DNA of 64,000 nucleotides from an uncultured Chloroflexia bacterium (GTDB lineage: Bacteria > Chloroflexota > Ktedonobacteria > Ktedonobacterales > Ktedonobacteraceae). The first letter of the stretch is position 1. Every line of letters starts with the position of its first letter. The stretch covers positions 2,224 through 66,223 of the forward strand of contig CAWBXD010000010.1 of NCBI GenBank assembly GCA_963792705.1. Reading direction: 5' to 3'. A program made the translations under genes and the position numbers. Below the pieces are notes generated by a model, which was not told the origin of the DNA, did no database searches, and worked only from the letters and a program-made list of their open reading frames with translations. Below are positions 1-64,000 of the stretch, one piece after another.

Positions 1-624
1 GAGTGGCACGGTACTCGTAAGTGGAGCGGCGATAATGCTACGTACCTGCACATGTAGTTCTGAAGCGATACGCAGTGTTTCTGCTAGAGGTGCTGTAGTG
101 CCTAGTGGAAGAGTGATATCTAACTGCATCCCCGGCTCAAACGCACCCATCGAGCGAGCAAGCGCAAGTAAGAAATCGCTACGAGTGAGCAGTCCAACAA
201 GAACTGTTTGCGTTTCCTGCTTTATTTGTTGGTATTCGACGACAGGCAGATAGTTTAAGCCACGTTCTACCAGTATTTGCGCGGCGGCTGCAACAGAGGT
301 TATTGGAGTCACGCGAATGATTGCGCGATGCATTACTTCGACAACACGTCGCTCCTGCCAATGTTGATGTAGTACGTCGTTGGATGTTTCCTGTCGTGCA
401 AGTGCGACCACAAGATCAACGTCCTGGGAAGTCAACATTCCTTCAAATATGCGTATCGTTTCGTGTGACTGGTAATCTTTGTGTTCAGGACCAGCAACAG
501 CAATAGTTCGGACTACAGGAAGCTGGTGTACCTGATGCTGCCGTAACAGGTTTGTCGCATGGCTCAATGTATCGTCTGGTGCGACCGTCGTGAGTTTTGT
601 TGTCATGATATCGCGTACTATCAT
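1..624 (-). CDS. CBS-pair domain protein with ACT-like C-terminal region (AcuB-like); C-terminus lies beyond the window
   Basis: Absent from the ORF track because it runs off the edge. My translation of the minus strand from ATG 622-624 gives MIVRDIMTTKLTTVAPDDTLSHATNLLRQHQVHQLPVV, then a second CBS-like block RRVVEVMHRAIIRVTPITSVAAAAQILVERGLNYLPVV. The frame is open to base 1. Confidence 0.75.
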   Translation of the reverse strand, partial: MIVRDIMTTKLTTVAPDDTLSHATNLLRQHQVHQLPVVRTIAVAGPEHKDYQSHETIRIFEGMLTSQDVDLVVALARQETSNDVLHQHWQERRVVEVMHRAIIRVTPITSVAAAAQILVERGLNYLPVVEYQQIKQETQTVLVGLLTRSDFLLALARSMGAFEPGMQLDITLPLGTTAPLAETLRIASELHVQVRSIIAAPLTSTVPL

Positions 625-803
625 AGTCCACCATCTTTTGAACTTAAAGAAGTGATGTTCTAAAGTACACTTCTTTTCAGGGAAACATCGTATTTAAGAG
701 AGAACTACTGTGATTATCATAACACAGGCTCCTATGCTTTTAGAAAGAAGCAAAAAATTTCCTGTATATGAGAAGTATTTCCCTGAAAAAGGGGAGCAAA
801 GTA

Positions 804-1199
804 CTAGCGACCAAGAATGAATATTTGCACCATATAGTAAAGAGAAGCGAGGGCGAGAAAGACACTATAGCAGATAGCGATGATACGAGAGATGTTAAAT
901 GTTCCTGTCACCACGCGTGTTTGCAAGCTACGCCGAGCGAGACGGACAGCGACGACGAGAATACCAATTAATAAAATAATACCGAGAATGCGAACGCTCA
1001 AGGCACCACTAAAGAGCAGAAGTGGAATGATAACACCACCAAAGGCAAGGAAAGCACCAAGGATATCTAAAGCAGCTACCCCCATAAAAAGACCTTCATC
1101 ATATTGCCGATGAAGCAACATCGGCGTGACGCGCAGGAGTACAACGACTCCTGCGGCATACGCGATAAGACTAACAAGCACCCAGAGGACATACTGCAT
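804..1199 (-). CDS. small integral membrane protein, unknown function
   Basis: ORF 804..1220 with several hydrophobic spans (VLWVLVSLIAYAAGVVVLL, GVIIPLLLFSGALSVRILGIILLIGILVVAV). The internal ATG (MQYVLWV) at 1199 avoids overlap with the upstream stop at 1207. Confidence 0.55.
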   Translation of the reverse strand: MQYVLWVLVSLIAYAAGVVVLLRVTPMLLHRQYDEGLFMGVAALDILGAFLAFGGVIIPLLLFSGALSVRILGIILLIGILVVAVRLARRSLQTRVVTGTFNISRIIAICYSVFLALASLYYMVQIFILGR

Positions 1200-1206
1200 A
1201 TTTATT

Positions 1207-2541
1207 TCATCCCCATGCAAAATTGTGAGCGTTGGTTAAGAGCATACGCCCATGTACATCTCCCGGCAAAAACACGTAGACATCAGGAGTTGTCGTTGTA
1301 TCCATAACCTCAGTACTTTGCAACACAAAGGCAGCACTATCGGTGCGCCATGTTACCTGACCAGCTAAATTCGGTGCATACTGCTGAGTAGACGTTGGGT
1401 TTGCAAGCGACGCAGTATATGGGCCGCTTTGAGCAGTCATATGGTACGCAGTCGCAACAACGGTCTGGTTATCAGGCCCCCACTTTAGTGTGACGTCTTG
1501 ACTCAATGCAGTGGCAGGAACCTGGGCAAAAAGTCCGGTCGTCGAATTATCATTCAAGTTCAATGTCTGTACCGTTCCAGCAGCCTGATTGGAGCCAGTC
1601 GCAGTTATCATTTGTGCTACCAGTTGCTGACCATCTGCCGCAACATCCCACCCTGGCATTACAAAAGGGCCTGCTTGTGGCACTGCACACCAAGGTTCAC
1701 TTCCCATTTGTAGCAGTTGCTTACTTTGTGTTTCAGGATGTGTTAACGAATGACTGTAAAGCACAATCTGACTTTGTTGCTCAAAAGGATGTACGACAAC
1801 CTGATAAAAAAGTTGCTCGCTACTATAACGTAGTGAAAGCAGCAATGGCGTATTCTGTTGCGGATCAAATAGTGTCGCGGCGCCTAATGCATGTACAGGA
1901 AGCACGAGTGATAGCGTTTGTGCCTGTACATCATAGCGATACAACCCCGTACCCGTCTTGCCTTGACCACTATTGTACCACGCTAACAGGTGTGTCGTAT
2001 CCTCCCAAAACGCATATTGCCAGGAACCCGTGCGTGGCCCCCCGCTCATTTGCACATTTGGGGACACAGCAGGAAGTGCGATCTGCGTAAACTGTTGCGT
2101 TTTTGTATTCATCACATAGAGAGCACCATTCGCGCCATAATCAGGGGCTGGACAGCCACCACCACCTACCCCATTGGGGCTAGCAGTAGTAATCAGGGCA
2201 ATATAGGCATCACCAGAAGACCAAAGAGGTTGATGCCAAAAGACAAGAGGCAATTGACTATAGTCAAAGTGTGTCTCTTGCACAGGTGGAGTACCGTGCA
2301 AAGCGACCCATAACTGGTTGTTACGCACAAACGCATAGGAAGAACCTAATGTTCCTGCAGGTGCTGCTGCTACGTTTTGAGTGGAAGAGGTAGTAGTTGG
2401 AAGGACGGCTGGCGTTCCACTACCACGATCTGGCGTTCCACTTGGTATTGTTCCCACTCTTGCAGGTCCGCAAGCGGATAGTAATACAAGGAGTGAGAGC
2501 AGAAATGGGAGTACGGTTATTCCCAGAATTTTTTTAGACAT
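1207..2541 (-). CDS. secreted lipoprotein, unknown function (beta-rich)
   Basis: Signal peptide plus lipobox LLVLLSAC-G, a Ser/Thr/Pro-rich linker, then about 380 aa with no catalytic motif I recognise. SD-like GAGAGGGG lies upstream of ATG 2541. Confidence 0.7.
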   Translation of the reverse strand: MSKKILGITVLPFLLSLLVLLSACGPARVGTIPSGTPDRGSGTPAVLPTTTSSTQNVAAAPAGTLGSSYAFVRNNQLWVALHGTPPVQETHFDYSQLPLVFWHQPLWSSGDAYIALITTASPNGVGGGGCPAPDYGANGALYVMNTKTQQFTQIALPAVSPNVQMSGGPRTGSWQYAFWEDTTHLLAWYNSGQGKTGTGLYRYDVQAQTLSLVLPVHALGAATLFDPQQNTPLLLSLRYSSEQLFYQVVVHPFEQQSQIVLYSHSLTHPETQSKQLLQMGSEPWCAVPQAGPFVMPGWDVAADGQQLVAQMITATGSNQAAGTVQTLNLNDNSTTGLFAQVPATALSQDVTLKWGPDNQTVVATAYHMTAQSGPYTASLANPTSTQQYAPNLAGQVTWRTDSAAFVLQSTEVMDTTTTPDVYVFLPGDVHGRMLLTNAHNFAWG

Positions 2542-2819
2542 GAGATATCCCCTCTCGATTATATACAGCGCGACGCCTTTTGGCCTCTTCTACCTATCTA
2601 TGAAAGAGTTTAAAACGGATAAAGGTATCAGCTACGAATTCTATTACATAAGTCACTATGTATCAACGTGTATCACTGGTTCACTTTCATATCAATAGGT
2701 AATTCGGCTTATACACAGAGACCATGTGAAAGGAGTTTGACGCTATTCCTCTTTTCCTTTAAGATAAGCTCGGTTGCAAACATCATTTAATTCTCTAGTA
2801 TGAAATAAGGTTGTATTAT

Positions 2820-3848
2820 ATGCCTGAACTTGTATGGAAAGGTAAAACCTCTCCCTTAAATGCCTCTCAAAACTCAATCGTTTCTCCGTTAACCATTCAG
2901 AACATAGAATACTACCCGGTTGAAGGTAAACAGAAACTGTTTATTGGTTCCGACTTCCCCGTGACGAAGGACTGGTATAATCGACTTATTCTCGGCGATA
3001 AAAACGACACTCTTCTCGCCCTCCTCAACGAGTTTACAGCGAAAGTTGATCTTATTTATATCGATCCACCTTTTATGACCGGACGTATTTTCTCAAGTGG
3101 TTCCGAGATTGCTTATAAAGACACGTGGGGAAATGATTTAGACGCGTACCTTCAATGGCTATACGAAACATTACTAATACTTTACAGGTTGTTGGTTGAA
3201 GATGGTAGTCTGTATGTTCACCTTGATTGGCGTACAACACATTATGCAAAACTGCTACTCGATGAGGTGTTTCAAGCATCGCAGCGTAATGGTGGAGGAT
3301 TCAGGAACGAAATCATCTGGCACTATCAATCTGGTGGCAGGCCACAAAAAGGGTATGCACGCAAGCATGATACGATCTTGCTCTATACAAAGTCGGGGAA
3401 CGCCTGTTTTCATGGCGAAAGAATTGGAGAACGACGTGGAGCGGAAAAGCGCAACAATATGCGAAAAGAGGTTGGGGACGATGGGCGTATCTCCTGGACA
3501 ATCCGTTCTGCTGGCCGTCTCTATACCTATCATGAAGATTCGTTGATGACACCAAGCGATGTGTGGAGCGATATTCATCATCTTCATCAACGTGACCCTG
3601 AGCGTACTGGCTATGCAACCCAAAAGCCCGAAGCATTACTCGAACGTATAATCGCAGCCTCCTCCGAAGAATATGATATGGTCCTTGATTGCTTTTGTGG
3701 GAGTGGAGTTACACCGTTGGTAGCAGAAAGGCTTAAACGACGCTGGATTGCCTGTGATAAAAGTGAAGTTGCGCTTGCTACCACTCGTAACCGTCTCCTA
3801 GCATACGAGCGTACTCAACCGTTTGTGCTCCAGCATGTTGTGAAATAG
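2820..3848 (+). CDS. beta-class (motif IV before motif I) DNA methyltransferase, probably N6-adenine
   Basis: Motif IV IYIDPPF near the N-terminus and SAM motif I DCFCGSGVT near the C-terminus. The N-terminal PELVWKGK resembles Mod-type enzymes. The track start at 2811 is TTG; the first ATG is at 2820. Confidence 0.8.
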   Translation: MPELVWKGKTSPLNASQNSIVSPLTIQNIEYYPVEGKQKLFIGSDFPVTKDWYNRLILGDKNDTLLALLNEFTAKVDLIYIDPPFMTGRIFSSGSEIAYKDTWGNDLDAYLQWLYETLLILYRLLVEDGSLYVHLDWRTTHYAKLLLDEVFQASQRNGGGFRNEIIWHYQSGGRPQKGYARKHDTILLYTKSGNACFHGERIGERRGAEKRNNMRKEVGDDGRISWTIRSAGRLYTYHEDSLMTPSDVWSDIHHLHQRDPERTGYATQKPEALLERIIAASSEEYDMVLDCFCGSGVTPLVAERLKRRWIACDKSEVALATTRNRLLAYERTQPFVLQHVVK

Positions 3849-3971
3849 CTCACAGACAAAGCAGATATAGGGTGTATACTCTCCTCAGATGAAATAATAT
3901 GCTTTGTTCAGCGTAGTATAATGTATCATATATATTCTTTTTGACTTTCTAGAAAGCTTTTATTAAAAATT

Positions 3972-5102
3972 ATGAATAGGCAACGAATAGTTCACAAACA
4001 AGGGAATATGAAAGAGAGCAAACACAACAATAGGATGACAGTTGTGGGAAGTCTCTTTGTCTTGTGCCTCTTATTGTTGAGTGCATGTAGTAGTATATCA
4101 GGAAATGGAAACACTGTAGCCAATACGCCCACCGTCGTCCCTACCGCAACAATTGATACCACGCTTGGCAAGCAAGGAGATATGCAGCTTAAAACATTTC
4201 AACAGTGGATTACGCTGATGAAACAGTATGGCGGTGATACAACGTCCTATCAACAACAATACGACGCCGACCAGCAAGCCTTGCAAGTAGCAAAAACGGA
4301 TGCTACCTATAAGGCAGCCTTGACGACGCTTAACGGTCATGTATCCGCTATTCAGCTTCCTACGATGAAAGCAGAAAGTTTTCATCTTCAGCAACAGTTG
4401 AAGCAAGAAGTTGCTAGTTGGGGGCAGCAGCATAAGTACCACAACGCATACGACAACACAAACTATCCACTTGGGTATGAATATGGACCAAATGGAATGG
4501 GAGGTTGGGTACAAGACGAGTTGAGTAGCGATAAAACATTGGCGGACTATCAACAAGCGGTTGAAGACATCAATATGTACCTGACGAATTTCCATGCGAT
4601 GACGACAAACAGTAGCGATAAGACACCGTACAATCAGGTGCATCAGACCGATCTACAACTTGTACAGCATTATGGGAAAACGGGGAAAGTCGTCATTGTC
4701 TCGCTGGAAGAACAGGCAATGCGTGTCTACAACAATGGGAAGTTGGTTAACTCTTTCCTGGTAACAACGGGTCGTCCAGCCAAACCCAGTTTGCCGGGTG
4801 TATGGTGGGTTGAGGGCAAGCTATCTCCAACGGTCTTTAAATCTGGTGTGCCCGTGAGTTCGCCCGATTACTATCCTCCAACGCCAATCAACTACGCGAT
4901 ACAATATCATAGTGAAGGATACTTCTTGCATGATAGTTGGTGGCGTGTCAACTATGGTCCTGGTACGAACTATCCACACGCCGATGATAGTGGCGATCCG
5001 TTCTCTTCTCAGGGGTCGCATGGATGCGTGAATCTTTCAAAAGCCAATGCAGGGTGGTTGTACGGATTTGTTAAATTGTACACACCAATCATCGTATACT
5101 AA
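3972..5102 (+). CDS. L,D-transpeptidase (YkuD domain) lipoprotein
   Basis: Lipobox LLLLSAC. C-terminal YkuD catalytic signature around SQGSHGCVNLS, preceded by YFLHDSWW. Confidence 0.8.
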   Translation: MNRQRIVHKQGNMKESKHNNRMTVVGSLFVLCLLLLSACSSISGNGNTVANTPTVVPTATIDTTLGKQGDMQLKTFQQWITLMKQYGGDTTSYQQQYDADQQALQVAKTDATYKAALTTLNGHVSAIQLPTMKAESFHLQQQLKQEVASWGQQHKYHNAYDNTNYPLGYEYGPNGMGGWVQDELSSDKTLADYQQAVEDINMYLTNFHAMTTNSSDKTPYNQVHQTDLQLVQHYGKTGKVVIVSLEEQAMRVYNNGKLVNSFLVTTGRPAKPSLPGVWWVEGKLSPTVFKSGVPVSSPDYYPPTPINYAIQYHSEGYFLHDSWWRVNYGPGTNYPHADDSGDPFSSQGSHGCVNLSKANAGWLYGFVKLYTPIIVY

Positions 5103-5107
5103 AAGAT

Positions 5108-5153
5108 CAAAAAGGAAGGCGAGAAGTTGTTCTGCTTCTCGCCTTCCTTTTTG
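5108..5153. terminator. bidirectional intrinsic terminator between convergent genes
   Basis: 19-bp perfect stem tcaaaaaggaaggcgagaag / cttctcgccttcctttttga with an 8-nt loop. A-run and T-run flanks serve both strands. Confidence 0.8.
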
Positions 5154-5168
5154 ATGCTTTCGTGTGCT

Positions 5169-6056
5169 TTATTCGTGGGGTGTTAGAACTGCGCTAAATC
5201 CTTGCCACATGTTGAGAAACATACTGTATGGCATGCGCTGAAAGTTTGCGCGAGACGAATCGGCAATATAGACATACTGGCTATCGCCACCACGTACAAC
5301 AAAGATATGACCACCAGGATAATAATAGTTATCGCGTATCCCTACAATAACAGGTGTACCGCTGTTGCCGAGATTGATAAGGTCTTGTAGTGTTCTAGTA
5401 TGGTTTGCGCTCGTGTCGAAGCCGAAATAAGAAGCGGTCATCGCAATACCTTCTTCACGCAACAGGCCGAGATTCACATCCCATACACCCAGTTTTTGTT
5501 CCTCCTGTAGGACATCTGCCGCGATAACGTGCCGACCGTATGAGTTCATCACCATTGCCATTGCGATGCCTGAGCAAGAGGAATATGACCACACTTGCCA
5601 TTGATAATCCGTGTAGTATTGATTACGAGCAGCAGAGTCAATACGTACAACTCGCATACTTGCGCCTATGGGAAGGATAGGAATAGGTGTAGCATGAGTG
5701 GAAGTTTGCACATCGGTAGCTTGGGAGACGCTGAGAAAGGTGAAGCCGATGCCACTCCCTAATGTACGTAGGCTACCTTCTGTAAGTCCGTCTTGTAAAA
5801 AGAGGGCAAGCAACACCATAATTAAAAATCCAAGCGAGACAAGTGTGCGATGGCGCGTGTACCAGGAGGCTGGAAGCAAAAGCGCAGGAGGATATTGTGC
5901 CTTCTCGATATAAGTAAGAGGAAGAGTGCTGGCAGACGTCTGCTGAAGCACTATTTTCTTGTGACGAAGATGTTCACGCCAGCCGCCAATAATGAAGCTC
6001 GTAACAATAGCTATCATAAGCACAAGCAGTAGCACCGTGATCACGGCAGACAACAT
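5169..6056 (-). CDS. membrane-anchored peptidase C39-like (papain-fold) domain protein
   Basis: Two N-terminal TM segments. Cys motif SSCSGIAMAMVMNSYG and downstream His motif GGHIFVVRGGD are typical of C39-like domains. Confidence 0.55.
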   Translation of the reverse strand: MLSAVITVLLLVLMIAIVTSFIIGGWREHLRHKKIVLQQTSASTLPLTYIEKAQYPPALLLPASWYTRHRTLVSLGFLIMVLLALFLQDGLTEGSLRTLGSGIGFTFLSVSQATDVQTSTHATPIPILPIGASMRVVRIDSAARNQYYTDYQWQVWSYSSCSGIAMAMVMNSYGRHVIAADVLQEEQKLGVWDVNLGLLREEGIAMTASYFGFDTSANHTRTLQDLINLGNSGTPVIVGIRDNYYYPGGHIFVVRGGDSQYVYIADSSRANFQRMPYSMFLNMWQGFSAVLTPHE

Positions 6057-6185
6057 ACGTTACCCTCGCATACAAAATTTCCTATAAGTATCTTCTCAAT
6101 TACTATAACGGCCGGGTAGTATAAGTTGCCTTATTTATGGAAGAAGTAACCCAATATGGCTATAGAGCAACAGAAGAGGATCTCT

Positions 6186-6384
6186 GTAGGGACCGATGAT
6201 GCTCTTTAACAAATTAATGCAGATACATCGTAGGGACCACATTCATGGCGTGCGAGGCGCAATTCATTGGGCGAGATGCCAGTGAATGTGGTCCCTACGT
6301 ATATCCCTATTATTTGGTGAAACAGCATCATCGCGTCCTTGTCGGCGGTAAATTGCCACGAGGACGCGATCAATCGGTCCCTAC
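6186..6384. repeat. composite/nested palindromic MITE/REP-like elements (GTAGGGACC family)
   Basis: The inner 69-bp element 6230..6298 (gtagggaccacattcatggc...gccagtgaatgtggtccctac) lies inside an outer element. The outer right end 6362..6384 (ggacgcgatcaatcggtccctac) is identical to the end of the copy at 34689..34711. The outer left arm appears split into gtagggaccgatgatgc at 6186..6202 and gcatcatcgcgtcc at 6325..6338. Confidence 0.85.
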
Positions 6385-6415
6385 AGATATCCTCAATACT
6401 TACCGGATACACCAA

Positions 6416-6805
6416 TTATGTGGCTCGCATTTCGTACACTTCCAACTCTTTGCTCATACGCCGTTTGTATATGTAGACCTGATTGACAAAGTAGTTGAGC
6501 GATAGAACGAGGTATTCAACGGTATCCTTTGTGCTGATGGGGCGCACATTGAGCGAACCATGCTTACAGATATGGAAGACAAGCAATTCACCAGGGTCAA
6601 TGATGCCTAATTGGTGGAAATCCTTGTAGATGAGCCAGGGGATACCCGTTTCGTTCTCTATCAAGAGCATCTCATCATCGCTACCTAAATCGAGGCCGAT
6701 ACGTGGTTGTGGTTGCAATGACCATCCACCTGGATAATGCTGAGGGAGTGTTTCGGTTGGAGGAGATTCAAGTTCCTCTTCTTCAGGAGCGTATGTGATC
6801 GCCAT
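6416..6805 (-). CDS. hypothetical protein
   Basis: ORF 6416..6823 with an acidic N-terminus and no motif I recognise. The first ATG (MAITYAPEEE) is at 6805; the track start at 6823 is TTG. Confidence 0.5.
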   Translation of the reverse strand: MAITYAPEEEELESPPTETLPQHYPGGWSLQPQPRIGLDLGSDDEMLLIENETGIPWLIYKDFHQLGIIDPGELLVFHICKHGSLNVRPISTKDTVEYLVLSLNYFVNQVYIYKRRMSKELEVYEMRAT

Positions 6806-6992
6806 AGGAGTACAACCTTTCAAAATTATCTAACATTTGAAGAGGAGTATGCCTGGAAACAAACATCTACAATGATCACACAACGAATATATTTTTTTAG
6901 GGTTGTAACCTTCGATACTATGACATACATTTTTATCGCTGTCAAGTATCTTTTAATATCTCGTAAAGCTACTTATGAAGGTTCTTTTCATC

Positions 6993-9686
6993 TCAAATCA
7001 GGTGCTGCTCAATGGCATAACGCGTCGCTGCACTACGGGAGGTAATCCCTAGTTTACTATAGATTGCCTGAACATGAGTATTTACCGTCCGTGGACTAAT
7101 ACTAAGATCGCCCGCGATTTGATTATTGGTTCGTCCTTGTGCCACAAGACGTAGCACTTCGACCTCACGAGTGGTGAGGAGAACGTCAAGGGTAGAATTG
7201 GACACAACTATTTTTGGTAGGGTGGCTGTTGGAGGTACATCTTGGGAAGTAAGTGCTTGTTCGGGGGTCATTGTTCGTCCTTCTGCCCATAATGTAGCGA
7301 AGGCTTTTTCTCCGAGTTGTGTGCGTGTAGCGGCAAGTGTGCGATCATATAAAGGTTGCTCGATGTAAAGAGGCCAACGACTGCCATTGGCATTACGTAC
7401 CGCTTCTGCTGCACCAAAGAGAATGGCACTCCTGGTATACTTCTCCTGGGTAAAAGCAATAACTCCTAATCCTTCTAAGCAGAAAGCACGGACGATCACA
7501 ACTCTTGAGGATATCCATAGTCCGGTCACAAGCAATTTCAGGGCCTCCTCAAAACACGCATATGCCTTCTCCATGTTGTTCTGTCTTAAGGCACTGTAGC
7601 CTAGCGGACACAAAACTAGTGCTGTATCTTCTTTGTTGCCCGATACGCGTTCATGAGCAAGTGTTTGCTCTAATAAAGTATCTGCAGCTGTTACCTCGTT
7701 ACTTGCAACCAGTGTATATGCAAGCATAGCACGTGTCTGGGCACTAAAACCTGGATAGCCAATTGTTTTGAACAATGCCACACTTTCCTCTAATTGCCGA
7801 CGTGCCACTTCATAACTTCCTTGTGCATAGGCAATCCAGCCCAGATAATAAAGATTTGCGGCAATGCCCCACGATGCGTTTAGTTTCTGAAAGAGCCTAA
7901 GACTTTCCTGGCAAAATACTTGTGCCTGGACGAATTGCCCACGAAATAATGCTGTAATGCCCTGTGTCATGAGAGCATTGGCAATACCAGCCTCGTCTCC
8001 TACCTCTTTAAATAACCTTGTAGCCTCTTCGTGCTGAGCATTTCCTGGTCCTTTATCGTCACCACCAATTTCAATAACGCTGAGAAGATTGAGACAATAG
8101 GCAATGCCTCGCCTCTCTTGTACTACTCGAAAGAGTTGTAATGCTTCATTTAGTAAAAGCAAGGCTTGCTGTTCATCATACTGCCAGAATGCGAGCCAAC
8201 CAGCGATATACAAAGCTTCAGCTTTGATGGTCGGAGAAATTTCTGTTTTGCTTGCGCGGCTCGCGGTCAAAGTCCAGTTCAGAAAAATCTTTCCCACGTC
8301 GAGTTGTCCACGAAGGAAAGAGAGTCGTCCCAAGATGCCCGCCATTTGTAGGGCGGTCTCGACGTTACCAGGCACCTCACTTCGTTCAAGGAGCCACTGT
8401 ATCACAGACATCGCGTTCTCATATTCATATGTGAGTGGAGCGAACCGAGGATCATACACAGTTCCAAGCAATGAAATATTGGTCCTTTGAATCAGTTTTC
8501 GGTATGTTGTTGCGTGAGCATCACGCACCTGCTCCGTCTCGCCCGATGCATTTAGACGGTTCAAACCAAATTCACGGATCGTCTCTAGCATCATTAGGCG
8601 TGGCTCTCCATACTCTTGATCGACTTGCCTGAGCAGACTTTTGTCAAGTAGCGATGTGATTGTATCAAGCAAAGATGTATTTGTCTTGCCAAGTGCTGTG
8701 CAAAGGTCTTCTATGACTTCCAGTGTTGAGCCACTGACGAAAACGGAAAGGTAGCGAAATAAGCGTTGTTCATCTGACGTGAGCAACTCATAGCTCCAGT
8801 TGATGGTGTCGTACATTGTTTGCTGACGCAGTGGAAGGTCTGGTCCACCAGCGGTAAGAATTTGTAAACGATGATCTAAGCGCGCTAGTAGCACTTGTGG
8901 AGACAGAATTTTGATACGCGCGGCCGCTAATTCGATTGCTAATGGCAATCCATCAAGGCGAATACAGATTTGTGAGATCGCTTTTGCATTTGCATCCGTC
9001 AAGCTAAAATTGCGCTTTATCTGTTGTGCCCTCTGCATAAAGAGCTTCACCGATGCTATCTGAGAAAGTGCTTCGACATCTTCATACTGTTCCTGCACGG
9101 GTAATACAAGCGGAGGAACAGAAAATTCATACTCACCTTGAACACCTAGTAGGGCACGACTGGTTACAACGATTTTGAGGTGAGGGCAGGCTGTGAGCAA
9201 GTCCACCACCAAAGGAGCTGCGGCTAGAATATGCTCGAAGTTGTCGAGAATTAGGAGGAAGGATTTCTCACGAAAAAAGTCCTTCACATACTCAAGGAAT
9301 GATCGGGTGTTAGAGCGTTGTAAACCAAGTGCGTGAGCAATGAGAGGCGCAAGGATGGTAGGTGCGTTAAGCGGTGCTAATGCAACGAAACAAGAACCGT
9401 CGGGAAACGCGTCCTTGAGTTCTGCGAGCATTTGCCGTGATAGACAGGTCTTGCCAATTCCTCCCGGCCCGGTTAGTGTAAGGAGGCGTATAGCAGGACT
9501 GTTGATAAGGGAACAAGCAGTTAGCACCTCGTCTTCTCGCCCAACGACTTGAGTAAAAGAGTTAAAGTCTTGTTGAGGCTGAACTTCTAAGGGATTGGAT
9601 TGCGGGTCAAGCTGAAATGCTTGCTCGAAAACATACTCACTAGAACGTATCGCTTGCTTCTCTTCCATTGCCATCACATTCTGCAT
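6993..9686 (-). CDS. large LuxR-family regulator with STAND/AAA P-loop NTPase and TPR-like repeats
   Basis: Walker A LTLTGPGGIGKTCL and Walker B-like FLLILDNFEH. A long helical-repeat middle region follows. The C-terminal LuxR HTH is LTTREVEVLRLVAQGRTNNQIAGDLSISPRTVNTHVQAIYSKLG. ATG at 9686 is preferred over GTG at 9722. Confidence 0.85.
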   Translation of the reverse strand: MQNVMAMEEKQAIRSSEYVFEQAFQLDPQSNPLEVQPQQDFNSFTQVVGREDEVLTACSLINSPAIRLLTLTGPGGIGKTCLSRQMLAELKDAFPDGSCFVALAPLNAPTILAPLIAHALGLQRSNTRSFLEYVKDFFREKSFLLILDNFEHILAAAPLVVDLLTACPHLKIVVTSRALLGVQGEYEFSVPPLVLPVQEQYEDVEALSQIASVKLFMQRAQQIKRNFSLTDANAKAISQICIRLDGLPLAIELAAARIKILSPQVLLARLDHRLQILTAGGPDLPLRQQTMYDTINWSYELLTSDEQRLFRYLSVFVSGSTLEVIEDLCTALGKTNTSLLDTITSLLDKSLLRQVDQEYGEPRLMMLETIREFGLNRLNASGETEQVRDAHATTYRKLIQRTNISLLGTVYDPRFAPLTYEYENAMSVIQWLLERSEVPGNVETALQMAGILGRLSFLRGQLDVGKIFLNWTLTASRASKTEISPTIKAEALYIAGWLAFWQYDEQQALLLLNEALQLFRVVQERRGIAYCLNLLSVIEIGGDDKGPGNAQHEEATRLFKEVGDEAGIANALMTQGITALFRGQFVQAQVFCQESLRLFQKLNASWGIAANLYYLGWIAYAQGSYEVARRQLEESVALFKTIGYPGFSAQTRAMLAYTLVASNEVTAADTLLEQTLAHERVSGNKEDTALVLCPLGYSALRQNNMEKAYACFEEALKLLVTGLWISSRVVIVRAFCLEGLGVIAFTQEKYTRSAILFGAAEAVRNANGSRWPLYIEQPLYDRTLAATRTQLGEKAFATLWAEGRTMTPEQALTSQDVPPTATLPKIVVSNSTLDVLLTTREVEVLRLVAQGRTNNQIAGDLSISPRTVNTHVQAIYSKLGITSRSAATRYAIEQHLI

Positions 9687-9850
9687 TGATACAAACTTCT
9701 TTACGCCATAGAAGAGTACCACAAATATCTATCAAATAGAAGGCAAATAACTTGTATTTATGAGCGTTTATGGTTACATAAAAGTATTTTAGCGAATGTA
9801 ACATGTAGAAAGGCATAGCTATTTTTAGAGGGGAAGATACATATTATTTG

Positions 9851-10360
9851 TTACTTTGTATGGTTCTCATCCTGTTTTTCGTCAGTATGATGATTATTAG
9901 TGGTACGTGTAAGGAGGTATCCAAGTGAGAACAGCACGAGACCAACGGCAACGCCCAATGCCAGGATATTTGTATTTCCGTCCCACTCTACAACATATGC
10001 AAGAAAAGTGACGGCCAGAGATACTGTAATAACACTTGTAAGCTTCGTTTTGAGATCGTCAAGATTGGTAACGACGAGCCAAGGAAGTACAGGAAGGTTC
10101 TCATCAATAAACAGTTCATAGAGTCCAAGCGCGACAATATAGAGGACAATGGCAAATAGAAACAGGTCGATTACTTCGATGCATCCAATCGCTAGATGCT
10201 TGGAACCCTCCACAGTAAATGTGGGATGCACGAATAGTCCAAATACAATAGTCCCAAGAGTAATAGCTGCATAGATGAGGAGCGCGACAAAGGCAAGAAA
10301 AGAGCCGAGGACAGCAATAATGACGAGATAGCGACTGCTAGCAAGAATGCGTCGTAGCAT
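9851..10360 (-). CDS. YqhA/UPF0114-family membrane protein
   Basis: MLRRILASSRYLVIIAVLGSFLAFVALLIYA plus further TM segments match the family pattern. Start taken at the MLRRIL ATG. Confidence 0.6.
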   Translation of the reverse strand: MLRRILASSRYLVIIAVLGSFLAFVALLIYAAITLGTIVFGLFVHPTFTVEGSKHLAIGCIEVIDLFLFAIVLYIVALGLYELFIDENLPVLPWLVVTNLDDLKTKLTSVITVSLAVTFLAYVVEWDGNTNILALGVAVGLVLFSLGYLLTRTTNNHHTDEKQDENHTK

Positions 10361-10396
10361 GAAATATTCTTCCTTGTCATCTATTTTCTTAAGTAA

Positions 10397-10461
10397 AGGC
10401 ACCACTTAAATAGAGCAGCAATCTATATCTTTGTGAGCAACCGCCTGTTTAAGTGGTGCCT
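10397..10461. other. 14-bp perfect inverted repeat with a 37-nt spacer (possible terminator or regulatory hairpin)
   Basis: aggcaccacttaaa ... tttaagtggtgcct, located between two minus-strand genes. Confidence 0.4.
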
Positions 10462-10492
10462 CTTTCATTCTGCATTCCTACTCTTTACACCG

Positions 10493-11032
10493 TTAATGCT
10501 TTAGCGGATAGGCATAATTGTTATAAGAGTCTCCGCTTTTCTGAGGGCTAACGCCTGTATCGGGTAATGAGACTTCCGGTGTTGGCGTTGGTGTTGGCGG
10601 CGCGATTATGGTGGTCGTGATGTTGGCAGAACGACAAATGACGGTTACTCCATTATTTGTATTTTTCTGATGCACGTTCACCCAAAGTGCTATCTTTGGA
10701 AGAAGCAAGTTTTGAGGAAGGGTATACGTTCGGTTAACACTTCCATTGCGATCAGAAAGAACGGATTGTACAGACCATAAAACGGGACCGCCACAGCGTC
10801 CTTGATCCAGTGTTATAGCATGAATTGTGTATGGTACCAGACCAGTGACAGAGACACGAATTCTTTGGATGACGAGACTAGGATTTGTTGCTGCCCCTTT
10901 TGCAACCGTGTTTCCCTGAGCGGTTGCATCTTTACTGCCTGCTCTAGCAACCGACGTAGTAAAGAAGAGGACAGAAACAAATATGACGGCGGCGGCTACC
11001 ACTAGTCCCACAACGCGGACACTCATCCTCAT
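10493..11032 (-). CDS. secreted or membrane-anchored protein, unknown function (weakly CHRD-like)
   Basis: N-terminal hydrophobic signal/anchor VVGLVVAAAVIFVSVLFF, a PTPTPTP linker, and IHAITLDQGRCGGPVLW, which only faintly recalls CHRD domains. Confidence 0.5.
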   Translation of the reverse strand: MRMSVRVVGLVVAAAVIFVSVLFFTTSVARAGSKDATAQGNTVAKGAATNPSLVIQRIRVSVTGLVPYTIHAITLDQGRCGGPVLWSVQSVLSDRNGSVNRTYTLPQNLLLPKIALWVNVHQKNTNNGVTVICRSANITTTIIAPPTPTPTPEVSLPDTGVSPQKSGDSYNNYAYPLKH

Positions 11033-11277
11033 GGTATGATCCTTTTTCTATGCGATTGCACTCAAGAAATCACACTACAAATATAAAATAAAAGATGCCA
11101 TACCTCTCACAATTGTATCATGTTGTTAAGAGGTATGTATAATGCGCGTCATCACATTCTTAATAATGGCAAAGGCGGCATGTTTGATGAGTATGCTATA
11201 GACCCTTCTGAAAGGGAAACTCATCAATTCTGTCGCATTTGCACTAATTTTTACGGAGTGTGCGCGTATATAACCGC

Positions 11278-11535
11278 CTATTTCTTGCTAAAGAAACTCA
11301 TTATCTTTTCAAAGATGCCCTTTGGTCCACCCATGTTGTTAATGCGATTCTCGCCTTCTTTCTCTAGGTTTTGCAAAGCACTATTCGCAGCATCTTTCGC
11401 TTGCTGACTATACTGAGTTCCACCAGGAATTTTGGTGGCGAACTGGTCAATGGCCTGACCAACCTTCTGCTCTGCAACCTGGCGCGCTCCGTTCAACATA
11501 CCGTCTTGATTCGCGTTCTGGTCAATGTTACTCAT
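11278..11535 (-). CDS. small hydrophilic protein (stress-protein-like), unknown function
   Basis: 85-aa ORF rich in Q/A/K/N with a predicted helical character. Family assignment is not secure. Confidence 0.45.
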   Translation of the reverse strand: MSNIDQNANQDGMLNGARQVAEQKVGQAIDQFATKIPGGTQYSQQAKDAANSALQNLEKEGENRINNMGGPKGIFEKIMSFFSKK

Positions 11536-11881
11536 GTTATTTCTCTTTCTCGTTGTTCTTCAAAGAATACTATTTGTTGCTCTGTACCACCTATCCTTAC
11601 AAGGACAATATACGGGTCTGAGATGGCATTCAGCTTACATACTGCATAGCTTGTATTGAGACCATGTTAAGTATAAAAGGCAACGCTGCTAGTAACATCG
11701 CTCAAGTAGGCTATCTTGCCATCCACTTTTTGAGGAAGTATATTTTCATAGAAAGTGTTGTACATGCATACACAAATGAGGTGTTCCTGCTCTCACTCCT
11801 TCTGGTGATATACATAGTACAGGTTTTCCTGTTATACTTCTCACAGTAGAAAGCTTTTATACATGTAGGAGATAAGGTCTT

Positions 11882-12292
11882 ATGCTTGTTATGCTTCTTT
11901 TGGTTATACTTGCTGTGCTACTAAGCGATACAAAAAACGATGAGACAGAGCATGAAAAGGTAACTATCACAGGAACGGTATCCTACCTTCAGCGTATCGC
12001 CCTTCCCCTCGACACAACGATAGTGCAAGTCCAGCTACTAGACATATCTAAGCAAGATATTCGGGCACTTGTACTTGGACAGCAAACGATAACTCCTGAA
12101 CATCAGGTGCCTATTCCCTTTGCAGTGAGCTATAACCCCGAAGATATTATTCCTAACCACCGCTATGCAATTCAGGCTCGTATCACCGATTTAGATGGGA
12201 CACTTCGGTTTACAACAACACAAGTCTACTCAGTCATCACTAACGGAAATCCTCGTTCGGATGTTCAGGTTATCCTACAAATGGTACGCTAG
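11882..12292 (+). CDS. YbaY/YscW-like domain protein with N-terminal membrane anchor
   Basis: VTITGTVSYLQRIALPLDTTIVQVQLLDISKQD ... HRYAIQARITDLDGTLRFTTTQ matches the YbaY-like lipoprotein domain pattern. Confidence 0.65.
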   Translation: MLVMLLLVILAVLLSDTKNDETEHEKVTITGTVSYLQRIALPLDTTIVQVQLLDISKQDIRALVLGQQTITPEHQVPIPFAVSYNPEDIIPNHRYAIQARITDLDGTLRFTTTQVYSVITNGNPRSDVQVILQMVR

Positions 12293-12312
12293 AACGTGAT
12301 AGGCTAACATGC

Positions 12313-13005
12313 TTAGTTCTGTTTCGGAAGTCGAACGCACAAAACTGTGCCTTGTCCTGGTGCACTTTCAATCGAAAGTGTTCCATTAAGAAGGGCGACA
12401 CGTTCGTGCATAGATTGTAGTCCAAAGTGACCTGGATATACGTTCTTTGGATCGAAACCTCTACCATCATCACGAACGATGAGGATCAGAGCCTGTTCAT
12501 CTTGCATCAACCAAAGCGTAACGGTGCTGGAATGGGCATGTTTGATGATGTTATGAAACGCTTCCTGAGCAATACAATACAGTGCATGCTTACCTTCGGC
12601 TGAAAGGTCTGGCTCACCAAATAGAAATGCTTCCACATTTAGCTCATAACATTGACGTAAGAGTTCCACACGTTTGCCAAAAGCACTTACCAACCCTTCC
12701 GTCTCCAATAGGTCTGGACGGAGTTCATAAAGTAATGCGCGTACCTCATTGATGCCCATTTCTGTAAGTAAGCTCACGTGGGTCATTGGAGCAACTGATT
12801 GATGAGAGTCGGTCTCAGGTATAGTATGTGCGATCATATTGATGCCATAGAACACTTGGAGCACAGAGTCATGTAGTTCACGAGCCAGGCGCTCTCGCTC
12901 TTGACAGACAGCAACCACGAGTTCCTCTTTATGATGAAGATTATTCCGCTTCTCGGTATAATTTTTGTTCTTCCAGACTACAGATAAATTGGCAAGCGTA
13001 TTCAT
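12313..13005 (-). CDS. minimal HisKA_3/HATPase_c histidine kinase (NarL-partner type) with no sensor or TM region
   Basis: H-box ERERLARELHDSVLQ starts about residue 35. The C-terminal ATPase carries N, G1 and G2-like boxes (DDGRGF, GHFGLQSM). SD GGGGGAG lies upstream of ATG 13005. Confidence 0.85.
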   Translation of the reverse strand: MNTLANLSVVWKNKNYTEKRNNLHHKEELVVAVCQERERLARELHDSVLQVFYGINMIAHTIPETDSHQSVAPMTHVSLLTEMGINEVRALLYELRPDLLETEGLVSAFGKRVELLRQCYELNVEAFLFGEPDLSAEGKHALYCIAQEAFHNIIKHAHSSTVTLWLMQDEQALILIVRDDGRGFDPKNVYPGHFGLQSMHERVALLNGTLSIESAPGQGTVLCVRLPKQN

Positions 13006-13341
13006 TTGGCTTATATCTCCCCCGATGTGTTGAAAACGTCATCTCACCTGTACACAAACATGTCAATGTATCTATACAAAGCCGTTGACGATTTTCTAGC
13101 ATCCATGCCATCCGTGAACGCTGTACATGTTACTTCCTACGATGCTCTCTCTGTATGTAAATGTACCTTCTAATTTAGAAGAATACATCGAGAGAACACA
13201 CTATTTTCACCTCTTCGGGTGATATGCATGAACGAGTACTGTGTAGAGTGTTTACATTAGTTACAGATTTTTGATCGCGGAGAGTGGTGTAATGAATAAG
13301 GTATGAGAAAGAGGAGAAACGAGGGGATGCTTGTTCGTTTC

Positions 13342-13986
13342 TTATAAACGGTGAGCATCACGAGCCACAAGTCCTAAACGCATAGCGGCGAGAATGGCCT
13401 GTGTACGGCTTTGTACATTCAGCTTTGCCATGATATGGCGAATATGGGTCTTTGCGGTGTCCTCAGCAATATTCAACATGCGGGAAATTGTTTTGTTCGA
13501 GTGCCCTTGGGCGAGCAGTTGCAGAACCTCAACCTCGCGTTCGGTTAACGCCTCAAAATGTTCGGGCGCACGCATTCCTTGTACAAGATACGCTGATGCT
13601 TGACTAGAAAGATGAAGTTGATGGGCGGCCGCAGCTTTAATAGCTCCTAAGAGTTCAGCACCCTGTATGTCTTTAAGCAGGTAGCCGATGGCACCTGCTT
13701 GGATAGCTCTTGTTACCGAACTACTTTCAAGCACACTGGTCAAAATAACTACTTCTGTTTCTGGCACTTCTTGTCGTATTCTGGTAGTAGCGGCGATGCC
13801 ATCTAAACCCGGAATGAGAAGATCCATCAGCACGACATCCGGTCGCAACAGACAAGCTTTCTCGACTCCCTCTATTCCATCTGATGCCTCGTCTACAACC
13901 TCTATATCAGCATCGTGAGATAGGAGCATACGAAGTCCCTGGCGAACCACAGGATGGTCGTCCACAATTAAAGTACGAATCGCCAT
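13342..13986 (-). CDS. NarL/LuxR-family response regulator
   Basis: Receiver domain (LIVDDHPVV, VVLMDLLIPGLDG) plus C-terminal LuxR HTH LTEREVEVLQLLAQGHSNKTISRMLNIAEDTAKTHIRHIMAKL. Confidence 0.9.
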   Translation of the reverse strand: MAIRTLIVDDHPVVRQGLRMLLSHDADIEVVDEASDGIEGVEKACLLRPDVVLMDLLIPGLDGIAATTRIRQEVPETEVVILTSVLESSSVTRAIQAGAIGYLLKDIQGAELLGAIKAAAAHQLHLSSQASAYLVQGMRAPEHFEALTEREVEVLQLLAQGHSNKTISRMLNIAEDTAKTHIRHIMAKLNVQSRTQAILAAMRLGLVARDAHRL

Positions 13987-14003
13987 ATGCTACCATCTTT
14001 CTT

Positions 14004-14032
14004 TTGACAACGCATCAACCCTACTCTACCAT
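14004..14032 (+). promoter_or_regulatory. candidate sigma70-type promoter (TTGACA-17-TACCAT)
   Basis: TTGACA at 14004..14009, a 17-nt spacer, then TACCAT at 14027..14032. It lies in the divergent region between the response regulator and the HdeD-fusion gene and would give a leader of about 280 nt. Confidence 0.35.
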
Positions 14033-14322
14033 ATTGTGAGACAAGGCACTCACCAAAGAGTATAGCGTAAAACGCTTTATGACACACCACATCTACGGGT
14101 GATTTCAGTATACCTCTTTTGGGTGAGAAAGCACTACGATGGAAGAAATCACTCCTTTTAGCGATGTGTGATGGAAAAGCTTCATCCTATACTTTTCCTA
14201 ATAGCAACCCACGCATTAAAAGCGGCAATAAATATACGCACATCTCGTATCCCAGTTTACAAGGTGAGCAAGGACTGAGCAGATGCTTAGGGGATATTCT
14301 TTAAGGTTAAAAAGGGGTAAAA

Positions 14323-15576
14323 ATGGAAGCGATACGTACACGTTTATGGTGGATGGAAGTGGCACGTGGTGTTATTACCATCGCCTTCGCCTTCCTCTTA
14401 TTTTTTGATCGTGGCTATACGCCGCGTATCTTGATTTACGCGTTGGGTATCTACTTACTTGTTGATGGCTGCATGGATATATACAAGGTGGCAAATGGGA
14501 AACGTGAAGCGAAGCGCAAACTGCTTGACTATGGTGCAGCTACCATCAGCATTCTGATAGGTTTGTTGAGCCTTATAGTACCGAAGATAACCATTTTCCT
14601 GTTGATTGCCATTATCGCAATTAGAATTATCATCCGAGGTGGTAAAGTTATTCTTGAGGCAGTGCGCTCTTCCAGTCGCTATGCTGGTTTAAGCTGGCTG
14701 TATGGAGGTTTACTCATACTCGTTGGCCTTTTTCTTTTGGTGCGTCCAACAGTCGCCTTTCTCTTACTTATGCTCTTTCTAAGTTTCTACGCATTTTGTG
14801 ATGGCCTTTACATGTTAATACGAGGGTTAAATCTGCGCTTCAGGCCCTCTGTTTTTGCAGCATCGGCACAGCAAAACTTAGAGAAGTTCCTCGATATACC
14901 AGAAAAGCTGCCACCTACGACGCGAAGAGCTGTGGTATTTGTACGTCGTACAGGAGCAAATGGGCTAGGTCATATTAGTTGGGCCTTCGAGTGGCAGAAT
15001 GGCTGGTTTAATGCGGGATCAGTTGAAAATACGGCAGCAAAGCCAATGGCGAAACCGGAAGAGATGGAATTCTGGTCAGTACATACACTCGACCCAGTTG
15101 CAGCAATGCAAAAGCAAAAATATCCATATGATGAGTATAAAATTTTTTATGTGTCAAATCCTAATCCCAAAGAAGCTTGGAAGACCGTTGTATGGGAAAG
15201 CCGCGAACCATACTCCATCTTGCATCATAATTGTAATGATGTAGCCTATGATGTGCTACGAGCATACGGTGTTGTTGAGCTACTTGATCCTGCAACGGAA
15301 CACATTCCCACAGATTGGTATGATGCCTTGTCGGGTCAGAGTTTCCAAATTGCACGTTATCCCATTATTCCAGTCCATCTTCGTAGGATGTCACTGCGCC
15401 AACTTATCACCCAGGAGATCGCACTTACCATTCCACCTCACATTCTTGGCACACCTCCGGCATGGCGCATGCAAGGGTGGCGTTCATGGGCCGAAATAAC
15501 GCTGGCATGGGACAAAATGCTCTCAGATGTACATATGCTTTTTGTCTCGCTGAGAAAAATGATAGTGAAGGAATAA
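14323..15576 (+). CDS. fusion of an HdeD/DUF308-type multi-TM domain with a C-terminal PPPDE/LRAT-like (papain-fold) putative thiol hydrolase
   Basis: N-terminal half has repeated TM hairpins (WWMEVARGVITIAFAFLLFF, LIYALGIYLLVDG). C-terminal half has a His motif NGLGHISWAFEW and a Cys motif YSILHHNCNDVAYDVLRAYG. Confidence 0.6.
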   Translation: MEAIRTRLWWMEVARGVITIAFAFLLFFDRGYTPRILIYALGIYLLVDGCMDIYKVANGKREAKRKLLDYGAATISILIGLLSLIVPKITIFLLIAIIAIRIIIRGGKVILEAVRSSSRYAGLSWLYGGLLILVGLFLLVRPTVAFLLLMLFLSFYAFCDGLYMLIRGLNLRFRPSVFAASAQQNLEKFLDIPEKLPPTTRRAVVFVRRTGANGLGHISWAFEWQNGWFNAGSVENTAAKPMAKPEEMEFWSVHTLDPVAAMQKQKYPYDEYKIFYVSNPNPKEAWKTVVWESREPYSILHHNCNDVAYDVLRAYGVVELLDPATEHIPTDWYDALSGQSFQIARYPIIPVHLRRMSLRQLITQEIALTIPPHILGTPPAWRMQGWRSWAEITLAWDKMLSDVHMLFVSLRKMIVKE

Positions 15577-15626
15577 CAACGATGGCTGCACAAAATATTT
15601 AAGTATATTTTGTGCAGCCATCGTTG
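15577..15626. terminator. bidirectional terminator hairpin
   Basis: caacgatggctgcacaaaata / tattttgtgcagccatcgttg forms a stem of about 21 bp between convergent genes. Confidence 0.8.
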
Positions 15627-15647
15627 TTATATCAAGCAAGAGTATTT

Positions 15648-15923
15648 TTATGCATTGCTTCCATGTTCTGGCAGAGATGCGGGTGAGAGCAATAATTGAT
15701 CGAGAGTTTGCTGGCGTACACGATAACTGAGGCGTTTCCCTTGATGAGGCAGAATTACAGCATCCAACACACCAAGTGTGATCCAGCGACGCACAGTTGT
15801 CGAATCTACTCGTAGACGACGCGCAACTTCAGTGATAGTAAGTAATGTGTCCTGCGATGAAGCAACTTCTGGTGTTGCAGTGCCTACCGATTGTGCATGC
15901 TCAATAACGGTGTGTAGTGACAT
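15648..15923 (-). CDS. small helix-turn-helix DNA-binding protein (excisionase/MerR-like HTH_17 type)
   Basis: LLTITEVARRLRVDSTTVRRWITLGVL is a typical HTH_17 motif. Confidence 0.6.
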   Translation of the reverse strand: MSLHTVIEHAQSVGTATPEVASSQDTLLTITEVARRLRVDSTTVRRWITLGVLDAVILPHQGKRLSYRVRQQTLDQLLLSPASLPEHGSNA

Positions 15924-16197
15924 AGATATTTTCCTCTTTCTTTGTTATCAAGAAGCGCGTCAAGCTCTGCTTCTCGAAAGAGAGAACTAATTGATATAGG
16001 AAGCAATTAGCAGCCGAATAAACACTCTTTTCTAAACGTCTTCCACGTTCTACTCTATATAAGAGTATAAACAAGAAAACACGTTCATACATCACTCATC
16101 GATAGTATTTTGATATAGCTCTTTCGTGTGATAGCATCAGGAGGATAGAATGGCTAGACTTAGTGTTTGTTTCCTAGCCAAACGTTTTTTCTGGCGT

Positions 16198-16253
16198 AAG
16201 CAATACCATACGGAACGAGTCCTGATTGGGACTCGTTCCGTATGGTATTGCTT
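16198..16253 (-). terminator. long hairpin downstream of copA
   Basis: 25-bp perfect stem aagcaataccatacggaacgagtcc / ggactcgttccgtatggtattgctt with loop tgattg, 5 nt after the copA stop. Confidence 0.7.
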
Positions 16254-16258
16254 GATGC

Positions 16259-18637
16259 TTACCGGCCGAATCGACGTAAGCGCAGTGAGTTGCTCACGAC
16301 AGTGACCGAAGAGAGAGCCATCGCCGTTGCCGCAAAAATCGGAGCATTCTCTCGTAGGATAGGAATTAAGGGAGAGAGAATAGCTATAGGTATCAAGACC
16401 ACGTTGTAGGCAAAGGCCCAGAAGAGATTTTGCTTGATAGTTCGTAACGTTGCACGGGAGAGAGCTAGTGCTGTCGCAATGCTCTTTAGGTTCCCTTTTA
16501 CCAATGTGATATCGGACGCTTCGATTGCCACATCGGTACCCGTTCCCATAGCAATGCCTGCATTAGCCTGCACCAGAGCGGGTGCATCGTTGATGCCATC
16601 ACCAGCAAATGCTACAATTATGCCTTGATCCTGTAAATGCTTGACCTGATTCGTCTTGTCTTCTGGTAGCACCTCTGCCAGCACATGCTCAGGTGCAATG
16701 CCAACACTGGCGGCAATAGCTTGTGCGGTACGTCGATTGTCACCTGTAACCATCCACACAACAATTCCTTGTGCGTGTAACTGCTGAATCGCTTCTACCG
16801 AACCAACTTTGACGGTATCAGCGACCGCGACCGCTCCTACAAGCTCGCCATCAAGAGCAATAAGCATCGCTGTCTTGCCTTGCTCCTCCAACGTTTTCAA
16901 TTGCTCCTCTAAAGGTGAGGAGTCGATAGAATGCTCTTGAAGCAAGGTTCGCGTCCCAATCAGGATAGCACGACCTTCTATCGTCGCTTGCAAACCACGT
17001 CCGGCGAGGGCGGCGAAGCGTTCGGGATATGCATTGACTCGTAGGCCGCGTACTTTCGCCCCTTCAACAATAGCAGTTGCGAGTGGATGCTCAGACCCCT
17101 GCTCTGCCTCTGCTGTCAAGCGTAACATTTCGTCAACTTGCGTGGAAGCAATAGCAATTACGTCCGTCAGTTCGGGCTTACCCTTCGTGATAGTACCAGT
17201 TTTATCGAGGAGAACTGCTCGCACAGCTTGAATACGTTCAAGGCTCTCACCACCCTTGATCAGAATACCTTGCTCTGCCCCTTTGCCTGTTCCAACCATG
17301 ATGGCTGTTGGCGTAGCAAGTCCAAGGGCACATGGGCAAGCAACAACTAGAACGGCAACGGCTGCCACGATTGAGCTAATCCAGGGGTTACTCGTACCCA
17401 TCATACCTGCTGAATGTATGCCAATAGCAAAGATGTTTGTAAGCATGGCCCATACAATGAAAGTCAGCGAGGCGATTACCAACACCGTTGGCACAAAGAT
17501 GCTAGAGATAGTGTCCGCGAGACGCTGAATGGGAGCCTTCGACCCTTGTGCTTGCTCAACCATTCGCACGATACTTGCCAGCACCGTATCAGCCCCTACT
17601 TTCGTTGCCTTCATATGTAGCAAACCATGTTGGTTCACGGTTGCGCCTATGAGCATGTCGCCAGCACTTTTTTCGACGGGAATGCTTTCACCAGTAATCA
17701 TCGACTCGTCAATAGAGGAGTGGCCCGAACGGACCTCGCCATCGACGGGGATTTTTTCACCTGGGCGCACGATCAGCTCATCGCCGACCTGTACCTGTTC
17801 TATCGGTAATTCGATTTCGTGTCCTGCACGAAGTACATGCGCGGTTCGAGCTTGTAGGCCCATCAATTTTTTGATCGCGTCATTTGCCTGCCCCTTAGCA
17901 CGTGCTTCCAAATACTTGCCCAGGAAGATTAGCGTCACAATGAGGGTTGTCGTATCGTAAAAAGTGGTACCACCAACAACTTTGGGAAAGAAGGTAGCGA
18001 CAACACTCAAGATATATGCTGCTGTTGAACCAAGCGAAACCAAGGTGTCCATATTCGCGCTACCATGAAGCAAGGTCTTGATCGCTCCTTTATGGAACTC
18101 CCAACCTACGACAGCCCAAACAGGCGTTGTCAAGACGAGCAGGAGAATATTTTCACCTGGAAATGCGTTCATAAAAAACATACTCAAGAGCACAACAGGG
18201 AGCGAAAGTGCTATAGCGAGAATGAGAAGATTACGCTTGCGAACCAATTCCGCGGCTTTCCGTGAGTTCCGCTCGTCCTCTTGTTGAGTACTGATGGAGG
18301 TGAAATTGCTGACGCTGCTCTCCGTCGTTGTTGTAGTGATGGGTTGTGGTGCAGGTTGCTCTATGAGTGTTGCTTTGTACCCAACTGCCTCGACCTTCTG
18401 TAGCATCTGGTCCACACCTGTCTGTTCAGGATTGTACATGACGGTGCCACGCTCGGTCGCCAAGTTGACTTGAGCATCCAGGATGCCGGGGACCTTTTTA
18501 AGTCCCTTTTCGATACGCATGGCACAGGAGGCACATGTCATCCCTTCAAGGGCAAGCGTTGCTTGACTTGCAGCACTGGCCTGATCGTGTGCGCCCTCTT
18601 GCACGGTCTCGTTTGTGCTGTTTGTTTCTATCGTCAT
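16259..18637 (-). CDS. copA: copper-translocating P1B-type ATPase
   Basis: N-terminal HMA motif [14 protein letters not shown]6 CPC ([12 protein letters not shown]), phosphorylation site DKTGTIT, and hinge [10 protein letters not shown]. Confidence 0.95.
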
Positions 18638-18670
18638 CGGTCTTCACCTCTCATTTGGAGCCTTTAACCC

Positions 18671-18689
18671 ACACCCTACGGTAGGGGGT
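18671..18689 (-). promoter_or_regulatory. GC-rich palindromic operator candidate (CsoR-type look) at the copA transcription start
   Basis: acaccctac-g-gtagggggt is a 9-1-9 inverted repeat with one mismatch, starting 8 nt downstream of the predicted -10. Confidence 0.5.
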
Positions 18690-18697
18690 ATAGATAA

Positions 18698-18726
18698 AGT
18701 ATAAAACACTACGTCAAGGTTGTCAA
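18698..18726 (-). promoter_or_regulatory. copA promoter (TTGACA-17-TATACT on the minus strand)
   Basis: Minus strand reads TTGACA (18726..18721), a 17-nt spacer, then TATACT (18703..18698). Confidence 0.7.
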
Positions 18727-18777
18727 ATGCTCATAAACTAGGAGTGAACATGCTGAGAGACCTCATGCCGGACGCAA

Positions 18778-18810
18778 AAAGGGCAGTCTCCTTAACGAAG
18801 ACTGCCCTTT
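18778..18810 (-). terminator. intrinsic terminator of the DEAD-box helicase gene
   Basis: Minus strand reads aaagggcagtct-tcgttaagg-agactgcccttt followed by TTTTG. Confidence 0.8.
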
Positions 18811-18837
18811 ACTATTATTCAATCAATCAGCAAAACA

Positions 18838-20472
18838 CTAGCGGCTAGCAGAACGCTTTGAGGTGGTTGTTCGCCGTGCGCGTACTGGTGATGTAGGTCT
18901 GGTTCGTCTAGCGGACACACGTTGCTGTGGCTCCGTGACAACAAAAGATGTTTTGTAGGCGTCCGTAGTTCTACCAATGCGGGACCGCGTTCCGACATCT
19001 CTTCTACCATCACGCTCTCTGTCAGCATATTGGCCTTCTGTCAAAGCGTAGTTTTCTGGCTCTCGTATTGGTGTGCGAGTTGGTATTCTTCCTGGAACAC
19101 TGTCATTCGTTCGTCTTCTTGTGTCTGACACTGGGAAGCTATCGCGTCTGCTAGACGGTACACGTCTGCTACGATCCTGCTCAGAAGGGGTGAACGGTTG
19201 ACGCTCACGCGTTGGACGTTGCTCACTTCTGCGCTCGTAATCTTGTGTTTCGGAGAACGATTGGCGACTACGTGCTGGTCTCTGCTCACTTCTACGATCA
19301 TACTCTTGTGTTTCCACGACCGCTGGTGTTGCAAGTGCAGTTGGAACAAGAGCGTCCTTATCGAGCGCAAGATGCTGCAGTGTAACTGCTTGTCCAAGAC
19401 CACGAGCCATACGCCGCCACTTTGCAATATCGGCAGGTGCAAGCAAAGTAATCGCTTTTCCTTGTCGCCCCATACGGCCTGTACGACCAATACGGTGAGT
19501 GAATAAGTCGCTTGACTCTGGGAGTTCGTAGTTGATGACCTGATAAATTCCTGTGATATCCAATCCACGTGCCGCTACGTTGGTAGCAAGCAATGTATGG
19601 ACATGTCCCTTGCGGAACGCACTCAAGACATCTTCACGCGCACGCTGACTCTTGTTACCATGTAGTGTTCCGACGGTAAAGCCAAGCATAGAGAGTTGCT
19701 TACCTAGCTTCTCGACGCCATATTTTGTGCGACCGAAGATGAGACTACTTTCGCCCTCTGTAGAACGTAAGAGTGTGCTGAGTGCTGCCATTTTCTGGTC
19801 TTGTGGAACCTGATATACAATCTGTTCAATTGTACTTTCACCACTGGCAGCGAGTGTAATGTCTATATTGACCGGATTTTTGAGAAACTTTTTCTTGAGT
19901 GTCGCAATCCATTCGGGCATTGTTGCGGAAAAAAGTGCCATTTGTCGTGTGCTTGGCGTTGTTGTCAGTATCTCTTCGATAGCGGGAGCGAAACCGCTAT
20001 CCAGCATCTGGTCTGCTTCGTCGAGCACACACATACGGAGTTCGGTTAGCACTAATGTGCCACGATCAAGATGGTCTTTGACACGCCCCGGTGTGCCAAC
20101 AACAATCTGCGCGCCATAGCGTAATGCAGAGAGTTGATTACCATAGGGTCGCCCACCCACCAGGAGTGCAGTTGAGAGCCTACGGCTTGCAGCAAACTTA
20201 CCTAACACGGCACTTACCTGAACGGCCAATTCGCGTGTTGGTACAAGAATCAGGGCCTGTACTGAGCGTGTATCCTTGGATAATCTTTCGACTATAGGAA
20301 TGCTGTAAGCAAGTGTTTTGCCTGATCCAGTAGGTGATTGTCCCACCACATCGTTGCCAGCAAGTAATGCTGGAATGGCTTCAGCTTGAATTGGAGAAGG
20401 CTCTGTAATATTCATAGTTGCAAGGACCGCACGTGTGGCGGGCTGCAAAGAAAAATCGTTAAAAGATGGCAT
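18838..20472 (-). CDS. DEAD-box ATP-dependent RNA helicase with Arg-rich repetitive C-terminal tail
   Basis: Motif I GQSPTGSGKT, motif II VLDEADQML, SAT (LFSAT), and motif VI HRIGRTGRMG. Start taken at ATG 20472 (MPSFNDFSL), which precedes the Q-motif region. Confidence 0.92.
   Translation of the reverse strand: MPSFNDFSLQPATRAVLATMNITEPSPIQAEAIPALLAGNDVVGQSPTGSGKTLAYSIPIVERLSKDTRSVQALILVPTRELAVQVSAVLGKFAASRRLSTALLVGGRPYGNQLSALRYGAQIVVGTPGRVKDHLDRGTLVLTELRMCVLDEADQMLDSGFAPAIEEILTTTPSTRQMALFSATMPEWIATLKKKFLKNPVNIDITLAASGESTIEQIVYQVPQDQKMAALSTLLRSTEGESSLIFGRTKYGVEKLGKQLSMLGFTVGTLHGNKSQRAREDVLSAFRKGHVHTLLATNVAARGLDITGIYQVINYELPESSDLFTHRIGRTGRMGRQGKAITLLAPADIAKWRRMARGLGQAVTLQHLALDKDALVPTALATPAVVETQEYDRRSEQRPARSRQSFSETQDYERRSEQRPTRERQPFTPSEQDRSRRVPSSRRDSFPVSDTRRRTNDSVPGRIPTRTPIREPENYALTEGQYADRERDGRRDVGTRSRIGRTTDAYKTSFVVTEPQQRVSARRTRPTSPVRARRTTTSKRSASR
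19221..19314. repeat. two copies of a 63-bp (21-codon) tandem unit inside the helicase tail
   Basis: gctcacttctgcgctcgtaatcttgtgtttc at 19221 and gctcacttctacgatcatactcttgtgtttc at 19284 match at 27 of 31 positions. They encode ETQEYDRRSEQRP / ETQDYERRSEQRP. Confidence 0.7.
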
Positions 20473-20775
20473 GAAAAGTCCTTTCGGCCAAGGCGCTCCT
20501 CGTGAGCGCGGTACATCTCCTTGACGGCACAATGCCAACAGGGAGTACCAGGAGCAGGCCGTAGGATACGGAAGCAATGCTGCTAGCTGATAATGGAGTA
20601 GAACGTGTTGCAGGGAGAGAGTATTCTACAGAGGATTGCTCGGAACTCTTTAGTGTCTTTATCGGGGAACAGGACCTGCGAACAGCCTGATCCATGCCAT
20701 GCAAACAGTTATAACTCCCACATTATACATTGATTGAAGCGAAACGTCAAGCGAATTTCAACGTATTGTTATAAG

Positions 20776-22071
20776 TCACCTATATACAGTACAGCCGCTC
20801 TGCTCAAGTTGTTGAAACCACTCAGGAAAGGCAGCAACTTTGTTCCACCGCACATCAACCTTTTCAAGATTGGGTAGGTCTTTCAAGCTTTCGGGAAGAG
20901 AAATGAGTTTGTTGCCCCTTAAATCAAGGTGCGTAAGATGTGTTAAGTTGCCGAACGACTCTGGTAAAGTTGTTAACCTGTTATTTCTTAGGTCGAGTCG
21001 TGTAAGTTGCGTCATGTTTCCAAATGACTCTGGTAACACAACCAATTGGTTATTCATTAGATATAATTCTTGAAGATGAGTTAGGTTCCCTATTGACTTG
21101 GGGAGTGAGACTAGTTGGTTATTCATACCATGCAATTCCTGCAAATTTTTCAGATTGCCAAGCGAATCTGGCAACGTGGTCAATACGTTATTGTATATCC
21201 TTAGTTCTTTTAGATGTGTAAGGTCGCCAATATGTTCAGGAAGTGCAGTCAAGGCATTGTCAGTGCTATTGAGGTAGCGAAGGTTGCTCAAATGTGTTAG
21301 CAATTCGGGAAGAGAAGTCAAAGAATTGTTGCTGAGATACAGAAAAAATGTAAGATTTTTTAGCATTCCAAGAGACGCTGGCAACACCTTGAATGCATTA
21401 TGACCTATATCAAGCGTATAGAGTTGGGAGAGGTTGCCAATCCGCTCCGACAAAAATGACAACTGATTTTCACTAATGTTGAGGCATTCAAGACTCTTTA
21501 TTTCCCATAATGTTTCGGGTAGTGAGGTGAGTTGATTTTTGCCTACGCTTACATTTGTGAGATGCGTTAATTGACTCATACGTGTGGGAAGCGAAGCAAG
21601 TTTGTTGCCGTAAACATGCAAATTTTTGAGGTTTGTAAGTCGCTGAATGCTTTCAGGAAGTGATATTAGTTGGTTCTTATCGACATGTAGTTCCTCAAGC
21701 TGATGCAAGTTCCCAAGTGTTTCGGGAAGTGAGGCGAGTTGATTTTCGTCCAACAGAAGCTTTTTAAGCTGATGCAAATTCTCAAGTGACTCAGGAAGCG
21801 ATTGCAGGTTGTTCCCAGTCACATCTAAAAAGCGCAGATTAGACAAGTTTCCAAGTGACGCAGGAAGAGACGTTATCGCACAATAGCGCAATGACAGTGC
21901 AACAACGCTATTGTTTTCGATAGAGGCGCCTATTGCACACTCACCTCGCTCAATTATTTCCTTTGTCACAAAGGGAAGAGCTTCCTCGTCATACAAAGAC
22001 TTGTTCGCTTGAAGAATTTCCTCTATTGCTTTGAGTGCGTTTCTTTCAGGAATGGAGATATTGTTTTGCAT
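20776..22071 (-). CDS. leucine-rich repeat (LRR) protein, about 15 tandem 23-aa repeats
   Basis: Repeated LxxLPESLGNLxxLxxLxLxxNQLxS units run through most of the protein. ATG at 22071 (MQNNISIPE); the track start at 22086 is TTG. Confidence 0.85.
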   Translation of the reverse strand: MQNNISIPERNALKAIEEILQANKSLYDEEALPFVTKEIIERGECAIGASIENNSVVALSLRYCAITSLPASLGNLSNLRFLDVTGNNLQSLPESLENLHQLKKLLLDENQLASLPETLGNLHQLEELHVDKNQLISLPESIQRLTNLKNLHVYGNKLASLPTRMSQLTHLTNVSVGKNQLTSLPETLWEIKSLECLNISENQLSFLSERIGNLSQLYTLDIGHNAFKVLPASLGMLKNLTFFLYLSNNSLTSLPELLTHLSNLRYLNSTDNALTALPEHIGDLTHLKELRIYNNVLTTLPDSLGNLKNLQELHGMNNQLVSLPKSIGNLTHLQELYLMNNQLVVLPESFGNMTQLTRLDLRNNRLTTLPESFGNLTHLTHLDLRGNKLISLPESLKDLPNLEKVDVRWNKVAAFPEWFQQLEQSGCTVYR

Positions 22072-22106
22072 ATCATAACGTTTCAACTTAGCTTACAAAA
22101 GATTTT

Positions 22107-22817
22107 TTACATTACAAAGGTGTCGGTGAATGTCTCCCCTGCTTTGTATACTACCGTTTTTCCGTTGCGATAGACCGTTACTGCCCCTTGGCCATAAACT
22201 CCCCATGTTCTTTTTCGTTCTCCATCGCCATCATCGATCATACCTGTTCGTTCATCAATGCCTAGAAGCACTGCGTCAGGAAGCAATTTTGCTAACCGCT
22301 GTACCCAACCTTTGCCAAAGGTGTTGTGATGAGGGAGAACACAGGCGTTTGGTACCAAACCCAGTCCTTCAGTAACCTTACCAACACTGGGATCAAAATA
22401 ATACTGGCATAAGACCATCGCGCCAGCACTGCTACCAGCGATTACTGCTCCATTCTCATAAGCGTTTAGCATGGCTTGCCACGCTGTACTTTTCATAAGC
22501 GTTTGACCAAGATAACCAGTGAAGCCCCCTAATAGATAGATAAGACGAGATTGACGTAGAGAAGTTGCGATACTAGCATCATTTGCTGACACTTTATCAG
22601 TGAGAGGCAATGCCTTAACGTTGCTTGCGCCAAGGCTTGTGAACCAATTGACGCCATTTCTGCCCGCACGCTGATGATTATTATCTGGCGCCGCGGCTGT
22701 CGGGATAATACTAATATTTGCCTGTGGACCACCTGCTAAAGCAATAGCGCGTTGGTCGGGTTGCGCCATTTGTCCACCAAACTCAGCTCCGCCCTCTAAT
22801 ACGATATATCCAGCCAT
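22107..22817 (-). CDS. peptidase S51 family (cyanophycinase/peptidase E-like)
   Basis: Nucleophile-elbow motif VIAGSSAGAMVL, N-terminal IVLEGGAEFGG, and a length and pattern typical of S51. Confidence 0.7.
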   Translation of the reverse strand: MAGYIVLEGGAEFGGQMAQPDQRAIALAGGPQANISIIPTAAAPDNNHQRAGRNGVNWFTSLGASNVKALPLTDKVSANDASIATSLRQSRLIYLLGGFTGYLGQTLMKSTAWQAMLNAYENGAVIAGSSAGAMVLCQYYFDPSVGKVTEGLGLVPNACVLPHHNTFGKGWVQRLAKLLPDAVLLGIDERTGMIDDGDGERKRTWGVYGQGAVTVYRNGKTVVYKAGETFTDTFVM

Positions 22818-22957
22818 ATGTCCTTCTTTCTTTTAGAAATTACAAGCTATGCAAGAGCGATGGTTCAATTGCAGATGCTAGATCAGGTACCTGATCGGCA
22901 AGAGCGCGCAGGAGACCATAGCAACCAGCTAACATCATATCGCCGTGTGGGACAGCT

Positions 22958-23992
22958 TCATAGGGATGCAGATGTGAACCGCGCAACAATGCACGTCGAG
23001 GACCTGTCACGGAAAGAAACGGGAATGCGGAACCCTGCGCCGACTGTCGCGTGTACAATAAGTGCTCCATGCCCACTATCAGCAAACACCTCTTCATTCG
23101 AGAGGGTGCCATCAGCCAGTTTGACTAACAATTCTTCTAGCCTTGTCTTGCTAATCTCACCTGTGTGGTGTTCAAAAATACCTACAATGTGTCCCTGTAC
23201 AAGATGAAACGCGAGCGTATGAAAGTTTCCTATATTGCATAATATACTTTCTTGTTGCTTTCGCACAAGTGGGTCCTCCAACGAACCGAGGGCGGCAGCC
23301 GATCCTGTATCCATTAAGAACATGGGTATATGTATATCTGAGTGCGTGAATTCCAGGTAGCGTTTCGCACTTGTGGCAAGAGCTTGTAGCCGTGTCAGTT
23401 CTAAAGGTATAGCTTGTACGGAGTACGCAAAGGCACTTAGAATTGGATGAGCATGAACCGTTTTTGTGATAAAGTCAAAGCGAAAACGGCGGTCACTGAT
23501 ACCCGGAGGTGCTGCCCCATGATCGAATGCCGCCAACGCGAGTGCATCCACACGTGGCTCGACGTCAAAGGCGCGCAGGGCAGTTGTGATTGCTTGCGCG
23601 TCAAAGTCCTGTAGTTCAATGTGTACGGTATTGGGATTTGCTACACGTCGTGTAGCTTCAGCAGCGTCAATAATCTCGAAGCCCATTCGCTCAACCATTG
23701 TGAGATCATCATCAAAAGTTCGTCCAGCTTCAGGCGTAACAGCAACTGGGTAGCCTGCGAGTGCATGATCGCGCGTAGCCCAATGAGAGGGACCGCCACC
23801 CATTGTGACACCTGTAAGCACAAGTGCTTGCCCCTGTTTTGTTGCTTGCTTTACGCGTTCCGCAACGATCACCGTTGGAGAAGGCATAACCATCTTGAAG
23901 CAATTCTCAATAGTTTTTCCACTCTCGAAGAGCAGAATATCTTGAGTTCCGGTTCCAACGTCAACGGCAAGAATACGTATAGGGTTCGACAT
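22958..23992 (-). CDS. DUF1786-like ASKHA-fold protein (annotated in databases as a putative pyruvate formate-lyase activating enzyme relative); possible frameshift near the 3' end
   Basis: N-terminal phosphate-1-like motif ILAVDVGTGTQDILLFE. The C-terminal 30 aa look non-native, and frame +1 (ORF 22840..23112) continues with protein-like sequence. Confidence 0.6.
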   Translation of the reverse strand: MSNPIRILAVDVGTGTQDILLFESGKTIENCFKMVMPSPTVIVAERVKQATKQGQALVLTGVTMGGGPSHWATRDHALAGYPVAVTPEAGRTFDDDLTMVERMGFEIIDAAEATRRVANPNTVHIELQDFDAQAITTALRAFDVEPRVDALALAAFDHGAAPPGISDRRFRFDFITKTVHAHPILSAFAYSVQAIPLELTRLQALATSAKRYLEFTHSDIHIPMFLMDTGSAAALGSLEDPLVRKQQESILCNIGNFHTLAFHLVQGHIVGIFEHHTGEISKTRLEELLVKLADGTLSNEEVFADSGHGALIVHATVGAGFRIPVSFRDRSSTCIVARFTSASL

Positions 23993-24080
23993 AAAAGCAC
24001 ACCTTTATATGGTAGTAGTCTACTTTAACAAAAGTATACCACTATAAGCTTCAACACGAAATTATGTAACTGCTAAAAAT

Positions 24081-24109
24081 TTGCAATTACGTATTTTTGC
24101 TGGTATACT
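24081..24109 (+). promoter_or_regulatory. sigma70-type promoter of the NiCoT gene (TTGCAA-17-TATACT)
   Basis: TTGCAA at 24081..24086, a 17-nt spacer, then TATACT at 24104..24109. This implies a leader of about 144 nt before ATG 24260. Confidence 0.65.
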
Positions 24110-24259
24110 CTTGAAAGAAACGTTCTTGTGTATTCCAAAAATCATTTCTTGTATGTAAGAATGTACACAGATTTCCCTCGTAGCGCAAAACGATACAGCA
24201 GGTTTTTCCATAATTGTAATAGCTTTCAATCGTGCTGCCTAGTGTTTTCAGGAGGTTCC

Positions 24260-25438
24260 ATGAGTAGCAGAGCTAGTAGCTTTGGTATTTCAGCCATTTC
24301 TCACGTCTTCAATGATAGTTCAAGTGAGTTACGGAATAAGATCATCGGTATCTACGCGTTCCTTATTGCGTTTAACGTTCTTGCCTGGGTCTTTGCATTC
24401 GCAGGTTTTAGCGTCCGATATCCTGAACTTCTCGGTACAGCGCTCTTAGCGTACACTTTCGGGTTACGTCACTCTGTCGATGCAGATCATATCTCAGCCA
24501 TCGACAACGTCACGCGTAAATTGATGCAAGAAAACAAAAAGCCTATTGGTGTCGGGTTCTTTTTCTCGCTCGGTCATTCCACGGTTGTGGTTGCATTATC
24601 TGTCGCCATTGCTATCGCGGCGACGTTCATTCAAGGAAGCCTTCCGGCTCTTAAAAACGCTGGTGGACTCATTGGAACATCCGTATCAGCACTCTTCTTG
24701 TTTGTCATCGCGCTCATCAATGGCCTTGTTCTCTGGGAGATTTTCCAGACCTTTCAGAAGGTAAGACGCGGAGAGGAATACAGCGAGCAGACACTTGATG
24801 AGTTTTTAAACCAGCGTGGCATCATGGGTCGTTTTTTCCGCCCTTTGTTGCGTATGGTGGATGCGAGTTGGAAGATGTATCCTGTGGGCGTTCTGTTTGG
24901 ACTTGGTTTTGATACTGCGACTGAGGTAGGATTGTTAGGGATTGCAGCTACAGCCGCTGGCAAGGGAATGCCTGTCCTCTTCATCCTTATCTTTCCAATG
25001 CTCTTTACGGCTGGTATGTGCTTGCTTGACACAACGGATGGTATCCTAATGCTTGGTGCATATGGGTGGGCTTTTGTGAAACCTGTACGCAAACTGTACT
25101 ACAACTTAAATATCACGCTTGTGTCGGTGTTAGTAGCTGTGGTAGTTGGTACGATTGAGGTTCTGAGCATCATTGCAATGGAGTTTCACCTGAGTGGTGG
25201 TTTATGGGACCCATTGGTCAATCTCGACTTTGGTGTTTTGGGTGGCATCATTATTGGTCTCTTCCTTCTTAGTTGGGTTATATCGACCATCATCTATAAG
25301 GTGAAGCGATATGATGATCTTGAAGTGAAGACAGCACAACCGCTTTCCACGCCCTCAAAAGTAATAAGCGAGACAAAGAGCAGTTCTGTTGCATCAGCTT
25401 CATTAAAGGATACAACAAGAAGCAGCATTCGCTCTTAG
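24260..25438 (+). CDS. NiCoT-family (HoxN/HupN/NixA) nickel/cobalt permease
   Basis: Signature LRHSVDADHISAIDNVTRK in TM2, FFFSLGHSTVV, and GLGFDTATEV. GGAGG lies 5 nt before ATG 24260. The 44-codon N-terminal extension from GTG 24128 looks non-coding. Confidence 0.88.
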   Translation: MSSRASSFGISAISHVFNDSSSELRNKIIGIYAFLIAFNVLAWVFAFAGFSVRYPELLGTALLAYTFGLRHSVDADHISAIDNVTRKLMQENKKPIGVGFFFSLGHSTVVVALSVAIAIAATFIQGSLPALKNAGGLIGTSVSALFLFVIALINGLVLWEIFQTFQKVRRGEEYSEQTLDEFLNQRGIMGRFFRPLLRMVDASWKMYPVGVLFGLGFDTATEVGLLGIAATAAGKGMPVLFILIFPMLFTAGMCLLDTTDGILMLGAYGWAFVKPVRKLYYNLNITLVSVLVAVVVGTIEVLSIIAMEFHLSGGLWDPLVNLDFGVLGGIIIGLFLLSWVISTIIYKVKRYDDLEVKTAQPLSTPSKVISETKSSSVASASLKDTTRSSIRS

Positions 25439-25449
25439 AAAGAGCGTTC

Positions 25450-25514
25450 AAGCGTCAATACGTCGTAAGTGGTAGGAGACTTTGTCTTCCTCTTTCTAAC
25501 ACGTATTGACGCTT
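25450..25514. other. 14-bp perfect inverted repeat with a 37-nt spacer; the right arm overlaps the -35 of the fur-like promoter
   Basis: aagcgtcaatacgt ... acgtattgacgctt, starting 12 nt after the NiCoT stop. Confidence 0.45.
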
Positions 25515-25534
25515 ATCCCTTGTAGTGTTAGGAT
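25506..25534 (+). promoter_or_regulatory. promoter of the Fur-family gene (TTGACG-17-TAGGAT)
   Basis: TTGACG at 25506..25511, a 17-nt spacer, then TAGGAT at 25529..25534. Confidence 0.5.
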
Positions 25535-25579
25535 AGCGAATAGAGAGATAGTTAGGAAGCAAGCTAGAGGACGTGCAAG

Positions 25580-26056
25580 ATGCATCAATATGTCGATTTG
25601 AGTAACGATTTACTTCATAAACGTGGTTATCGCTTGACGCCGCAGCGTTACCTTGTCTTAAGTGTGATACAAGAAGCGAACGGGCATATTAGCCTTGAGC
25701 AGATTGCGGATCGCGTCCAGGCACTTAACCCTCGCGTTAGCCTCTCAACCATTTACCGCACGTTAGAACTCCTCAACGAGCTAGGCCTAATACACGAAAA
25801 TCATCTGCCCGGCGAACCTCTCCATTATGAAATGCCACAAGGGAACAACCACCATCACCTTGTATGTAAGAAGTGTAAAACCATGATACATCTTGATGAC
25901 GCACTTTTGGGAGATCTGCACGAACGGATGCAGAAACAATACCATTTCCACAACCTCTCGCTTGGCTTATTGGCAGCAGGATACTGTGATACATGCTGGC
26001 AACATATGCAGCAAGAGGCCGAGCATCTTCTCCAGGAAACTGACGCACAGCAATAG
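25580..26056 (+). CDS. Fur-family metalloregulator (Fur/Zur/Nur type not resolvable)
   Basis: Winged-helix region LTPQRYLVLSVIQEANGHISLEQIADRV...STIYRTLELLNELGLI, the metal-site region HHHLVCKKCKTMIH, and a second Cys pair YCDTCW. Confidence 0.85.
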   Translation: MHQYVDLSNDLLHKRGYRLTPQRYLVLSVIQEANGHISLEQIADRVQALNPRVSLSTIYRTLELLNELGLIHENHLPGEPLHYEMPQGNNHHHLVCKKCKTMIHLDDALLGDLHERMQKQYHFHNLSLGLLAAGYCDTCWQHMQQEAEHLLQETDAQQ

Positions 26057-26278
26057 GCCGCTCTTCTGTTGTATACTATGTACGCTCTATACAATTATGT
26101 TTCATTGTGCTGTGAGCACAAGGTATTTCGTTGCTCGAAACTTTCTTGTAAAGCGTTCATTCTTTCCCGATATACGTATACTCAAAAATTCGTAGTACTC
26201 ACTTATACTTGCTAAAGACTCTTAGTAAGGAAGAGTAATCCTGGCTTTATACACATTTCCTGCGGAGGCATCGTATTC

Positions 26279-28678
26279 ATGAGGATTTATAATACCTTGA
26301 CACGGCAGATAGAAGAGATTGTGCCTATGGAGGATGGGAAGATCAAGATGTATTCTTGTGGCCCCACCGTCTATCGCTATATCCACATTGGCAACTTGCG
26401 AACCTTTGTCATGGCAGACTGGGTGCGAAGAGCCTTTGAGTATCGAGGGGTTGAAGTCCTGCATGTAAAAAATATTACCGACGTGGGACATATGCGACGC
26501 GAAGTCGTAGACCAAGGCGAAGATAAGGTTGAGGCACAGGCACGTAAAGAGGGAAAGTCATCTCTTGAGATTGCACAATTCTATACCGACGCCTTCCATG
26601 AAGATGAAACGTTACTGAACATCCTGCCAGCACACGTTTTTCCACGCGCAACACAGCACGTCCCCGAAATGATTAAGATTATTCAAGGGTTAGTGGCAAA
26701 AGAAATTGCCTATGAGGTCAACGGGAATGTGTACTTCGATATCAAACGCTTTCCTGACTATGGCAAGCTTTCTGGCAACCTGCTCGAACATATGATGGCG
26801 GGAGTACACGAGGGCGTTGATGCAGACCGACACAACCCTGAAGATTTTCCCTTGTGGAAGGTTGCCGAACCTGGACGCGAAATGGCGTGGGAAAGTCCGT
26901 GGGGACGCGGCTTTCCTGGCTGGCACATCGAGTGTACAGCAATGTCGATGAAGTATCTTGGTACACATTTTGACCTGCACACGGGCGGCGTTGACAACAT
27001 TTTCCCACATCACGAAGATGAAATCGCACAAAGTGAAGGCTTTTCGGGTGAGCAGTTTGTCAACTACTGGCTCCATGCACAGCATCTGCTCGCCGATGGG
27101 CAAAAGATGGCAAAGTCTACCGGCAATGCATATACACGGGCAGAGGTGGCGTCGCGTGGCTTTGAACCAATGGCCTTGCGCTATTTTTATACAACAGCAC
27201 TCTACCGTAGTCGTCTCAACTTTACCTTTCGAGCCTTGCAAGCAGCCCAAACTTCTTTAGAACGACTCAGAGACTTAGCATACCGTCTACTGTTGCAAGG
27301 AGACGAAAAAGCCATCTTTTCTGATGAACCGATGCTGGAGGATGAGGGAAGGCAGTGGAGAGCGACCTTTCTTGCCGAAGTTGAGAACGATTTGAATATG
27401 CCTCGTGCGATGGCGGTTGTCTGGGCGATGCTACGTTCAGCAGAAAACGCAACGACGAAACTGCGTGTACTCTTCGACATGGATTGTATTCTTGGCTTTG
27501 GGCTTAAAGCATACCTTGCAAGTGATCAACCTCAACATAGAATTGAACCTGCCGCCTATCTAGCAGCCGTACCATCGCCAGTGGCCGCTCAAGTACAGAC
27601 ACGCGCAACCTTAAGAACACAACAAAGTTACCAGCAAGCTGATACTCTACGTCAGCAATTGAGTCAAGAGGGCTATCTGGTACGGGATACAGAGCGAGGT
27701 ACACTCGTTGCACCACGTCGCCTGGATGAAGAGTTTTCGGTTCTCGCCCGTTCTACCGATGCTCCCGATATGACACAAAAGTCGGACCTCTTCGAATTTT
27801 CGGTGAACCTATTAGCGCATAACAGCAAAGATGATGTAGCACGCTGTATAGAGAGTGTGCGACGTTCGGTTGGAAAGCACACGATAGAGATCGTTGTGAT
27901 CGACAATGGGTCAACAGACGAAACGCTGCCCTATCTACAACAGCTTGCGCGTCAAGGAGATTTGACGGGGGAAGATGGGCAACGCATTGGTCTACACGTG
28001 CTCTTCGCAGACCACAACATGGGTTTTGCAGCGGGTCGTAATGCAACGATGCGTGTGAGTTGTGGACATTTTATTGTGCTGATGGATACCTCTATCGAGG
28101 TCAAAGGGGATATCTGGACACCATTAGCAACCACGCTAGCAGACCCGTTAGTAGGTGTGGTGGGACCTTATGGTTTGGTGACAGAAGACCTGCGTGACTT
28201 TCATGAGTCTGTAGGACCACAGGTTGACGCGGTTGAAGGCTATCTCATGGCCTTCCGTCGTACACTTCTATCAGAGGTAGGGTGGATTGATGAGAAATTT
28301 CGTTTTTACCGTTTGATGGACATTTTCTATAGTTTCTTTTTCAAGGCAGCAGGCTATCGTGCTATGACGGTTTCACCCGTGGTAGAGCTGATCGAGAAGC
28401 ATCCACACCGTGAATGGTATAGTCTCAGTGAGGACGAACAGCGTACAAAAAGCAAGAAAAACTATGATATCTTCCGTGATCGCTGGCATCACGGCGAAAG
28501 CCTTCTTGTGAAAAACTATAATCCAGAGCATTTGTGGCCCAGTCACAATCACCCCTTGCATCTTCAAGGGACCCATACGCATACACCGGATGAACTTCCA
28601 GCTCCTGGTACGATGCATAGTCATTCGCATCAGCATTGGCCCGATCATTCGCATGAACATCTTCATGTACATGAATAG
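26279..28678 (+). CDS. cysS: cysteine--tRNA ligase fused to a GT2 glycosyltransferase domain and a His-rich tail
   Basis: CysRS: MYSCGPTVYRYIHIGNLRT (HIGH), WHIEC, FPHHEDEIAQSE, KMAKSTGN (KMSKS), and the C-terminal ADTLRQQLSQEGYLVRDTERGT. GT2: FSVNLLAHNSKDD, VVIDNGSTDET, VLMDTS, GYLMAFRRTLLSEVGWIDEKF. Tail: THTHTPDELPAPGTMHSHSHQHWPDHSHEHLHVHE. Confidence 0.85.
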   Translation: MRIYNTLTRQIEEIVPMEDGKIKMYSCGPTVYRYIHIGNLRTFVMADWVRRAFEYRGVEVLHVKNITDVGHMRREVVDQGEDKVEAQARKEGKSSLEIAQFYTDAFHEDETLLNILPAHVFPRATQHVPEMIKIIQGLVAKEIAYEVNGNVYFDIKRFPDYGKLSGNLLEHMMAGVHEGVDADRHNPEDFPLWKVAEPGREMAWESPWGRGFPGWHIECTAMSMKYLGTHFDLHTGGVDNIFPHHEDEIAQSEGFSGEQFVNYWLHAQHLLADGQKMAKSTGNAYTRAEVASRGFEPMALRYFYTTALYRSRLNFTFRALQAAQTSLERLRDLAYRLLLQGDEKAIFSDEPMLEDEGRQWRATFLAEVENDLNMPRAMAVVWAMLRSAENATTKLRVLFDMDCILGFGLKAYLASDQPQHRIEPAAYLAAVPSPVAAQVQTRATLRTQQSYQQADTLRQQLSQEGYLVRDTERGTLVAPRRLDEEFSVLARSTDAPDMTQKSDLFEFSVNLLAHNSKDDVARCIESVRRSVGKHTIEIVVIDNGSTDETLPYLQQLARQGDLTGEDGQRIGLHVLFADHNMGFAAGRNATMRVSCGHFIVLMDTSIEVKGDIWTPLATTLADPLVGVVGPYGLVTEDLRDFHESVGPQVDAVEGYLMAFRRTLLSEVGWIDEKFRFYRLMDIFYSFFFKAAGYRAMTVSPVVELIEKHPHREWYSLSEDEQRTKSKKNYDIFRDRWHHGESLLVKNYNPEHLWPSHNHPLHLQGTHTHTPDELPAPGTMHSHSHQHWPDHSHEHLHVHE

Positions 28679-28709
28679 GGAATATCAGGAAAGAGGAGTT
28701 ATACACCGT

Positions 28710-30314
28710 ATGTTCGTACTAGAAGATGTCTCGATAGTGACCGCTCAGGAGTCATTTGATCATTTAACGCCAAACCAAGTTGTGTTCTTAGATGGGAGTA
28801 TGGGACCACTCACTCCTGCACAAGAGGCTGCGCTTTGCAGCTTTGTTGAAAATGGTGGTGGATTAGTCTGTAGCGGAAACGCAGTAGAGATGTACCATGA
28901 GTATGATGCTCTAGGTGCAGTTCTTGGGCATGTCCGTGGCATGTGTACTCCGCAAAGCGAAATCATCGTGCGGGTCGCCACCCCTGACTCCTATCTCACA
29001 CGTCGTGTTGATACTTCTTTCGCGGTGTTTGAGGCGGTCTATTTGCTGGCAAGAGTTCCTTCTGATGCTCAAATTCTATGGAGCACTACATGGCACTACG
29101 TACCATATGCCGTTGCGTATACCCGTTCCTATGGTCGCGGAAGAGTCTTCTGTACAACGTTAGGCAGTACATCAGAGACACAAACGCATCCTGTGTTTCA
29201 ACAAATGTTAGGACGTGCCATGCGTTATGCGGCAGGAGTGAACACAATAGAAATACCTGCACGGGTGGCGATGATTGGCTATGGCGCGATTGGTTTTGAG
29301 CACGGAACAGCAATTAGTAATGTATCAGGGTTAGAATACGCACTGGTATGTGACCGCAATGAAGAACGTCTGAGTGCGGCACAAACCGCTTTTCCAGGAG
29401 TACGTACCTGTACCGACTTGCAAGAAGTGGCTGAAGACCCAACAATCAATGTAGTGATCGTCTCAACACCACCCAATACGCATGCCGCTATTACCATGCA
29501 GATGTTACACGCAGGAAAACACGTTGTCAGCGAAAAACCGTTTTGTTTGACAACCGCTGAAGCCGATGAGATGATCGAGCTTGCTACGACCTTGCAACGC
29601 GCCTTAACCGTCTATCAATGCAGACGTTGGGACCCAGATTATCTTGCCATTCAGCAGGTCATCAAAAGCGGAAGTATTGGTCCCATATTTCACATGGAAA
29701 CCTTTATTGGTGGCTATACACATCCATGTGATTACTGGCATTCGCACGAACCAATCTCCGGTGGTGTCTTTTATGATTGGGGATCACACTACCTGGATTG
29801 GATATTGCAACTCATTCCCGACCGTGTGGTAAGTGTGCGCGGCGTAAAACATAAACGTGTATGGCATGATGTCACCAATGCGGACCAGTCAACTGTCTAT
29901 CTGCGTTTCGCCAACGGGCAGGAAGCCGAGTTTATGCATTCAGACATCGCGGCGGCGATGAAGCCAAAGTGGTATATTCTAGGGGAGCAGGGTGCTATTG
30001 TGGGGGATTGGCGACAGGAGACGATAAAGACACGCCGTTGGTCGGGCGACCTTATTGAAGAACAACTTGCCCCTTCTGAAGCATTACCCAATCTCGTCGT
30101 CTCTACCCGCGATAGAAGCGGTGCCATTCATGAACAGCATCTCACACTCCCCTCTGCACCATTGTATGCCTTTCATCGGAATCTCGCCAACCATCTCCAT
30201 TCGGGAGAGGCTTTAGCGGTACCACCCGAAGAGTCAAGACGTAACATCATGGTGATGGAGGCAGCGAAACGTTCCGCAGAACAGGACAGCGAAAGCATTG
30301 CTCTCGATTGCTAA
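28710..30314 (+). CDS. fusion of a ThuA-like domain with a Gfo/Idh/MocA NAD(P)-dependent oxidoreductase
   Basis: N-terminus VVFLDGSMGPLTPAQEAALCSFVENGGGLVCSGNAV is ThuA-like. From about residue 205, RVAMIGYGAIGFEHG...VVIVSTPPNTHAAITMQMLHAGKHVVSEKP is the Gfo/Idh/MocA Rossmann region. SD AAGAGGAG lies before ATG 28710. Confidence 0.75.
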   Translation: MFVLEDVSIVTAQESFDHLTPNQVVFLDGSMGPLTPAQEAALCSFVENGGGLVCSGNAVEMYHEYDALGAVLGHVRGMCTPQSEIIVRVATPDSYLTRRVDTSFAVFEAVYLLARVPSDAQILWSTTWHYVPYAVAYTRSYGRGRVFCTTLGSTSETQTHPVFQQMLGRAMRYAAGVNTIEIPARVAMIGYGAIGFEHGTAISNVSGLEYALVCDRNEERLSAAQTAFPGVRTCTDLQEVAEDPTINVVIVSTPPNTHAAITMQMLHAGKHVVSEKPFCLTTAEADEMIELATTLQRALTVYQCRRWDPDYLAIQQVIKSGSIGPIFHMETFIGGYTHPCDYWHSHEPISGGVFYDWGSHYLDWILQLIPDRVVSVRGVKHKRVWHDVTNADQSTVYLRFANGQEAEFMHSDIAAAMKPKWYILGEQGAIVGDWRQETIKTRRWSGDLIEEQLAPSEALPNLVVSTRDRSGAIHEQHLTLPSAPLYAFHRNLANHLHSGEALAVPPEESRRNIMVMEAAKRSAEQDSESIALDC

Positions 30315-30372
30315 TTAATGAAAGAAACGAATACAGGTAAGTAAACTTACTTGTGGAAGGAAACACCAACGT

Positions 30373-31146
30373 ATGATGTCTAGTAGTCAACGCCGTAGCC
30401 CTGGCACAGTTGCACTTGTAGGCTCCGGTGAATACCTTGATGTGATGAACGAGGTTGATACCTATCTCTTAAATACTGTGGGAGGTGCAGGGACAGCGAA
30501 AGTTGCCCTTCTTCCAACAGCAAGCGGTCTGGAGCCAAATGGACCAACATCCTGGAACAATCTAGGCTTACAACATTTCAAGAAGCTAGGTGTACAAGAT
30601 ATACGTGCAACACGTATCATTAATCGCGCCAGCGCGTTTGACCAAGCACAACTGGACCTCTTACAAGGTGCCGACTTCTATTATTTTTCTGGTGGCAATC
30701 CGCAGCACACCATAGATACATTGCGAGACTCGCCAGCATGGAACATCATTAAAACAGCGTATGAGAATGGGGCGGTTCTTGCTGGCTGTAGTGCTGGTGC
30801 GATGATGCTTAGCGCGCGAACTATCTCTGTGCGACAGGTTATGATGGGAGAGCCAGTAAGCTTTGTCGAGGCAATGGGCGTTGTGCCAAACGTGATTGTA
30901 TTTCCCCACTTTGACCGCATGGCTGGCTTCTTAGATCAAAACCGCTTCTCACACCTGCTAAGTTCTATTCCTGACCAGAATCGTGTTATTGGCGTTGACG
31001 AAGATACTGCGCTAGTACGTATCGAGCCAAGCGAAACACCTGACAAGCCAGCTCGATGGCGTGTCATGGGGCGGCAGACCGTCAGCATATTTGACGGAGA
31101 CAAAAAACCACGCATACTTCGTAGTGGAGATGAGATAGCATTGTAA
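30373..31146 (+). CDS. peptidase S51 family (cyanophycinase/peptidase E-like), second paralog
   Basis: VALVGSGEY at the N-terminus and nucleophile motif VLAGCSAGAMML. Same architecture as 22107..22817. Confidence 0.7.
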   Translation: MMSSSQRRSPGTVALVGSGEYLDVMNEVDTYLLNTVGGAGTAKVALLPTASGLEPNGPTSWNNLGLQHFKKLGVQDIRATRIINRASAFDQAQLDLLQGADFYYFSGGNPQHTIDTLRDSPAWNIIKTAYENGAVLAGCSAGAMMLSARTISVRQVMMGEPVSFVEAMGVVPNVIVFPHFDRMAGFLDQNRFSHLLSSIPDQNRVIGVDEDTALVRIEPSETPDKPARWRVMGRQTVSIFDGDKKPRILRSGDEIAL

Positions 31147-31160
31147 AAGGAAGCTTTCCC

Positions 31161-31189
31161 TTGACAAACTCTCAAAAATCGCGTACTAT
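31161..31189 (+). promoter_or_regulatory. near-consensus promoter (TTGACA-17-TACTAT) abutting the ArsR-family start codon
   Basis: TTGACA at 31161..31166, a 17-nt spacer, then TACTAT at 31184..31189. The expected +1 at about 31196 coincides with the A of the second ATG. Confidence 0.65.
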
Positions 31190-31195
31190 ATGAGC

Positions 31196-31603
31196 ATGCA
31201 CTCAGATACACATAAAAAACAGAAAGATGTACCCTCTGCTCTGACGCCAATCGATCCTGATGGTGTCGCAGAACTTCAGGCATCAGCTCCATCAGACGAA
31301 CTGATTGCGGTTGTAACGGGCACATTTCAAGCACTCGGCGACCCAACACGGCTGAAAATATTGTACGCGTTAGTGAAGCGTTCCTGCTGTGTGCGTGATT
31401 TAGCAATCCTAGTAGGTGTTTCGGAGTCGGCTGTATCGCATCAACTCAGATTTTTAAAGGATCGGCGGCTGGTAAAACAACGACGCGAGGGAACAACTAT
31501 TTACTATTCTTTGGATGATAGCCACTTAGAGGTACTCTTTAGGGAGGCAGAAAATCACGCGGACCATGTGTATTATGGTCTTCCCGATCATCCTAACGCC
31601 TAA
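31196..31603 (+). CDS. ArsR/SmtB-family metal-sensing repressor (probably translated from a leaderless mRNA)
   Basis: LGDPTRLKILYALVKRSCCVRDLAILVGVSESAVSHQLRFLKDRRLV is the canonical ArsR wHTH with a Cys pair. The ORF could also begin at ATG 31190. Confidence 0.88.
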   Translation: MHSDTHKKQKDVPSALTPIDPDGVAELQASAPSDELIAVVTGTFQALGDPTRLKILYALVKRSCCVRDLAILVGVSESAVSHQLRFLKDRRLVKQRREGTTIYYSLDDSHLEVLFREAENHADHVYYGLPDHPNA

Positions 31604-31733
31604 AGAAAGGCGAACGCGACTCGCTTAATGAGTCGCATATTTATTCGATATCTATCTGAGCGGGTGAGCATATACACAGCTACATAGATTGTACATAATG
31701 AATTGTTACGAACAGAAAGGCAAAGGAAACACG

Positions 31734-32537
31734 ATGCATACACCATCACTCTTATTACTCTTGGGAGCTGCGGCGGCTGTTGCAATATTACATTCCATTC
31801 TTCCCGATCACTGGGTGCCTCTTGCAGTGGTTGCACGCACACAACGCTGGGGTTTACTGCGTGTTACGCGTGTAAGTGCGCTAGCATCAGTTGGGCATGT
31901 TATCACCTCTTTGGTGCTGGGAGGAATTGTCGCCCTTATTGGACTACAATTTCAGCGTCAACTCGATACACAACAAGGACATATCATTGGTGGCATCCTC
32001 ATCCTTACAGGTTTTGGTTTTCTGGTTTGGGGACTCATTGGTGGAGGACATGGGCATAGTCATACAGGGGAAGGACATACCCATGCTCATGGTGTAGAGC
32101 ACGAATATGGACATGTTGATGAACATGAGCACGGGGAACACAGTCATGACGCAGAGCATGAGCATCATCATACAGAAGAGCACGAGCATGCTCATGAGGA
32201 ACACGCACACGAGTCTGCACAAGCTAGCAAGAAGCCTATCAAACAGCAAACGCTTGCTGGCAAACTTGCAACAATTGCGGTTCCCTTTGGTATTGCAGCT
32301 TCGCCTGATTTAACGATTTTGCCTGTGGCATTGGGAGCAAGTGCTCTTGGAGGAGGCGCGGTTGTTGGCGTATTGGGAGTTTTCGCTGCTTTGACTATCG
32401 GTACCTTTATTGGTCTCACTGTACTTGCCACGCTTATTGGGTATCAAGTCAAAGGGGCATGGTTAGAAAACAATGCAAATACCATCACATCTCTTGTTCT
32501 CGTTGCGATTGGTGTTGTGGCATTTGTTGGCTTTTAG
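31734..32537 (+). CDS. His-rich-loop metal transporter, RcnA/NicO-like (putative Ni/Co efflux)
   Basis: TM1 motif LHSILPDHWVP, six hydrophobic segments, and a central loop GGGHGHSHTGEGHTHAHGVEHEYGHVDEHEHGEHSHDAEHEHHHTEEHEHAHEEHAHE. It lies immediately downstream of the ArsR gene. Confidence 0.55.
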   Translation: MHTPSLLLLLGAAAAVAILHSILPDHWVPLAVVARTQRWGLLRVTRVSALASVGHVITSLVLGGIVALIGLQFQRQLDTQQGHIIGGILILTGFGFLVWGLIGGGHGHSHTGEGHTHAHGVEHEYGHVDEHEHGEHSHDAEHEHHHTEEHEHAHEEHAHESAQASKKPIKQQTLAGKLATIAVPFGIAASPDLTILPVALGASALGGGAVVGVLGVFAALTIGTFIGLTVLATLIGYQVKGAWLENNANTITSLVLVAIGVVAFVGF

Positions 32538-32667
32538 AAAGTGTATGTTCTACATCTCTCCTGATGATACATTGAAGAAACCTTGATACTTCCTTGACGT
32601 TGTACGACTATACTTCCCGTACAGTGTAGCTCGTACACTGCAATACGAAAGGAAATGCAAGGAACGT

Positions 32668-33156
32668 ATGGCACAACATCGAGGATATCTTTTAGGACGA
32701 CTCTTCGCCCTTCTCGCAGCACAGGAGGCATTAGAAAGCTCTCCTGAACACCTGTATCAAGTGGTATCGACCACTCCCCCACAAGTAATGCCCAAAGCTC
32801 TTGCGAGGATGATTGAGGCAGGCAAGGAAGAAATGCTTTTTCCTCTTATGCAGCAACTTCCGCTTGATGCTTTTGACAGCGCACTCAACAGGCGCGAACA
32901 GGGTGCATTCGCGCTAGGGTATATGCATGAACGCTCTGGCTATTCCGCGCCTCTTATAGAGGAAGAGCGAGATAACGATGAACCGGATTTGACGGAACGC
33001 TACGAATTTCGTCTTGACCCTCAGTTAAAAGAATGGCTTAAAACAAGGGGCGGTGGTGGGTTCATTCGTACACTTCTACGCGCAGAACGTACAGCTATGG
33101 TGCAAGATACAACATTCAAGCAACTCTCAGGGGGAGACGAAGAATATGCATCATAA
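32668..33156 (+). CDS. solitary Cas11 / Cas8c-C-terminal-like helical protein with a possible RHH-like C-terminal extension
   Basis: [17 protein letters not shown] ... [12 protein letters not shown] ... [27 protein letters not shown] mirrors the conserved pattern of Cas8c/Csd1 C-termini (LGRLFAvLE..Q ... aSaTP..vFp ... FP..LsleeQG.F.LGYYHQR). The tail [29 protein letters not shown] follows. Confidence 0.45.
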
Positions 33157-34573
33157 TGGACAAAGGGGAACACTGCGCCTCACTCAGTATACAAGCGTTC
33201 TTATGCTGTGTTTATTAACAGCCACCACACTTGCGGCTTGCTCATCCGGCTCAAAAACTGCAACAACGACCACGAATAGCACTGCTGGTATTCATAAGAT
33301 ACAGCATGTTGTGGTGATTATGCAGGAAAACCGTTCCTTCAATTCCTATTTTGGGACCTATCCCGGTGCTGATGGCATTCCCATGCAAAACGGTGTTCCT
33401 ACCGTTTGCGTCAACGACCCCAAGACAGGAACGTGCGTCAAACCTTTCCACGACTCCAACAATAAAAACGGTGGTGGTCCTCATAACGAAACGGCTGCTA
33501 CCGCCGATATCAACGGTGGCAAAATGGATGGTTTTATTGCTCAAGCAGAGAAGGGCAAAAAAGGATGTGTTGACCCAACCAACCCAAATTGTAGCAACTC
33601 GACAACACCTGATGTAATGGGTTATCATGATGCCCGTGAAATTCCTAATTATTGGACATATGCGAAAGACTTTGTGCTACAAGACCATATGTTTGAGCCG
33701 AATGCCTCGTGGAGTTTGCCTTCACACCTGTTTATGGTTTCGGCATGGTCCGCGAAATGCACGCAGCAAGGCGATCCTGCAAGCTGTACGAATGCTCTCG
33801 ACGGTGCAAGCGGCACCAAAGGCGTACAGAAAAATGATTATGCGTGGACTGATTTGACGTACTTGCTGTACAAGCAGAAGGTAAGTTGGGCATACTATCT
33901 CGATCAGGGTAGTGAGCCAGACTGTGAAGACGATCAGATGACATGCACACAGCATGCACAAAAGGTCAAGGTACCTGGCATCTGGAATCCGCTTCCACAG
34001 TTTGACACGGTGAAAAATGACGGACAGCTTAGCAATATTCAAGACATCTCGAATTTTGCGACGGCGGCCAAGCAGGGCAAGCTTCCGGCTGTCTCATGGG
34101 TTGTTCCAAACGGAACGGATAGCGAGCATCCACCTGCACTCATCAGTACAGGCCAATCTTATGTAACCTCACTTATTAACTCGATTATGCAAGGACCCGA
34201 CTGGAATAGCACTTCTATCTTCCTTTCCTGGGATGACTGGGGTGGCTTCTACGATCATGTTACACCACCCAATGTGGACGAAAACGGCTATGGCTTACGC
34301 GTGCCAGGACTGGTTATCAGCCCTTATGCAAAGCAAGGGTCGATTGACCATCAGACACTCAGCTTTGATGCCTATCTCAAGTTCATCGAAGACGACTTCT
34401 TGAATAGTGTGCGTCTCGACCCTAAGACGGATGGGCGACCTGATCCACGTCCAGACGTGCGTGAGAATGCTTCAATCTTAGGTAATTTAGTCAACGATTT
34501 TGACTTCAATCAGTCGCCACGTAGTCCAGTGCCATTACCGATCAATCCAGCACCGGGACCGGCCTCTACCTAG
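33146..34573 (+). CDS. phosphoesterase-family lipoprotein (phospholipase C / AcpA acid phosphatase type)
   Basis: Lipobox [10 protein letters not shown]. Family signature [26 protein letters not shown], later [13 protein letters not shown] and [13 protein letters not shown] 33146 with GGGGGAG upstream overlaps the previous ORF by 11 nt. Confidence 0.85.
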
Positions 34574-34602
34574 TAAGCAAGGGCATTCGCAACAAAATGC
34601 CT

Positions 34603-34711
34603 ATAGGGACCGATTGATCGCGTTCAGGTGGAGAGGGGCACACGTTCCCGTAGAGAAGCGTTGCCGACATGTTGCCCCTCCCCGCCCCGGACGCGATCAA
34701 TCGGTCCCTAC
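34603..34711. repeat. palindromic MITE/REP-like element (GTAGGGACC family, CGCG subtype)
   Basis: Left arm atagggaccgattgatcgcgttc pairs with right arm ggacgcgatcaatcggtccctac at 21 of 23 positions. An inner stem gaggggca / tgcccctc is also present. Confidence 0.85.
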
Positions 34712-34889
34712 CAATATTCCTTCGCTTCTTCCAAAAAAATCCTACTATTGAAAGCATCCCATTGCGTCTCCCTATGTTTCCCTAGAAGGATGTAGACCCT
34801 ATCTTTTCCAAGATGAAATTATTTACGACGATGAGATTGTTATCTATGGTAAAGAGGGTAACGCGTTGTTTCATCAAAGGAAATACCAC

Positions 34890-35942
34890 ATGACCATTCC
34901 ACTTTCCGTCCTTGACTTATCGCCCGTCGATACCGGACTCAGTAGCAGGGAAGCACTACAGAACACACTTCACTTAGCACAACTCGCTGACCGACTTGGC
35001 TACACACGCTATTGGGTAGCCGAACATCACAATTCACGTATGACAGCAAGCTCTACACCAGAGCTTTTGATTAGCTATATCGCACAAGCAACTGAACATA
35101 TCCGTGTTGGTTCAGGTGGCATGATGCTACCCAACCACTCTGCCTTGAAAGTTGCTGAGACGTTCCGCTTGCTAGAAGCGATGCATCCAGGCAGGATTGA
35201 CTTAGGCATCGGACGCGCACCAGGAACTGATCCTAAAACAGCACTGGCATTGCGTCGGTCGAGAGAGGCACTTGGGTCTGATGACTTTTTGGGACAGTTG
35301 ATGGAGATGTTTGCATTTGCCGGGGAGCGCGGAGGATTTCCAAGTATGCATCCGTATAGATCGGTGCAGGCTATACCAGGTGATGTAGCGTTGCCACCTG
35401 TTTGGTTGTTAGGCTCAAGCGATTATAGCGCACAGGCTTCCGCCGCGTTGGGACTCGGTTTCGCGTTCGCGCATCATATCAATCCATCGCTAGCTGTACC
35501 TGCAATAGACCTATATCGGACGACATTTACCCCATCCGAACGTTTGCAGGAACCAAAGGTTATTCTTACGACCTCGGTTGTGTGTGCTGATACCGACGAA
35601 CGCGCCGAGGAGCTTGCAACCTCAATGGGACTCGCATGGGTACGGCTCGTCAGTGGTCGGTCAGGTCCTCTACCAAGTCCTGAAGAGGCCAAAGCTCACC
35701 AATATACCTTAGCAGAGCAAGCGATTGTGCGTGAGTATCGTACAAAGCAAACGGTTGGTACTCCAGCAAAAGTACGAGAGCATCTTCTTGAGCTACAAGA
35801 GCAGACAGGGGCAGATGAATTGATGCTCACCGCGATGATGTATGGTTATGAAAATCGTGCCAGGACATATGAATTACTGGCCGAAGCATTTTCATTGTCA
35901 GGCGTTGCATCCGAGCATACCGAATTGACACCCGCACATTAA
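34890..35942 (+). CDS. LLM-class (luciferase-like) flavin-dependent oxidoreductase
   Basis: MTIPLSVLDLSPV...LGYTRYWVAEHHN...GSGGMMLPNHSALKVAE is typical of the YhbW-like LLM subgroup. Confidence 0.85.
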   Translation: MTIPLSVLDLSPVDTGLSSREALQNTLHLAQLADRLGYTRYWVAEHHNSRMTASSTPELLISYIAQATEHIRVGSGGMMLPNHSALKVAETFRLLEAMHPGRIDLGIGRAPGTDPKTALALRRSREALGSDDFLGQLMEMFAFAGERGGFPSMHPYRSVQAIPGDVALPPVWLLGSSDYSAQASAALGLGFAFAHHINPSLAVPAIDLYRTTFTPSERLQEPKVILTTSVVCADTDERAEELATSMGLAWVRLVSGRSGPLPSPEEAKAHQYTLAEQAIVREYRTKQTVGTPAKVREHLLELQEQTGADELMLTAMMYGYENRARTYELLAEAFSLSGVASEHTELTPAH

Positions 35943-35954
35943 ACGGAGAAGAGT

Positions 35955-36494
35955 ATGCATATTCTAGCCATTTCTGGAAGCTTACGCGCGAGTTCGACTA
36001 ATACAACTCTTGTTCGTGCGGCAATAAAGTTAGCACCTGAAGGCATGCAGTTTACTCTGTATGATGGCTTAGGAGAACTGCCGCATTTTAGTCCCGACAT
36101 TGATGGCAGTGATGTTCCTACATCAATTACAACACTACGTAGCCAGCTACAAGCTGCTGACGGTGTACTCATCTGTACGCCAGAGTACGCCTATGGAGTA
36201 CCAGGTTCATTAAAGAATGCACTCGATTGGACGGTCTCATCGGGTGAGTTTGTGGGCAAGCCCGTTGTGGTCATCAGTGCCTCACCATCCTCTTTGGGTG
36301 GTGACAAAGCTCATGCATCACTATTGCTAACACTAACGGCATTGTCGGCGGAAATCGTCGAAGGGGGAACGCTCATCATTCCGCTCATTCGCACGAAACT
36401 CAGTGCTGATGGCAGTGTGTCAGACCCGGCAACAGCACAAGCACTTCGCTCAGTTCTTGATGCACTTCAAAAAGCTATAAGTGCGAAGGTGTAA
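35955..36494 (+). CDS. NADPH-dependent FMN reductase
   Basis: MHILAISGSLRASSTNTTLVRAA and ADGVLICTPEYAYGVPGSLKNALDW match the family motifs. Confidence 0.85.
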   Translation: MHILAISGSLRASSTNTTLVRAAIKLAPEGMQFTLYDGLGELPHFSPDIDGSDVPTSITTLRSQLQAADGVLICTPEYAYGVPGSLKNALDWTVSSGEFVGKPVVVISASPSSLGGDKAHASLLLTLTALSAEIVEGGTLIIPLIRTKLSADGSVSDPATAQALRSVLDALQKAISAKV

Positions 36495-36535
36495 AATGTG
36501 TGTAGTAGTTCACCAATTTTGATGTGATGGTTTTC

Positions 36536-36657
36536 GTAGGGACCCGATTGATGGCGTCCTCCGCCCAATTCATTGGACGAGATCCTCTCCATCACGCGTG
36601 CCACTAAGGAACTCGCGCAATGAATTGCGCTTCGGACGCCATCAATCGGGTCCCTAC
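36536..36657. repeat. palindromic MITE/REP-like element (GTAGGGACC family, GGCG subtype)
   Basis: Perfect 24-bp terminal inverted repeats gtagggacccgattgatggcgtcc / ggacgccatcaatcgggtccctac. The inner arms (cgcccaattcattgg / gcgcaatgaattgcgc) also pair. The right half is about 90 percent identical to the copy at 43178..43298. Confidence 0.9.
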
Positions 36658-36697
36658 GACATCCCTCACTTGAAGATTGGCAGACTAGTAGGGATCA

Positions 36698-36719
36698 GGG
36701 AGACCGCGAAGGTCTCCCC
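36698..36719. repeat. short hairpin GGGAGACC-gcgaa-GGTCTCCC(C); an inverted copy recurs at 38427..38449
   Basis: gggagaccgcgaaggtctcccc compared with the reverse complement of 38427..38449, ggggagaccgcaaaggtctcccc: one mismatch in the loop. Confidence 0.75.
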
Positions 36720-36757
36720 GACTACTTGCAGTATACGCAAAAGGAGGCTTCACAGTT

Positions 36758-37540
36758 ATGCAAACGAGTCCGACATCGTATGCAGATATTAATGCATTGT
36801 TAGCACAGCTTTTGTCAGGAATGCAAAGGTCTCTCGGTCCAAAGCTAGTTGGCTTATATCTTTATGGTTCTCTTGTGACTGGAGATTTTGATAGTGAAAC
36901 AAGTGATATCGACTTACTAGCAGCTCTATCATCTGATCTTAATGACGAGGAATTCGCTGCTTTGGACCAGATGCAGATAGATTTTGTGCATCAACATATG
37001 ACGTGGGATGGGCGAATTGAAGTAGCGTATCTTTCTATAACTGCTTTGAAGACATACAAATTGCATACCAGTAAGATTGCAGTCATTAGTCCTGGCGAAC
37101 CATTTCACATAAAAGACGCAGGAGACGACTGGTTAATAAACTGGCATACGGTGCGTGAAAAAGGCATCGCACTCTTTGGACCTTCCCCAAAAACACTTAT
37201 TGATCCTATTTCACAGTTAGAGTATAAGCATGCAGTGAAAGAGCATGTGCAAACGTGGCACGAGTGGGTTAAGCAAACACATCATACACGAGGACCACAA
37301 GCATATGCAATCTTGACTATGTGTAGAGCACTCTACACTCTAAAGACGGGTGAACTTGTGTCGAAGAAGCAAGCAGCGTTGTGGGCTATGAAAGAAATGC
37401 CTGAATGGTCTGACTTGATTCAGAATGCGCTTATATGGCGTATAAAGTGGCGCGAGAAGCATATAGATCATGATGCAAAGTTGTCAGAAACGGTACAATT
37501 TGTGAACTTTGTGATTGAGCAGAGTGAGCGATCCTTTTAA
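36758..37540 (+). CDS. nucleotidyltransferase, AadA/ANT(3'')-like (NTase domain plus DUF4111-like C-terminus)
   Basis: LVGLYLYGSLVTGDFDSETSDIDLLAAL is the pol-beta NTase G-S-x(n)-D-x-D motif. Length and the C-terminal helical region resemble aminoglycoside adenylyltransferases. SD AAAGGAGG precedes the start. Confidence 0.65.
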   Translation: MQTSPTSYADINALLAQLLSGMQRSLGPKLVGLYLYGSLVTGDFDSETSDIDLLAALSSDLNDEEFAALDQMQIDFVHQHMTWDGRIEVAYLSITALKTYKLHTSKIAVISPGEPFHIKDAGDDWLINWHTVREKGIALFGPSPKTLIDPISQLEYKHAVKEHVQTWHEWVKQTHHTRGPQAYAILTMCRALYTLKTGELVSKKQAALWAMKEMPEWSDLIQNALIWRIKWREKHIDHDAKLSETVQFVNFVIEQSERSF

Positions 37541-37681
37541 CACAGATAGCTAACCTGTCTGAATACATTTTACATCATCACCAAGAATGGGGTATAATTA
37601 TGGGACAGTAAATACGTTCTGGGAAACGTTAAGCAGAGAAGAGAGTAGGCTTACCACCTGCTTGTGGAGGGACGATACATC

Positions 37682-38404
37682 ATGACCTACTCACATCGGA
37701 ATATGGCTGCCGAGCAAAAAGAGGCCGAACAAAAGGCAAAACAGATCACAGCCATGTGCGAAGCACTCTCCTTTACGGTTGATCCTATTGCTTGGGAACA
37801 AGAGGGCTTGCGAGCAATTGTGAGTGTACATATGGTCCCGATATCTGATCTGCTGGACCTTGGTAGACAAGATAGCGACTCGCTATTGCGTCATATCCGT
37901 ATGAAACTACTTGAACAGGCAGCACGTGAAGTATCTCATGTTCAACCAACGCGCGCATTAATGTGGATACCACTAGACGTGGTGCAACCACAGGAGTTTT
38001 TAAGCCTCTGGGTTCTTACGATGGAGACAACAAATGAACGCGTAGCCATTGCTGAGTATATTAGAGATGGACAGCGTGTTTACGAACACTACGTCTATAA
38101 TCGGAACGATAAACAACAGCTTGCTACGCTCTTTGGTCCAATACAAAAGGGTGAATATCGCCAAGGCGATATGGTTACGATTGAGGAACGAGAACAAAAA
38201 TATACGGGAGAGATTGTGTATATTCTGCCTCCTGGCAAAGTATCGACGACCCGTACACATCCATCAAGGGGCCATCACACGATCTTAGGAAAAACGTTCA
38301 CAAATGACGTTTCCGCTCGCTATGTTGTTGCATGCGATGATGGCTTTCCTCATATCGTCAATCAATCACAGGTCGTGGTTGAAGCATTTGAAGCAGAGGA
38401 ATAA
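37682..38404 (+). CDS. hypothetical protein
   Basis: 240-aa ORF with no motif I recognise. GGAGGGA lies 8 nt before ATG 37682. Confidence 0.55.
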   Translation: MTYSHRNMAAEQKEAEQKAKQITAMCEALSFTVDPIAWEQEGLRAIVSVHMVPISDLLDLGRQDSDSLLRHIRMKLLEQAAREVSHVQPTRALMWIPLDVVQPQEFLSLWVLTMETTNERVAIAEYIRDGQRVYEHYVYNRNDKQQLATLFGPIQKGEYRQGDMVTIEEREQKYTGEIVYILPPGKVSTTRTHPSRGHHTILGKTFTNDVSARYVVACDDGFPHIVNQSQVVVEAFEAEE

Positions 38405-38413
38405 CGTTCTCTT

Positions 38414-38462
38414 AAACAACAAATACGGGGAGACCTTTGCGGTCTCCCCGTATTTGTTGTTT
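38414..38462. terminator. bidirectional terminator hairpin containing the GGGGAGACC/GGTCTCCCC core
   Basis: aaacaacaaatacggggagacc-tttgc-ggtctccccgtatttgttgttt forms a 22-bp perfect stem between convergent genes. Confidence 0.8.
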
Positions 38463-38493
38463 AGAATTTTATGATGTAGGAAAATCTGATTAT

Positions 38494-39747
38494 TCAGGCA
38501 AGTTCTATATGCTGTCGTAGGTATACAATTGCCACTCCTAAGGTAAGGAGTAGGCAAAGACCACCGCTCAGTGCTAGTGTCATCTGAGCACCGATATTTT
38601 GAGCAACCCAGCCGACGAGGAGATTGCCAAAGGGGGCCAAGCCAAAGGTAATCAGGATGCGGATACTCAAGATGCGTCCACGCATCCCTTCTGGCGTCAT
38701 CAATTGAATTGCAGTGTTGGTCACAACAAGCGGTAACACCGAACATACACCTAGTACAGCCAAGGCTGGAAGTGCTAGCCAGATGTTATAGGCGAAGGCG
38801 AGCGCAACGCAAGCACTACCTCCAATCAGGCAAAGCAAAATCATGAGACGCAGGGTGCGCTGCATCTTTTGACTCATTAGCAAGAAGAGTATGGCTCCAC
38901 TGAGCGCACCAACTCCAGCTACCGCGTTTAATAGACCCAATCCTTGCGCTCCAACACGAAAAATGCTTGCAGCGAAGATGGGCAATAACGTCGCAAATGG
39001 AAACACAAGAAACGCAAGCAAAAACTGTAGCAACAAGGCTAATTGAAGTGCAAGATGCTGGCGTACATACTGGAGACCCTCACCAAGACCTTGTAAAATG
39101 CTTTGCCGCTTCACACTGTGCCGTGTGTGGTCGGCATGAATTAGTGCTAATGAGAGCAATACAGCAACATAACTAACACCATTCAGGTAATACGATCCAG
39201 CGATCCCCACAAGCCCGACGGAGATGCCGCCGAGCGCAGGACCAACTGCGCGAGAAAGATTAAATTGCATAAAATCTAAGGCTACCCCTTGCCTCAATTC
39301 CTTTGGTGAAACCAGATCGGTTACAAAGGTTTGCCATGCGGGTAAGCCAAGTGCGCTCACAATTCCATTAATAAGTGCGGCAGTAACAATTTCCCAGACA
39401 GTGATTATGTGTAAAGTGGTTAAGGTGCCTAACAGTAAGGCAGTTGTCATATAGATAGCTTGTGTATAGAATAAGACATGCCGACGGTCCCAGCGATCAA
39501 CAAGGACACCGCCGAAGAGTGAAAACACGAGATTTGGAATGGTTGCGGCGAGGGTAACAAGGCCAAGCAGAAGGGCTGAATGGGTCAGTTGCAAGACTTG
39601 CCAGCCTTGCCCTACGGTCTGAATCCAAAACCCGATACTTGAGAGAAACGCGCCAAACCAGAAGATGCCAAAGTTTTTTTCTGCAAGTGGATGCAGGGTA
39701 GAAGCCAATGTACGTGAACGTTCTTTTAGAGAAATCGAAAAAGCCAT
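38494..39747 (-). CDS. MFS transporter (EntS/DUF894-like)
   Basis: 12 predicted TM segments and VLVDRWDRRHVL, a motif A-like loop. Start taken at ATG 39747 (MAFSISLKE). Confidence 0.8.
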   Translation of the reverse strand: MAFSISLKERSRTLASTLHPLAEKNFGIFWFGAFLSSIGFWIQTVGQGWQVLQLTHSALLLGLVTLAATIPNLVFSLFGGVLVDRWDRRHVLFYTQAIYMTTALLLGTLTTLHIITVWEIVTAALINGIVSALGLPAWQTFVTDLVSPKELRQGVALDFMQFNLSRAVGPALGGISVGLVGIAGSYYLNGVSYVAVLLSLALIHADHTRHSVKRQSILQGLGEGLQYVRQHLALQLALLLQFLLAFLVFPFATLLPIFAASIFRVGAQGLGLLNAVAGVGALSGAILFLLMSQKMQRTLRLMILLCLIGGSACVALAFAYNIWLALPALAVLGVCSVLPLVVTNTAIQLMTPEGMRGRILSIRILITFGLAPFGNLLVGWVAQNIGAQMTLALSGGLCLLLTLGVAIVYLRQHIELA

Positions 39748-40092
39748 GCGAAAGTAGTCCTTGCTAGATTTAAGCCATATCAAGGAAAAGCAACACAGAA
39801 GGGATTTGTTCATTCAGCAGTGGATGAAGAAAATCGGAGATATGGACCCAAAAGAAGAGGGGCAAAAGACATCCTTGTCTCTGCCCTCAACACAATAACA
39901 GGTATTCCATGTGTCCTACATGGTTGTATACCTTCTCCCTTTAGGCTATGACATTAAGAAGGTAAAGTGCAATAGATAACTTAGCCATAAATTATGTGTG
40001 TCTTGTGTACAAATCTGCTATATTTGGTTTGAGAACACTATGATAGAAGAGATAAGCTTTTTGAAGAGTAGGACGAGAAAGAGGACATTTGA

Positions 40093-40347
40093 ATGAACAG
40101 CAACGAGCGAGAATTGGTTCAAACCAAAGGAACAATTGAGCGAACAGGAATAACAACATATATGTATGGAGAGTATAAATTAGTTGAGTCAGCAAAGAAT
40201 ATTGTATATGCGCTACGTAGTAGCACGCTTGACCTTAGCAAATACGTCGGTCAACATGTAGAAGTCACTGGCACAAAAATTTCTGGCTATCCTCTTGATG
40301 GAGGGCCAGTTTATCTTGATATTGAGACGGTGGTGGTAGAGAAGTAA
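40093..40347 (+). CDS. small hypothetical protein
   Basis: 84-aa ORF with a good SD (AGAAAGAGGA), beta-rich, no family recognised. Confidence 0.5.
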   Translation: MNSNERELVQTKGTIERTGITTYMYGEYKLVESAKNIVYALRSSTLDLSKYVGQHVEVTGTKISGYPLDGGPVYLDIETVVVEK

Positions 40348-40382
40348 ATAGAAAATCAACATGGATTGATGTGATACGATAG

Positions 40383-41726
<1,344 letters not shown>

Positions 41727-41780
41727 ACACACGCAAGAAACTTGTCATTTATAACTGTCGGGATCAAATATGGTTTAATG

Positions 41781-41819
41781 ATTGTAGCAACACTTCGACA
41801 TCTCGCGTGTTGCTACAAT
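41781..41819. terminator. terminator hairpin between convergent genes
   Basis: attgtagcaacac-ttcgacatctcgc-gtgttgctacaat, a 13-bp stem. Confidence 0.6.
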
Positions 41820-41839
41820 TATTAACAATTTTGAAAAGG

Positions 41840-42196
41840 TCATTTTTTCTTTTTGTCGTTCTCTCTCGCTCGTGCTTGAACCAGTTTTGTTATGAGTTCA
41901 AGGGGTAATTCTTGATTCAAAGGGAAACGGATCGTTGCATCGGTAGTTTCGTGGCCCTCTAATTCACTTTTGTGCTCCTCTACGATGGGTGTTGGGATAT
42001 AGAGGCCAATGTGTTTTTTCCACTGTCGAAAATAAACGAGCCGACCTTTGTAATCGTAATAAGGCATTCCATAGCTAATACGCTCCTGTGCATCGGGAGC
42101 GGCGGTCTTGATCGTTGCTCGAAGCTCTCGAAGTTTCTCCTGTATTTCTTTTGGTGCTTGTGCAATATATTCATCCACGCTTTTTACAGTGCTCAT
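41840..42196 (-). CDS. DUF1801 (YdhG-like) domain protein
   Basis: VDEYIAQAPKEIQEKLRELRATIKTAAPDAQERISYGMPYYDYKGRLVYF is the typical DUF1801 pattern. ATG 42196 has AAAGGTGG upstream. Confidence 0.75.
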   Translation of the reverse strand: MSTVKSVDEYIAQAPKEIQEKLRELRATIKTAAPDAQERISYGMPYYDYKGRLVYFRQWKKHIGLYIPTPIVEEHKSELEGHETTDATIRFPLNQELPLELITKLVQARARENDKKKK

Positions 42197-42251
42197 AATA
42201 ACCACCTTTCGCTGAAGCAGAAATTATGTTAAATGACAAAATCGTTTGTTA

Positions 42252-43142
42252 TTACGCAAAGTTCGGGACGACATGGGTTACAAAGTGTTTAATTGTTTCA
42301 TGGTCGAGGAAACGAAAGATGAACTGTGACACGCCGATATCCCGAAAGCGTTGTAGCTCCTGCGTCACCTCTTGAGCATTGCCAGCAATTATGTGCTTGC
42401 TCGGATTGCGCTGCACTTTTGCAGGGTCTTCTGAGACACTTACAGTACCAAGATAGGTCAAGGTAATCTCTGAGGGATTCCGACCAACATCTTTACAGTG
42501 CTGTTTAAGAATAGACAACTTGTGGTCGTACTCCTCAACGGTGCAGGAGTTAAAGTTCCACCAATCGGCATGACGGGCGACCAGCGCGAGTGTGCGATGT
42601 TCACCACCACCGCCAATTAAGAGTGGGATTTGGGGAGATGGTTGGGGGACACAATAAGCATCCCGTATAGCATAGTGTTTCCCTTCAAAGGTCACTGGTT
42701 GTGTGGACTCCCACATGGCACGTATTAGTTGGGCCGCCTCTTCGAGTTGCTCCATTCGTACTTTCGTTGTTGGGAATGGATAGTTGTAGGAACGATATTC
42801 GTTTTCCTTCCAACCAGCACCAAGACCAAGGATAACACGCCCGTTCGATAACGCTTGTAGTGTTGCCATCATCTTTGCGAGTAGCGCGGGATTGCGGTAT
42901 GACTGTGAAAGGACAAGTGTGCCAACCTTGAACTGTGGATAGCTGCCAGCGAGATAGCTAAGCGTGGTAAAACACTCGAAGGTATCGGTCATCTCCCACT
43001 CCAGGTGATCTTCGACCCATAATGAGGTAAAGCCAGATGTGAGCGCGTTGATAGAGGTCTGGTTATGGGCTATCAGGTCTTGCCAGGAACGACCGGAGTC
43101 ATTTTTTTGTCTCAGCATAAAACCAAATTCGACGTGCGCCAT
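42252..43142 (-). CDS. LLM-class F420-dependent oxidoreductase
   Basis: FTSLWVEDHL, LSNGRVILGLGAGW, and PLLIGGGGEHRTLALVARHADWWN match the family pattern. Confidence 0.8.
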   Translation of the reverse strand: MAHVEFGFMLRQKNDSGRSWQDLIAHNQTSINALTSGFTSLWVEDHLEWEMTDTFECFTTLSYLAGSYPQFKVGTLVLSQSYRNPALLAKMMATLQALSNGRVILGLGAGWKENEYRSYNYPFPTTKVRMEQLEEAAQLIRAMWESTQPVTFEGKHYAIRDAYCVPQPSPQIPLLIGGGGEHRTLALVARHADWWNFNSCTVEEYDHKLSILKQHCKDVGRNPSEITLTYLGTVSVSEDPAKVQRNPSKHIIAGNAQEVTQELQRFRDIGVSQFIFRFLDHETIKHFVTHVVPNFA

Positions 43143-43177
43143 GAATATCTGCTCCTATTGACTATGTTATCAATCTC

Positions 43178-43298
43178 GTAGGGATCAATCACATTTATGG
43201 CGTCCAAGCCCAATTTATTGGGCGAGTTCTCTCGCCAGCTTTCTTATATGATCTCGCGCTATGAATTGCGCTTCGGACGCCATAAATGTGGTCCCTAC
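43178..43298. repeat. palindromic MITE/REP-like element (GTAGGGACC family, GGCG subtype)
   Basis: gtagggatcaatcacatttatggcgtcc ... ggacgccataaatgtggtccctac. The interior ctcgcgctatgaattgcgcttcggacgccat is nearly identical to the copy at 36536..36657. Confidence 0.88.
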
Positions 43299-43337
43299 GA
43301 AATTATTTACCGGATGCAGCAGTAAAGGTGCTATGGC

Positions 43338-44216
43338 TTACAGTAAGTTCGATCCTGATGTGATATAACGGCGTGCATCAAAGAAGGGTACATCTGCCGT
43401 AGAAAGGAAGGTTTCAACATACACGATACGAAATCCTTTTGTAAGTAATTCTGCTAGACTTGGATGTGGTCCAGGGACGCTAATCTGTAATACATTGGCA
43501 TGCTTGAGTGCCCAGTTTACTGCTGCAAGAACACATTCCGTTACATCTTCTAATGCATTGACGCCTATTGGCCCAATGGTACACGACTCTGGATACCAGA
43601 GCGTTCCTGCTCCTAAGCGGACATATCCATAACCAACGGTTTGACCCCTGCGATGAAACCAAATTGGTACCGCTTGCTGCTTTGCAATCCAATGTGCGTG
43701 GTCTTGGGGACGCGAACGACCGCTAAGTTGAGCATCCCATTGTACCAACGCAGGGTCAGCAGCATCTGCCATGACAACTTCCACTCCAGGAGTCGAAAAA
43801 TCGGAGTGAACCGATTTTTCTAATTGTAGGAAGAAATGAGGCCACGCTGGATGCATACCAGAGCGAATATAGAGTGCAAGGGCGCGAGGATCAGTCGAAC
43901 TCATGGTGCTGTGAATAAGGCCAGATTGAGGTAAAACATAGGGAAGTAATAGCTTGCCAAGTTGTGTAGATTGCTGGGTTGGATGGACAAATAAGTCCGT
44001 CAGAAAGGTTACTTCCCCTCGCGTGATAGCTCCCGCAAATGCTAGAATAGTATTCTCTCGCTCTGCAACGTACACAGAGCCAGTTTGAAGAGTATGCACT
44101 AAATCAGACATATCACCGTGAGATGGTGGATCCTGTATATCGAGTATTTCGTTTTGATAATACACCTCGTACATCTGTGCAAGGTCCGTCTCTTGTGCTG
44201 GACGAAAAATTGTCAT
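43338..44216 (-). CDS. GNAT-family N-acetyltransferase (two-lobed)
   Basis: MTIFRPAQETDLAQMYEVYYQNE, with acetyl-CoA-loop-like HPTQQSTQLGKLL. The track start at 44276 is TTG and would overlap the upstream gene. Confidence 0.65.
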   Translation of the reverse strand: MTIFRPAQETDLAQMYEVYYQNEILDIQDPPSHGDMSDLVHTLQTGSVYVAERENTILAFAGAITRGEVTFLTDLFVHPTQQSTQLGKLLLPYVLPQSGLIHSTMSSTDPRALALYIRSGMHPAWPHFFLQLEKSVHSDFSTPGVEVVMADAADPALVQWDAQLSGRSRPQDHAHWIAKQQAVPIWFHRRGQTVGYGYVRLGAGTLWYPESCTIGPIGVNALEDVTECVLAAVNWALKHANVLQISVPGPHPSLAELLTKGFRIVYVETFLSTADVPFFDARRYITSGSNLL

Positions 44217-44260
44217 ACTCTCATATCCTATTCTTACAATGGGAGCATTTTCGCTCTTTG

Positions 44261-45265
44261 CTACATCATCGGCCAATCGTGACCAGCAGCTTGATAGATT
44301 GCTTCAATGGTTGCTATATTTTCTAGCGTCTCACTGAGACGGAGCGAGGGTTCTTGTCCAGTCTGGATGCAATTGGCAAAGTGTTCGACCTCAAGCTGAT
44401 ATTGATCGACGCGCTCAAAGTTTTTCTCGGTCAATGCTCCATTTTTAATTGTCAGGATAACCGCTTCGATATTACCAGGGGTGAAGGGAACAGGAATGGT
44501 GATGGTGCCTAATTCGCCAATAATTTCCACCATCTGGCGCGTTGGGAGTTCAAAGCTACAATCTATAACGCCAAAGCGTCCCTCGCCAAAGTCGAGAACG
44601 GCGTTCGTCGCCATATCAACACCAATTGGACTCGTGGTATGGACACGTGCGGCCACAACAAGAGGCGCATGTCCATAGATGGCACGACAAGCATTAATGG
44701 TGTAACATCCTACATCCATTAAAGAACCACCTGCAAGGTCTGGCTTTAGCCTGATGTCATCGGGGTGCGAACGTATATCAAATGAAAACGAGGCGCGTAC
44801 AAGACGTACAGGACCAATACTACCTGCATTCACCTGTTCAATGGCCCATACAATCTGTGGATGGAACCGATACATAAATGCTTCCATCAAAAAGACATTG
44901 TTTGCCTGGGCTGCATCCATCATGATTTTGCCTTCACGGGCCGTCACCGACATTGGTTTTTCACAAAGGACATGTTTGCCCGCTTGCAACGCTTTCATGG
45001 CCCATTCAGCATGTAGACCATTGGGGAGAGGAATATAGATAGCATCAATATCGGGATCGTTTATAATGTTTTCATAGGTGTCATAGATGCGTACATCGGA
45101 AGCAAACGAGTATTGCTCTGTGGCTCGACGTGAGTCACGGCTTGCGACCGCCACCAATCGTCCATTTGAGGAGGCTCTGATAGCAGGTGCAACCGCTTTG
45201 ACGCTAATATTCGCAGCACTAATAATACCCCAGCGAATGGGATTCATAGGTTGACTCGACTGCAT
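44261..45265 (-). CDS. Gfo/Idh/MocA-family oxidoreductase
   Basis: IRWGIISAANISVKAV...DAIYIPLPNGLHAEWAMKALQAGKHVLCEKP. Confidence 0.88.
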   Translation of the reverse strand: MQSSQPMNPIRWGIISAANISVKAVAPAIRASSNGRLVAVASRDSRRATEQYSFASDVRIYDTYENIINDPDIDAIYIPLPNGLHAEWAMKALQAGKHVLCEKPMSVTAREGKIMMDAAQANNVFLMEAFMYRFHPQIVWAIEQVNAGSIGPVRLVRASFSFDIRSHPDDIRLKPDLAGGSLMDVGCYTINACRAIYGHAPLVVAARVHTTSPIGVDMATNAVLDFGEGRFGVIDCSFELPTRQMVEIIGELGTITIPVPFTPGNIEAVILTIKNGALTEKNFERVDQYQLEVEHFANCIQTGQEPSLRLSETLENIATIEAIYQAAGHDWPMM

Positions 45266-45513
45266 ACGTTTTTTCCTTCACTACAATATAGAATAACTCC
45301 ACAAAAATGCACATACATCGGGAATGTTTTGCGTACCTCTATGCTATCACAAAACGTGGGCTATACTATATATCAGCGATGTAGGAGCTTTATTTGTTAC
45401 ACCAAATTTGCGTAAACATCTCCACAAGTGTCATAATCAAAATATGCTAAACATCGGTTGCTTAGCAATGTGATCTTCCTATTTCACTAAGAAAAGAGAT
45501 GCAACGAACAATT

Positions 45514-46311
45514 ATGACACAAAGCACAACAACTCATCCATTACGTGTGGGTGTACAAATGCAACCTCAGCACACCACCTATCAGGACTATGCCGATGCA
45601 GTACGACGCTTTGAGGACCTGGGTGTCGATAGTATTTGGAACTGGGACCATTTCTTTCCACTTTTTGGCGATCCACAGGGCAACCATTTTGAAGGCTTGA
45701 CACTGCTCACGGCGATGGCAACCCTGACACATCGTGCGACCATTGGAACGCTCGTCACCTGCAATAGCTATCGCAATCCAGCATTACTCGCGGACATGCT
45801 CAAGACCATAGACCATATTAGCAATGGTCGTGTTATTCTGGGTATTGGTTCAGGTTGGTTCGAGCGTGACTATAAAGAGTATGGCTACGATTTTGGGACG
45901 GCAGGGGGTCGTCTCAATGCCCTTGAGGAAGCATTACCGATCATCAAGCATCGTTGGGAGGTGGATGTCCCCAAGCCCATACGTTCTACCATTCCTATAT
46001 TGATTGGCGGCGGCGGCGAGAAGAAAACGCTCCGCATCACGGCACAGTATGCAGATATGTGGCACGGTTTTGGTGATGCAGCGACTATCGCACATAAAAT
46101 GGAGGTACTGGACAATTGGTGTAAGGAGATTGGGCGCAATCCGCAGGATATTGAGCGCACCGCAGGCACGAACAAGGATGGCACCGACGAGTTCCATGAT
46201 GGCCTTGTCAAAGCTGGCGTCACGCATCTTATCTTAGGTACACAAACGCCCTGGGATATTGATGCGGTAAAGAAGCTTGTACAATGGCGCGATAGCCGTT
46301 TGGGAAAATAG
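45514..46311 (+). CDS. LLM-class F420-dependent oxidoreductase
   Basis: VDSIWNWDHFFP, ISNGRVILGIGSGW, and PILIGGGGEKKTLRITAQYADMWH. Confidence 0.8.
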   Translation: MTQSTTTHPLRVGVQMQPQHTTYQDYADAVRRFEDLGVDSIWNWDHFFPLFGDPQGNHFEGLTLLTAMATLTHRATIGTLVTCNSYRNPALLADMLKTIDHISNGRVILGIGSGWFERDYKEYGYDFGTAGGRLNALEEALPIIKHRWEVDVPKPIRSTIPILIGGGGEKKTLRITAQYADMWHGFGDAATIAHKMEVLDNWCKEIGRNPQDIERTAGTNKDGTDEFHDGLVKAGVTHLILGTQTPWDIDAVKKLVQWRDSRLGK

Positions 46312-46317
46312 GGAGTT

Positions 46318-46370
46318 AGAACACCCACTGGCTTCCTCATTCTAGGAATGAGGAAGCCAGTGGGTGTTCT
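46318..46370. terminator. long perfect hairpin downstream of the LLM gene
   Basis: agaacacccactggcttcctcattc-tag-gaatgaggaagccagtgggtgttct, a 25-bp perfect stem. Confidence 0.75.
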
Positions 46371-46423
46371 GGTTCTACTTGCTTATAGGGCATCCCCGTT
46401 TATTTGTGAGGAGAAAAGGTGCG

Positions 46424-46972
46424 ATGGTAAAGATTATTTCCTTCAATACTGCACAACAAGTGGAGCCAATGGTAAAGGATATCATAGAGGTTTATGGTGA
46501 GGCGTTTGGGCAAGCACCATATTTTAAGGATGCTTTCGATGTGCGCTCGTTTAGTCTTGTGCTACCGCGACACATGCAGCGTCCTGGCTTTCGTTGTGTG
46601 GTGGTGCAGGAAGAGAACACATCGCATATCCTCGGCTTTGCTTACGGCTATACAGGCGAGGCCGGACAATGGTGGCACGATCTCGTGGTACGCAAATTGA
46701 CGCTAGAAAACGCCGAACATTGGATGACCAACGTTTTTGAGGTTGTCGAGCTAGCGGTACGCCCCACGGCGCATGGACGTGGCTATGGTGCAATAGTTCA
46801 CGATACTCTTCTACAAGGACTTCCGCATCGTACTGCTGCACTTTCAACCTATCAAGTGGAGACTAGCGCGTCGAAAATGTATGAGAAACGCGGTTGGGTG
46901 ACGTTGCTTTCAGATTTTATCTTCCCCGGCTATAGTGAGCCTTATAAAATTATGGGCAAAGCACTTCGCTAA
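46424..46972 (+). CDS. GNAT-family N-acetyltransferase
   Basis: VVELAVRPTAHGRGYGAIVHDTLL is the acetyl-CoA-binding Q/RxxGxG/A motif. GAGGAG lies before ATG 46424. Confidence 0.75.
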   Translation: MVKIISFNTAQQVEPMVKDIIEVYGEAFGQAPYFKDAFDVRSFSLVLPRHMQRPGFRCVVVQEENTSHILGFAYGYTGEAGQWWHDLVVRKLTLENAEHWMTNVFEVVELAVRPTAHGRGYGAIVHDTLLQGLPHRTAALSTYQVETSASKMYEKRGWVTLLSDFIFPGYSEPYKIMGKALR

Positions 46973-47154
46973 GAGACTCCTGTTACTCCTACCTATGCTT
47001 AAGCAAATTTTTCCCCTTGAATATGCTACTAAGAACACGTATGTTTATTGTGTGAAGCGCAGAATACGTCACTTCATTTTTTCGGTAAAGAGAGGCATTT
47101 TTGTATGAATGTATAGATAGGTCAAGTTGTTTAAAAAGATGATGAGCATAAAAC

Positions 47155-47188
47155 ATAAAAAATAACCTCATCATAAAGATGAGGTTAT
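47155..47188 (-). terminator. intrinsic terminator of tRNA-His
   Basis: Minus strand reads ataacctcatc-tttat-gatgaggttat followed by TTTTTT. Confidence 0.8.
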
Positions 47189-47199
47189 AATCAAATCAG

Positions 47200-47272
47200 G
47201 GTGGCTGATGGGGCTCGAACCCACAACAACTGGAACCACAATCCAGGGCTCTGCCATTGAGCTACAACCACC
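47200..47272 (-). tRNA. tRNA-His (anticodon GUG) with encoded G-1; no encoded CCA
   Basis: Hand-folded. Acceptor GTGGTTG/CAGCCAC, D arm GCTC-AATGGCA-GAGC, anticodon arm CTGGA-TTGTGGT-TCCAG, T arm GTGGG-TTCGAGC-CCCAT. An extra 5' G lies opposite discriminator C. Confidence 0.9.
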
Positions 47273-47356
47273 ACATGTGTGTACTTAATACGCATTGAGT
47301 ATAACAAATACCTCACCTATTGTCAATAGCGATTTTTTAAGAAAGCAATAAGCAGA

Positions 47357-48286
47357 CTAGTACGAGAGAAGTACATCTATCAGCATTCCCCAGAACCTCT
47401 CTACCTCTAATCCGTAACCGACGCGCACGTTTGCGGGTTTTCCTACTTTGCCATATACGTCACAGATGGTGCGTCCAGCACTCAGGGGACTCATCGTCTC
47501 AATCTCGACATACATGGGGGATGAGTGAATGATGCTTGGCTCAATGACAGAGGCCACGGCACATGGGTCATGGACAGGTGGTGCCGAAAAGCCAAAGACG
47601 TTTTTGTAGCTGTCCGCGAAAAAGACAAGCAGATCGGCGGCAAAATTTGTCACTGGACGCTTCGCATCGCGTAGGTGACGCACAATCTCTTCTGTCGCTA
47701 GTGCCTGATGCGTCACTTCTAGTGGCACCATCGTTATTGGTCGTCCACATTGAAAGACAATTGAGGCAGCTTCTGGGTCAAACCATATATTGAATTCTGC
47801 GGAAGGGCTGGCGTTACCCACGCCAATCGCACCGCCCATAAGCGAAATGGCTTGTATCTTCGGTAAAATAGCAGGTTCACGGCGTATCGCGGTAGCAATA
47901 TTTGTCAGCGGTCCTGTCGGCACAAGCGTGATATCACCATCCGAATTTAACAATAATTCAATAAGCAGATCAACACCATGCTGTGGGGCAAGCTCAACAT
48001 CCGGCTCTGGCACATTTGGGCCATCCATACCAGAGACACCGTGAATATCTGCCGCATGTTTTGCGGGTCGTACTAGTGGGCGATCCATACCCATTGCAAT
48101 GGGAACATTACGAATGTTCGCTAATGAGCAGACTTTGAGAGCGTTCTGTGTTGTCTTCTCAATTGATTGGTTGCCAGCAACGGTTGTAATGGCTAGTAGT
48201 TCAAGTGCGGGATGATGGGCCGCGAGGAGTAGTGCAATTGCGTCATCATGTCCGGGATCACAATCGAGAATTATTTTCTGTCTCAT
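47357..48286 (-). CDS. nucleoside hydrolase (IUNH family)
   Basis: N-terminal fingerprint IILDCDPGHDDAIALLLA. Start at ATG 48286 (MRQKII). Confidence 0.88.
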   Translation of the reverse strand: MRQKIILDCDPGHDDAIALLLAAHHPALELLAITTVAGNQSIEKTTQNALKVCSLANIRNVPIAMGMDRPLVRPAKHAADIHGVSGMDGPNVPEPDVELAPQHGVDLLIELLLNSDGDITLVPTGPLTNIATAIRREPAILPKIQAISLMGGAIGVGNASPSAEFNIWFDPEAASIVFQCGRPITMVPLEVTHQALATEEIVRHLRDAKRPVTNFAADLLVFFADSYKNVFGFSAPPVHDPCAVASVIEPSIIHSSPMYVEIETMSPLSAGRTICDVYGKVGKPANVRVGYGLEVERFWGMLIDVLLSY

Positions 48287-48516
48287 ACCATTTTCTTTCA
48301 AGAGGATTGTATTTGTGCGTTCTACTATATCGCTTGGCTCTAACAAACGTCAACATTTTTCCCATTCGACCTAATGAAGTTCATTATTGACATATATCAC
48401 GACAACATTGTAAGGTTATATTGCATCTTTCGTTGATTACGCTCAAGAAGATCTATAGATGTGCTCACATCTGTCACAACACGCATTATAACTATAGGGC
48501 GTGAAAAGGATTCATT

Positions 48517-49158
48517 ATGGCAACAAATTCCCGAAACGAGCAAACACCACCTCTATGGCATCGCCCTGGTACCAAGATGTCCGAAGAACAATATCACGAA
48601 CTGGAGCGACTCTCTCCTGACCGCAGATACGAATACATCAACGGGATTGCTTACATGATGAGTGGTGGAAGTGTTGCTCACGATAGGATCGCTTATAATG
48701 CGCGCTTCGCTTTAGATATGCACTTTCGATCTCGTCCTTGTACCGTCTTTGGAGCAGATGTCCAGGTATTTCTCGCGTTAAAAAAAAAGGGGAAGCCCCA
48801 CTTTGTCTATCCAGATGCAACCGTTTCCTGTGATGCTGCGGATAGCAGGGCAGATAATACCTTTATAGAAGCACCTTGTGTCGTAGTGGAGGTGCTTTCT
48901 CCTAGTACAGAAACCAAAGATCGCGGCACGAAGTTCAAAGCCTATCAGAATCAGGAAACCATCCAAGAAATAGTCTTGATCAGTCAATTCGCGCAATATG
49001 TTGAAGTCTGGCAGCGCAACGAACAAGACCCTAACAATCCTAAAGCTTGGCTCTATCGCCATTATGGACCCGATGACACTATTGATCTGATTAGTATTGA
49101 TGTACAAATCGAGATTGCAGAGTTGTATCGAGGGTTGGTATTCAATGATGAAGAGTAA
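48517..49158 (+). CDS. Uma2-family (DUF820) putative endonuclease
   Basis: RRYEYINGIAYMMSGGSVAHD, PDATVSC, and VVVEVLSPSTETKDRGTKFKAYQ follow the PD-(D/E)xK Uma2 pattern. Confidence 0.8.
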   Translation: MATNSRNEQTPPLWHRPGTKMSEEQYHELERLSPDRRYEYINGIAYMMSGGSVAHDRIAYNARFALDMHFRSRPCTVFGADVQVFLALKKKGKPHFVYPDATVSCDAADSRADNTFIEAPCVVVEVLSPSTETKDRGTKFKAYQNQETIQEIVLISQFAQYVEVWQRNEQDPNNPKAWLYRHYGPDDTIDLISIDVQIEIAELYRGLVFNDEE

Positions 49159-49297
49159 GTGAGAGTCGTCCTCTTGCTCACAAAGTCCTATGCACAAGCA
49201 GGTGTTGTTGCCTTGCAGTGAGATTAATTCAGCAATTGATTTTCCTGTTACGTCTGAAATAAGGGAATGTGTCTTTGTTTATGGGAGAAACAAATGT

Positions 49298-49771
49298 ATG
49301 GATACATTGTTACTGCGCGAAGTCACTCAGAAAAATTGGCGTGCGACACTTCATCTTACAGTGCATCCCGAACAGCAACGCTTTATTGCAGATTATGTTC
49401 CCATCGCGGCTATCGCATTAGCAAAAGCATATATTCGCCCCGAAGGACGCATTTGGACACCTTATGCGTTTTATAGCTCGACAGACATGGTTGGATTTGC
49501 GGCGTTGGCCTACGAACCAGAAAGCATAGAAAACTATTGGCTCTTCCACTTTTTTATCGACCAACGCTATCAGAGCAAGGGCTATGGCAAACAAGCATTA
49601 CAGCTACTGCTTCAGTCCCTCAGAGATAATCATCCTCAATGTCAGACGCTTCAGCTTACAGTACATCCAGAAAATTATCGTGCTCAACGTCTTTATACAA
49701 GTATGGGATTTCAACTCGCAGGAGCAGAAGTAGACGAAGAGCCAGTATATAAGCTCGTGATAAAATCATAA
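49298..49771 (+). CDS. GNAT-family N-acetyltransferase
   Basis: FFIDQRYQSKGYGKQALQLLL (acetyl-CoA motif) and the C-terminal YTSMGFQLAG. Start at ATG 49298. Confidence 0.78.
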   Translation: MDTLLLREVTQKNWRATLHLTVHPEQQRFIADYVPIAAIALAKAYIRPEGRIWTPYAFYSSTDMVGFAALAYEPESIENYWLFHFFIDQRYQSKGYGKQALQLLLQSLRDNHPQCQTLQLTVHPENYRAQRLYTSMGFQLAGAEVDEEPVYKLVIKS

Positions 49772-49975
49772 AATAGCATACGAGGAAGAATTACTAGTCT
49801 TATGCGAATTGTAGTGCTTGCCTCGCCTTCTTTTGGTTACATTATCATAAGCTACTCGCTGCAATCGTTTGGTAGCAAAGGTACAATTCCCATCCTTTCG
49901 TGCTTGTTACTCATCCTCGCGCTTATGACGCTGTTTTCTCCACTACTTAAAAAGGCTTAAATAGACAAATGCTAC

Positions 49976-50004
49976 TCGACGTGTCATGCAGCAGTTGCTA
50001 TAAT
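49976..50004 (+). promoter_or_regulatory. extended -10 promoter upstream of the pfk operon
   Basis: TGcTATAAT at 49996..50004 with a weak -35 TCGACG 17 nt upstream. Confidence 0.5.
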
Positions 50005-50058
50005 GGCTTGTAGAGACAAAAGTGAGAACACATAAATAATCTTGGGGGTATAGATACA

Positions 50059-51267
50059 TTGTCAGTAACAGCACGCGGCAATTTGATTATTGGGCAATCG
50101 GGCGGTGCTACTGCCGTCATTAATGCGAGCGTCGTTGGAGCGGTTACTACTGCGCTCAGCGATAGCCATATTGATGGCATCTATGGCATGCAAAACGGCA
50201 TCGAGGGTCTGCTCAAAGAAGATATTCTTGATTTACGCCGACAACCTTCGACATTATGGCAACAGCTTTTATATACACCATCAGCAGCACTTGGCTCATG
50301 TCGCTATAAGCTACAAGCCGAGGACCCCACACGAGCCGTAGAGATATTGCGCCGTTACAATGTGCGCTACGTGCTCTACATTGGTGGCAATGACTCAGCA
50401 GATACGGCGCACCGCCTCGCGCAAGCAGCCCAACACAATGGCTACGAACTACAAACCATCAGCGTTCCCAAAACTATTGACAACGACCTCCCTTTTACCG
50501 ACCACTGCCCAGGCTATGGGAGCGCGGCTCGCTTTATAGCGCAAGCAACTATAAATTCGACGATGAACACCATCTCTATTCCTGGACATTATCCAGTCAA
50601 GATTATTGAGACGATGGGCCGTGATGCTGGTTGGCTCACCGCCTCATCTGCGTTAGGCAAACGCGATGATGTTGATCCACCACATATCATTCTTCCGCCG
50701 GAGCATGTCTTTATTGCCGACCAATTCTTAGCACAAGTTGAGGCGGTGTATCGTCGCGTAGGCCATGTTGTGATCGTAGCGGCGGAAACGATTCGTGATG
50801 AGAAGGGGCAAGCCCTTGGCGCAATTGGACAGGTAGGCACCGATGCATTTCAGCACGCTCTACTTAGTGGCGCAGGGCAATCGCTTGTCGATCTCGTCAC
50901 AAGCCAGCTAAAGTTACGCGCACGCTTTGATAAGCCGGGCGATCTACAGCGTATGTCCTCGACCCATGTCTCTTCCGTTGACCGTGACGAAGCCTATCTT
51001 GTGGGCAAAATGGGAACGCAAGCACTGCTCGCAGGTGAAAGCGACAAGATGGTCACGCTAGTACGCCATAGTGAGCCGAGATATCATTGTACAACAGGTC
51101 TTGTAGAGCTAGCGCAAGTCGCCAACAAGCAATTTCTTATGCCTCAAAATTATATGAACGACACAAAGACAATGGTAACACAGGCATTCCATGATTATGC
51201 GTTACCCTTGATTGGTGAGCCGCTCAATCAGTATCCAACGATGGAGAAGGTACGAGTGATAGTATGA
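50059..51267 (+). CDS. 6-phosphofructokinase family (ATP- or PPi-dependent not resolved)
   Basis: IGQSGGATAVINASVVG, YIGGNDSADTA, PKTIDNDL, and ETMGRDAGWL. The track start is TTG at 50059. Confidence 0.85.
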   Translation: MSVTARGNLIIGQSGGATAVINASVVGAVTTALSDSHIDGIYGMQNGIEGLLKEDILDLRRQPSTLWQQLLYTPSAALGSCRYKLQAEDPTRAVEILRRYNVRYVLYIGGNDSADTAHRLAQAAQHNGYELQTISVPKTIDNDLPFTDHCPGYGSAARFIAQATINSTMNTISIPGHYPVKIIETMGRDAGWLTASSALGKRDDVDPPHIILPPEHVFIADQFLAQVEAVYRRVGHVVIVAAETIRDEKGQALGAIGQVGTDAFQHALLSGAGQSLVDLVTSQLKLRARFDKPGDLQRMSSTHVSSVDRDEAYLVGKMGTQALLAGESDKMVTLVRHSEPRYHCTTGLVELAQVANKQFLMPQNYMNDTKTMVTQAFHDYALPLIGEPLNQYPTMEKVRVIV

Positions 51268-52439
51268 TACGACGCGCAATCCTGATTGTACTCGACGGTG
51301 TTGGCGTTGGAGCTAATCCCGATGCAGCCGCTTATGGTGATGAAGGCGCGAGTTCGCTCGAACATTGTGCCCAAGCGATAGGTGGTCTATCGTTGCCCCA
51401 TCTTGGCAGCATTGGACTAGGCAATATTACACCAATCCTGGGAACGCCAGCACGTACAGATGTCAGTGGTAGTTATGGGCGTATGGCCTCGGCTGCGGCT
51501 GGCAAAGATAGCACAACAGGTCATTGGGAGATGACAGGTGTGGTCTTGCAAAAGCCATTGCCAACCTATCCACATGGGTTTCCAGCCACTCTAGTCGCAC
51601 AATTTGAAGAGGCTATTGGTCATAAGGTTATTGGCAATATAGTTGCATCTGGTACTGAGGTTATCAAGGAGTTGGGTGAGGAGCATATACGTACAGGCTC
51701 CCCCATTCTTTATACATCAGCAGATAGCGTATTTCAGCTAGCGGCCCACCAGGAAATTATTCCACTTGAAATGCTTTATAGAATGTGCGAGACTGCGCGA
51801 GGCATGCTCACTGGTGAAAACGCGGTAGGACGCGTGATAGCACGCCCATTTCTCGGCACTCCTGGCGCGTTCAAACGTACTGAGCATCGCAGAGATTTCT
51901 CGCTTGCCCCACTTGGCACAACACTGCTCGATCAGATGAAAAAGGCTGGCAAAGATGTCATTGGGCTTGGCAAGATTGAAGACCTCTTCGCAGGTCGTGG
52001 GCTAACGCAGACCGACCATACCGAAACGAATCGTGATGGGATGGCGGCAACGCTCCACTGGCTCGAACGGGATTTTGAGGGACTGCTTTTCGTCAATCTG
52101 GTAGAATTTGACATGCTATGGGGTCATCGCCGCGATAGTCACGGCTATGCCCAGGCGTTACGTGATGTAGATAACTGGTTTGCACAGGTACAACAGGCAA
52201 TGCGACCAGATGACGTAATCTTTTTCACAGCCGATCATGGAGTCGATCCAACCTATCGCGGCACCGATCATACGCGTGAGTGCGTTCCACTACTTGCCTA
52301 TGGGCAACACCTACGCTCAGGAGTCAATCTTGGAACGCGCTCAACATTCGCGGACCTCGGTCAAACGCTAGCACAAGTGTTTGGCGTCGAGTCATTAGCG
52401 GCTGGTACAAGTTTCGCACAGGATTTGGGACTATCATGA
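51264..52439 (+). CDS. deoB: phosphopentomutase
   Basis: RRAILIVLDGVGVG, the GKDSTTGHWEM motif, and C-terminal FFTADHGVDPT. ATGA overlap with pfk. Confidence 0.9.
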   Translation: MIRRAILIVLDGVGVGANPDAAAYGDEGASSLEHCAQAIGGLSLPHLGSIGLGNITPILGTPARTDVSGSYGRMASAAAGKDSTTGHWEMTGVVLQKPLPTYPHGFPATLVAQFEEAIGHKVIGNIVASGTEVIKELGEEHIRTGSPILYTSADSVFQLAAHQEIIPLEMLYRMCETARGMLTGENAVGRVIARPFLGTPGAFKRTEHRRDFSLAPLGTTLLDQMKKAGKDVIGLGKIEDLFAGRGLTQTDHTETNRDGMAATLHWLERDFEGLLFVNLVEFDMLWGHRRDSHGYAQALRDVDNWFAQVQQAMRPDDVIFFTADHGVDPTYRGTDHTRECVPLLAYGQHLRSGVNLGTRSTFADLGQTLAQVFGVESLAAGTSFAQDLGLS

Positions 52440-52996
52440 CAGAAACACAACGCATAGCAACCGATCAACAAGGTTTACCGTTACATGGCGAACGTGTTAC
52501 AGTACGACGCCCTCTATCAAATGACGCCGCAAATGTCTTTCGTTGGGAGCGAGATGATGAGGTATGGCGTTACGACCCCCACCGTCCGTACTCGAACACA
52601 ATGGCAGAGTTTGTACCCTTATTCGAGCGAAACTATGTGCAGAGTAACGGACGACAATTCTGGTTCATCATCGAAGATGAACAACATATCCCAATTGGCA
52701 CGATCACCTACTTCAATATTGATCGTCGTCTCGGTCAAGTTGAGGTCGGTCTCGGTCTAGGCGAGAAATCGCGTTGGGGCAAAGGCTATGGTGCGGAGGC
52801 CATTCGTGTGTTAGTTCACTACCTCTTCACCGTCCAGAACCTCACGCGCATCTATGCAGAGACAGCAATGGCGAATCAAGCGGCCCGCAATGCCTTTACA
52901 AAATCTAATTTTGTCGAGGTTGGGCAAATCTACGACCCCCGTAGCTCAGGCGACCCCTGGGTATTATTGGAAATTTGGAGGAAGAATTATCAATGA
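52436..52996 (+). CDS. GNAT-family N-acetyltransferase (RimJ/RimL-like)
   Basis: VEVGLGLGEKSRWGKGYGAEAIRVLVHYLF. ATGA overlaps at both ends. Confidence 0.78.
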   Translation: MTETQRIATDQQGLPLHGERVTVRRPLSNDAANVFRWERDDEVWRYDPHRPYSNTMAEFVPLFERNYVQSNGRQFWFIIEDEQHIPIGTITYFNIDRRLGQVEVGLGLGEKSRWGKGYGAEAIRVLVHYLFTVQNLTRIYAETAMANQAARNAFTKSNFVEVGQIYDPRSSGDPWVLLEIWRKNYQ

Positions 52997-54354
52997 GTAC
53001 AGCAGATACAGTAGTAAACCCCAAGATATTTAGTGCCTATGATGTGCGTGGCGTTTATGGACAAGACCTGACCGATGAAGTTGCATATCGCATTGGACGT
53101 GCAGCCGCGCAATACCTCGATGTGCCAGAAATCGCGGTTGGACGTGATATGCGCCTTTCGTCACCTCAGATTTCGGCAGCTATTCTACGCGGTATCACCG
53201 ATCAAGGAGTCAATGCTGTTGACCTCGGCCTGACCACAACTGATGGCCTGTACTTCGCGGTTGGCAAGTTCAACTATCCGGCTGGTATCATGATTACGGC
53301 ATCACACAATCCAGGCAAATATAATGGTGTAAAATTCTGTCGCGCCCAAGCCTTGCCAATCAGTAAAGAGACTGGTTTGGCGGATATTCGTGACCTCGCG
53401 GTAAGTGGTAACTTTACCGAGGCAACACATAAAGGGACCGTCACACAACGCGACATTAGCGACGCGTTTGTTGAGCACGTCCTGTCATTCATTGATGTGA
53501 GCAAGATCAAGCCACTCAAAGTTGTCATCGACGCCGGCAACGGCATGGCTGGCATGATGGTTCCACGTGTCTTCAAACACCTTCCCTGTGAACTTATCCC
53601 CTTATATTTTGAGCTTGATGGCAACTTCCCGCACCATCCTGCCAGTCCTATCGAGCCAGAAAATATGGTGGATTTGCAGAAAAAGGTGCGCGAGACAGGT
53701 GCAGACCTTGGTGCGGCCTTTGACGGAGACGCTGATCGCATGTTCCCAGTCGATGAGCATGGCGATCTCGTGGACGGTTCTCAGGTGACAGAATTAATGG
53801 CGAATAGCCTATTACGCAAGCAGCCTGGCTCAACCATTCTTTACAACTTGATTGTCTCTAAAAGTGTACCAGCATTGATTGAGCAGCTTGGTGGAAAAGC
53901 CGTTCGCACACGCGTAGGACACTCATTCATCAAGGCTGAAATGCGTAAGCTCAACGCCATCTTTGGGGGTGAACACTCTGGTCACTTCTACTTCCGCGAC
54001 AACTGGTTTGCTGACTCTGGTCTGATTGCCTTTCTCATCATGCTAGAACTCGTCTCGGTCGAAGACAAGCCCCTATCCGAGTTGCTCAAACCGTTGGACA
54101 AGGGTGTGCGTAGTGGGGAAATCAACAGCACCGTCAGCGATGCACAAAGCAAGTTGCAAGGACTAGAAGAGCATTTCGGCAAGGGAGCACAATTGGTCGA
54201 TCACCTCGATGGCCTCACCATAGACTATGGCACGTGGTGGTTCAATGTACGCTCATCCAACACCGAGCCACTCCTTCGCCTCAACGTCGAAGCCAGCGAC
54301 AAAGCAACGATGGAGCAGAAACGCGACGAACTGCTTGCGTTTATTCGCAGCTAA
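52993..54354 (+). CDS. phosphomannomutase/phosphoglucomutase (alpha-D-phosphohexomutase)
   Basis: Active-site loop MITASHNPGKYNGVKF, metal loop FDGDADR, and sugar loop GGEHSGH. Confidence 0.92.
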   Translation: MSTADTVVNPKIFSAYDVRGVYGQDLTDEVAYRIGRAAAQYLDVPEIAVGRDMRLSSPQISAAILRGITDQGVNAVDLGLTTTDGLYFAVGKFNYPAGIMITASHNPGKYNGVKFCRAQALPISKETGLADIRDLAVSGNFTEATHKGTVTQRDISDAFVEHVLSFIDVSKIKPLKVVIDAGNGMAGMMVPRVFKHLPCELIPLYFELDGNFPHHPASPIEPENMVDLQKKVRETGADLGAAFDGDADRMFPVDEHGDLVDGSQVTELMANSLLRKQPGSTILYNLIVSKSVPALIEQLGGKAVRTRVGHSFIKAEMRKLNAIFGGEHSGHFYFRDNWFADSGLIAFLIMLELVSVEDKPLSELLKPLDKGVRSGEINSTVSDAQSKLQGLEEHFGKGAQLVDHLDGLTIDYGTWWFNVRSSNTEPLLRLNVEASDKATMEQKRDELLAFIRS

Positions 54355-54368
54355 GATTTCTTAAACTT

Positions 54369-54423
54369 GTAGTGCGTATTCTCTGTGGAAGGTGTATGTC
54401 TTTCCACAGAGAATACGCACTAC
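54369..54423. terminator. long hairpin terminator of the pfk-deoB-GNAT-pgm operon
   Basis: gtagtgcgtattctctgtggaa-ggtgtatgtct-ttccacagagaatacgcactac, a 22-bp perfect stem. Confidence 0.8.
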
Positions 54424-54546
54424 ATACCCCAAACACACTTCGATTTCTCCTCTTTTTGATTTGAAATTGCTTAGTTCTTCCGCTTTTCTCTTCTTCAAAA
54501 GAATGAAAAGTGAGTGCATGTCTCAGGATAAAAACTCAAGGAGTAT

Positions 54547-55362
54547 ATGTTCATGACAACCAATTCAGCAGGACAATACGCTTCAGTTAATGGCATCAAT
54601 CTGTATTATGAGATTCATGGAACTGGCACACCTTTGCTACTGCTTCATGGTGGCTTTGGAACATTTGAAATGTTCACGGCTCTTGCTCCCACGCTCGCTC
54701 TCGACCATCAGATTATTGGGGTCGATCTGTACGGCCATGGACGCACAGCCCTCACTGATCGTCCTCTGCGTTTTGAGCATATGGCCGATGATATCGCTGC
54801 TCTCATACAGCATCTCGGACTCGAAAAAGCCGACGTGCTTGGCTTCTCTCTAGGTGGTGCTGTGGCTCTACAGACCACCATTCGCCATCCAGAACGGGTC
54901 AACAAGCTCGTGTTAATTTCCACTCCGTTTAAAAGAACTGGCTGGCATCCTGAAATGCTAATAGGCATGACAGCCTTCACCCCTGAGTTCTTTAAGAGTA
55001 CTCCCATCTATGATGCCTATACGCATGTCGCGCCAAAGCCAGAAGATTTTCCTCGATTGGTCGCCGAACTGAGGGAAGCACTGAGTCAGGACTATGATTG
55101 GACTGAGCAGGTTTCCGCATTGAAAACTCCCACGTTGATTATTGTTGGCGATGCTGATGGTCTTCCGCCTTCACATGCGGTAGCGTTTTTCACCCTCCTG
55201 GGCGGCGGCTTGAAGGATGCTAGCTGGAATGGTGAACACCTCATTCCATCACAACTCGCTATCTTACCGAGTGCTACTCATTACAACATTATTTTCCGGG
55301 CTGATCTTCTCCTACCAGTTCTTTCGCCCTTTCTTGGTGGAAAGCAAGTGATGAGCCAATAG
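54547..55362 (+). CDS. alpha/beta-fold hydrolase
   Basis: HGGFG oxyanion region (LLLLHGGFGT) and nucleophile elbow VLGFSLGGAVAL. Confidence 0.85.
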   Translation: MFMTTNSAGQYASVNGINLYYEIHGTGTPLLLLHGGFGTFEMFTALAPTLALDHQIIGVDLYGHGRTALTDRPLRFEHMADDIAALIQHLGLEKADVLGFSLGGAVALQTTIRHPERVNKLVLISTPFKRTGWHPEMLIGMTAFTPEFFKSTPIYDAYTHVAPKPEDFPRLVAELREALSQDYDWTEQVSALKTPTLIIVGDADGLPPSHAVAFFTLLGGGLKDASWNGEHLIPSQLAILPSATHYNIIFRADLLLPVLSPFLGGKQVMSQ

Positions 55363-55382
55363 TACGCGCATTGTCTCTTTGT

Positions 55383-56414
55383 TTATATGCTTACGTCCGT
55401 ATCCAACTCACCAGTACCATTTTGCGAAAGGAAGCCAATAGTAAGGCTCTTCATGCCTTTAGGTGCCGAAAAGACGACAGAACCGCTTACACCTTTGGCA
55501 CCAGCTTTAAAGGTGTAGGGCAAGCTGTTGTCGATTGGTGGACGCTCATTTCCAGTCGATACAAGGCGAATATAATCAAAGCCATAGCCAGGGGAGATAT
55601 CACCACTTTCGGCATTATCAACTTTGAAGTTGAGAAGATAAAATTGTTGTCCTGCCTTACACTGCACCCCCTGATAGGCAAAGCGTGTTTCGATGCTCGT
55701 AAGCTGATAGGTTAAGGTATGACCATAAAAGTTGTATGTGATTGTCGTTGTTTGCGGCAAGGTATGACTGGCGTATTGCGCTGGATTAAAGGCACCAGCA
55801 AGAGGTATCTTGACCAGTGTTTCATTAAGGATTGTTGAGCCGAGTTGCAATGATAAAGCAGGGAGATGCACACTCTTATTTGGTAGAGAAAAGTCCAGCC
55901 AGCCATTTTCACTCATTCCAGGTTTGGGGCCGACCGAAAGACTAGTATTTGTAGGGATGAGAGAAGGTATGTTTGGACCTATCAAACGAGCAATATCGTA
56001 GTAGACAAGATTACTTTGAGTAGTGCTATGATTTGCAATGTGCATGTTGAGGCGCACGGTCGTCTGGCCTTGATGAATATCGTCATTGGGAAAATATACT
56101 GCATACTGTGCGTTGACAACCGTCATATCTATATCGTCATACAAAGCAGTACGTTGCACGTTCAGGGTGTTCACAGGAATAGCTGTTGGTGTTTGCACGC
56201 CAACGCCTGGAATGTGTACGTCTTTGAGCCAGTTTGCCGCATTCAAGCTTACCACACTAACAATAATAATGCCGATAACCAATAGAAGTATAGTCCAGAA
56301 CCAGAGTTTAGAAAACAAAGAGCGTTCTTGTGCTTCTGGCTTCTTGGCTAATTCAGGACGTGGTACAGCACTGATACGTGGAAGTGACGCCGTTGTAACT
56401 TTTTTCTTATCCAT
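55383..56414 (-). CDS. membrane-anchored extracytoplasmic protein, unknown function
   Basis: Single TM LWFWTILLLVIGIIIVSVVSL followed by a beta-rich domain of about 280 aa. Start at ATG 56414. Confidence 0.55.
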   Translation of the reverse strand: MDKKKVTTASLPRISAVPRPELAKKPEAQERSLFSKLWFWTILLLVIGIIIVSVVSLNAANWLKDVHIPGVGVQTPTAIPVNTLNVQRTALYDDIDMTVVNAQYAVYFPNDDIHQGQTTVRLNMHIANHSTTQSNLVYYDIARLIGPNIPSLIPTNTSLSVGPKPGMSENGWLDFSLPNKSVHLPALSLQLGSTILNETLVKIPLAGAFNPAQYASHTLPQTTTITYNFYGHTLTYQLTSIETRFAYQGVQCKAGQQFYLLNFKVDNAESGDISPGYGFDYIRLVSTGNERPPIDNSLPYTFKAGAKGVSGSVVFSAPKGMKSLTIGFLSQNGTGELDTDVSI

Positions 56415-56586
56415 ACAAAAAATTCCCTCTACCGAATAATCCCTTGCATTGCCTATTGTACTAAACACATGCAACTATTTTTCTTGACACATAGATGTGT
56501 TGGTGCTAGCATAATTCTAGTTACATCGCTTCTCTCCCCACTTGGTAAGTGGTCAACGCACTACATCACAAGGAGCATACAATTCA

Positions 56587-57771
56587 ATGAAGATTCATGA
56601 GTATCAGGCGAAAGACATTCTGGCCCGTTATGGGATTCCAGTGCAGCCTGGGCGTGTCGCACATACACCCGACGAGGCCGAGGCAATTGCCCGCGAACTT
56701 GGCGGACCTGTTGTCATTAAAGCACAGGTCTATGTTGGTGGACGTGGCAAAGCTGGCGGTATCCAATTTGGCGATACACCAGAGGAAGCCCGTGCCTCAG
56801 CAAAAAAAGTTCTCGGTATGGATATAAAGGGGCTTACCGTCGAAAAAGTTTTGGTGACATCGAAGATTGATATTAAAGAGGAATACTACCTCGGTATCAT
56901 TCTTGATCGCAAGACACAATCCCCCGTCGTGATGGTGTCGAAAGAGGGCGGCATCGACATTGAAGAGGTTGCGGCCAACACACCAGAAAAGATTATTCAG
57001 CAGCCCATCGACATGCACTATGGTCTACGTCCATTCGAGGCACGCGAGATTATTGCTCGTGCAGGTCTTCCTCATTCCACCATTGCCAAAGCTGGCGATA
57101 TCCTCTCGAAGTTGGCAAAAGCCTTTATCGATAGCGATGCTAGCCTTGCCGAGATTAATCCACTTGCACTCACAGCTGATGGCAAAGTTCAGGCCGCAGA
57201 CGCCAAGATACTCATTGATGACAATGGTCTTTTCCGTCAAAAAGAGTACGCGACCTGGGCCGAGACAGAGGAGTCGAACCCACTTGAGTACGAGGCAAAG
57301 CAAGCTGGCTTGACCTACGTCAAACTTGACGGAGATGTGGGTATCATTGGCAACGGCGCGGGTCTGGTTATGACGACACTTGACATGGTGGCGCGTGCTG
57401 GCGGCAAGCCCGCGAACTTCCTGGATATCGGTGGTGGCGCAAAGGCTGAAATCATGTACAAGGCCCTGCTTTTTGTGGCGAGAGACCCACAGGTCAAAGG
57501 CATCCTGGTCAATATCTTTGGCGGCATCACGCGCGGCGAAGAGGTTGCAAAAGGCGTGATTATGGCACAGTCCGACCTGCCTAAAGGCATGCCGATTGTT
57601 GTGCGTCTGTCTGGTACAGGGTCTGAAGAGGGTAAAGCACTGCTCAAAGACGCTGGACTCGAATGGGGTCAAGATATGCGCGAGGCTTCGGAGAAGATTG
57701 TCGCGGCCATTAACAGACACGGCGCGAATACTCAGAATGTCTCAAAAGAGCCAGAGTCACGCATAGAATAA
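56587..57771 (+). CDS. sucC: succinate--CoA ligase beta subunit
   Basis: MKIHEYQAKDILARYGIPV, VVIKAQVYVGGRGKAGG, and GNIGCMVNGAGLAM-like IIGNGAGLVMTTLD. Confidence 0.95.
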   Translation: MKIHEYQAKDILARYGIPVQPGRVAHTPDEAEAIARELGGPVVIKAQVYVGGRGKAGGIQFGDTPEEARASAKKVLGMDIKGLTVEKVLVTSKIDIKEEYYLGIILDRKTQSPVVMVSKEGGIDIEEVAANTPEKIIQQPIDMHYGLRPFEAREIIARAGLPHSTIAKAGDILSKLAKAFIDSDASLAEINPLALTADGKVQAADAKILIDDNGLFRQKEYATWAETEESNPLEYEAKQAGLTYVKLDGDVGIIGNGAGLVMTTLDMVARAGGKPANFLDIGGGAKAEIMYKALLFVARDPQVKGILVNIFGGITRGEEVAKGVIMAQSDLPKGMPIVVRLSGTGSEEGKALLKDAGLEWGQDMREASEKIVAAINRHGANTQNVSKEPESRIE

Positions 57772-57790
57772 TAGAGGAAGTAAGTAAGCG

Positions 57791-58654
57791 ATGAGTATTT
57801 TGTTAGATAGCACAACAAAGGTGATTGTGCAGGGCATCACGGGCCGCGAGGGACTTTACCATACACGAAACATGAAGGCAGCAGGCACGAACATTGTGGG
57901 TGGTGTGACTCCTGGCAAAGGTGGCGAGACCGTCGAGGGTTTTCCCGTCTTCGATACGGTGAGCGAGGCAATTCAGGCAACCGGTGCTACCGCATCATGC
58001 ATTTTTGTTCCCCCTCCAGGGGCGGCAGACGCCATCATGGAGGCGGCAACCGAGGGCATCAGTTTGATCGTGTGCATCACTGAAGGCATCCCTGTGGTCG
58101 ATATGACACGTGCGATGCTGGTTGTGCATGAGCATAACGCGCGTTTAATCGGGCCAAACTGTCCAGGGATGTGTACACCGGGGCAAGGTAAGATCGGGAT
58201 TATCCCCTATCAGATTTTCACTCCTGGTCCGGTTGGCTTCATCTCCCGTTCTGGTACGCTCACTTATGAAGTCGTGTCACTGCTTACGGCTGCTGGTCTC
58301 GGACAATCATCCTGTATCGGCATCGGTGGCGACCCCATTATTGGCTCAACCTTTGTTGATTACCTCAAATTGTTTGAGGCTGACCCTCAGACAAAAGCGG
58401 TGGTGATGTGTGGCGAAATTGGTGGTAGCGACGAAGAGGATGCCGCTGAATATATCAAAACGATGACCAAACCTGTTGTAGCCTTTATCTCTGGTCGTAC
58501 CGCGCCAGCAGGTAAACGAATGGGCCATGCCGGTGCGATTATCTCTGGCAACACGGGAACGGCGCAGGGTAAGGTTAATGCATTACAAGCTGCCCACGTA
58601 CCCGTCGCCGACACCATTTTCGACATTCCCGCACTCGTACAAAAAGTGTTATAA
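57791..58654 (+). CDS. sucD: succinate--CoA ligase alpha subunit
   Basis: [20 protein letters not shown], and the phosphohistidine loop GHAGAIISG. Confidence 0.95.
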
Positions 58655-58655
58655 A

Positions 58656-58698
58656 ACACAAGCGATTGGACATGATAGGCATGTCCAATCGCTTGTGT
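58656..58698. terminator. hairpin after sucD
   Basis: acacaagcgattggacat-gataggc-atgtccaatcgcttgtgt, an 18-bp stem. Confidence 0.65.
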
Positions 58699-58716
58699 GT
58701 ATCCAAAGGAACTATC

Positions 58717-59910
58717 ATGACCACTGCACTCATCTATGACCCTATCTTTTTGGAACATATCAATCCGTCGCACCACCCGGAAAAGCCTCAGCGTGTCCAA
58801 CTAGCATATGAGGCACTTGAAGAACTGGGTTGGCTCACACGTGAAGGGTTGGTCCAACTCGCGCCACGTGCGGCAACTGTAGATGAGTTGGCTGCGGTTC
58901 ATGAGCGCGACTATATTCAAGATGTAGCCGATGCATCGCAGCAGATGGCTGAAGAGGAGGGCAAAGACGGTCATAAAACAGCTTTTTTCGCCACCGATAC
59001 CTACATCTCCGCGAAATCATACGAGGCAGCAACGAAGGCTGCGGGCGCGCCACTTACGGCTATTGATGCGATGATGAAAGGCGATATCAAGAACGCATAT
59101 TGTCTTGTGCGTCCTCCTGGACATCATGCCCTACCGAATGATGCAATGGGCTTCTGCATCTTCAACAACGTAGCGGTTGCTGCTCGCTATGCCATTGACC
59201 ATTATGGCCTTGAGCGTGTCATGATTATTGACTACGATGTACATCATGGCAATGGCACGCAGGACATGTTTTACAGCGACCCCCGTGTGCTCTACTTTTC
59301 TATACATCAAGCTCCCTTTTATCCAGGCACAGGTGCCTCCGACGAGTTAGGCGAGGGCGATGCAGTTGGTACAACAATTAATGTGCCTCTGCCAGCAACA
59401 TGTGGTTTTGATACCTATGAGGCAGTTTTTCGACAGGTGATGGCTCCTGCCGCTGACCGCTTCAATCCTCAACTTATCCTGGTCTCGGCAGGCTATGATG
59501 CTCACTGGAAAGATGCTATTCCTGAAACAAGCCTGGGTACCAAGATGTATCTCTCTACGGCAGGTTTTTTCAGACTCAATGAAATTATTCTCAATCTTGC
59601 GGACTTGCTCTGTGATGGACGGCTGATTATGGTGCAAGAGGGTGGATACAATGTGCAGGCGACTGGTATGTGTGTCGCAACGAGCGTTAATCAGTTGTTG
59701 GGTGGCGATGCTGCGGTTGATAGCTTCGGTCCTCCGCCAGTGGACCCGATGCGTATTAATACCGATGTGTTGGTTGCGGAGTTGCGTCGTATTCATGGAT
59801 TAACAGGGTATCGCATGCGTAATTTCAAGAAGCCAGATGTAGAGCGGTTGCGACGTGAGATGAAGGGACCGGATGCCACGAATACTCCTCCCAACTCACA
59901 GAATGATTGA
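58717..59910 (+). CDS. histone deacetylase-family (class II-like) deacetylase/amidohydrolase
   Basis: [21 protein letters not shown], and SAGYDAH motifs. Start at ATG 58717 (MTTALIYDP). Confidence 0.9.
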
Positions 59911-59927
59911 GAGGATGCGTACTACCT

Positions 59928-60821
59928 ATGCCAGCCACGCACCTGGATACCTATCAGATACGCGTGTTAACCGCGAATGATATTCCTGCTGTCGAACGCC
60001 TACTAAATACTTCCGAGTATATATATCAACGCTTTACGCTAAATGAACTGCCCTTGTTGCTTAAGCACTATCCAGCAGTGGGCATGTTTAATGGTCCAAC
60101 AATGCACAGCTTTTTGCTGGCACAAAGCGTCAATGGACCGACAGCATGGATTGGCGGTTTTGGGGTCAGTTGGACTGAAAGCAGTTACTATCTGGATATC
60201 CTGCTCAAATTGCTGGATATCCTCTCAAAACGCCTCATCGCGCAAGGGGTAAAGCATCTACACTATTCTGGTAATGACACTGAACGTGATTGGCTACGCG
60301 ATATTCTCTTAAAACATGGCTTCCTGCCTCATCGTCGTCTCTACTCTTATGATAAATACGACTACACCATACCCGCGCAAGGCAATCAACAGGTACTTGT
60401 CCGTCAGGTAAATATGAGAGGGAGATGGGGCAAGGCAGGGGATATGGCTGCGTTGTTAACTATTGAGCAAGCATGTTTTGAGGATTTATGGCGCTATGAC
60501 GCCGATGGTTTTACCGATGTTGCTGCCACGCATCCGTATTTTGTAGTGGCAGAGCTACAAGGAAAAGTTGTGGGCTATCAATTCAACGCACTCGATAGCG
60601 ACTATGGCTATCTTGTGCGTATCGCCGTTCATCCTTCGGCAGAAGGCAAACAAATAGGGATACGCCTGATGGCCGAGGCGATACGCTTTTTTCAGAGTGA
60701 GCGTGTGACCCGTATCATGCTCAACTCGCAAGACAACAACACGCACGCCCACCGCCTCTACGAGTGGTTCGGTTTCGTGCGTATCGATCAAATGGGGTTT
60801 GTGTTGAGGAAGGTGTTGTAA
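59928..60821 (+). CDS. GNAT-family N-acetyltransferase, two-domain
   Basis: The C-terminal lobe LVRIAVHPSAEGKQIGIRLMAEAI is the acetyl-CoA motif. The ORF frame begins 4 nt inside the upstream stop region. Confidence 0.75.
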   Translation: MPATHLDTYQIRVLTANDIPAVERLLNTSEYIYQRFTLNELPLLLKHYPAVGMFNGPTMHSFLLAQSVNGPTAWIGGFGVSWTESSYYLDILLKLLDILSKRLIAQGVKHLHYSGNDTERDWLRDILLKHGFLPHRRLYSYDKYDYTIPAQGNQQVLVRQVNMRGRWGKAGDMAALLTIEQACFEDLWRYDADGFTDVAATHPYFVVAELQGKVVGYQFNALDSDYGYLVRIAVHPSAEGKQIGIRLMAEAIRFFQSERVTRIMLNSQDNNTHAHRLYEWFGFVRIDQMGFVLRKVL

Positions 60822-60822
60822 T

Positions 60823-60864
60823 GGTAAGCCACCACATCTACTAAAGTAGACGTGGTGGCTTACC
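60823..60864. terminator. hairpin between convergent genes, overlapping the last codons of the minus-strand gene
   Basis: ggtaagccaccacatctac-taaa-gtagacgtggtggcttacc, a 19-bp stem with one mismatch. Confidence 0.65.
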
Positions 60865-61473
60865 TCGTTCAATCAAGTATTGATCGAACTCATCCAACGT
60901 GCGTACTCCATGCTGTAGGACAGCATCATAGATATCAATACTGGAAACTTCTTGTCTATAAGAAGGCTGCTTCCACCATACGTCCTTGATATGTAGAATA
61001 GCAAGACGTGTTTCAGGTGTAAGTTTCTGCTCCACCATAGTATGTATCGGTTCAGGACGAGTACCTTCTGCAAGCCAGAAGGAGATGTCAATTTTCCAGT
61101 CGGTTTCAGCTCCACTATCGTACAGCACCATAAAAAAATAGCGTTCGTCGTGTGGCAGACTCGTAGGATTGAAGGTGCCGCTTTCGTTAAGGTAACGTAC
61201 CTGCTTGACGCGTGGATGTATCAACAAAGATGTTATGGCTTCATAAACACGTTCTATGCTCAATCCTGGACTTGAGACCGATAGGTCAATATCGCGCCAC
61301 GTCATTAATCCTAAGACAGAACTGCCATGTACTCTTACTATTCCTGCACTGCTTAATAAATTAACTAAATGCAGTTCTTTTATGATGGTTTGTGCCTCGT
61401 TTTGGAGCATATTCTGGCGTTGCAATAATTGCTCTGCTTTCGCTACATCTAGCATACTCTGCTCTATAGACAT
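60841..61473 (-). CDS. nucleotidyltransferase-domain protein (pol-beta superfamily)
   Basis: VHGSSVLGLMTWRDIDLSV is a G-S-x(n)-D-x-D motif. AGGAGG lies upstream of ATG 61473. Confidence 0.55.
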   Translation of the reverse strand: MSIEQSMLDVAKAEQLLQRQNMLQNEAQTIIKELHLVNLLSSAGIVRVHGSSVLGLMTWRDIDLSVSSPGLSIERVYEAITSLLIHPRVKQVRYLNESGTFNPTSLPHDERYFFMVLYDSGAETDWKIDISFWLAEGTRPEPIHTMVEQKLTPETRLAILHIKDVWWKQPSYRQEVSSIDIYDAVLQHGVRTLDEFDQYLIERGKPPRLL

Positions 61474-61558
61474 GAGAACTCCTCCTAATACAACCACGGT
61501 ATAACATCGCTCGTAAGTAGTAGTAAATTGTGTCCTGCGAAATGAACAGAGGTAGAAG

Positions 61559-61774
61559 ATGATTCGCTTCAGAAACTTTTGGACTTACAGCGTGGGCCTC
61601 GCTATCGCTTGGGTGATTGCTCTGATACTTATACTATTAATCCGAGGTAGTGAGCAAGCGCAACGCGCTCTGTTAGTCTTTTACGGCTACTGTATTGGCT
61701 GGGTGTCAACAACGATCGCCCGATACGTCTATCCACCACCAAAGCGTTGGGGGTCGAACAGCCATCAGGAGTGA
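61559..61774 (+). CDS. small two-TM membrane protein
   Basis: 71-aa ORF with hydrophobic segments VGLAIAWVIALILILLI and LLVFYGYCIGWV. Confidence 0.45.
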   Translation: MIRFRNFWTYSVGLAIAWVIALILILLIRGSEQAQRALLVFYGYCIGWVSTTIARYVYPPPKRWGSNSHQE

Positions 61775-61847
61775 TATTCTCAATCTATCCTGTACGCTCG
61801 CATCTTGCCGACAACGGGCTTCCAGTAGCTCAAAATGTCCATTAGAC

Positions 61848-63749
61848 TTATACTAAACCCATCAAACACCATACATCCAACGGTGCCGATTTATTCTTTA
61901 CATATAAGGGAGCCATTTGCGCGACACGCACGGCATGGCGCACACGTTGTAAAGTAGAACTATTGATAAGGATGTTGTTGTCCGAAGCGTTTTGTTGGAG
62001 ACGTGCAGCAACGTTGACGGCATCTCCTATCGCGGTGTAGTTCTGCATACGTCCCTGCGAACCGATGTTGCCGATAGTAGCGTTGTCCGTGTTGACTCCA
62101 AAACCGAACGAGATGGGTAAGCCTTGCGCGTGATTGCGCTGATAGTTCAGCACCGCCATACGCATTTTCCAAGCGGCCCGTATTGCGCGCTGAGCATGAT
62201 CCTCTTGCGAAAGTGGAGCATTGAAGATTGCCATAATTGCATCACCCATGAACGCCGTGATAGTCCCTTCTTCGTCCCACACCTCTTTTACCATGATTTC
62301 GAGGTAAATGTTCAACAAGTTCATGACTTGCTCTGGCGCGATACTTTCGCTCAGACGTGTATAGCCACGAATATCGGCAAAAACAACAGAGATATCACGC
62401 GTCTCGCCACCTAAGTTGAGAGCCAACGGGTCTTTGATAAGTTGCTGCACTACATTAGGGTGAACGTACTGCTCAAATATTCTGCGAATCTGCTTTGCTT
62501 TGGCCTCCGAACGTTTTAGCTCGGTGCGGTCATCAATCACAAGAGCGGTACCGATAGGCTCGCCTTGCGTGTCACGTAACGATGATACCGACATGAGCAA
62601 GTAAACCTCGCCCTCACGCTTAGGAATTTCACAGTTAATACTCTGTAGTACAACAGTGCCATTCTCATGATCGGTGACAGATGTTCCCAACAATTCAATG
62701 ATCCTGGTCCCTGGTAAATGCTGAAACGCTTGCTTGTAGTGTTTCCCTACTACAAGCTCTGGATTAAGATTGAGAATTAAGGCTGCGGCACCATTGAACG
62801 TCGTAACCATACCGGATGAATCGGTGGTAATGACGCCGTTAGCGATAGACGCGAAAATATTGTCCATGTATTTTTTGTCTTCGCTTACCTTCTGAATAGC
62901 CTTATTCAGATCAGCGAAGAGACGTGCGTTATCTATCGCAATGGCTGCTTGATTGCAGAACGCGTTTATCATATCGCGGTGTTTGGGTCCAAATAGATTA
63001 GCATTGATACGGCTATCGACATACACGGCACCGATACACACGTCACGCACAATCAAGGGAGCACAAACGACGGAACGGATGCCATAAGCCATTACACTTT
63101 CGTTCCCTTTGAGCACAGCATCCAAAAGAGCATCATCGGAGAGTAATGTTTCGCGGTTGTTAATGACACGCATCACTGTACCGCGACTAATCTTAAATGC
63201 GCTTTCGTCAATCGTTCTCGCTTGCTTATCACGCGCGATGGTAAACTCAACATCACCTGTTTTGGGGTTAGCAAGCATAAGGAAACCGCGCTCGGCATTG
63301 ACGAACTCGATCACACGGTCCATGACAAGACGGAGCACCTCGTCAAACTCAAGTGTCGAGTTGAGGGTGCGAGCAATCTCGTACAGTGTCTCTTGTTCAC
63401 TTTTCTGTTGCTTGAGAGAGGTAATACTGGAATTAAGGGCTTGTCGTTCACGCTCGAATGTTGCTTGCGAGACGGAGTTACCATCGACCTGTCCTTGCAG
63501 TGTTTGCAGAACGCGTTGAATGGTTTGATTGAGACGGCCTAATTCGATGTCGGCAACGCGGCTCACATGTAAGGCTTCGCTGAGCAAGCGAACACGGGGG
63601 TCGCCACCTTCACTTGCGTAGCGTCCTTCGACAGCGACTTCCAGTTTATGTGTATATTCATGTAGGGTACGCGAAACATTTCTTAACGTATCGCCGACCA
63701 CGCGTAAATCATTACTAGCCTTCCATGCTACATCGGGTGATACTGCCAA
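61848..63749 (-). CDS. class III adenylate/guanylate cyclase with N-terminal coiled-coil, GAF and PAS-like domains
   Basis: Cyclase core ISVVFADIRGYTRLSE, GDAIMAIFNAP, and YTAIGDAVNVAARLQ. GAF region LEFDEVLRLVMDRVIEFVNAERGFLMLAN. The only in-frame start is TTG at 63749. Confidence 0.88.
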   Translation of the reverse strand: MAVSPDVAWKASNDLRVVGDTLRNVSRTLHEYTHKLEVAVEGRYASEGGDPRVRLLSEALHVSRVADIELGRLNQTIQRVLQTLQGQVDGNSVSQATFERERQALNSSITSLKQQKSEQETLYEIARTLNSTLEFDEVLRLVMDRVIEFVNAERGFLMLANPKTGDVEFTIARDKQARTIDESAFKISRGTVMRVINNRETLLSDDALLDAVLKGNESVMAYGIRSVVCAPLIVRDVCIGAVYVDSRINANLFGPKHRDMINAFCNQAAIAIDNARLFADLNKAIQKVSEDKKYMDNIFASIANGVITTDSSGMVTTFNGAAALILNLNPELVVGKHYKQAFQHLPGTRIIELLGTSVTDHENGTVVLQSINCEIPKREGEVYLLMSVSSLRDTQGEPIGTALVIDDRTELKRSEAKAKQIRRIFEQYVHPNVVQQLIKDPLALNLGGETRDISVVFADIRGYTRLSESIAPEQVMNLLNIYLEIMVKEVWDEEGTITAFMGDAIMAIFNAPLSQEDHAQRAIRAAWKMRMAVLNYQRNHAQGLPISFGFGVNTDNATIGNIGSQGRMQNYTAIGDAVNVAARLQQNASDNNILINSSTLQRVRHAVRVAQMAPLYVKNKSAPLDVWCLMGLV

Positions 63750-63854
63750 GAGTGCGCCTCCATACTTGTGGGTCTTTCATACATACTGTATATACGCTCA
63801 TGCATCAAGATTATATCACAGCAGGTGTAAAAATAGCGATATAGAGGGAAAAAG

Positions 63855-63883
63855 AACGGGCTATCCTTCATAGATAGCCCGTT
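63855..63883 (-). terminator. intrinsic terminator of the partial gene at the window end
   Basis: aacgggctatc-cttcata-gatagcccgtt; the minus strand then reads CTTTTTCCC. Confidence 0.65.
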
Positions 63884-63900
63884 GTCAGGTAGTTGTCTTA

Positions 63901-64000
63901 TTATACGCCGTTTTGTGCCAAGTAAGTTGTAAATGATGTGGGTGTGAAGCCAAAGTTGCGTTCAACACTGTTCAGATCAGTTGTATTATTAAAGGAAAAA
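63901..64000 (-). CDS. 3' end of an unidentified CDS whose start lies beyond the window
   Basis: The minus-strand frame reads ...FSFNNTTDLNSVERNFGFTPTSFTTYLAQNGV-stop (stop at 63901..63903), followed by a terminator. Too short to classify. Confidence 0.35.
   Translation of the reverse strand, partial: FSFNNTTDLNSVERNFGFTPTSFTTYLAQNGV

Follow-up and report, generated by a model that had tools for sequence, protein, structure and literature searches.

What is a glycosyltransferase doing at the end of a cysteinyl-tRNA synthetase (CysRS)? The question is raised by a single ORF of 799 codons, running from ATG to TAG (26279-28678, + strand) in the window, the whole 64-kb stretch of DNA analysed here. 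A preliminary description had recognized in it a complete CysRS, a GT2 glycosyltransferase and a histidine-rich tail. Aminoacyl-tRNA synthetases with appended domains are already known. For a glycosyltransferase on a bacterial CysRS we found no description in the literature searched, and searches on CysRS-GT2 fusions, on Ktedonobacteria synthetases and on bacterial tRNA glycosyltransferases returned nothing relevant. The chief point of the present analysis is that a sugar-transferase is co-inherited with an anticodon-reading domain in thousands of proteins from two phyla; this co-inheritance therefore predicts tRNA-Cys-directed or tRNA-Cys-dependent glycosylation in bacteria.

Organization of the fusion gene

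Domain searches and composition recovered the three parts named in the preliminary description, and every motif that it quoted was located in the ORF translation. Its borders were also close: the CysRS, said to end at about residue 480, stops with its anticodon-binding domain (ABD) near residue 477, and the glycosyltransferase (GT), placed at ~510-740, has a GT-A core of ~506-745 (Table 1). The linker between the ABD and the GT domain is 28 aa long, with a pLDDT of ~90 in both structure models. An identical protein (P0386) is found in a public collection, on a 102-kb contig of a Ktedonobacteraceae MAG.

Table 1. Coordinates of the fusion gene, its segments and its neighbours in the window
Feature	Coordinates	Strand	Basis
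Whole gene, CysRS-GT2-His-tail fusion, 799 aa	26279..28678	+	stop TAG 28676-28678
CysRS catalytic Rossmann fold, CP insertion, stem-contact fold and helical bundle (aa 1-424)	26279..27550	+	PF01406, TIGR00435
CysRS anticodon-binding domain (ABD) segment	27551..27709	+	PF23493 and anticodon-contact positions
Linker, aa 478-505 (APRRLDEEFSVLARSTDAPD...), partly conserved	27710..27793	+	alignments A1, A2
GT-A-fold GT2-type glycosyltransferase domain, aa 506-745	27794..28513	+	PF00535, AF2, Foldseek
His-rich tail, aa 746-799, ending ...HSHQHWPDHSHEHLHVHE	28514..28675	+	composition, conserved pattern in alignment A1
ThuA-like domain fused to Gfo/Idh/MocA oxidoreductase	28710..30314	+	Pfam ThuA and GFO_IDH_MocA
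Cyanophycinase-like Peptidase_S51, recurrent neighbour	30373..31146	+	Pfam; NCBIfam below cutoff
Second Peptidase_S51 copy	22107-22817	-	
NiCoT nickel/cobalt transporter, upstream	24128-25438	+	Pfam, NCBIfam
Fur-family regulator, upstream	25580-26056	+	Pfam, NCBIfam

The fusion is conserved in Ktedonobacteria and Chloroflexia

Two adjacent genes whose separating stop codon had been lost, or which a sequencing error had merged in the assembly, would give the same picture, and a lost stop had been raised as a concern from the outset. A genome survey detected a relative in 414 species genomes, the best 80 of which were examined at the locus level. The CysRS and GT halves are contiguous in all of these 80 genomes, which belong to Ktedonobacteria and Chloroflexia and include finished isolates and the cultured Thermogemmatispora and Dictyobacter, and 77 of them have an intact ORF of 746-840 aa. 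Moreover, full-length homologues of ~800 aa number more than 110 in the database. The phyletic survey proposed in the preliminary description thus found the architecture conserved across both classes. Every segment is under strong purifying selection: in the intact Chloroflexota fusions, dN/dS is 0.03-0.04 for the catalytic part of the CysRS, and it reaches 0.05-0.10 for the GT domain and 0.09-0.22 for the tail. The median identity of the GT domain (73%) is near that of the catalytic CysRS part (77%). One locus speaks for a merger, since in a distant relative (L002, on a long-read contig of 10.9x) the halves lie in different frames with a 22-nt overlap; a frameshift error inside a fusion is the simpler explanation of this case. 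The probability of an artefact is therefore negligible, a lost stop or chimera is rejected for this window on the comparative data, and the two halves form one genuine gene.

The best 120 homologues of the CysRS half that were listed are all fusions, nearly all of ~800 aa, with 73-99% identity. Six of them are shorter (505-749 aa, e.g. P0165) and were considered as plain CysRS, a possibility that was ruled out when all six, on checking, turned out to be truncated fusions.

The N-terminal part is a complete CysRS

Judged from sequence and profile comparisons, residues 1-477 are a complete canonical class-I CysRS, including the C-terminal domain expected to read the GCA anticodon. The catalytic family proposed earlier for checking, PF01406 (tRNA-synt_1e), matched residues 14-324 in the Pfam search (321.5 bits, E 7.6e-96), and the NCBIfam cysS equivalog TIGR00435 scored 431.2 bits for a cutoff of 340, with residues 1-477 aligned to positions 1-463 of its 466. 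PF09190 (DALR_2), also suggested earlier, gave no score at E<=0.01; the C-terminal region corresponds instead to PF23493 (CysS_C), a weak Pfam match at residues 432-472. The class-I signature motifs are HIGN (36-39, HIGH-type) and KMAKS (276-280, KMSKS-type). The zinc-ligand contexts SCGPT (26-30), WHIEC (215-219) and HHEDE (244-248) contain C27, C219 and H245/E248. The solved CysRS structures 8qhp, 3sp1 and 1li5 align end to end with the CysRS half.

In Escherichia coli CysRS, the residues R427, W432, D436 and R439 contact the GCA anticodon (PMC13449415). In an alignment with 1li5 obtained with a 185-aa query, R446, Y451, D455 and R458 of the fusion fall on these four positions. The corresponding pattern, R-x4-[F/Y]-x3-D-x2-R, is found in 114 of 114 fusions and in 123 of 124 proteins in which the ABD and the GT domain stand alone (see below). 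Among the 103 sequences compared, fused and stand-alone, D455 and R458 never vary. No second CysRS was found within the 64-kb window. The fusion probably still charges tRNA-Cys and would then be a working CysRS of the cell, probably the housekeeping one. With the cysS equivalog passed and the anticodon contacts kept, these data fit the alternative offered in the preliminary description, a CysRS with an appended domain for which tRNA charging is possible.

A GT-A domain with an unusual active site

PF00535 (Glycos_transf_2), the family put forward earlier for this half, matched residues 511-643 with 57.9 bits, above the Pfam cutoff of 23.3. The AF2 model of the ABD and GT domain has a pLDDT of 89 and a pTM of 0.83 (0.84 for the full-length protein), and Foldseek returned GT-A enzymes with a probability of 1.00 and E-values of about 1e-10 to 1e-11. 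The nearest PDB structures are sugar- or protein-directed GT-A enzymes with 13-25% identity; Foldseek and profile alignment gave generic GT-A matches alone and no close structural relative of known function.

The domain carries the motifs FSVNLLAHN (507-515), VVIDNGSTDET (539-549, with DNGSTD at 542-547), AAGRN (584-588) and MDTSIE (602-607), followed by DAVEGY (650-655), R660-R661, Y677-R678-x-x-D681 and H708-P-H710-R-E-W713. The slot of the DxD motif is D603-T-S605, which the profile alignment places on the D-A-D of 6p61; the D and S of this D-x-S are invariant over 103 sequences, and the canonical DxD is absent. The usual GT2 motif YxEDxDL is also altered, its 'ED' being replaced so that the sequence reads YRxxD. 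In all, the alignment of 103 fused and stand-alone proteins has 19 invariant columns, of which 15 fall inside the GT domain. From these alignments, the fusion contains a GT-A domain with an unusual invariant active-site set, made of D-x-S in place of DxD, DAxEGY, RR, YRxxD and HxHRxW. The purifying selection and the invariant polar residues at catalytic positions suggest glycosyl transfer from a nucleotide sugar. The nucleotide-binding D-x-G-S-x-D strand is present in the fusion as DNGSTD and is degenerate in stand-alone relatives, where the DNGS signature is gone (e.g. VVVDATETD). Because the DxD is non-canonical and the stand-alone proteins are without D-N-G-S, the sugar donor, and even glycosyl transfer itself, is uncertain.

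The GT domain is associated with the anticodon-binding domain

A protein of ~300 aa consisting of CysS_C and the same GT domain stands alone in more than 2,000 Actinomycetota clusters (90% identity), and at 50% identity 547 clusters match an ABD+GT profile with E<1e-30. The module is recognized by a CysS_C directly N-terminal to the GT domain, the pattern R-x4-[WYF]-x3-D-x2-R and the series D-x-S...DAxEGY...YRxxD; all of these are present in the window protein, and likewise in the fusions and in the stand-alone proteins. The latter are encoded by separate genes: upstream of them lies a cNMP-binding, a hydrolase or a tRNA gene, not cysS. A tRNA(CAT) is the sole tRNA found near some of these Actinomycetota genes. 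Among close relatives, the GT domain never occurs without the ABD, and the two are predicted by structure modelling to form one rigid unit. As far as these sequence comparisons go, the GT domain is tied in evolution to the ABD and not to cysteine activation. The stand-alone proteins are acidic, with a median pI of 4.9 and a net charge of about -15.

These families also pose an annotation problem. In the databases, the fusions go under the plain name 'cysteine--tRNA ligase'. The stand-alone proteins are named glycosyltransferases of Actinomycetota at NCBI, and are often mislabelled 'cysteinyl-tRNA synthetase' at JGI.

This distribution bears on the function preferred in the preliminary description, which proposed that an MshC-like, non-translational Cys ligase joined to a glycosyltransferase channels a Cys-sugar conjugate, for instance a low-molecular-weight thiol. 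CysRS paralogues indeed serve mycothiol synthesis, MshC being the Cys:GlcN-Ins ligase, and in three loci of Actinomycetota, representing two lineages, a PIG-L deacetylase gene (MshB/BshB-family) that shares an operon with an S51 gene is found at a distance of 3.4 kb from the gene for the stand-alone ABD+GT protein. Nevertheless, the NCBIfam MshC model TIGR03447 gave 205.4 bits, far below its cutoff of 485.1, while the cysS model passes, and the PDB MshC matched the fusion with 162 bits over residues 1-332 alone. The ABD, which is missing from MshC, is present and conserved in the fusion together with its anticodon contacts, and the stand-alone GT is partnered by this domain and has no Cys-activating domain. 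Furthermore, no PIG-L deacetylase was found in the window or in 80 Chloroflexota loci, two other Actinomycetota loci are without PIG-L, and no GT4 (MshA-type) is encoded among the window ORFs. The MshC-like ligase is thus very improbable, and the low-molecular-weight-thiol channel was rejected as the lead model on the MshC score, the retained anticodon contacts and the missing PIG-L.

Genomic neighbourhood and the histidine-rich tail

The ThuA-Gfo/Idh/MocA gene starts 31 nt past the stop of the fusion, with the ribosome-binding site AAAGAGGAG, and no terminator-like site was found in the 31-nt gap; to judge from this arrangement, the two genes are probably co-transcribed. This gene adjoins the fusion in 44 of the 80 loci; it lies on the downstream side in Ktedonobacteraceae and, in some Chloroflexia, on the upstream side. 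Peptidase_S51 adjoins it in 16 of 80, Chloroflexia included, and the same S51 subfamily is found near Actinomycetota stand-alone ABD+GT genes. On the upstream side, the 222-nt region preceding the fusion contains no inverted repeat.

The window also holds ArsR, a His-rich RcnA-like exporter and an HMA P-type ATPase near the fusion. Across the 80 loci, the NiCoT/Fur context is limited to the closest relatives (L006-L010, L063) and is absent in L001; it is lineage-specific and lies outside the conserved unit. A Zur/Nur-regulated alternative CysRS tied to the NiCoT, Fur, ArsR and RcnA-like genes was considered and set aside, this context occurring in six or seven of the 80 loci.

The tail contains 15 His in the last 54 aa. 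The preliminary description had estimated one-third His over the last 44 residues, and the count is 14 (32%). The pattern HW[PL]DHxHxHxHxH is found in 110 of 114 fusions, and its last ~17 aa (residues 780-796) are predicted with moderate confidence to form a beta-hairpin. His-rich metal-binding tails are known in HypB, UreE and SlyD, and a divalent metal is probably the ligand of this one. The whole extension could be a metal-handling or regulatory appendage, in which the GT-like domain and the tail bind Zn, Ni or Co and so buffer metal, or sense it, for the zinc-dependent CysRS. The D-x-S in the DxD slot, the invariant HxHRxW, the conserved tail and the neighbouring NiCoT, Fur-family, ArsR, RcnA-like exporter and HMA P-type ATPase genes agree with this explanation. 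It is nonetheless improbable: metal genes surround the fusion in the closest relatives only, the GT core persists without the tail in the fusions of ~730 aa and in the stand-alone proteins, and the conserved residues of the domain occupy canonical GT-A catalytic positions, with DNGSTD retained in the fusion.

A glycosyltransferase directed to tRNA-Cys?

Our main reading, to which we tentatively assign a probability of about 0.45, is that the protein is a working CysRS with a glycosyltransferase that the ABD directs to tRNA-Cys. The ABD would thus have a targeting role, and a sugar would be transferred from a nucleotide-sugar either to tRNA-Cys itself or, in dependence on this tRNA, to some other acceptor. 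Because the ABD sits there, the anticodon arm or its vicinity is the most plausible site on the tRNA. In the fusion, charging and glycosylation would involve one and the same tRNA; in Actinomycetota, the ABD+GT module would act as a separate protein. A stricter form of the proposal is that the GT-A domain is, by virtue of the ABD, a tRNA-Cys-specific glycosyltransferase, fused in Chloroflexota and free in Actinomycetota, which would imply an undescribed sugar modification; we regard this form as possible but doubtful. If true, bacterial tRNA-Cys, or something attached to it, would carry a sugar, and the ThuA-Gfo/Idh/MocA protein and the S51 hydrolase could then be partners of the glycosyltransferase or enzymes that remove the modification.

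Several observations point away from targeting to tRNA-Cys. Bacterial tRNA-Cys is not known to contain a glycosylated nucleoside. The acidity of the stand-alone proteins is atypical of RNA-modifying enzymes. No tRNA-Cys gene was found near any of 91 fusion or stand-alone loci, and no T-box or other known leader was found upstream of the fusion gene. The ThuA-Gfo/Idh/MocA and S51 neighbours point to sugar or peptide chemistry outside a tRNA-Cys model. Finally, the conservation of the ABD residues could have a structural cause instead.

Some of these observations belong equally to a fusion of convenience, in which the GT2 acceptor, be it a small molecule, an envelope precursor or a protein, is unrelated to tRNA, the ABD is a structural cap or a dimerisation scaffold, and the fusion to cysS ensures co-expression. 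The generic GT2 look of the domain, with sugar- or protein-directed enzymes as its best PDB matches, the acidic stand-alone proteins, and neighbours that suggest a small-molecule glycoside pathway (ThuA-Gfo/Idh/MocA, whose order varies by class, and S51) are all in agreement with it. What it leaves unexplained is that, of all ABD positions, exactly the four that contact the anticodon are best conserved in proteins without the synthetase part, and that among close relatives the GT always comes with the ABD. We consider such a fusion rather unlikely; if the acceptor does prove unrelated, the finding shrinks to an unusual yet ordinary domain fusion.

Comparison with known systems

Among canonical bacterial CysRS (TIGR00435 / PRK14536), the E. 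coli CysS (1LI5/1U0B) resembles residues 1-477 over its full length, including the contact positions of the ABD, and the Borrelia-type CysRS (3SP1) has the HIGN variant and an 11-residue insertion in common with the fusion. In contrast to solved or described CysRS, the fusion has ~320 additional C-terminal residues, made up of the linker, the GT-A domain and the His tail. It shares with MshC (TIGR03447; 3C8Z/8HFM) the CysRS catalytic fold of residues 1-332; however, MshC is without the anticodon-binding domain that the fusion retains and, unlike in the MshC pathway, neither a deacetylase nor an MshA-type GT4 gene lies near the fusion.

A CysRS* without ABD exists (PMC5389517), and it resembles the present case in that the ABD of CysRS behaves as a separable module. 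The MetRS of M. penetrans bears ancillary N-terminal domains (PMC13215547) and, like CysRS*, illustrates the gain or loss of domains in a synthetase gene, a theme already recognized in evolution. Unlike in these two cases, here the ABD alone is re-used as the N-terminal domain of another enzyme family, a re-use of which no description was found in the literature searched.

With GT2/GT-A enzymes such as Leptospira 6P61, ppGalNAc-T1/T2, WrtF and the chondroitin polymerase K4CP, the GT domain has in common the GT-A fold and the DNGSTD, GRN, FRR and DE-F motifs. It differs from them by the invariant D-x-S slot, YRxxD and the extra invariant HxHRxW, and in that it always follows a CysRS anticodon-binding domain. 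QTGAL and QTMAN are eukaryotic glycosyltransferases that act on the queuosine of tRNA-Tyr and tRNA-Asp, with neither a synthetase fusion nor a synthetase ABD. Should the lead hypothesis be right, the likeness to them would be one of function, namely the glycosylation of the anticodon loop of a specific tRNA.

A single reading frame encodes a synthetase and a glycosyltransferase domain

The fusion gene is a single reading frame of 799 codons, from ATG to TAG, in the ORF listing of the window (Table). The preliminary description had read it as a cysteinyl-tRNA synthetase (CysRS), a GT2 glycosyltransferase and a His-rich tail within one ORF. This proved accurate by Pfam, NCBIfam and motif positions, and all the CysRS hallmark and GT motifs that it named were found where it had placed them. 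When the domain borders were checked with HMMs, the CysRS catalytic domain (aa 14-324, 321.5 bits) and the GT2 domain (aa 511-643, 57.9 bits for a cutoff of 23.3) were both recovered by Pfam, the C-terminal half belonging to a glycosyltransferase family. Between them, Pfam gave a weak match to the CysS_C anticodon-binding domain (ABD) at aa 432-472.

Table. Coordinates of the fusion gene, its parts and the features discussed in the text (L-numbers are genomic loci of relatives)
Feature	Sequence	Position	Strand	Remark
HMA P-type ATPase	window	16259-18637	(-)	metal cluster around fusion
Leucine-rich-repeat protein	window	20776-22086	(-)	436 aa
Peptidase_S51	window	22107-22817	(-)	under cyanophycinase cutoff
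NiCoT transporter	window	24128-25438	(+)	metal cluster around fusion
Fur-family regulator	window	25580-26056	(+)	metal cluster around fusion
CysRS-GT fusion gene	window	26279-28678	(+)	
CysRS body	fusion protein	aa 1-424		
ABD	fusion protein	aa 425-477		
Linker	fusion protein	aa 478-505		
GT-A core	fusion protein	aa 506-745		
His tail	fusion protein	aa 746-799		
Peptidase_S51	window	30373-31146	(+)	under cyanophycinase cutoff
ArsR regulator	window	31190-31603	(+)	metal cluster around fusion
His-rich RcnA/ZIP-like membrane protein	window	31689-32537	(+)	metal cluster around fusion
ORF matching Cas8c/Csd1	window	32668-33156	(+)	162 aa
cysS and ABD+GT ORFs	L002	6778-8975		414 aa and 324 aa
tRNA(CAT)	L086	7879-7953		47 nt from stand-alone gene
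tRNA(CAT)	L003	879-953		
tRNA(CAT)	L090	3719-3793		
PIG-L deacetylase, then S51	L088/L089	12294-13741		4-nt overlap
PIG-L deacetylase, then S51	L090	12308-13757		

The CysRS half is complete and can be aligned over its full length with solved CysRS structures (8qhp, 330 bits; 3sp1; 6ujd; 1li5). It has in common with the Borrelia CysRS the HIGN variant of the HIGH motif and, behind the first helix, an insertion of 11 residues. In E. coli CysRS, the GCA anticodon is contacted by Arg427, Trp432, Asp436 and Arg439 (PDB 1U0B; PMC13449415), which correspond in the alignment to R446, Y451, D455 and R458 of the fusion. The retention of an anticodon-binding-like region, noted earlier, is borne out by these residues and by the NCBIfam cysS equivalog TIGR00435, which aligns over residues 1-477 with 431 bits for a cutoff of 340. 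No second CysRS was found within the 64-kb window, and a search upstream of the fusion gene revealed no T-box or other Rfam element. Judged from sequence, the protein is rather likely to be a working, probably housekeeping, CysRS.

The fusion is conserved in Ktedonobacteria and Chloroflexia

The best 120 homologues of the CysRS half are all the same fusion, nearly all of ∼800 aa and 73-99% identical, and originate from Ktedonobacteraceae, Ktedonosporobacter and Chloroflexota MAGs; six of the shorter entries were checked, and all six are truncated fusions. A public collection also contains the window protein, encoded on a contig of 102 kb. When one genome per species was scanned with the C-terminal half as query, a relative was detected in 414 genomes, and the phyletic survey of the architecture assigned the best 80 of these to Ktedonobacteria and Chloroflexia. 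The former include the cultured Thermogemmatispora carboxidivorans, T. aurantia, T. tikiterensis, Dictyobacter aurantiacus and D. kobayashii, and the latter Roseiflexaceae, Kouleothrix, Oscillochloris, Chloroheliaceae and Ca. Ribeiella.

In tblastn, the CysRS domain directly abuts the GT domain in all 80 genomes, and 77 loci hold an intact ORF of 746-840 aa (median 801 aa). Across these 77, the CysRS body has a median identity of 77%, the ABD of 49%, the GT core of 73% and the tail of 63%. In comparisons with the closest relatives, whose synonymous sites are saturated, dN/dS ranged from 0.03 to 0.04 in the CysRS body, from 0.05 to 0.10 in the GT core and from 0.09 to 0.22 in the tail. The GT domain is thus under selection, and its constraint matches that of the essential catalytic domain. 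An assembly artefact was rejected on account of this contiguity, the intact ORFs and the constraint on all segments measured.

In one distant relative (L002; 56% and 43% identity), the cysS and ABD+GT ORFs lie in different frames and overlap by 22 nt on a 10.9x contig. This split is probably a frameshift error inside a ∼730-aa fusion without the long His tail.

The C-terminal half has a GT-A fold and an added His-rich tail

The AlphaFold2 model of residues 425-799 reached a pLDDT of 89 and a pTM of 0.83; the full-length model (pLDDT 84, pTM 0.84) suggests that the domains adopt a defined mutual arrangement. Foldseek against the PDB returned generic GT-A enzymes only (E ∼1e-10 to 1e-11, 13-25% identity), among them the Leptospira GT 6p61, ppGalNAc-T1/T2, WrtF and chondroitin polymerase, and a profile search of PDB sequences agreed on the GT-A matches. 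The GT-A fold and the family are thus confirmed, with no characterised close relative of the GT domain among these structure and sequence matches.

The nucleotide-binding strand VVIDNGSTDET is canonical in the window fusion. The DxD slot is occupied by D603-T-S605, aligned to D-A-D of 6p61, and its D and S are both invariant; E607, D650-A-x-E653-G-Y655, R660-R661, Y677-R678-x-x-D681 and H708-x-H710-R-x-W713 are also invariant or nearly so. Such a residue pattern belongs to a live enzyme with a putative non-standard metal site rather than to a domain in decay.

The last 54 residues contain 15 His, and the motif HW[PL]DHxHxHxHxH is kept in 110 of 114 fusions. A beta-hairpin is predicted with moderate confidence for residues 780-796 (the last ∼17). 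The tail is missing from shorter fusions and from stand-alone proteins, which marks it as an addition to the ABD+GT module, plausibly a metal-binding element.

The constant partner of the GT domain is the anticodon reader

Instead of synthetases, the more distant matches to the C-terminal half are stand-alone proteins of ∼300 aa, which start with CysS_C and carry the same GT subfamily behind it. Their genes are separate, the 5' neighbour being a cNMP-binding, hydrolase or tRNA(CAT) gene and never cysS, and a convergent ftsH comes after them. With one stand-alone as query, >2,000 clusters at 90% identity were recovered; an exhaustive profile search gave, at E<1e-30, 547 clusters (50% identity) comprising ∼800-aa fusions, ∼710-745-aa fusions that lack the long tail, and numerous stand-alones.

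Of 124 stand-alones, 123 carry the anticodon-contact pattern R-x4-[W/Y/F]-x3-D-x2-R, as do all 114 fusions. In a mixed set of 103 sequences, D455 and R458 never vary, and conservation of R446 is at least 90%. ABD and GT are co-inherited with the anticodon-contact residues retained; thus the GT domain's constant partner is the anticodon reader, not the cysteine-activating domain. The preliminary description had preferred a mycothiol-like reaction, in which Cys-AMP is handed to a sugar. This idea is disfavoured, because such a reaction needs the catalytic domain and would make no use of the ABD, the reverse of the dependency seen in the data. Moreover, the NCBIfam MshC model fails (205 for a cutoff of 485), and no deacetylase was found near the fusion in the window or in the 80 Chloroflexota loci.

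NCBI names the stand-alones as Actinomycetota glycosyltransferases, and JGI often, wrongly, as 'cysteinyl-tRNA synthetase'. The JGI label covers stand-alone or fragmentary ABD+GT proteins without a catalytic domain (public proteins P0002, P0005, P0409, P0413 and others). The CAT-anticodon tRNA genes just 5' of stand-alone genes (Table) could encode elongator Met, initiator or Ile2 tRNAs.

Recurrent neighbours of the fusion gene

A ThuA-Gfo/Idh/MocA fusion gene lies 31 nt 3' of the CysRS-GT gene; it has a good ribosome-binding site, and nothing resembling a terminator separates the two genes. This neighbour occurs in 44 of the 80 loci, following the CysRS-GT gene in Ktedonobacteraceae and preceding it in some Chloroflexia; one locus of the latter (L074) has the order ThuA-Gfo, fusion, S51, with a gap of 15 nt ahead of the fusion. 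At 16 of the 80 loci, Chloroflexia among them, a cyanophycinase-like S51 gene is a neighbour, and the same S51 subfamily (37% identity) is found 3.4-4 kb from stand-alone ABD+GT genes at three Actinomycetota loci of two lineages. That neighbours are kept in two classes despite shuffled order suggests a functional link with the fusion.

In the window, two Peptidase_S51 genes flank the locus. At the Actinomycetota loci L088, L089 and L090, a PIG-L (MshB/BshB/Mca-family) deacetylase gene precedes S51, and the two are located 3.4 kb from the stand-alone ABD+GT gene; this pair is absent at L086 and L091. Of the metal-homeostasis cluster around the fusion gene (Table), the genes for NiCoT, Fur, ArsR and the His-rich membrane protein accompany the fusion only in its closest relatives (L006-L010, L063). 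The window also encodes a leucine-rich-repeat protein, unusual among bacteria generally, and an apparently isolated fragment of a cas gene, an ORF whose only match is to the C-terminal end of Cas8c/Csd1 (PF09709, positions 451-556 of 559).

A possible tRNA-directed glycosyltransferase

We propose that the fusion protein would charge tRNA-Cys, and that the ABD would deliver the C-terminal GT-A enzyme to this tRNA. The enzyme might then glycosylate the tRNA, or another acceptor in a tRNA-Cys-dependent way. Were the tRNA the acceptor, its anticodon arm would be most plausible, in view of where the GT domain is attached to the synthetase. Several observations speak against this proposal: the stand-alones are acidic (median pI 4.9) and their nucleotide-binding signature is degenerate, no tRNA-Cys gene is linked to any of the 91 loci, and bacterial tRNA-Cys is not known to contain a glycosylated nucleoside. 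We see a real chance, of about 0.3, that the fusion marks a new tRNA-directed glycosylation system.

Sequence databases already include this architecture, but under the name of an ordinary CysRS (NCBI, 'cysteine--tRNA ligase', with the GT domain unmentioned). Full-text literature searches returned no description of a CysRS-GT fusion, of synthetase fusions in Ktedonobacteria or of a glycosyltransferase linked to an ABD. We class the fusion as a synthetase with an appended domain, a kind already known, of which this version is new.

Follow-up and report, generated by a model that had tools for sequence, protein, structure and literature searches.

The locus and its conservation

The window, i.e. 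the whole 64-kb stretch of DNA analysed here, contains at positions 32668 to 33156 of the forward strand (stop codon included) an open reading frame with an ATG start and a two-domain product of 162 amino acids, as an earlier, sequence-only reading of this DNA had claimed. Residues 3-92 (32674-32943, forward strand) correspond to a Cas11c-like helical bundle recognised by Pfam, a PDB profile, AF2 and Foldseek, which is followed by an acidic linker (residues 93-107; 32944-32988) of variable length and sequence in the alignment, with pLDDT values below 50 at residues 97-110. Residues 108-142 (32989-33093) form a putative DNA-binding module similar to ribbon-helix-helix (RHH) domains, composed of an extended RYEFRLD segment, a helix, a turn and a second helix. 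The gene is preceded by a promoter region and, before it, by the gene of a ZIP-like transporter.

Immediately downstream, at positions 33146-34573 of the same strand, lies the gene of a 475-aa phosphoesterase of the PLC/AcpA family (PF04185, Pfam E 1.2e-71), which carries a lipoprotein signal (LAAC), in agreement with its initial annotation as a PLC/AcpA lipoprotein. The overlap of 11 nt between both genes was also confirmed: the downstream ATG is found at 33146, the stop codon of the upstream gene at 33154-33156, and a Shine-Dalgarno motif (GGGGGAG) at 33130-33136. Most likely, the phosphoesterase would share a transcript with the preceding gene. The same adjacency occurs in nine of 13 related genome loci, as well as in D. 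alpinus, whereas the remaining four loci do not have the phosphoesterase downstream, which indicates that regulation of this enzyme is not the general role of the family.

A search for CRISPR arrays in the window (TRF and direct repeats) found none, and the single repeat present, a 69-bp unit in three copies, maps inside the gene of a leucine-rich-repeat protein. Similarly, a Pfam scan covering 40 of the 44 open reading frames of at least 200 aa detected no cas gene, so that the reported absence of CRISPR-Cas components from the 64 kb holds within this scope, and no cas domains were found among the neighbouring genes in D. alpinus either. The gene is surrounded by housekeeping chromosomal genes rather than by a mobile element, and it does not occupy the cas operon (cas3-cas5c-cas8c-cas7c...) or the vicinity of a CRISPR array where a Cas8c protein would be expected. 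CRISPR arrays have been reported in the literature for Ktedonobacteria metagenome-assembled genomes, with their type unstated.

Both domains and the length of the protein are kept in about 100 protein clusters, and every named cluster belongs to Ktedonobacteria. Cultured organisms with the gene include Dictyobacter alpinus, D. aurantiacus and Reticulibacter mediterranei. The alignment shows 26 invariant columns distributed across the two domains, 11 of them within the C-terminal module. The dN/dS ratio is 0.09-0.12 for the gene and 0.01-0.02 in the C-terminal module, and purifying selection also acts on the N-terminal domain. The open reading frame at 32668-33156 is a genuine gene, maintained by purifying selection.

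Domain composition of the protein

The first 100 residues or so had been noted to resemble the C-terminal domain of Cas8c/Csd1, and this likeness proved significant in Pfam, PDB profile and tblastn searches. Residues 3-90 match the Pfam family Cas_Csd1 (PF09709) with an E-value of 1.2e-9 and 37.9 bits (gathering cut-off 27), and the match is confined to positions 451-556 of the 559 in the model, i.e. its last 105 or so. A profile of the family recovers from the PDB the solved Cas11c chains 8g9s_H (E 4e-7) and 7kha_K (E 3e-6). Full-length Cas8c proteins used in tblastn align to this gene at 33-37% identity through their C-terminal domain only, with E-values down to 3e-10, and an exhaustive profile search gave the same picture, with full-length Cas8c proteins aligning solely via this domain. 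TIGR01863 and four PADLOC models of Cas8c also match the same N-terminal region of the protein, although the score for TIGR01863 is 29.3 bits, where the model requires 218.65. The motifs GYxLGRL and EQGxFxLGYxH constitute a signature pair that is invariant in the family alignment. With respect to structure, the AF2 model of the domain shows five helices with pLDDT values of 90-96, and the comparison with known folds proposed in the initial reading agrees with the profiles: the top five Foldseek matches are all Cas11c or Cas8c, four of them at probabilities of 0.99-1.0 and the best one (9jhb_B) at a probability of 1.0 and a TM-score of 0.57, with the E-values only at 0.02-0.05 and TM-scores from 0.4 to 0.57. 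The N-terminal domain is homologous to the C-terminal domain of Cas8c, that is, to Cas11c.

The protein therefore shares with Cas11c small subunits their characteristic bundle of helices, homologous to the C-terminal domain of Cas8c. It is not a Cas8c large subunit, which has around 550-650 aa and an N-terminal part devoted to PAM recognition and to the binding of Cas5 and Cas7. Cas11c is normally translated as a separate polypeptide from an internal start within cas8c (PMC7684278), whereas the window protein is the product of a separate gene, which has an ATG and a promoter-like region to itself. As compared with the solved Cas11c subunits (7kha_K, 8g9s_H), the bundle is homologous and keeps the same two motifs, with the 33-37% identity to Cas8c C-terminal domains indicated above; on the other hand, it is about 15 residues shorter, bears an extra module, is never encoded near cas genes or arrays, and is likely co-transcribed with a phosphoesterase.

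Modelled alone with AF2 (pLDDT 82), the C-terminal module presents an extended segment at positions 1-15 and helices at 16-25 and 28-43. The beta strand of the beta-alpha-alpha topology, which in RHH domains builds an intertwined dimer, does not form in the monomer models. When aligned with hhalign to a hand-typed set of RHH repressors (Arc, Mnt, CopG, NikR, ParD, omega and others), the module falls in the expected register with P 3e-4 and a probability of 39%, and a similar result is obtained with the RHH tails of the relatives of the family (P 5e-4, probability 31%, again in the expected register). Nothing significant was found for it in Pfam, the PDB (two profiles), PHROGs or Foldseek, where the best compact match is the RHH antitoxin ParD2 (7b22_A) with a non-significant E-value of 9.8. 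The RHH-like tail is an observation at the level of pattern: the conserved module with RHH topology is real, but it finds no significant sequence match in Pfam or the PDB. In common with Arc, Mnt, CopG, omega and ParD, the module is laid out as strand-helix-turn-helix; basic and acidic residues alternate along its strand, and its turn contains glycine. It differs from the classical repressors in its helix A, about one turn shorter than the counterpart in Arc and CopG, in a GGG turn instead of G-x-S/T/N, in its C-terminal location after a domain of 95 residues, and in its lack of a significant profile match. The topology and the hhalign register suggest a fold of the ribbon-helix-helix type, which would bind DNA.

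A candidate GTAC operator and its counterparts in phages

A promoter scan of the window did not find a standard sigma-70 site for the gene, and a canonical -35 element at 16-18 bp is missing. A putative -10 hexamer (TATACT, 32609-32614, forward strand) has an aligned counterpart in every orthologue, which reads TATAAT, TATAGT or TATACT, and its spacing from the GTAC sites is constant. In the clade linked to the phosphoesterase, the canonical -35 is replaced by direct CTTGA repeats (32582-32586 and 32593-32597, i.e. 32582-32597 on the forward strand) with a period of 11 bp, which end around 10 bp upstream of the -10 and may be a candidate activator site of the response-regulator type. These repeats are kept in the loci L002, L004, L005, L007 and L009 and are missing from the clade devoid of the phosphoesterase, whose promoter reads TTGACA-17-TATAAT.

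A putative operator region (32600-32647, forward strand) is formed by GTAC-centred sub-sites flanking and downstream of the -10, at positions 32602-32605 (TTGTACGAC), 32619-32622 (CGTACA) and 32633-32636 (CGTACA), so the repeats pointed out in the sequence-only reading at 32601-32640 are real, and they are conserved in orthologues. The last sub-site belongs to a degenerate palindrome (CGTACA-CTGC-AATACG, 32632-32647), which with its two mismatches is less palindromic than those of most orthologues. All 12 distinct orthologue loci of Ktedonobacteria (the window plus L002-L012; L013 was left out, as its promoter duplicates that of L005) contain two to four GTAC motifs within the 90 bp that precede the gene, whatever the gene downstream. 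In a total of 406 kb, the palindrome CGTACA-N4-TGTACG, with up to one mismatch, was detected at 10 of these 12 promoters and at no other position. The density of GTAC reaches 37.5 per kb in 20 promoters of the family versus 2.9 per kb elsewhere, a 12.7-fold enrichment (Poisson P 3e-49, for loci that are not independent). A search for a wider regulon did not find operator copies in the 406 kb outside the promoters of the family itself. In the window, a run of four GTAC inside an FMN-reductase gene (36165-36201) was judged to occur by chance.

Distant two-domain relatives encoded by phages show the same GTAC operator sequence in their promoters. Upstream of phage homologues with around 30-45% identity (L015, L017, L020-L024), the promoter follows the pattern TTGACA-TTGTACGTACA-...-TAnnAT-GTACGTACA...TGTACGGAC. 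Repeated symmetric sub-sites in the own promoter, a trait of RHH regulators, are in this way documented comparatively in both the orthologues and the phage relatives. There are also hints of co-variation between protein and DNA: the relative in L025, whose strand reads RYEIK instead of RYEFR, carries ACGTAT instead of ACGTAC repeats, and GTAC sites are absent in a Thermosporothrix prophage relative with the strand RHTIR. A search of IMG/VR for TTGACWTTGTACGTACA at the DNA level only returned 30 distinct sites, mostly in promoters, and for 11 of the 30 a small ORF whose strand reads R-x-E/N-x-R-h lies within 1.5 kb downstream; of 1866 small ORFs taken as background, 13 show this pattern. Seven out of ten small ORFs obtained through this operator search scored above the gathering threshold of an RHH-type Pfam family (RHH_1 in three cases, Arc in two and TacA1 in two).

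The phage relatives are the last gene of small operons whose upstream small ORFs derive from at least three unrelated families, in cassettes driven by a consensus promoter and sited between the lysis/tail and the immunity regions. Neither PHROG nor Pfam provides an annotation for those upstream ORFs, and no known anti-CRISPR (Acr) gene was found beside the phage copies. The domain that follows the Cas11c-like bundle appears to be exchangeable: in its place, some relatives show Pfam RHH_1 (P0126) or HTH_17 (P0183), others lack any extra domain, and BFVD includes solo phage proteins with the Cas11c fold. On the other hand, the clade of Ktedonobacteria is absent from IMG/VR, and a tblastn search with a member of the phage clade gave no match in INPHARED (cultured phages) or PLSDB (plasmids).

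Function, origin and competing readings

Cas11 small subunits are held to be obligate parts of CRISPR effector complexes, and Cas11c takes its place in the belly of the type I-C Cascade. The best reading of the present locus, and one that we regard as probable, is an autorepressing regulator of the RHH type with an exapted Cas11c domain, of phage-type origin and bicistronic with the phosphoesterase. The protein would be a two-domain transcription factor, made of a bundle derived from Cas8c/Cas11c and a C-terminal DNA-binding module of the RHH type. Dimers of this module would bind the twofold-symmetric GTAC sub-sites, spaced by 10-17 bp, around and after their own -10, and binding would repress the bicistronic operon, including the secreted lipoprotein phosphoesterase. 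Short symmetric sub-sites around one helical turn apart over the promoter are also typical of classical RHH repressors, and the autorepression suggested here would follow the same logic. Since both the domain architecture and the operator are common to phage-encoded proteins in acr-aca-like cassettes, the gene of Ktedonobacteria most likely represents a chromosomally fixed form of a phage-type Cas11c-RHH autoregulator, and the transfer would have gone from a phage-type element to the bacterial chromosome. Among the three options contemplated at first (exaptation as a regulator, decay of a cas8c gene or convergence), exaptation is the one favoured by homology, selection and the conserved operator. 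The autoregulation model, however, does not explain why the Cas11c fold has been kept by selection, for which oligomerization in cooperative binding, or the binding of a partner such as Cascade, are candidate roles.

The closest known kinds are orphan Cas8 C-terminal domains of the AcrIB4 type and RHH regulators of the Aca class. AcrIB4, homologous to the final 90 residues of Cas8b, joins a defective Cascade (bioRxiv 10.1101/2023.06.24.545427). Like AcrIB4 and other orphan viral cas homologues, the window protein contains a stand-alone C-terminal part of Cas8 (Cas11-like) outside any CRISPR-Cas locus and has relatives borne by phages. Unlike AcrIB4, it derives from the Cas8c of type I-C and not from the Cas8b of type I-B, it is fused to a putative DNA-binding module, and the copy in the window is chromosomal and restricted to a single bacterial lineage. 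The two IMG/VR contigs carrying the family are not included in Table S3 of Katz et al. (bioRxiv 10.1101/2023.06.24.545427). With regard to the regulators, Aca14 is of the RHH type and AcrIF25 is an Acr with a built-in module of the RHH/HTH type (NAR 2026, PMC13551039). The resemblance lies in a conserved regulator that ends a small operon of variable genes (in the phage relatives), in repeats over the -10 of the promoter and in interchangeable RHH and HTH modules. The differences are a GTAC-based operator, a window regulator that comes first and has a 475-aa enzyme as second gene and cargo, and the lack of known acr genes among the cargoes. An acr-aca layout, with the regulator after variable small genes and its operator in the promoter of the operon, is found in the phage relatives and not in the window, just as a location in a phage, prophage or mobile element is seen only for distant relatives.

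An alternative, which we deem unlikely, is that the Cas11c-like domain still takes the place of a small subunit in the type I-C Cascade and makes it defective, as in an Acr-Aca-type fusion, so that the RHH tail would just autoregulate the dose. The chromosomal copy would then be an anti-CRISPR domesticated by the host, whose own type I-C system it would tune or silence. Such a decoy or modulator has a precedent in AcrIB4, and would agree with the acr-aca-like position of the phage relatives at the 3′ end of variable small operons, with a Cas11c-like domain that occurs either solo, including the phage proteins in BFVD, or with swappable RHH_1, HTH_17 and present modules, a pattern resembling AcrIF25-type Acrs, and with the purifying selection on the N-terminal domain. 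However, the window gene sits amid housekeeping genes and probably in an operon with a phosphoesterase, the clade of Ktedonobacteria is not represented in IMG/VR, the domain is around 15 residues shorter than Cas11c, and no known Acr adjoins the phage copies. This alternative is compatible with the autoregulation model, from which it differs over the main job of the protein. A broader version, also unlikely, is that the solo, RHH-fused and HTH-fused forms make up a new family of type I-C anti-CRISPRs, small-subunit mimics that bind Cascade and have a built-in autorepressor, the copy of Ktedonobacteria being an endogenous brake or sensor of Cascade wired to the phosphoesterase operon.

The remaining explanations are much weaker. 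A genuine Cas11c small subunit acting in trans for an effector complex of type I-C, or of a related type, whose genes lie elsewhere would fit the homology to a subunit that is itself normally a separate polypeptide (PMC7684278), yet it seems very improbable in view of the extra conserved putative DNA-binding module and the conserved operator of its own, the absence of adjacent cas genes (13 genome loci, the window and D. alpinus), the probable co-transcription with the phosphoesterase, the 29 bits against a TIGR01863 cut-off of 218 and the relatives borne by phages. As to a decayed fragment of cas8c, it is true that nothing but the C-terminal part of Cas8c is present, and that the NCBI pipeline calls one frameshifted copy (P0089) 'Cas8c/Csd1'. 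The search for cas8c remnants in the flanks, carried out by tblastn with five full-length Cas8c queries, matched nothing but this C-terminal domain in the window (other matches, E > 0.3) and within 10 kb at the 13 loci, with no similarity to the N-terminal part of Cas8c, and for this reason the pseudogene idea was dropped; moreover, the gene has a promoter, a ribosome-binding site and an ATG to itself, shows a dN/dS of around 0.1, and maintains its length and second domain over the 100 or so clusters, which leaves decay with a negligible chance. Just as implausible is a convergent or fortuitous helical similarity in the absence of shared ancestry with Cas11c: small helical bundles match easily, as the modest Foldseek values illustrate, but the significant profile matches, obtained from four independent libraries, are to Cas8c/Cas11c and to nothing else, Cas8c aligns by its C-terminal domain and by no other part, and the two signature motifs are invariant.

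A Cas11 fold is kept here under selection in a self-standing and, under the preferred reading, self-regulated gene across a bacterial class, far from any cas gene. Even if the Cas11c domain only oligomerizes, the gene would still be a clear example of exaptation, with a Cas domain recruited to the ordinary control of transcription. For studies of RHH specificity, GTAC and the R-x-E-x-R strand offer a putative protein-operator pair. The family is also a candidate set of anti-CRISPRs derived from Cas8c/Cas11c, which would be the type I-C counterpart of AcrIB4. The regulator and its GTAC operator could be used as a marker, or guilt-by-association anchor, to locate anti-defence genes in the phages of little-studied hosts, Chloroflexota among them.

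The Cas11c-like domain and its genomic setting

As the sequence-only reading had described, the ORF at 32668-33156 (+ strand; ATG start, with AAGGAA ahead of it) encodes a protein of 162 aa whose first part resembles the C-terminus of Cas8c/Csd1, a likeness that profile searches bear out. Residues 3-90 match positions 451-556 of 559 in Pfam Cas_Csd1, its extreme C-terminus (E 1.2e-9; 37.9 bits against a gathering score of 27), and are also matched by TIGR01863 and four PADLOC Cas8c models, the protein staying far below the whole-protein cut-off of TIGR01863 (29 bits vs 218). Among solved structures, the family profile picks out the Cas11c subunits 8g9s_H (E 4e-7) and 7kha_K (E 3e-6), together with the C-terminal domain of each corresponding Cas8c chain; no other hit is noteworthy. 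In the AlphaFold2 model, residues 10-90 form five helices (pLDDT 90-96), and a Foldseek search of the PDB with this model puts Cas11c or Cas8c chains in all five top places, four of them with a probability of 0.99-1.0 (best TM-score 0.57, normalised by target length). Full-length Cas8c proteins align with the window protein at 33-37% identity, with E values down to 3e-10, through their C-terminal domain only.

A word-indexed protein search retrieved 98 clusters (141-170 aa, fragments aside; 47-99% identity), and those named by organism all belong to Ktedonobacteria (MAGs of Ktedonobacteraceae, plus Dictyobacter and Reticulibacter). Among 32 aligned members, 26 columns distributed across both halves are invariant, and dN/dS, taken where synonymous sites are unsaturated, stands at 0.09-0.12 over the gene as a whole, with about 0.1 in the N-terminal domain and 0.01-0.02 in the C-terminal module, values that point to selection maintaining both domains. 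These data show a real, conserved and selected gene. In Dictyobacter kobayashii (L009 10001-10440), a frameshift separates the orthologue's Cas11c-like domain from its DNA-binding module; the 117-aa product, which NCBI names 'type I-C CRISPR-associated protein Cas8c/Csd1', is due to a sequencing error or else represents a solo Cas11c-like protein that is naturally truncated.

Three explanations had been proposed for this domain: an exapted Cas11-like fold serving as a regulator, a decayed remnant of cas8c, or convergent helical similarity. Convergence is rejected, since the profile, structure and Cas8c alignment matches are significant and the homology to Cas11c is therefore real; judged by sequence and predicted fold, these comparisons show the N-terminal domain to descend from Cas8c/Cas11c, and it may serve in oligomerisation or still bind Cascade. 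The remnant is likewise excluded: Cas8c queries recovered the C-terminal domain only, with no N-terminal similarity in the 64-kb window (all other matches E > 0.3) or up to 10 kb away from the gene at 13 related genome loci, and both domains are under selection. The gene lies outside any CRISPR locus, in agreement with the earlier statement that the window lacks cas genes and repeats, as no CRISPR-like array was found there and no cas gene among the 40 Pfam-scanned ORFs (of 44 with at least 200 aa). The exapted regulator is the explanation favoured by the conserved promoter sites discussed below.

The surroundings, as seen from Pfam matches of the window ORFs, are those of an ordinary chromosome, with genes for a flavin monooxygenase, an FMN reductase, a CysRS-like protein, NicO, a P-type ATPase, PFK, PGM and succinyl-CoA synthetase nearby. 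Metal-homeostasis genes are clustered (16259-18637, 24128-25438 and 31190-32537) and include a P-type ATPase carrying an HMA domain, a NicO nickel transporter and, directly 5' of the regulator gene, a ZIP-like membrane protein very rich in histidine, itself preceded by an ArsR regulator. The ORF at 26279-28678 encodes an unusual 799-aa fusion of a class-I cysteinyl-tRNA-synthetase catalytic domain with a family-2 glycosyltransferase domain, possibly linked to thiol-cofactor (MshC-like) biosynthesis. Three tandem 69-bp units at 21651-21857 (61-71% identity) were discarded as a CRISPR array, being protein repeats of a leucine-rich-repeat gene (20776-22086, minus strand).

The C-terminal module and its putative GTAC operator

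The C-terminal module carries the near-invariant motif L-T-E-R-Y-E-F-R-x-D-P-x-L-K-E-W-I-K-x-x-G-G-G-x-F-x-R-x-L-L-R. The ribbon-helix-helix (RHH) look attributed to this tail is a resemblance of pattern. Modelled alone (pLDDT 82), the module shows an extended N-terminal segment including RYEFRLD and helices at 16-25 and 28-43 separated by a turn of two residues, a predicted topology like that of an RHH monomer, in which the strand forms only upon dimerisation. With classical RHH proteins, entered by hand, as the reference set, profile-profile comparison reached P 3e-4, and with the RHH tails found in relatives P 5e-4; strand, helix A, turn and helix B were in register both times. On the other side, nothing significant was obtained in Pfam, two PDB profile searches, PHROGs or Foldseek, and from sequence and fold tests alone the RHH assignment would be a reasonable guess.

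The decisive evidence in the case for a regulator is a putative GTAC operator. In the region of the repeats previously noted at 32601-32640, the window has a TTGTACGAC site (GTAC at 32602-05) just 5' of a -10 hexamer TATACT (32609-14), then CGTACA (32618-23) and CGTACA-CTGC-AATACG (32632-47). All 12 distinct Ktedonobacteria orthologue loci share a -10-like hexamer (TATAAT, TATACT or TATAGT) upstream of the gene, flanked and followed by two to four copies of CGTACA/TGTACG; in 10 of them the 16-bp palindrome CGTACA-N4-TGTACG occurs (0-1 mismatch), which is absent from the rest of the 406 kb examined. The intergenic DNA around these sites is otherwise diverged. Across 20 family promoters, GTAC reaches 37.5 per kb, against 2.9 per kb for the remaining sequence of the loci (Poisson P 3e-49, which overstates independence because the loci are related). 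GTAC is itself twofold symmetric, and its centres are spaced by 10 bp in the palindromic operators and by 13-17 bp elsewhere. In the classical geometry of autorepression, RHH dimers sit on one helix face and overlap the transcription start, an arrangement that this symmetry and spacing would suit. We infer, with good support, that the protein would repress the promoter from which it is expressed, and with it the phosphoesterase operon. Operator-like spacing is seen in just one further GTAC cluster of the window (36165-36201; four sites, spacings 10, 10 and 13 bp), which lies inside the FMN-reductase gene and is probably due to chance.

The phosphoesterase gene (33146-34573, + strand; PF04185, lipoprotein signal) starts with an ATG 11 nt inside the regulator gene, the overlap reported before, with a GGGGGAG Shine-Dalgarno sequence ahead. 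This adjacency is found in 9 of 13 genome loci, three Dictyobacter species among them; it is missing in locus L003 and in the more divergent clade of L008 and L010-L012, in which the regulator stands alone. The GTAC sites are kept with or without the phosphoesterase; since it accompanies only part of the loci, it would be a clade-specific cargo and not the family's raison d'être. In the phosphoesterase-linked clade, and only there, two CTTGA repeats (32582-97, 11-bp period) take the place of a canonical -35 and end about 10 bp before the -10. Speculatively, this layout resembles response-regulator-activated (Pho-box-like) promoters; it stands ahead of the regulator and a phosphate-scavenging-type enzyme. 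MAG MFD04580.bin.2.112 has two tandem copies of the regulator-phosphoesterase pair (L005 10001-15961) and a further copy, with a nearly identical promoter, on a second contig (L013).

Phage relatives and a wider putative operator class

An exhaustive profile search for more distant relatives yielded two-domain proteins (130-163 aa), proteins in which the C-terminal module stands by itself or follows a different N-terminus, and full-length Cas8c proteins matching solely via their C-terminal domain. All two-domain relatives with fetchable context reside in phage or prophage DNA: P0266 has tail genes on one side and the early/immunity region on the other in an IMG/VR siphovirus contig of 70 kb, further contigs of 40-70 kb carry integrase, excisionase-type HTH_17, Cro/CI-type HTH and Rad52 genes, and a Thermosporothrix hazakensis prophage copy adjoins holin, amidase and tape-measure genes. 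In the best-sampled phage clade (L015, L017, L020-L023), a small ORF of 73-91 aa, from one of three mutually unrelated families, directly precedes the gene at 6/6 loci, and the pair ends at a convergent gene block in five. Their shared promoter, TTGAC(A/T)-TTGTACGTACA-N6-TA(T/A)(T/A)AT-(A)(T)GTACGTACA ... TGTACGGACGAAAGG, reads as a consensus sigma-70 promoter carrying the Ktedonobacteria GTAC motif, and an intermediate clade (P0098) has the same design. Comparison of these loci shows the family to be accompanied by a specific candidate GTAC operator in bacteria and phages alike. A relative with the strand R-Y-E-I-K has ACGTAT repeats and the Thermosporothrix copy, with R-H-T-I-R, no GTAC sites at its locus, which suggests that strand and operator vary together. 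In acr-aca operons, a conserved regulator closes a variable cassette of small genes whose promoter holds the operator, an architecture that the phage cassettes share in layout. With moderate support, the Ktedonobacteria gene may thus be regarded as a chromosomally fixed member of phage-borne regulators of acr-aca-like cassettes.

A search by DNA only provides the best support for DNA binding and for an RHH-type module. Scanning IMG/VR for the 17-mer TTGACWTTGTACGTACA gave 55 loci with 30 distinct sequences, most of them evident promoters, often with more GTAC sites after the -10; a recognisable family member is encoded in one of the 55. Eleven of the 30 sites have, within 1.5 kb downstream, a small ORF with an N-terminal R-x-E/N-x-R-hydrophobic strand (e.g. 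RLEVRL, RIEIRM, RYEMRL and RLEIRL), the motif of the window protein's own C-terminal module, against a background of 13/1866 small ORFs in all frames, a count that includes the eleven. Seven of ten Pfam-tested small downstream ORFs exceed an RHH-type gathering score (RHH_1 three, Arc two, TacA1 two), so that GTACGTAC would represent an RHH operator class. This concordance of operator and strand gives good support to the C-terminal module being an RHH-type DNA-binding domain. The promoter class TTGAC(A/T)-TTGTACGTACA-N6-TATAAT-like, often followed by ATGTACAAAATGTACGTAC, is widespread in the IMG/VR loci L026-L080 (for example L027 6461-6540; L026, minus strand; L071 8908-8990) and drives small operons with canonical RHH proteins bearing an R-x-E-x-R strand, apparently an uncharacterised regulator-operator pair common to many low-GC phages.

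Modularity and anti-CRISPR parallels

In profile searches, the Cas11c-like domain occurs alone in some relatives (93-101 aa) and, in others, joined to Pfam RHH_1 (P0126, 23.6 bits vs a cut-off of 20.5), to HTH_17 (P0183, E 8.5e-12) or to other strand-helix tails. This constancy beside swapped DNA-binding modules recalls self-regulating Acr proteins, in which one payload domain is reportedly combined with different DNA-binding modules; recent work has described Aca regulators of the RHH type (Aca14) and Acr proteins that carry an RHH or HTH module of their own (AcrIF25; PMC13551039). A precedent for a Cas8 C-terminal fragment as anti-CRISPR is AcrIB4, which shares 38% identity with the final 90 residues of Cas8b and assembles into a defective Cascade (bioRxiv 10.1101/2023.06.24.545427). 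The two viral contigs with the present family are absent from the orphan viral cas gene list of that study, and the literature searched held no mention of a Cas11-RHH fusion. The window protein belongs with the orphan Cas8 C-terminal homologues such as AcrIB4 and with RHH Aca-like autoregulators, as a variant of both, and its interest lies in being directly testable and in that it could open a new anti-CRISPR family.

Two uncharacterised metagenomic phage proteins in BFVD, A0A8S5MS93 (107 aa) and A0A8S5LWF5 (98 aa), show the same Cas11c-like fold (Foldseek probability 1.0, TM 0.62-0.64) and are candidate solo viral Cas11 homologues. P0111 (1003 aa) and P0150 (858 aa) consist of a full-length Cas8c with two or three extra tandem Cas11c-like C-terminal domains, which would represent small subunits covalently concatenated to the large subunit.
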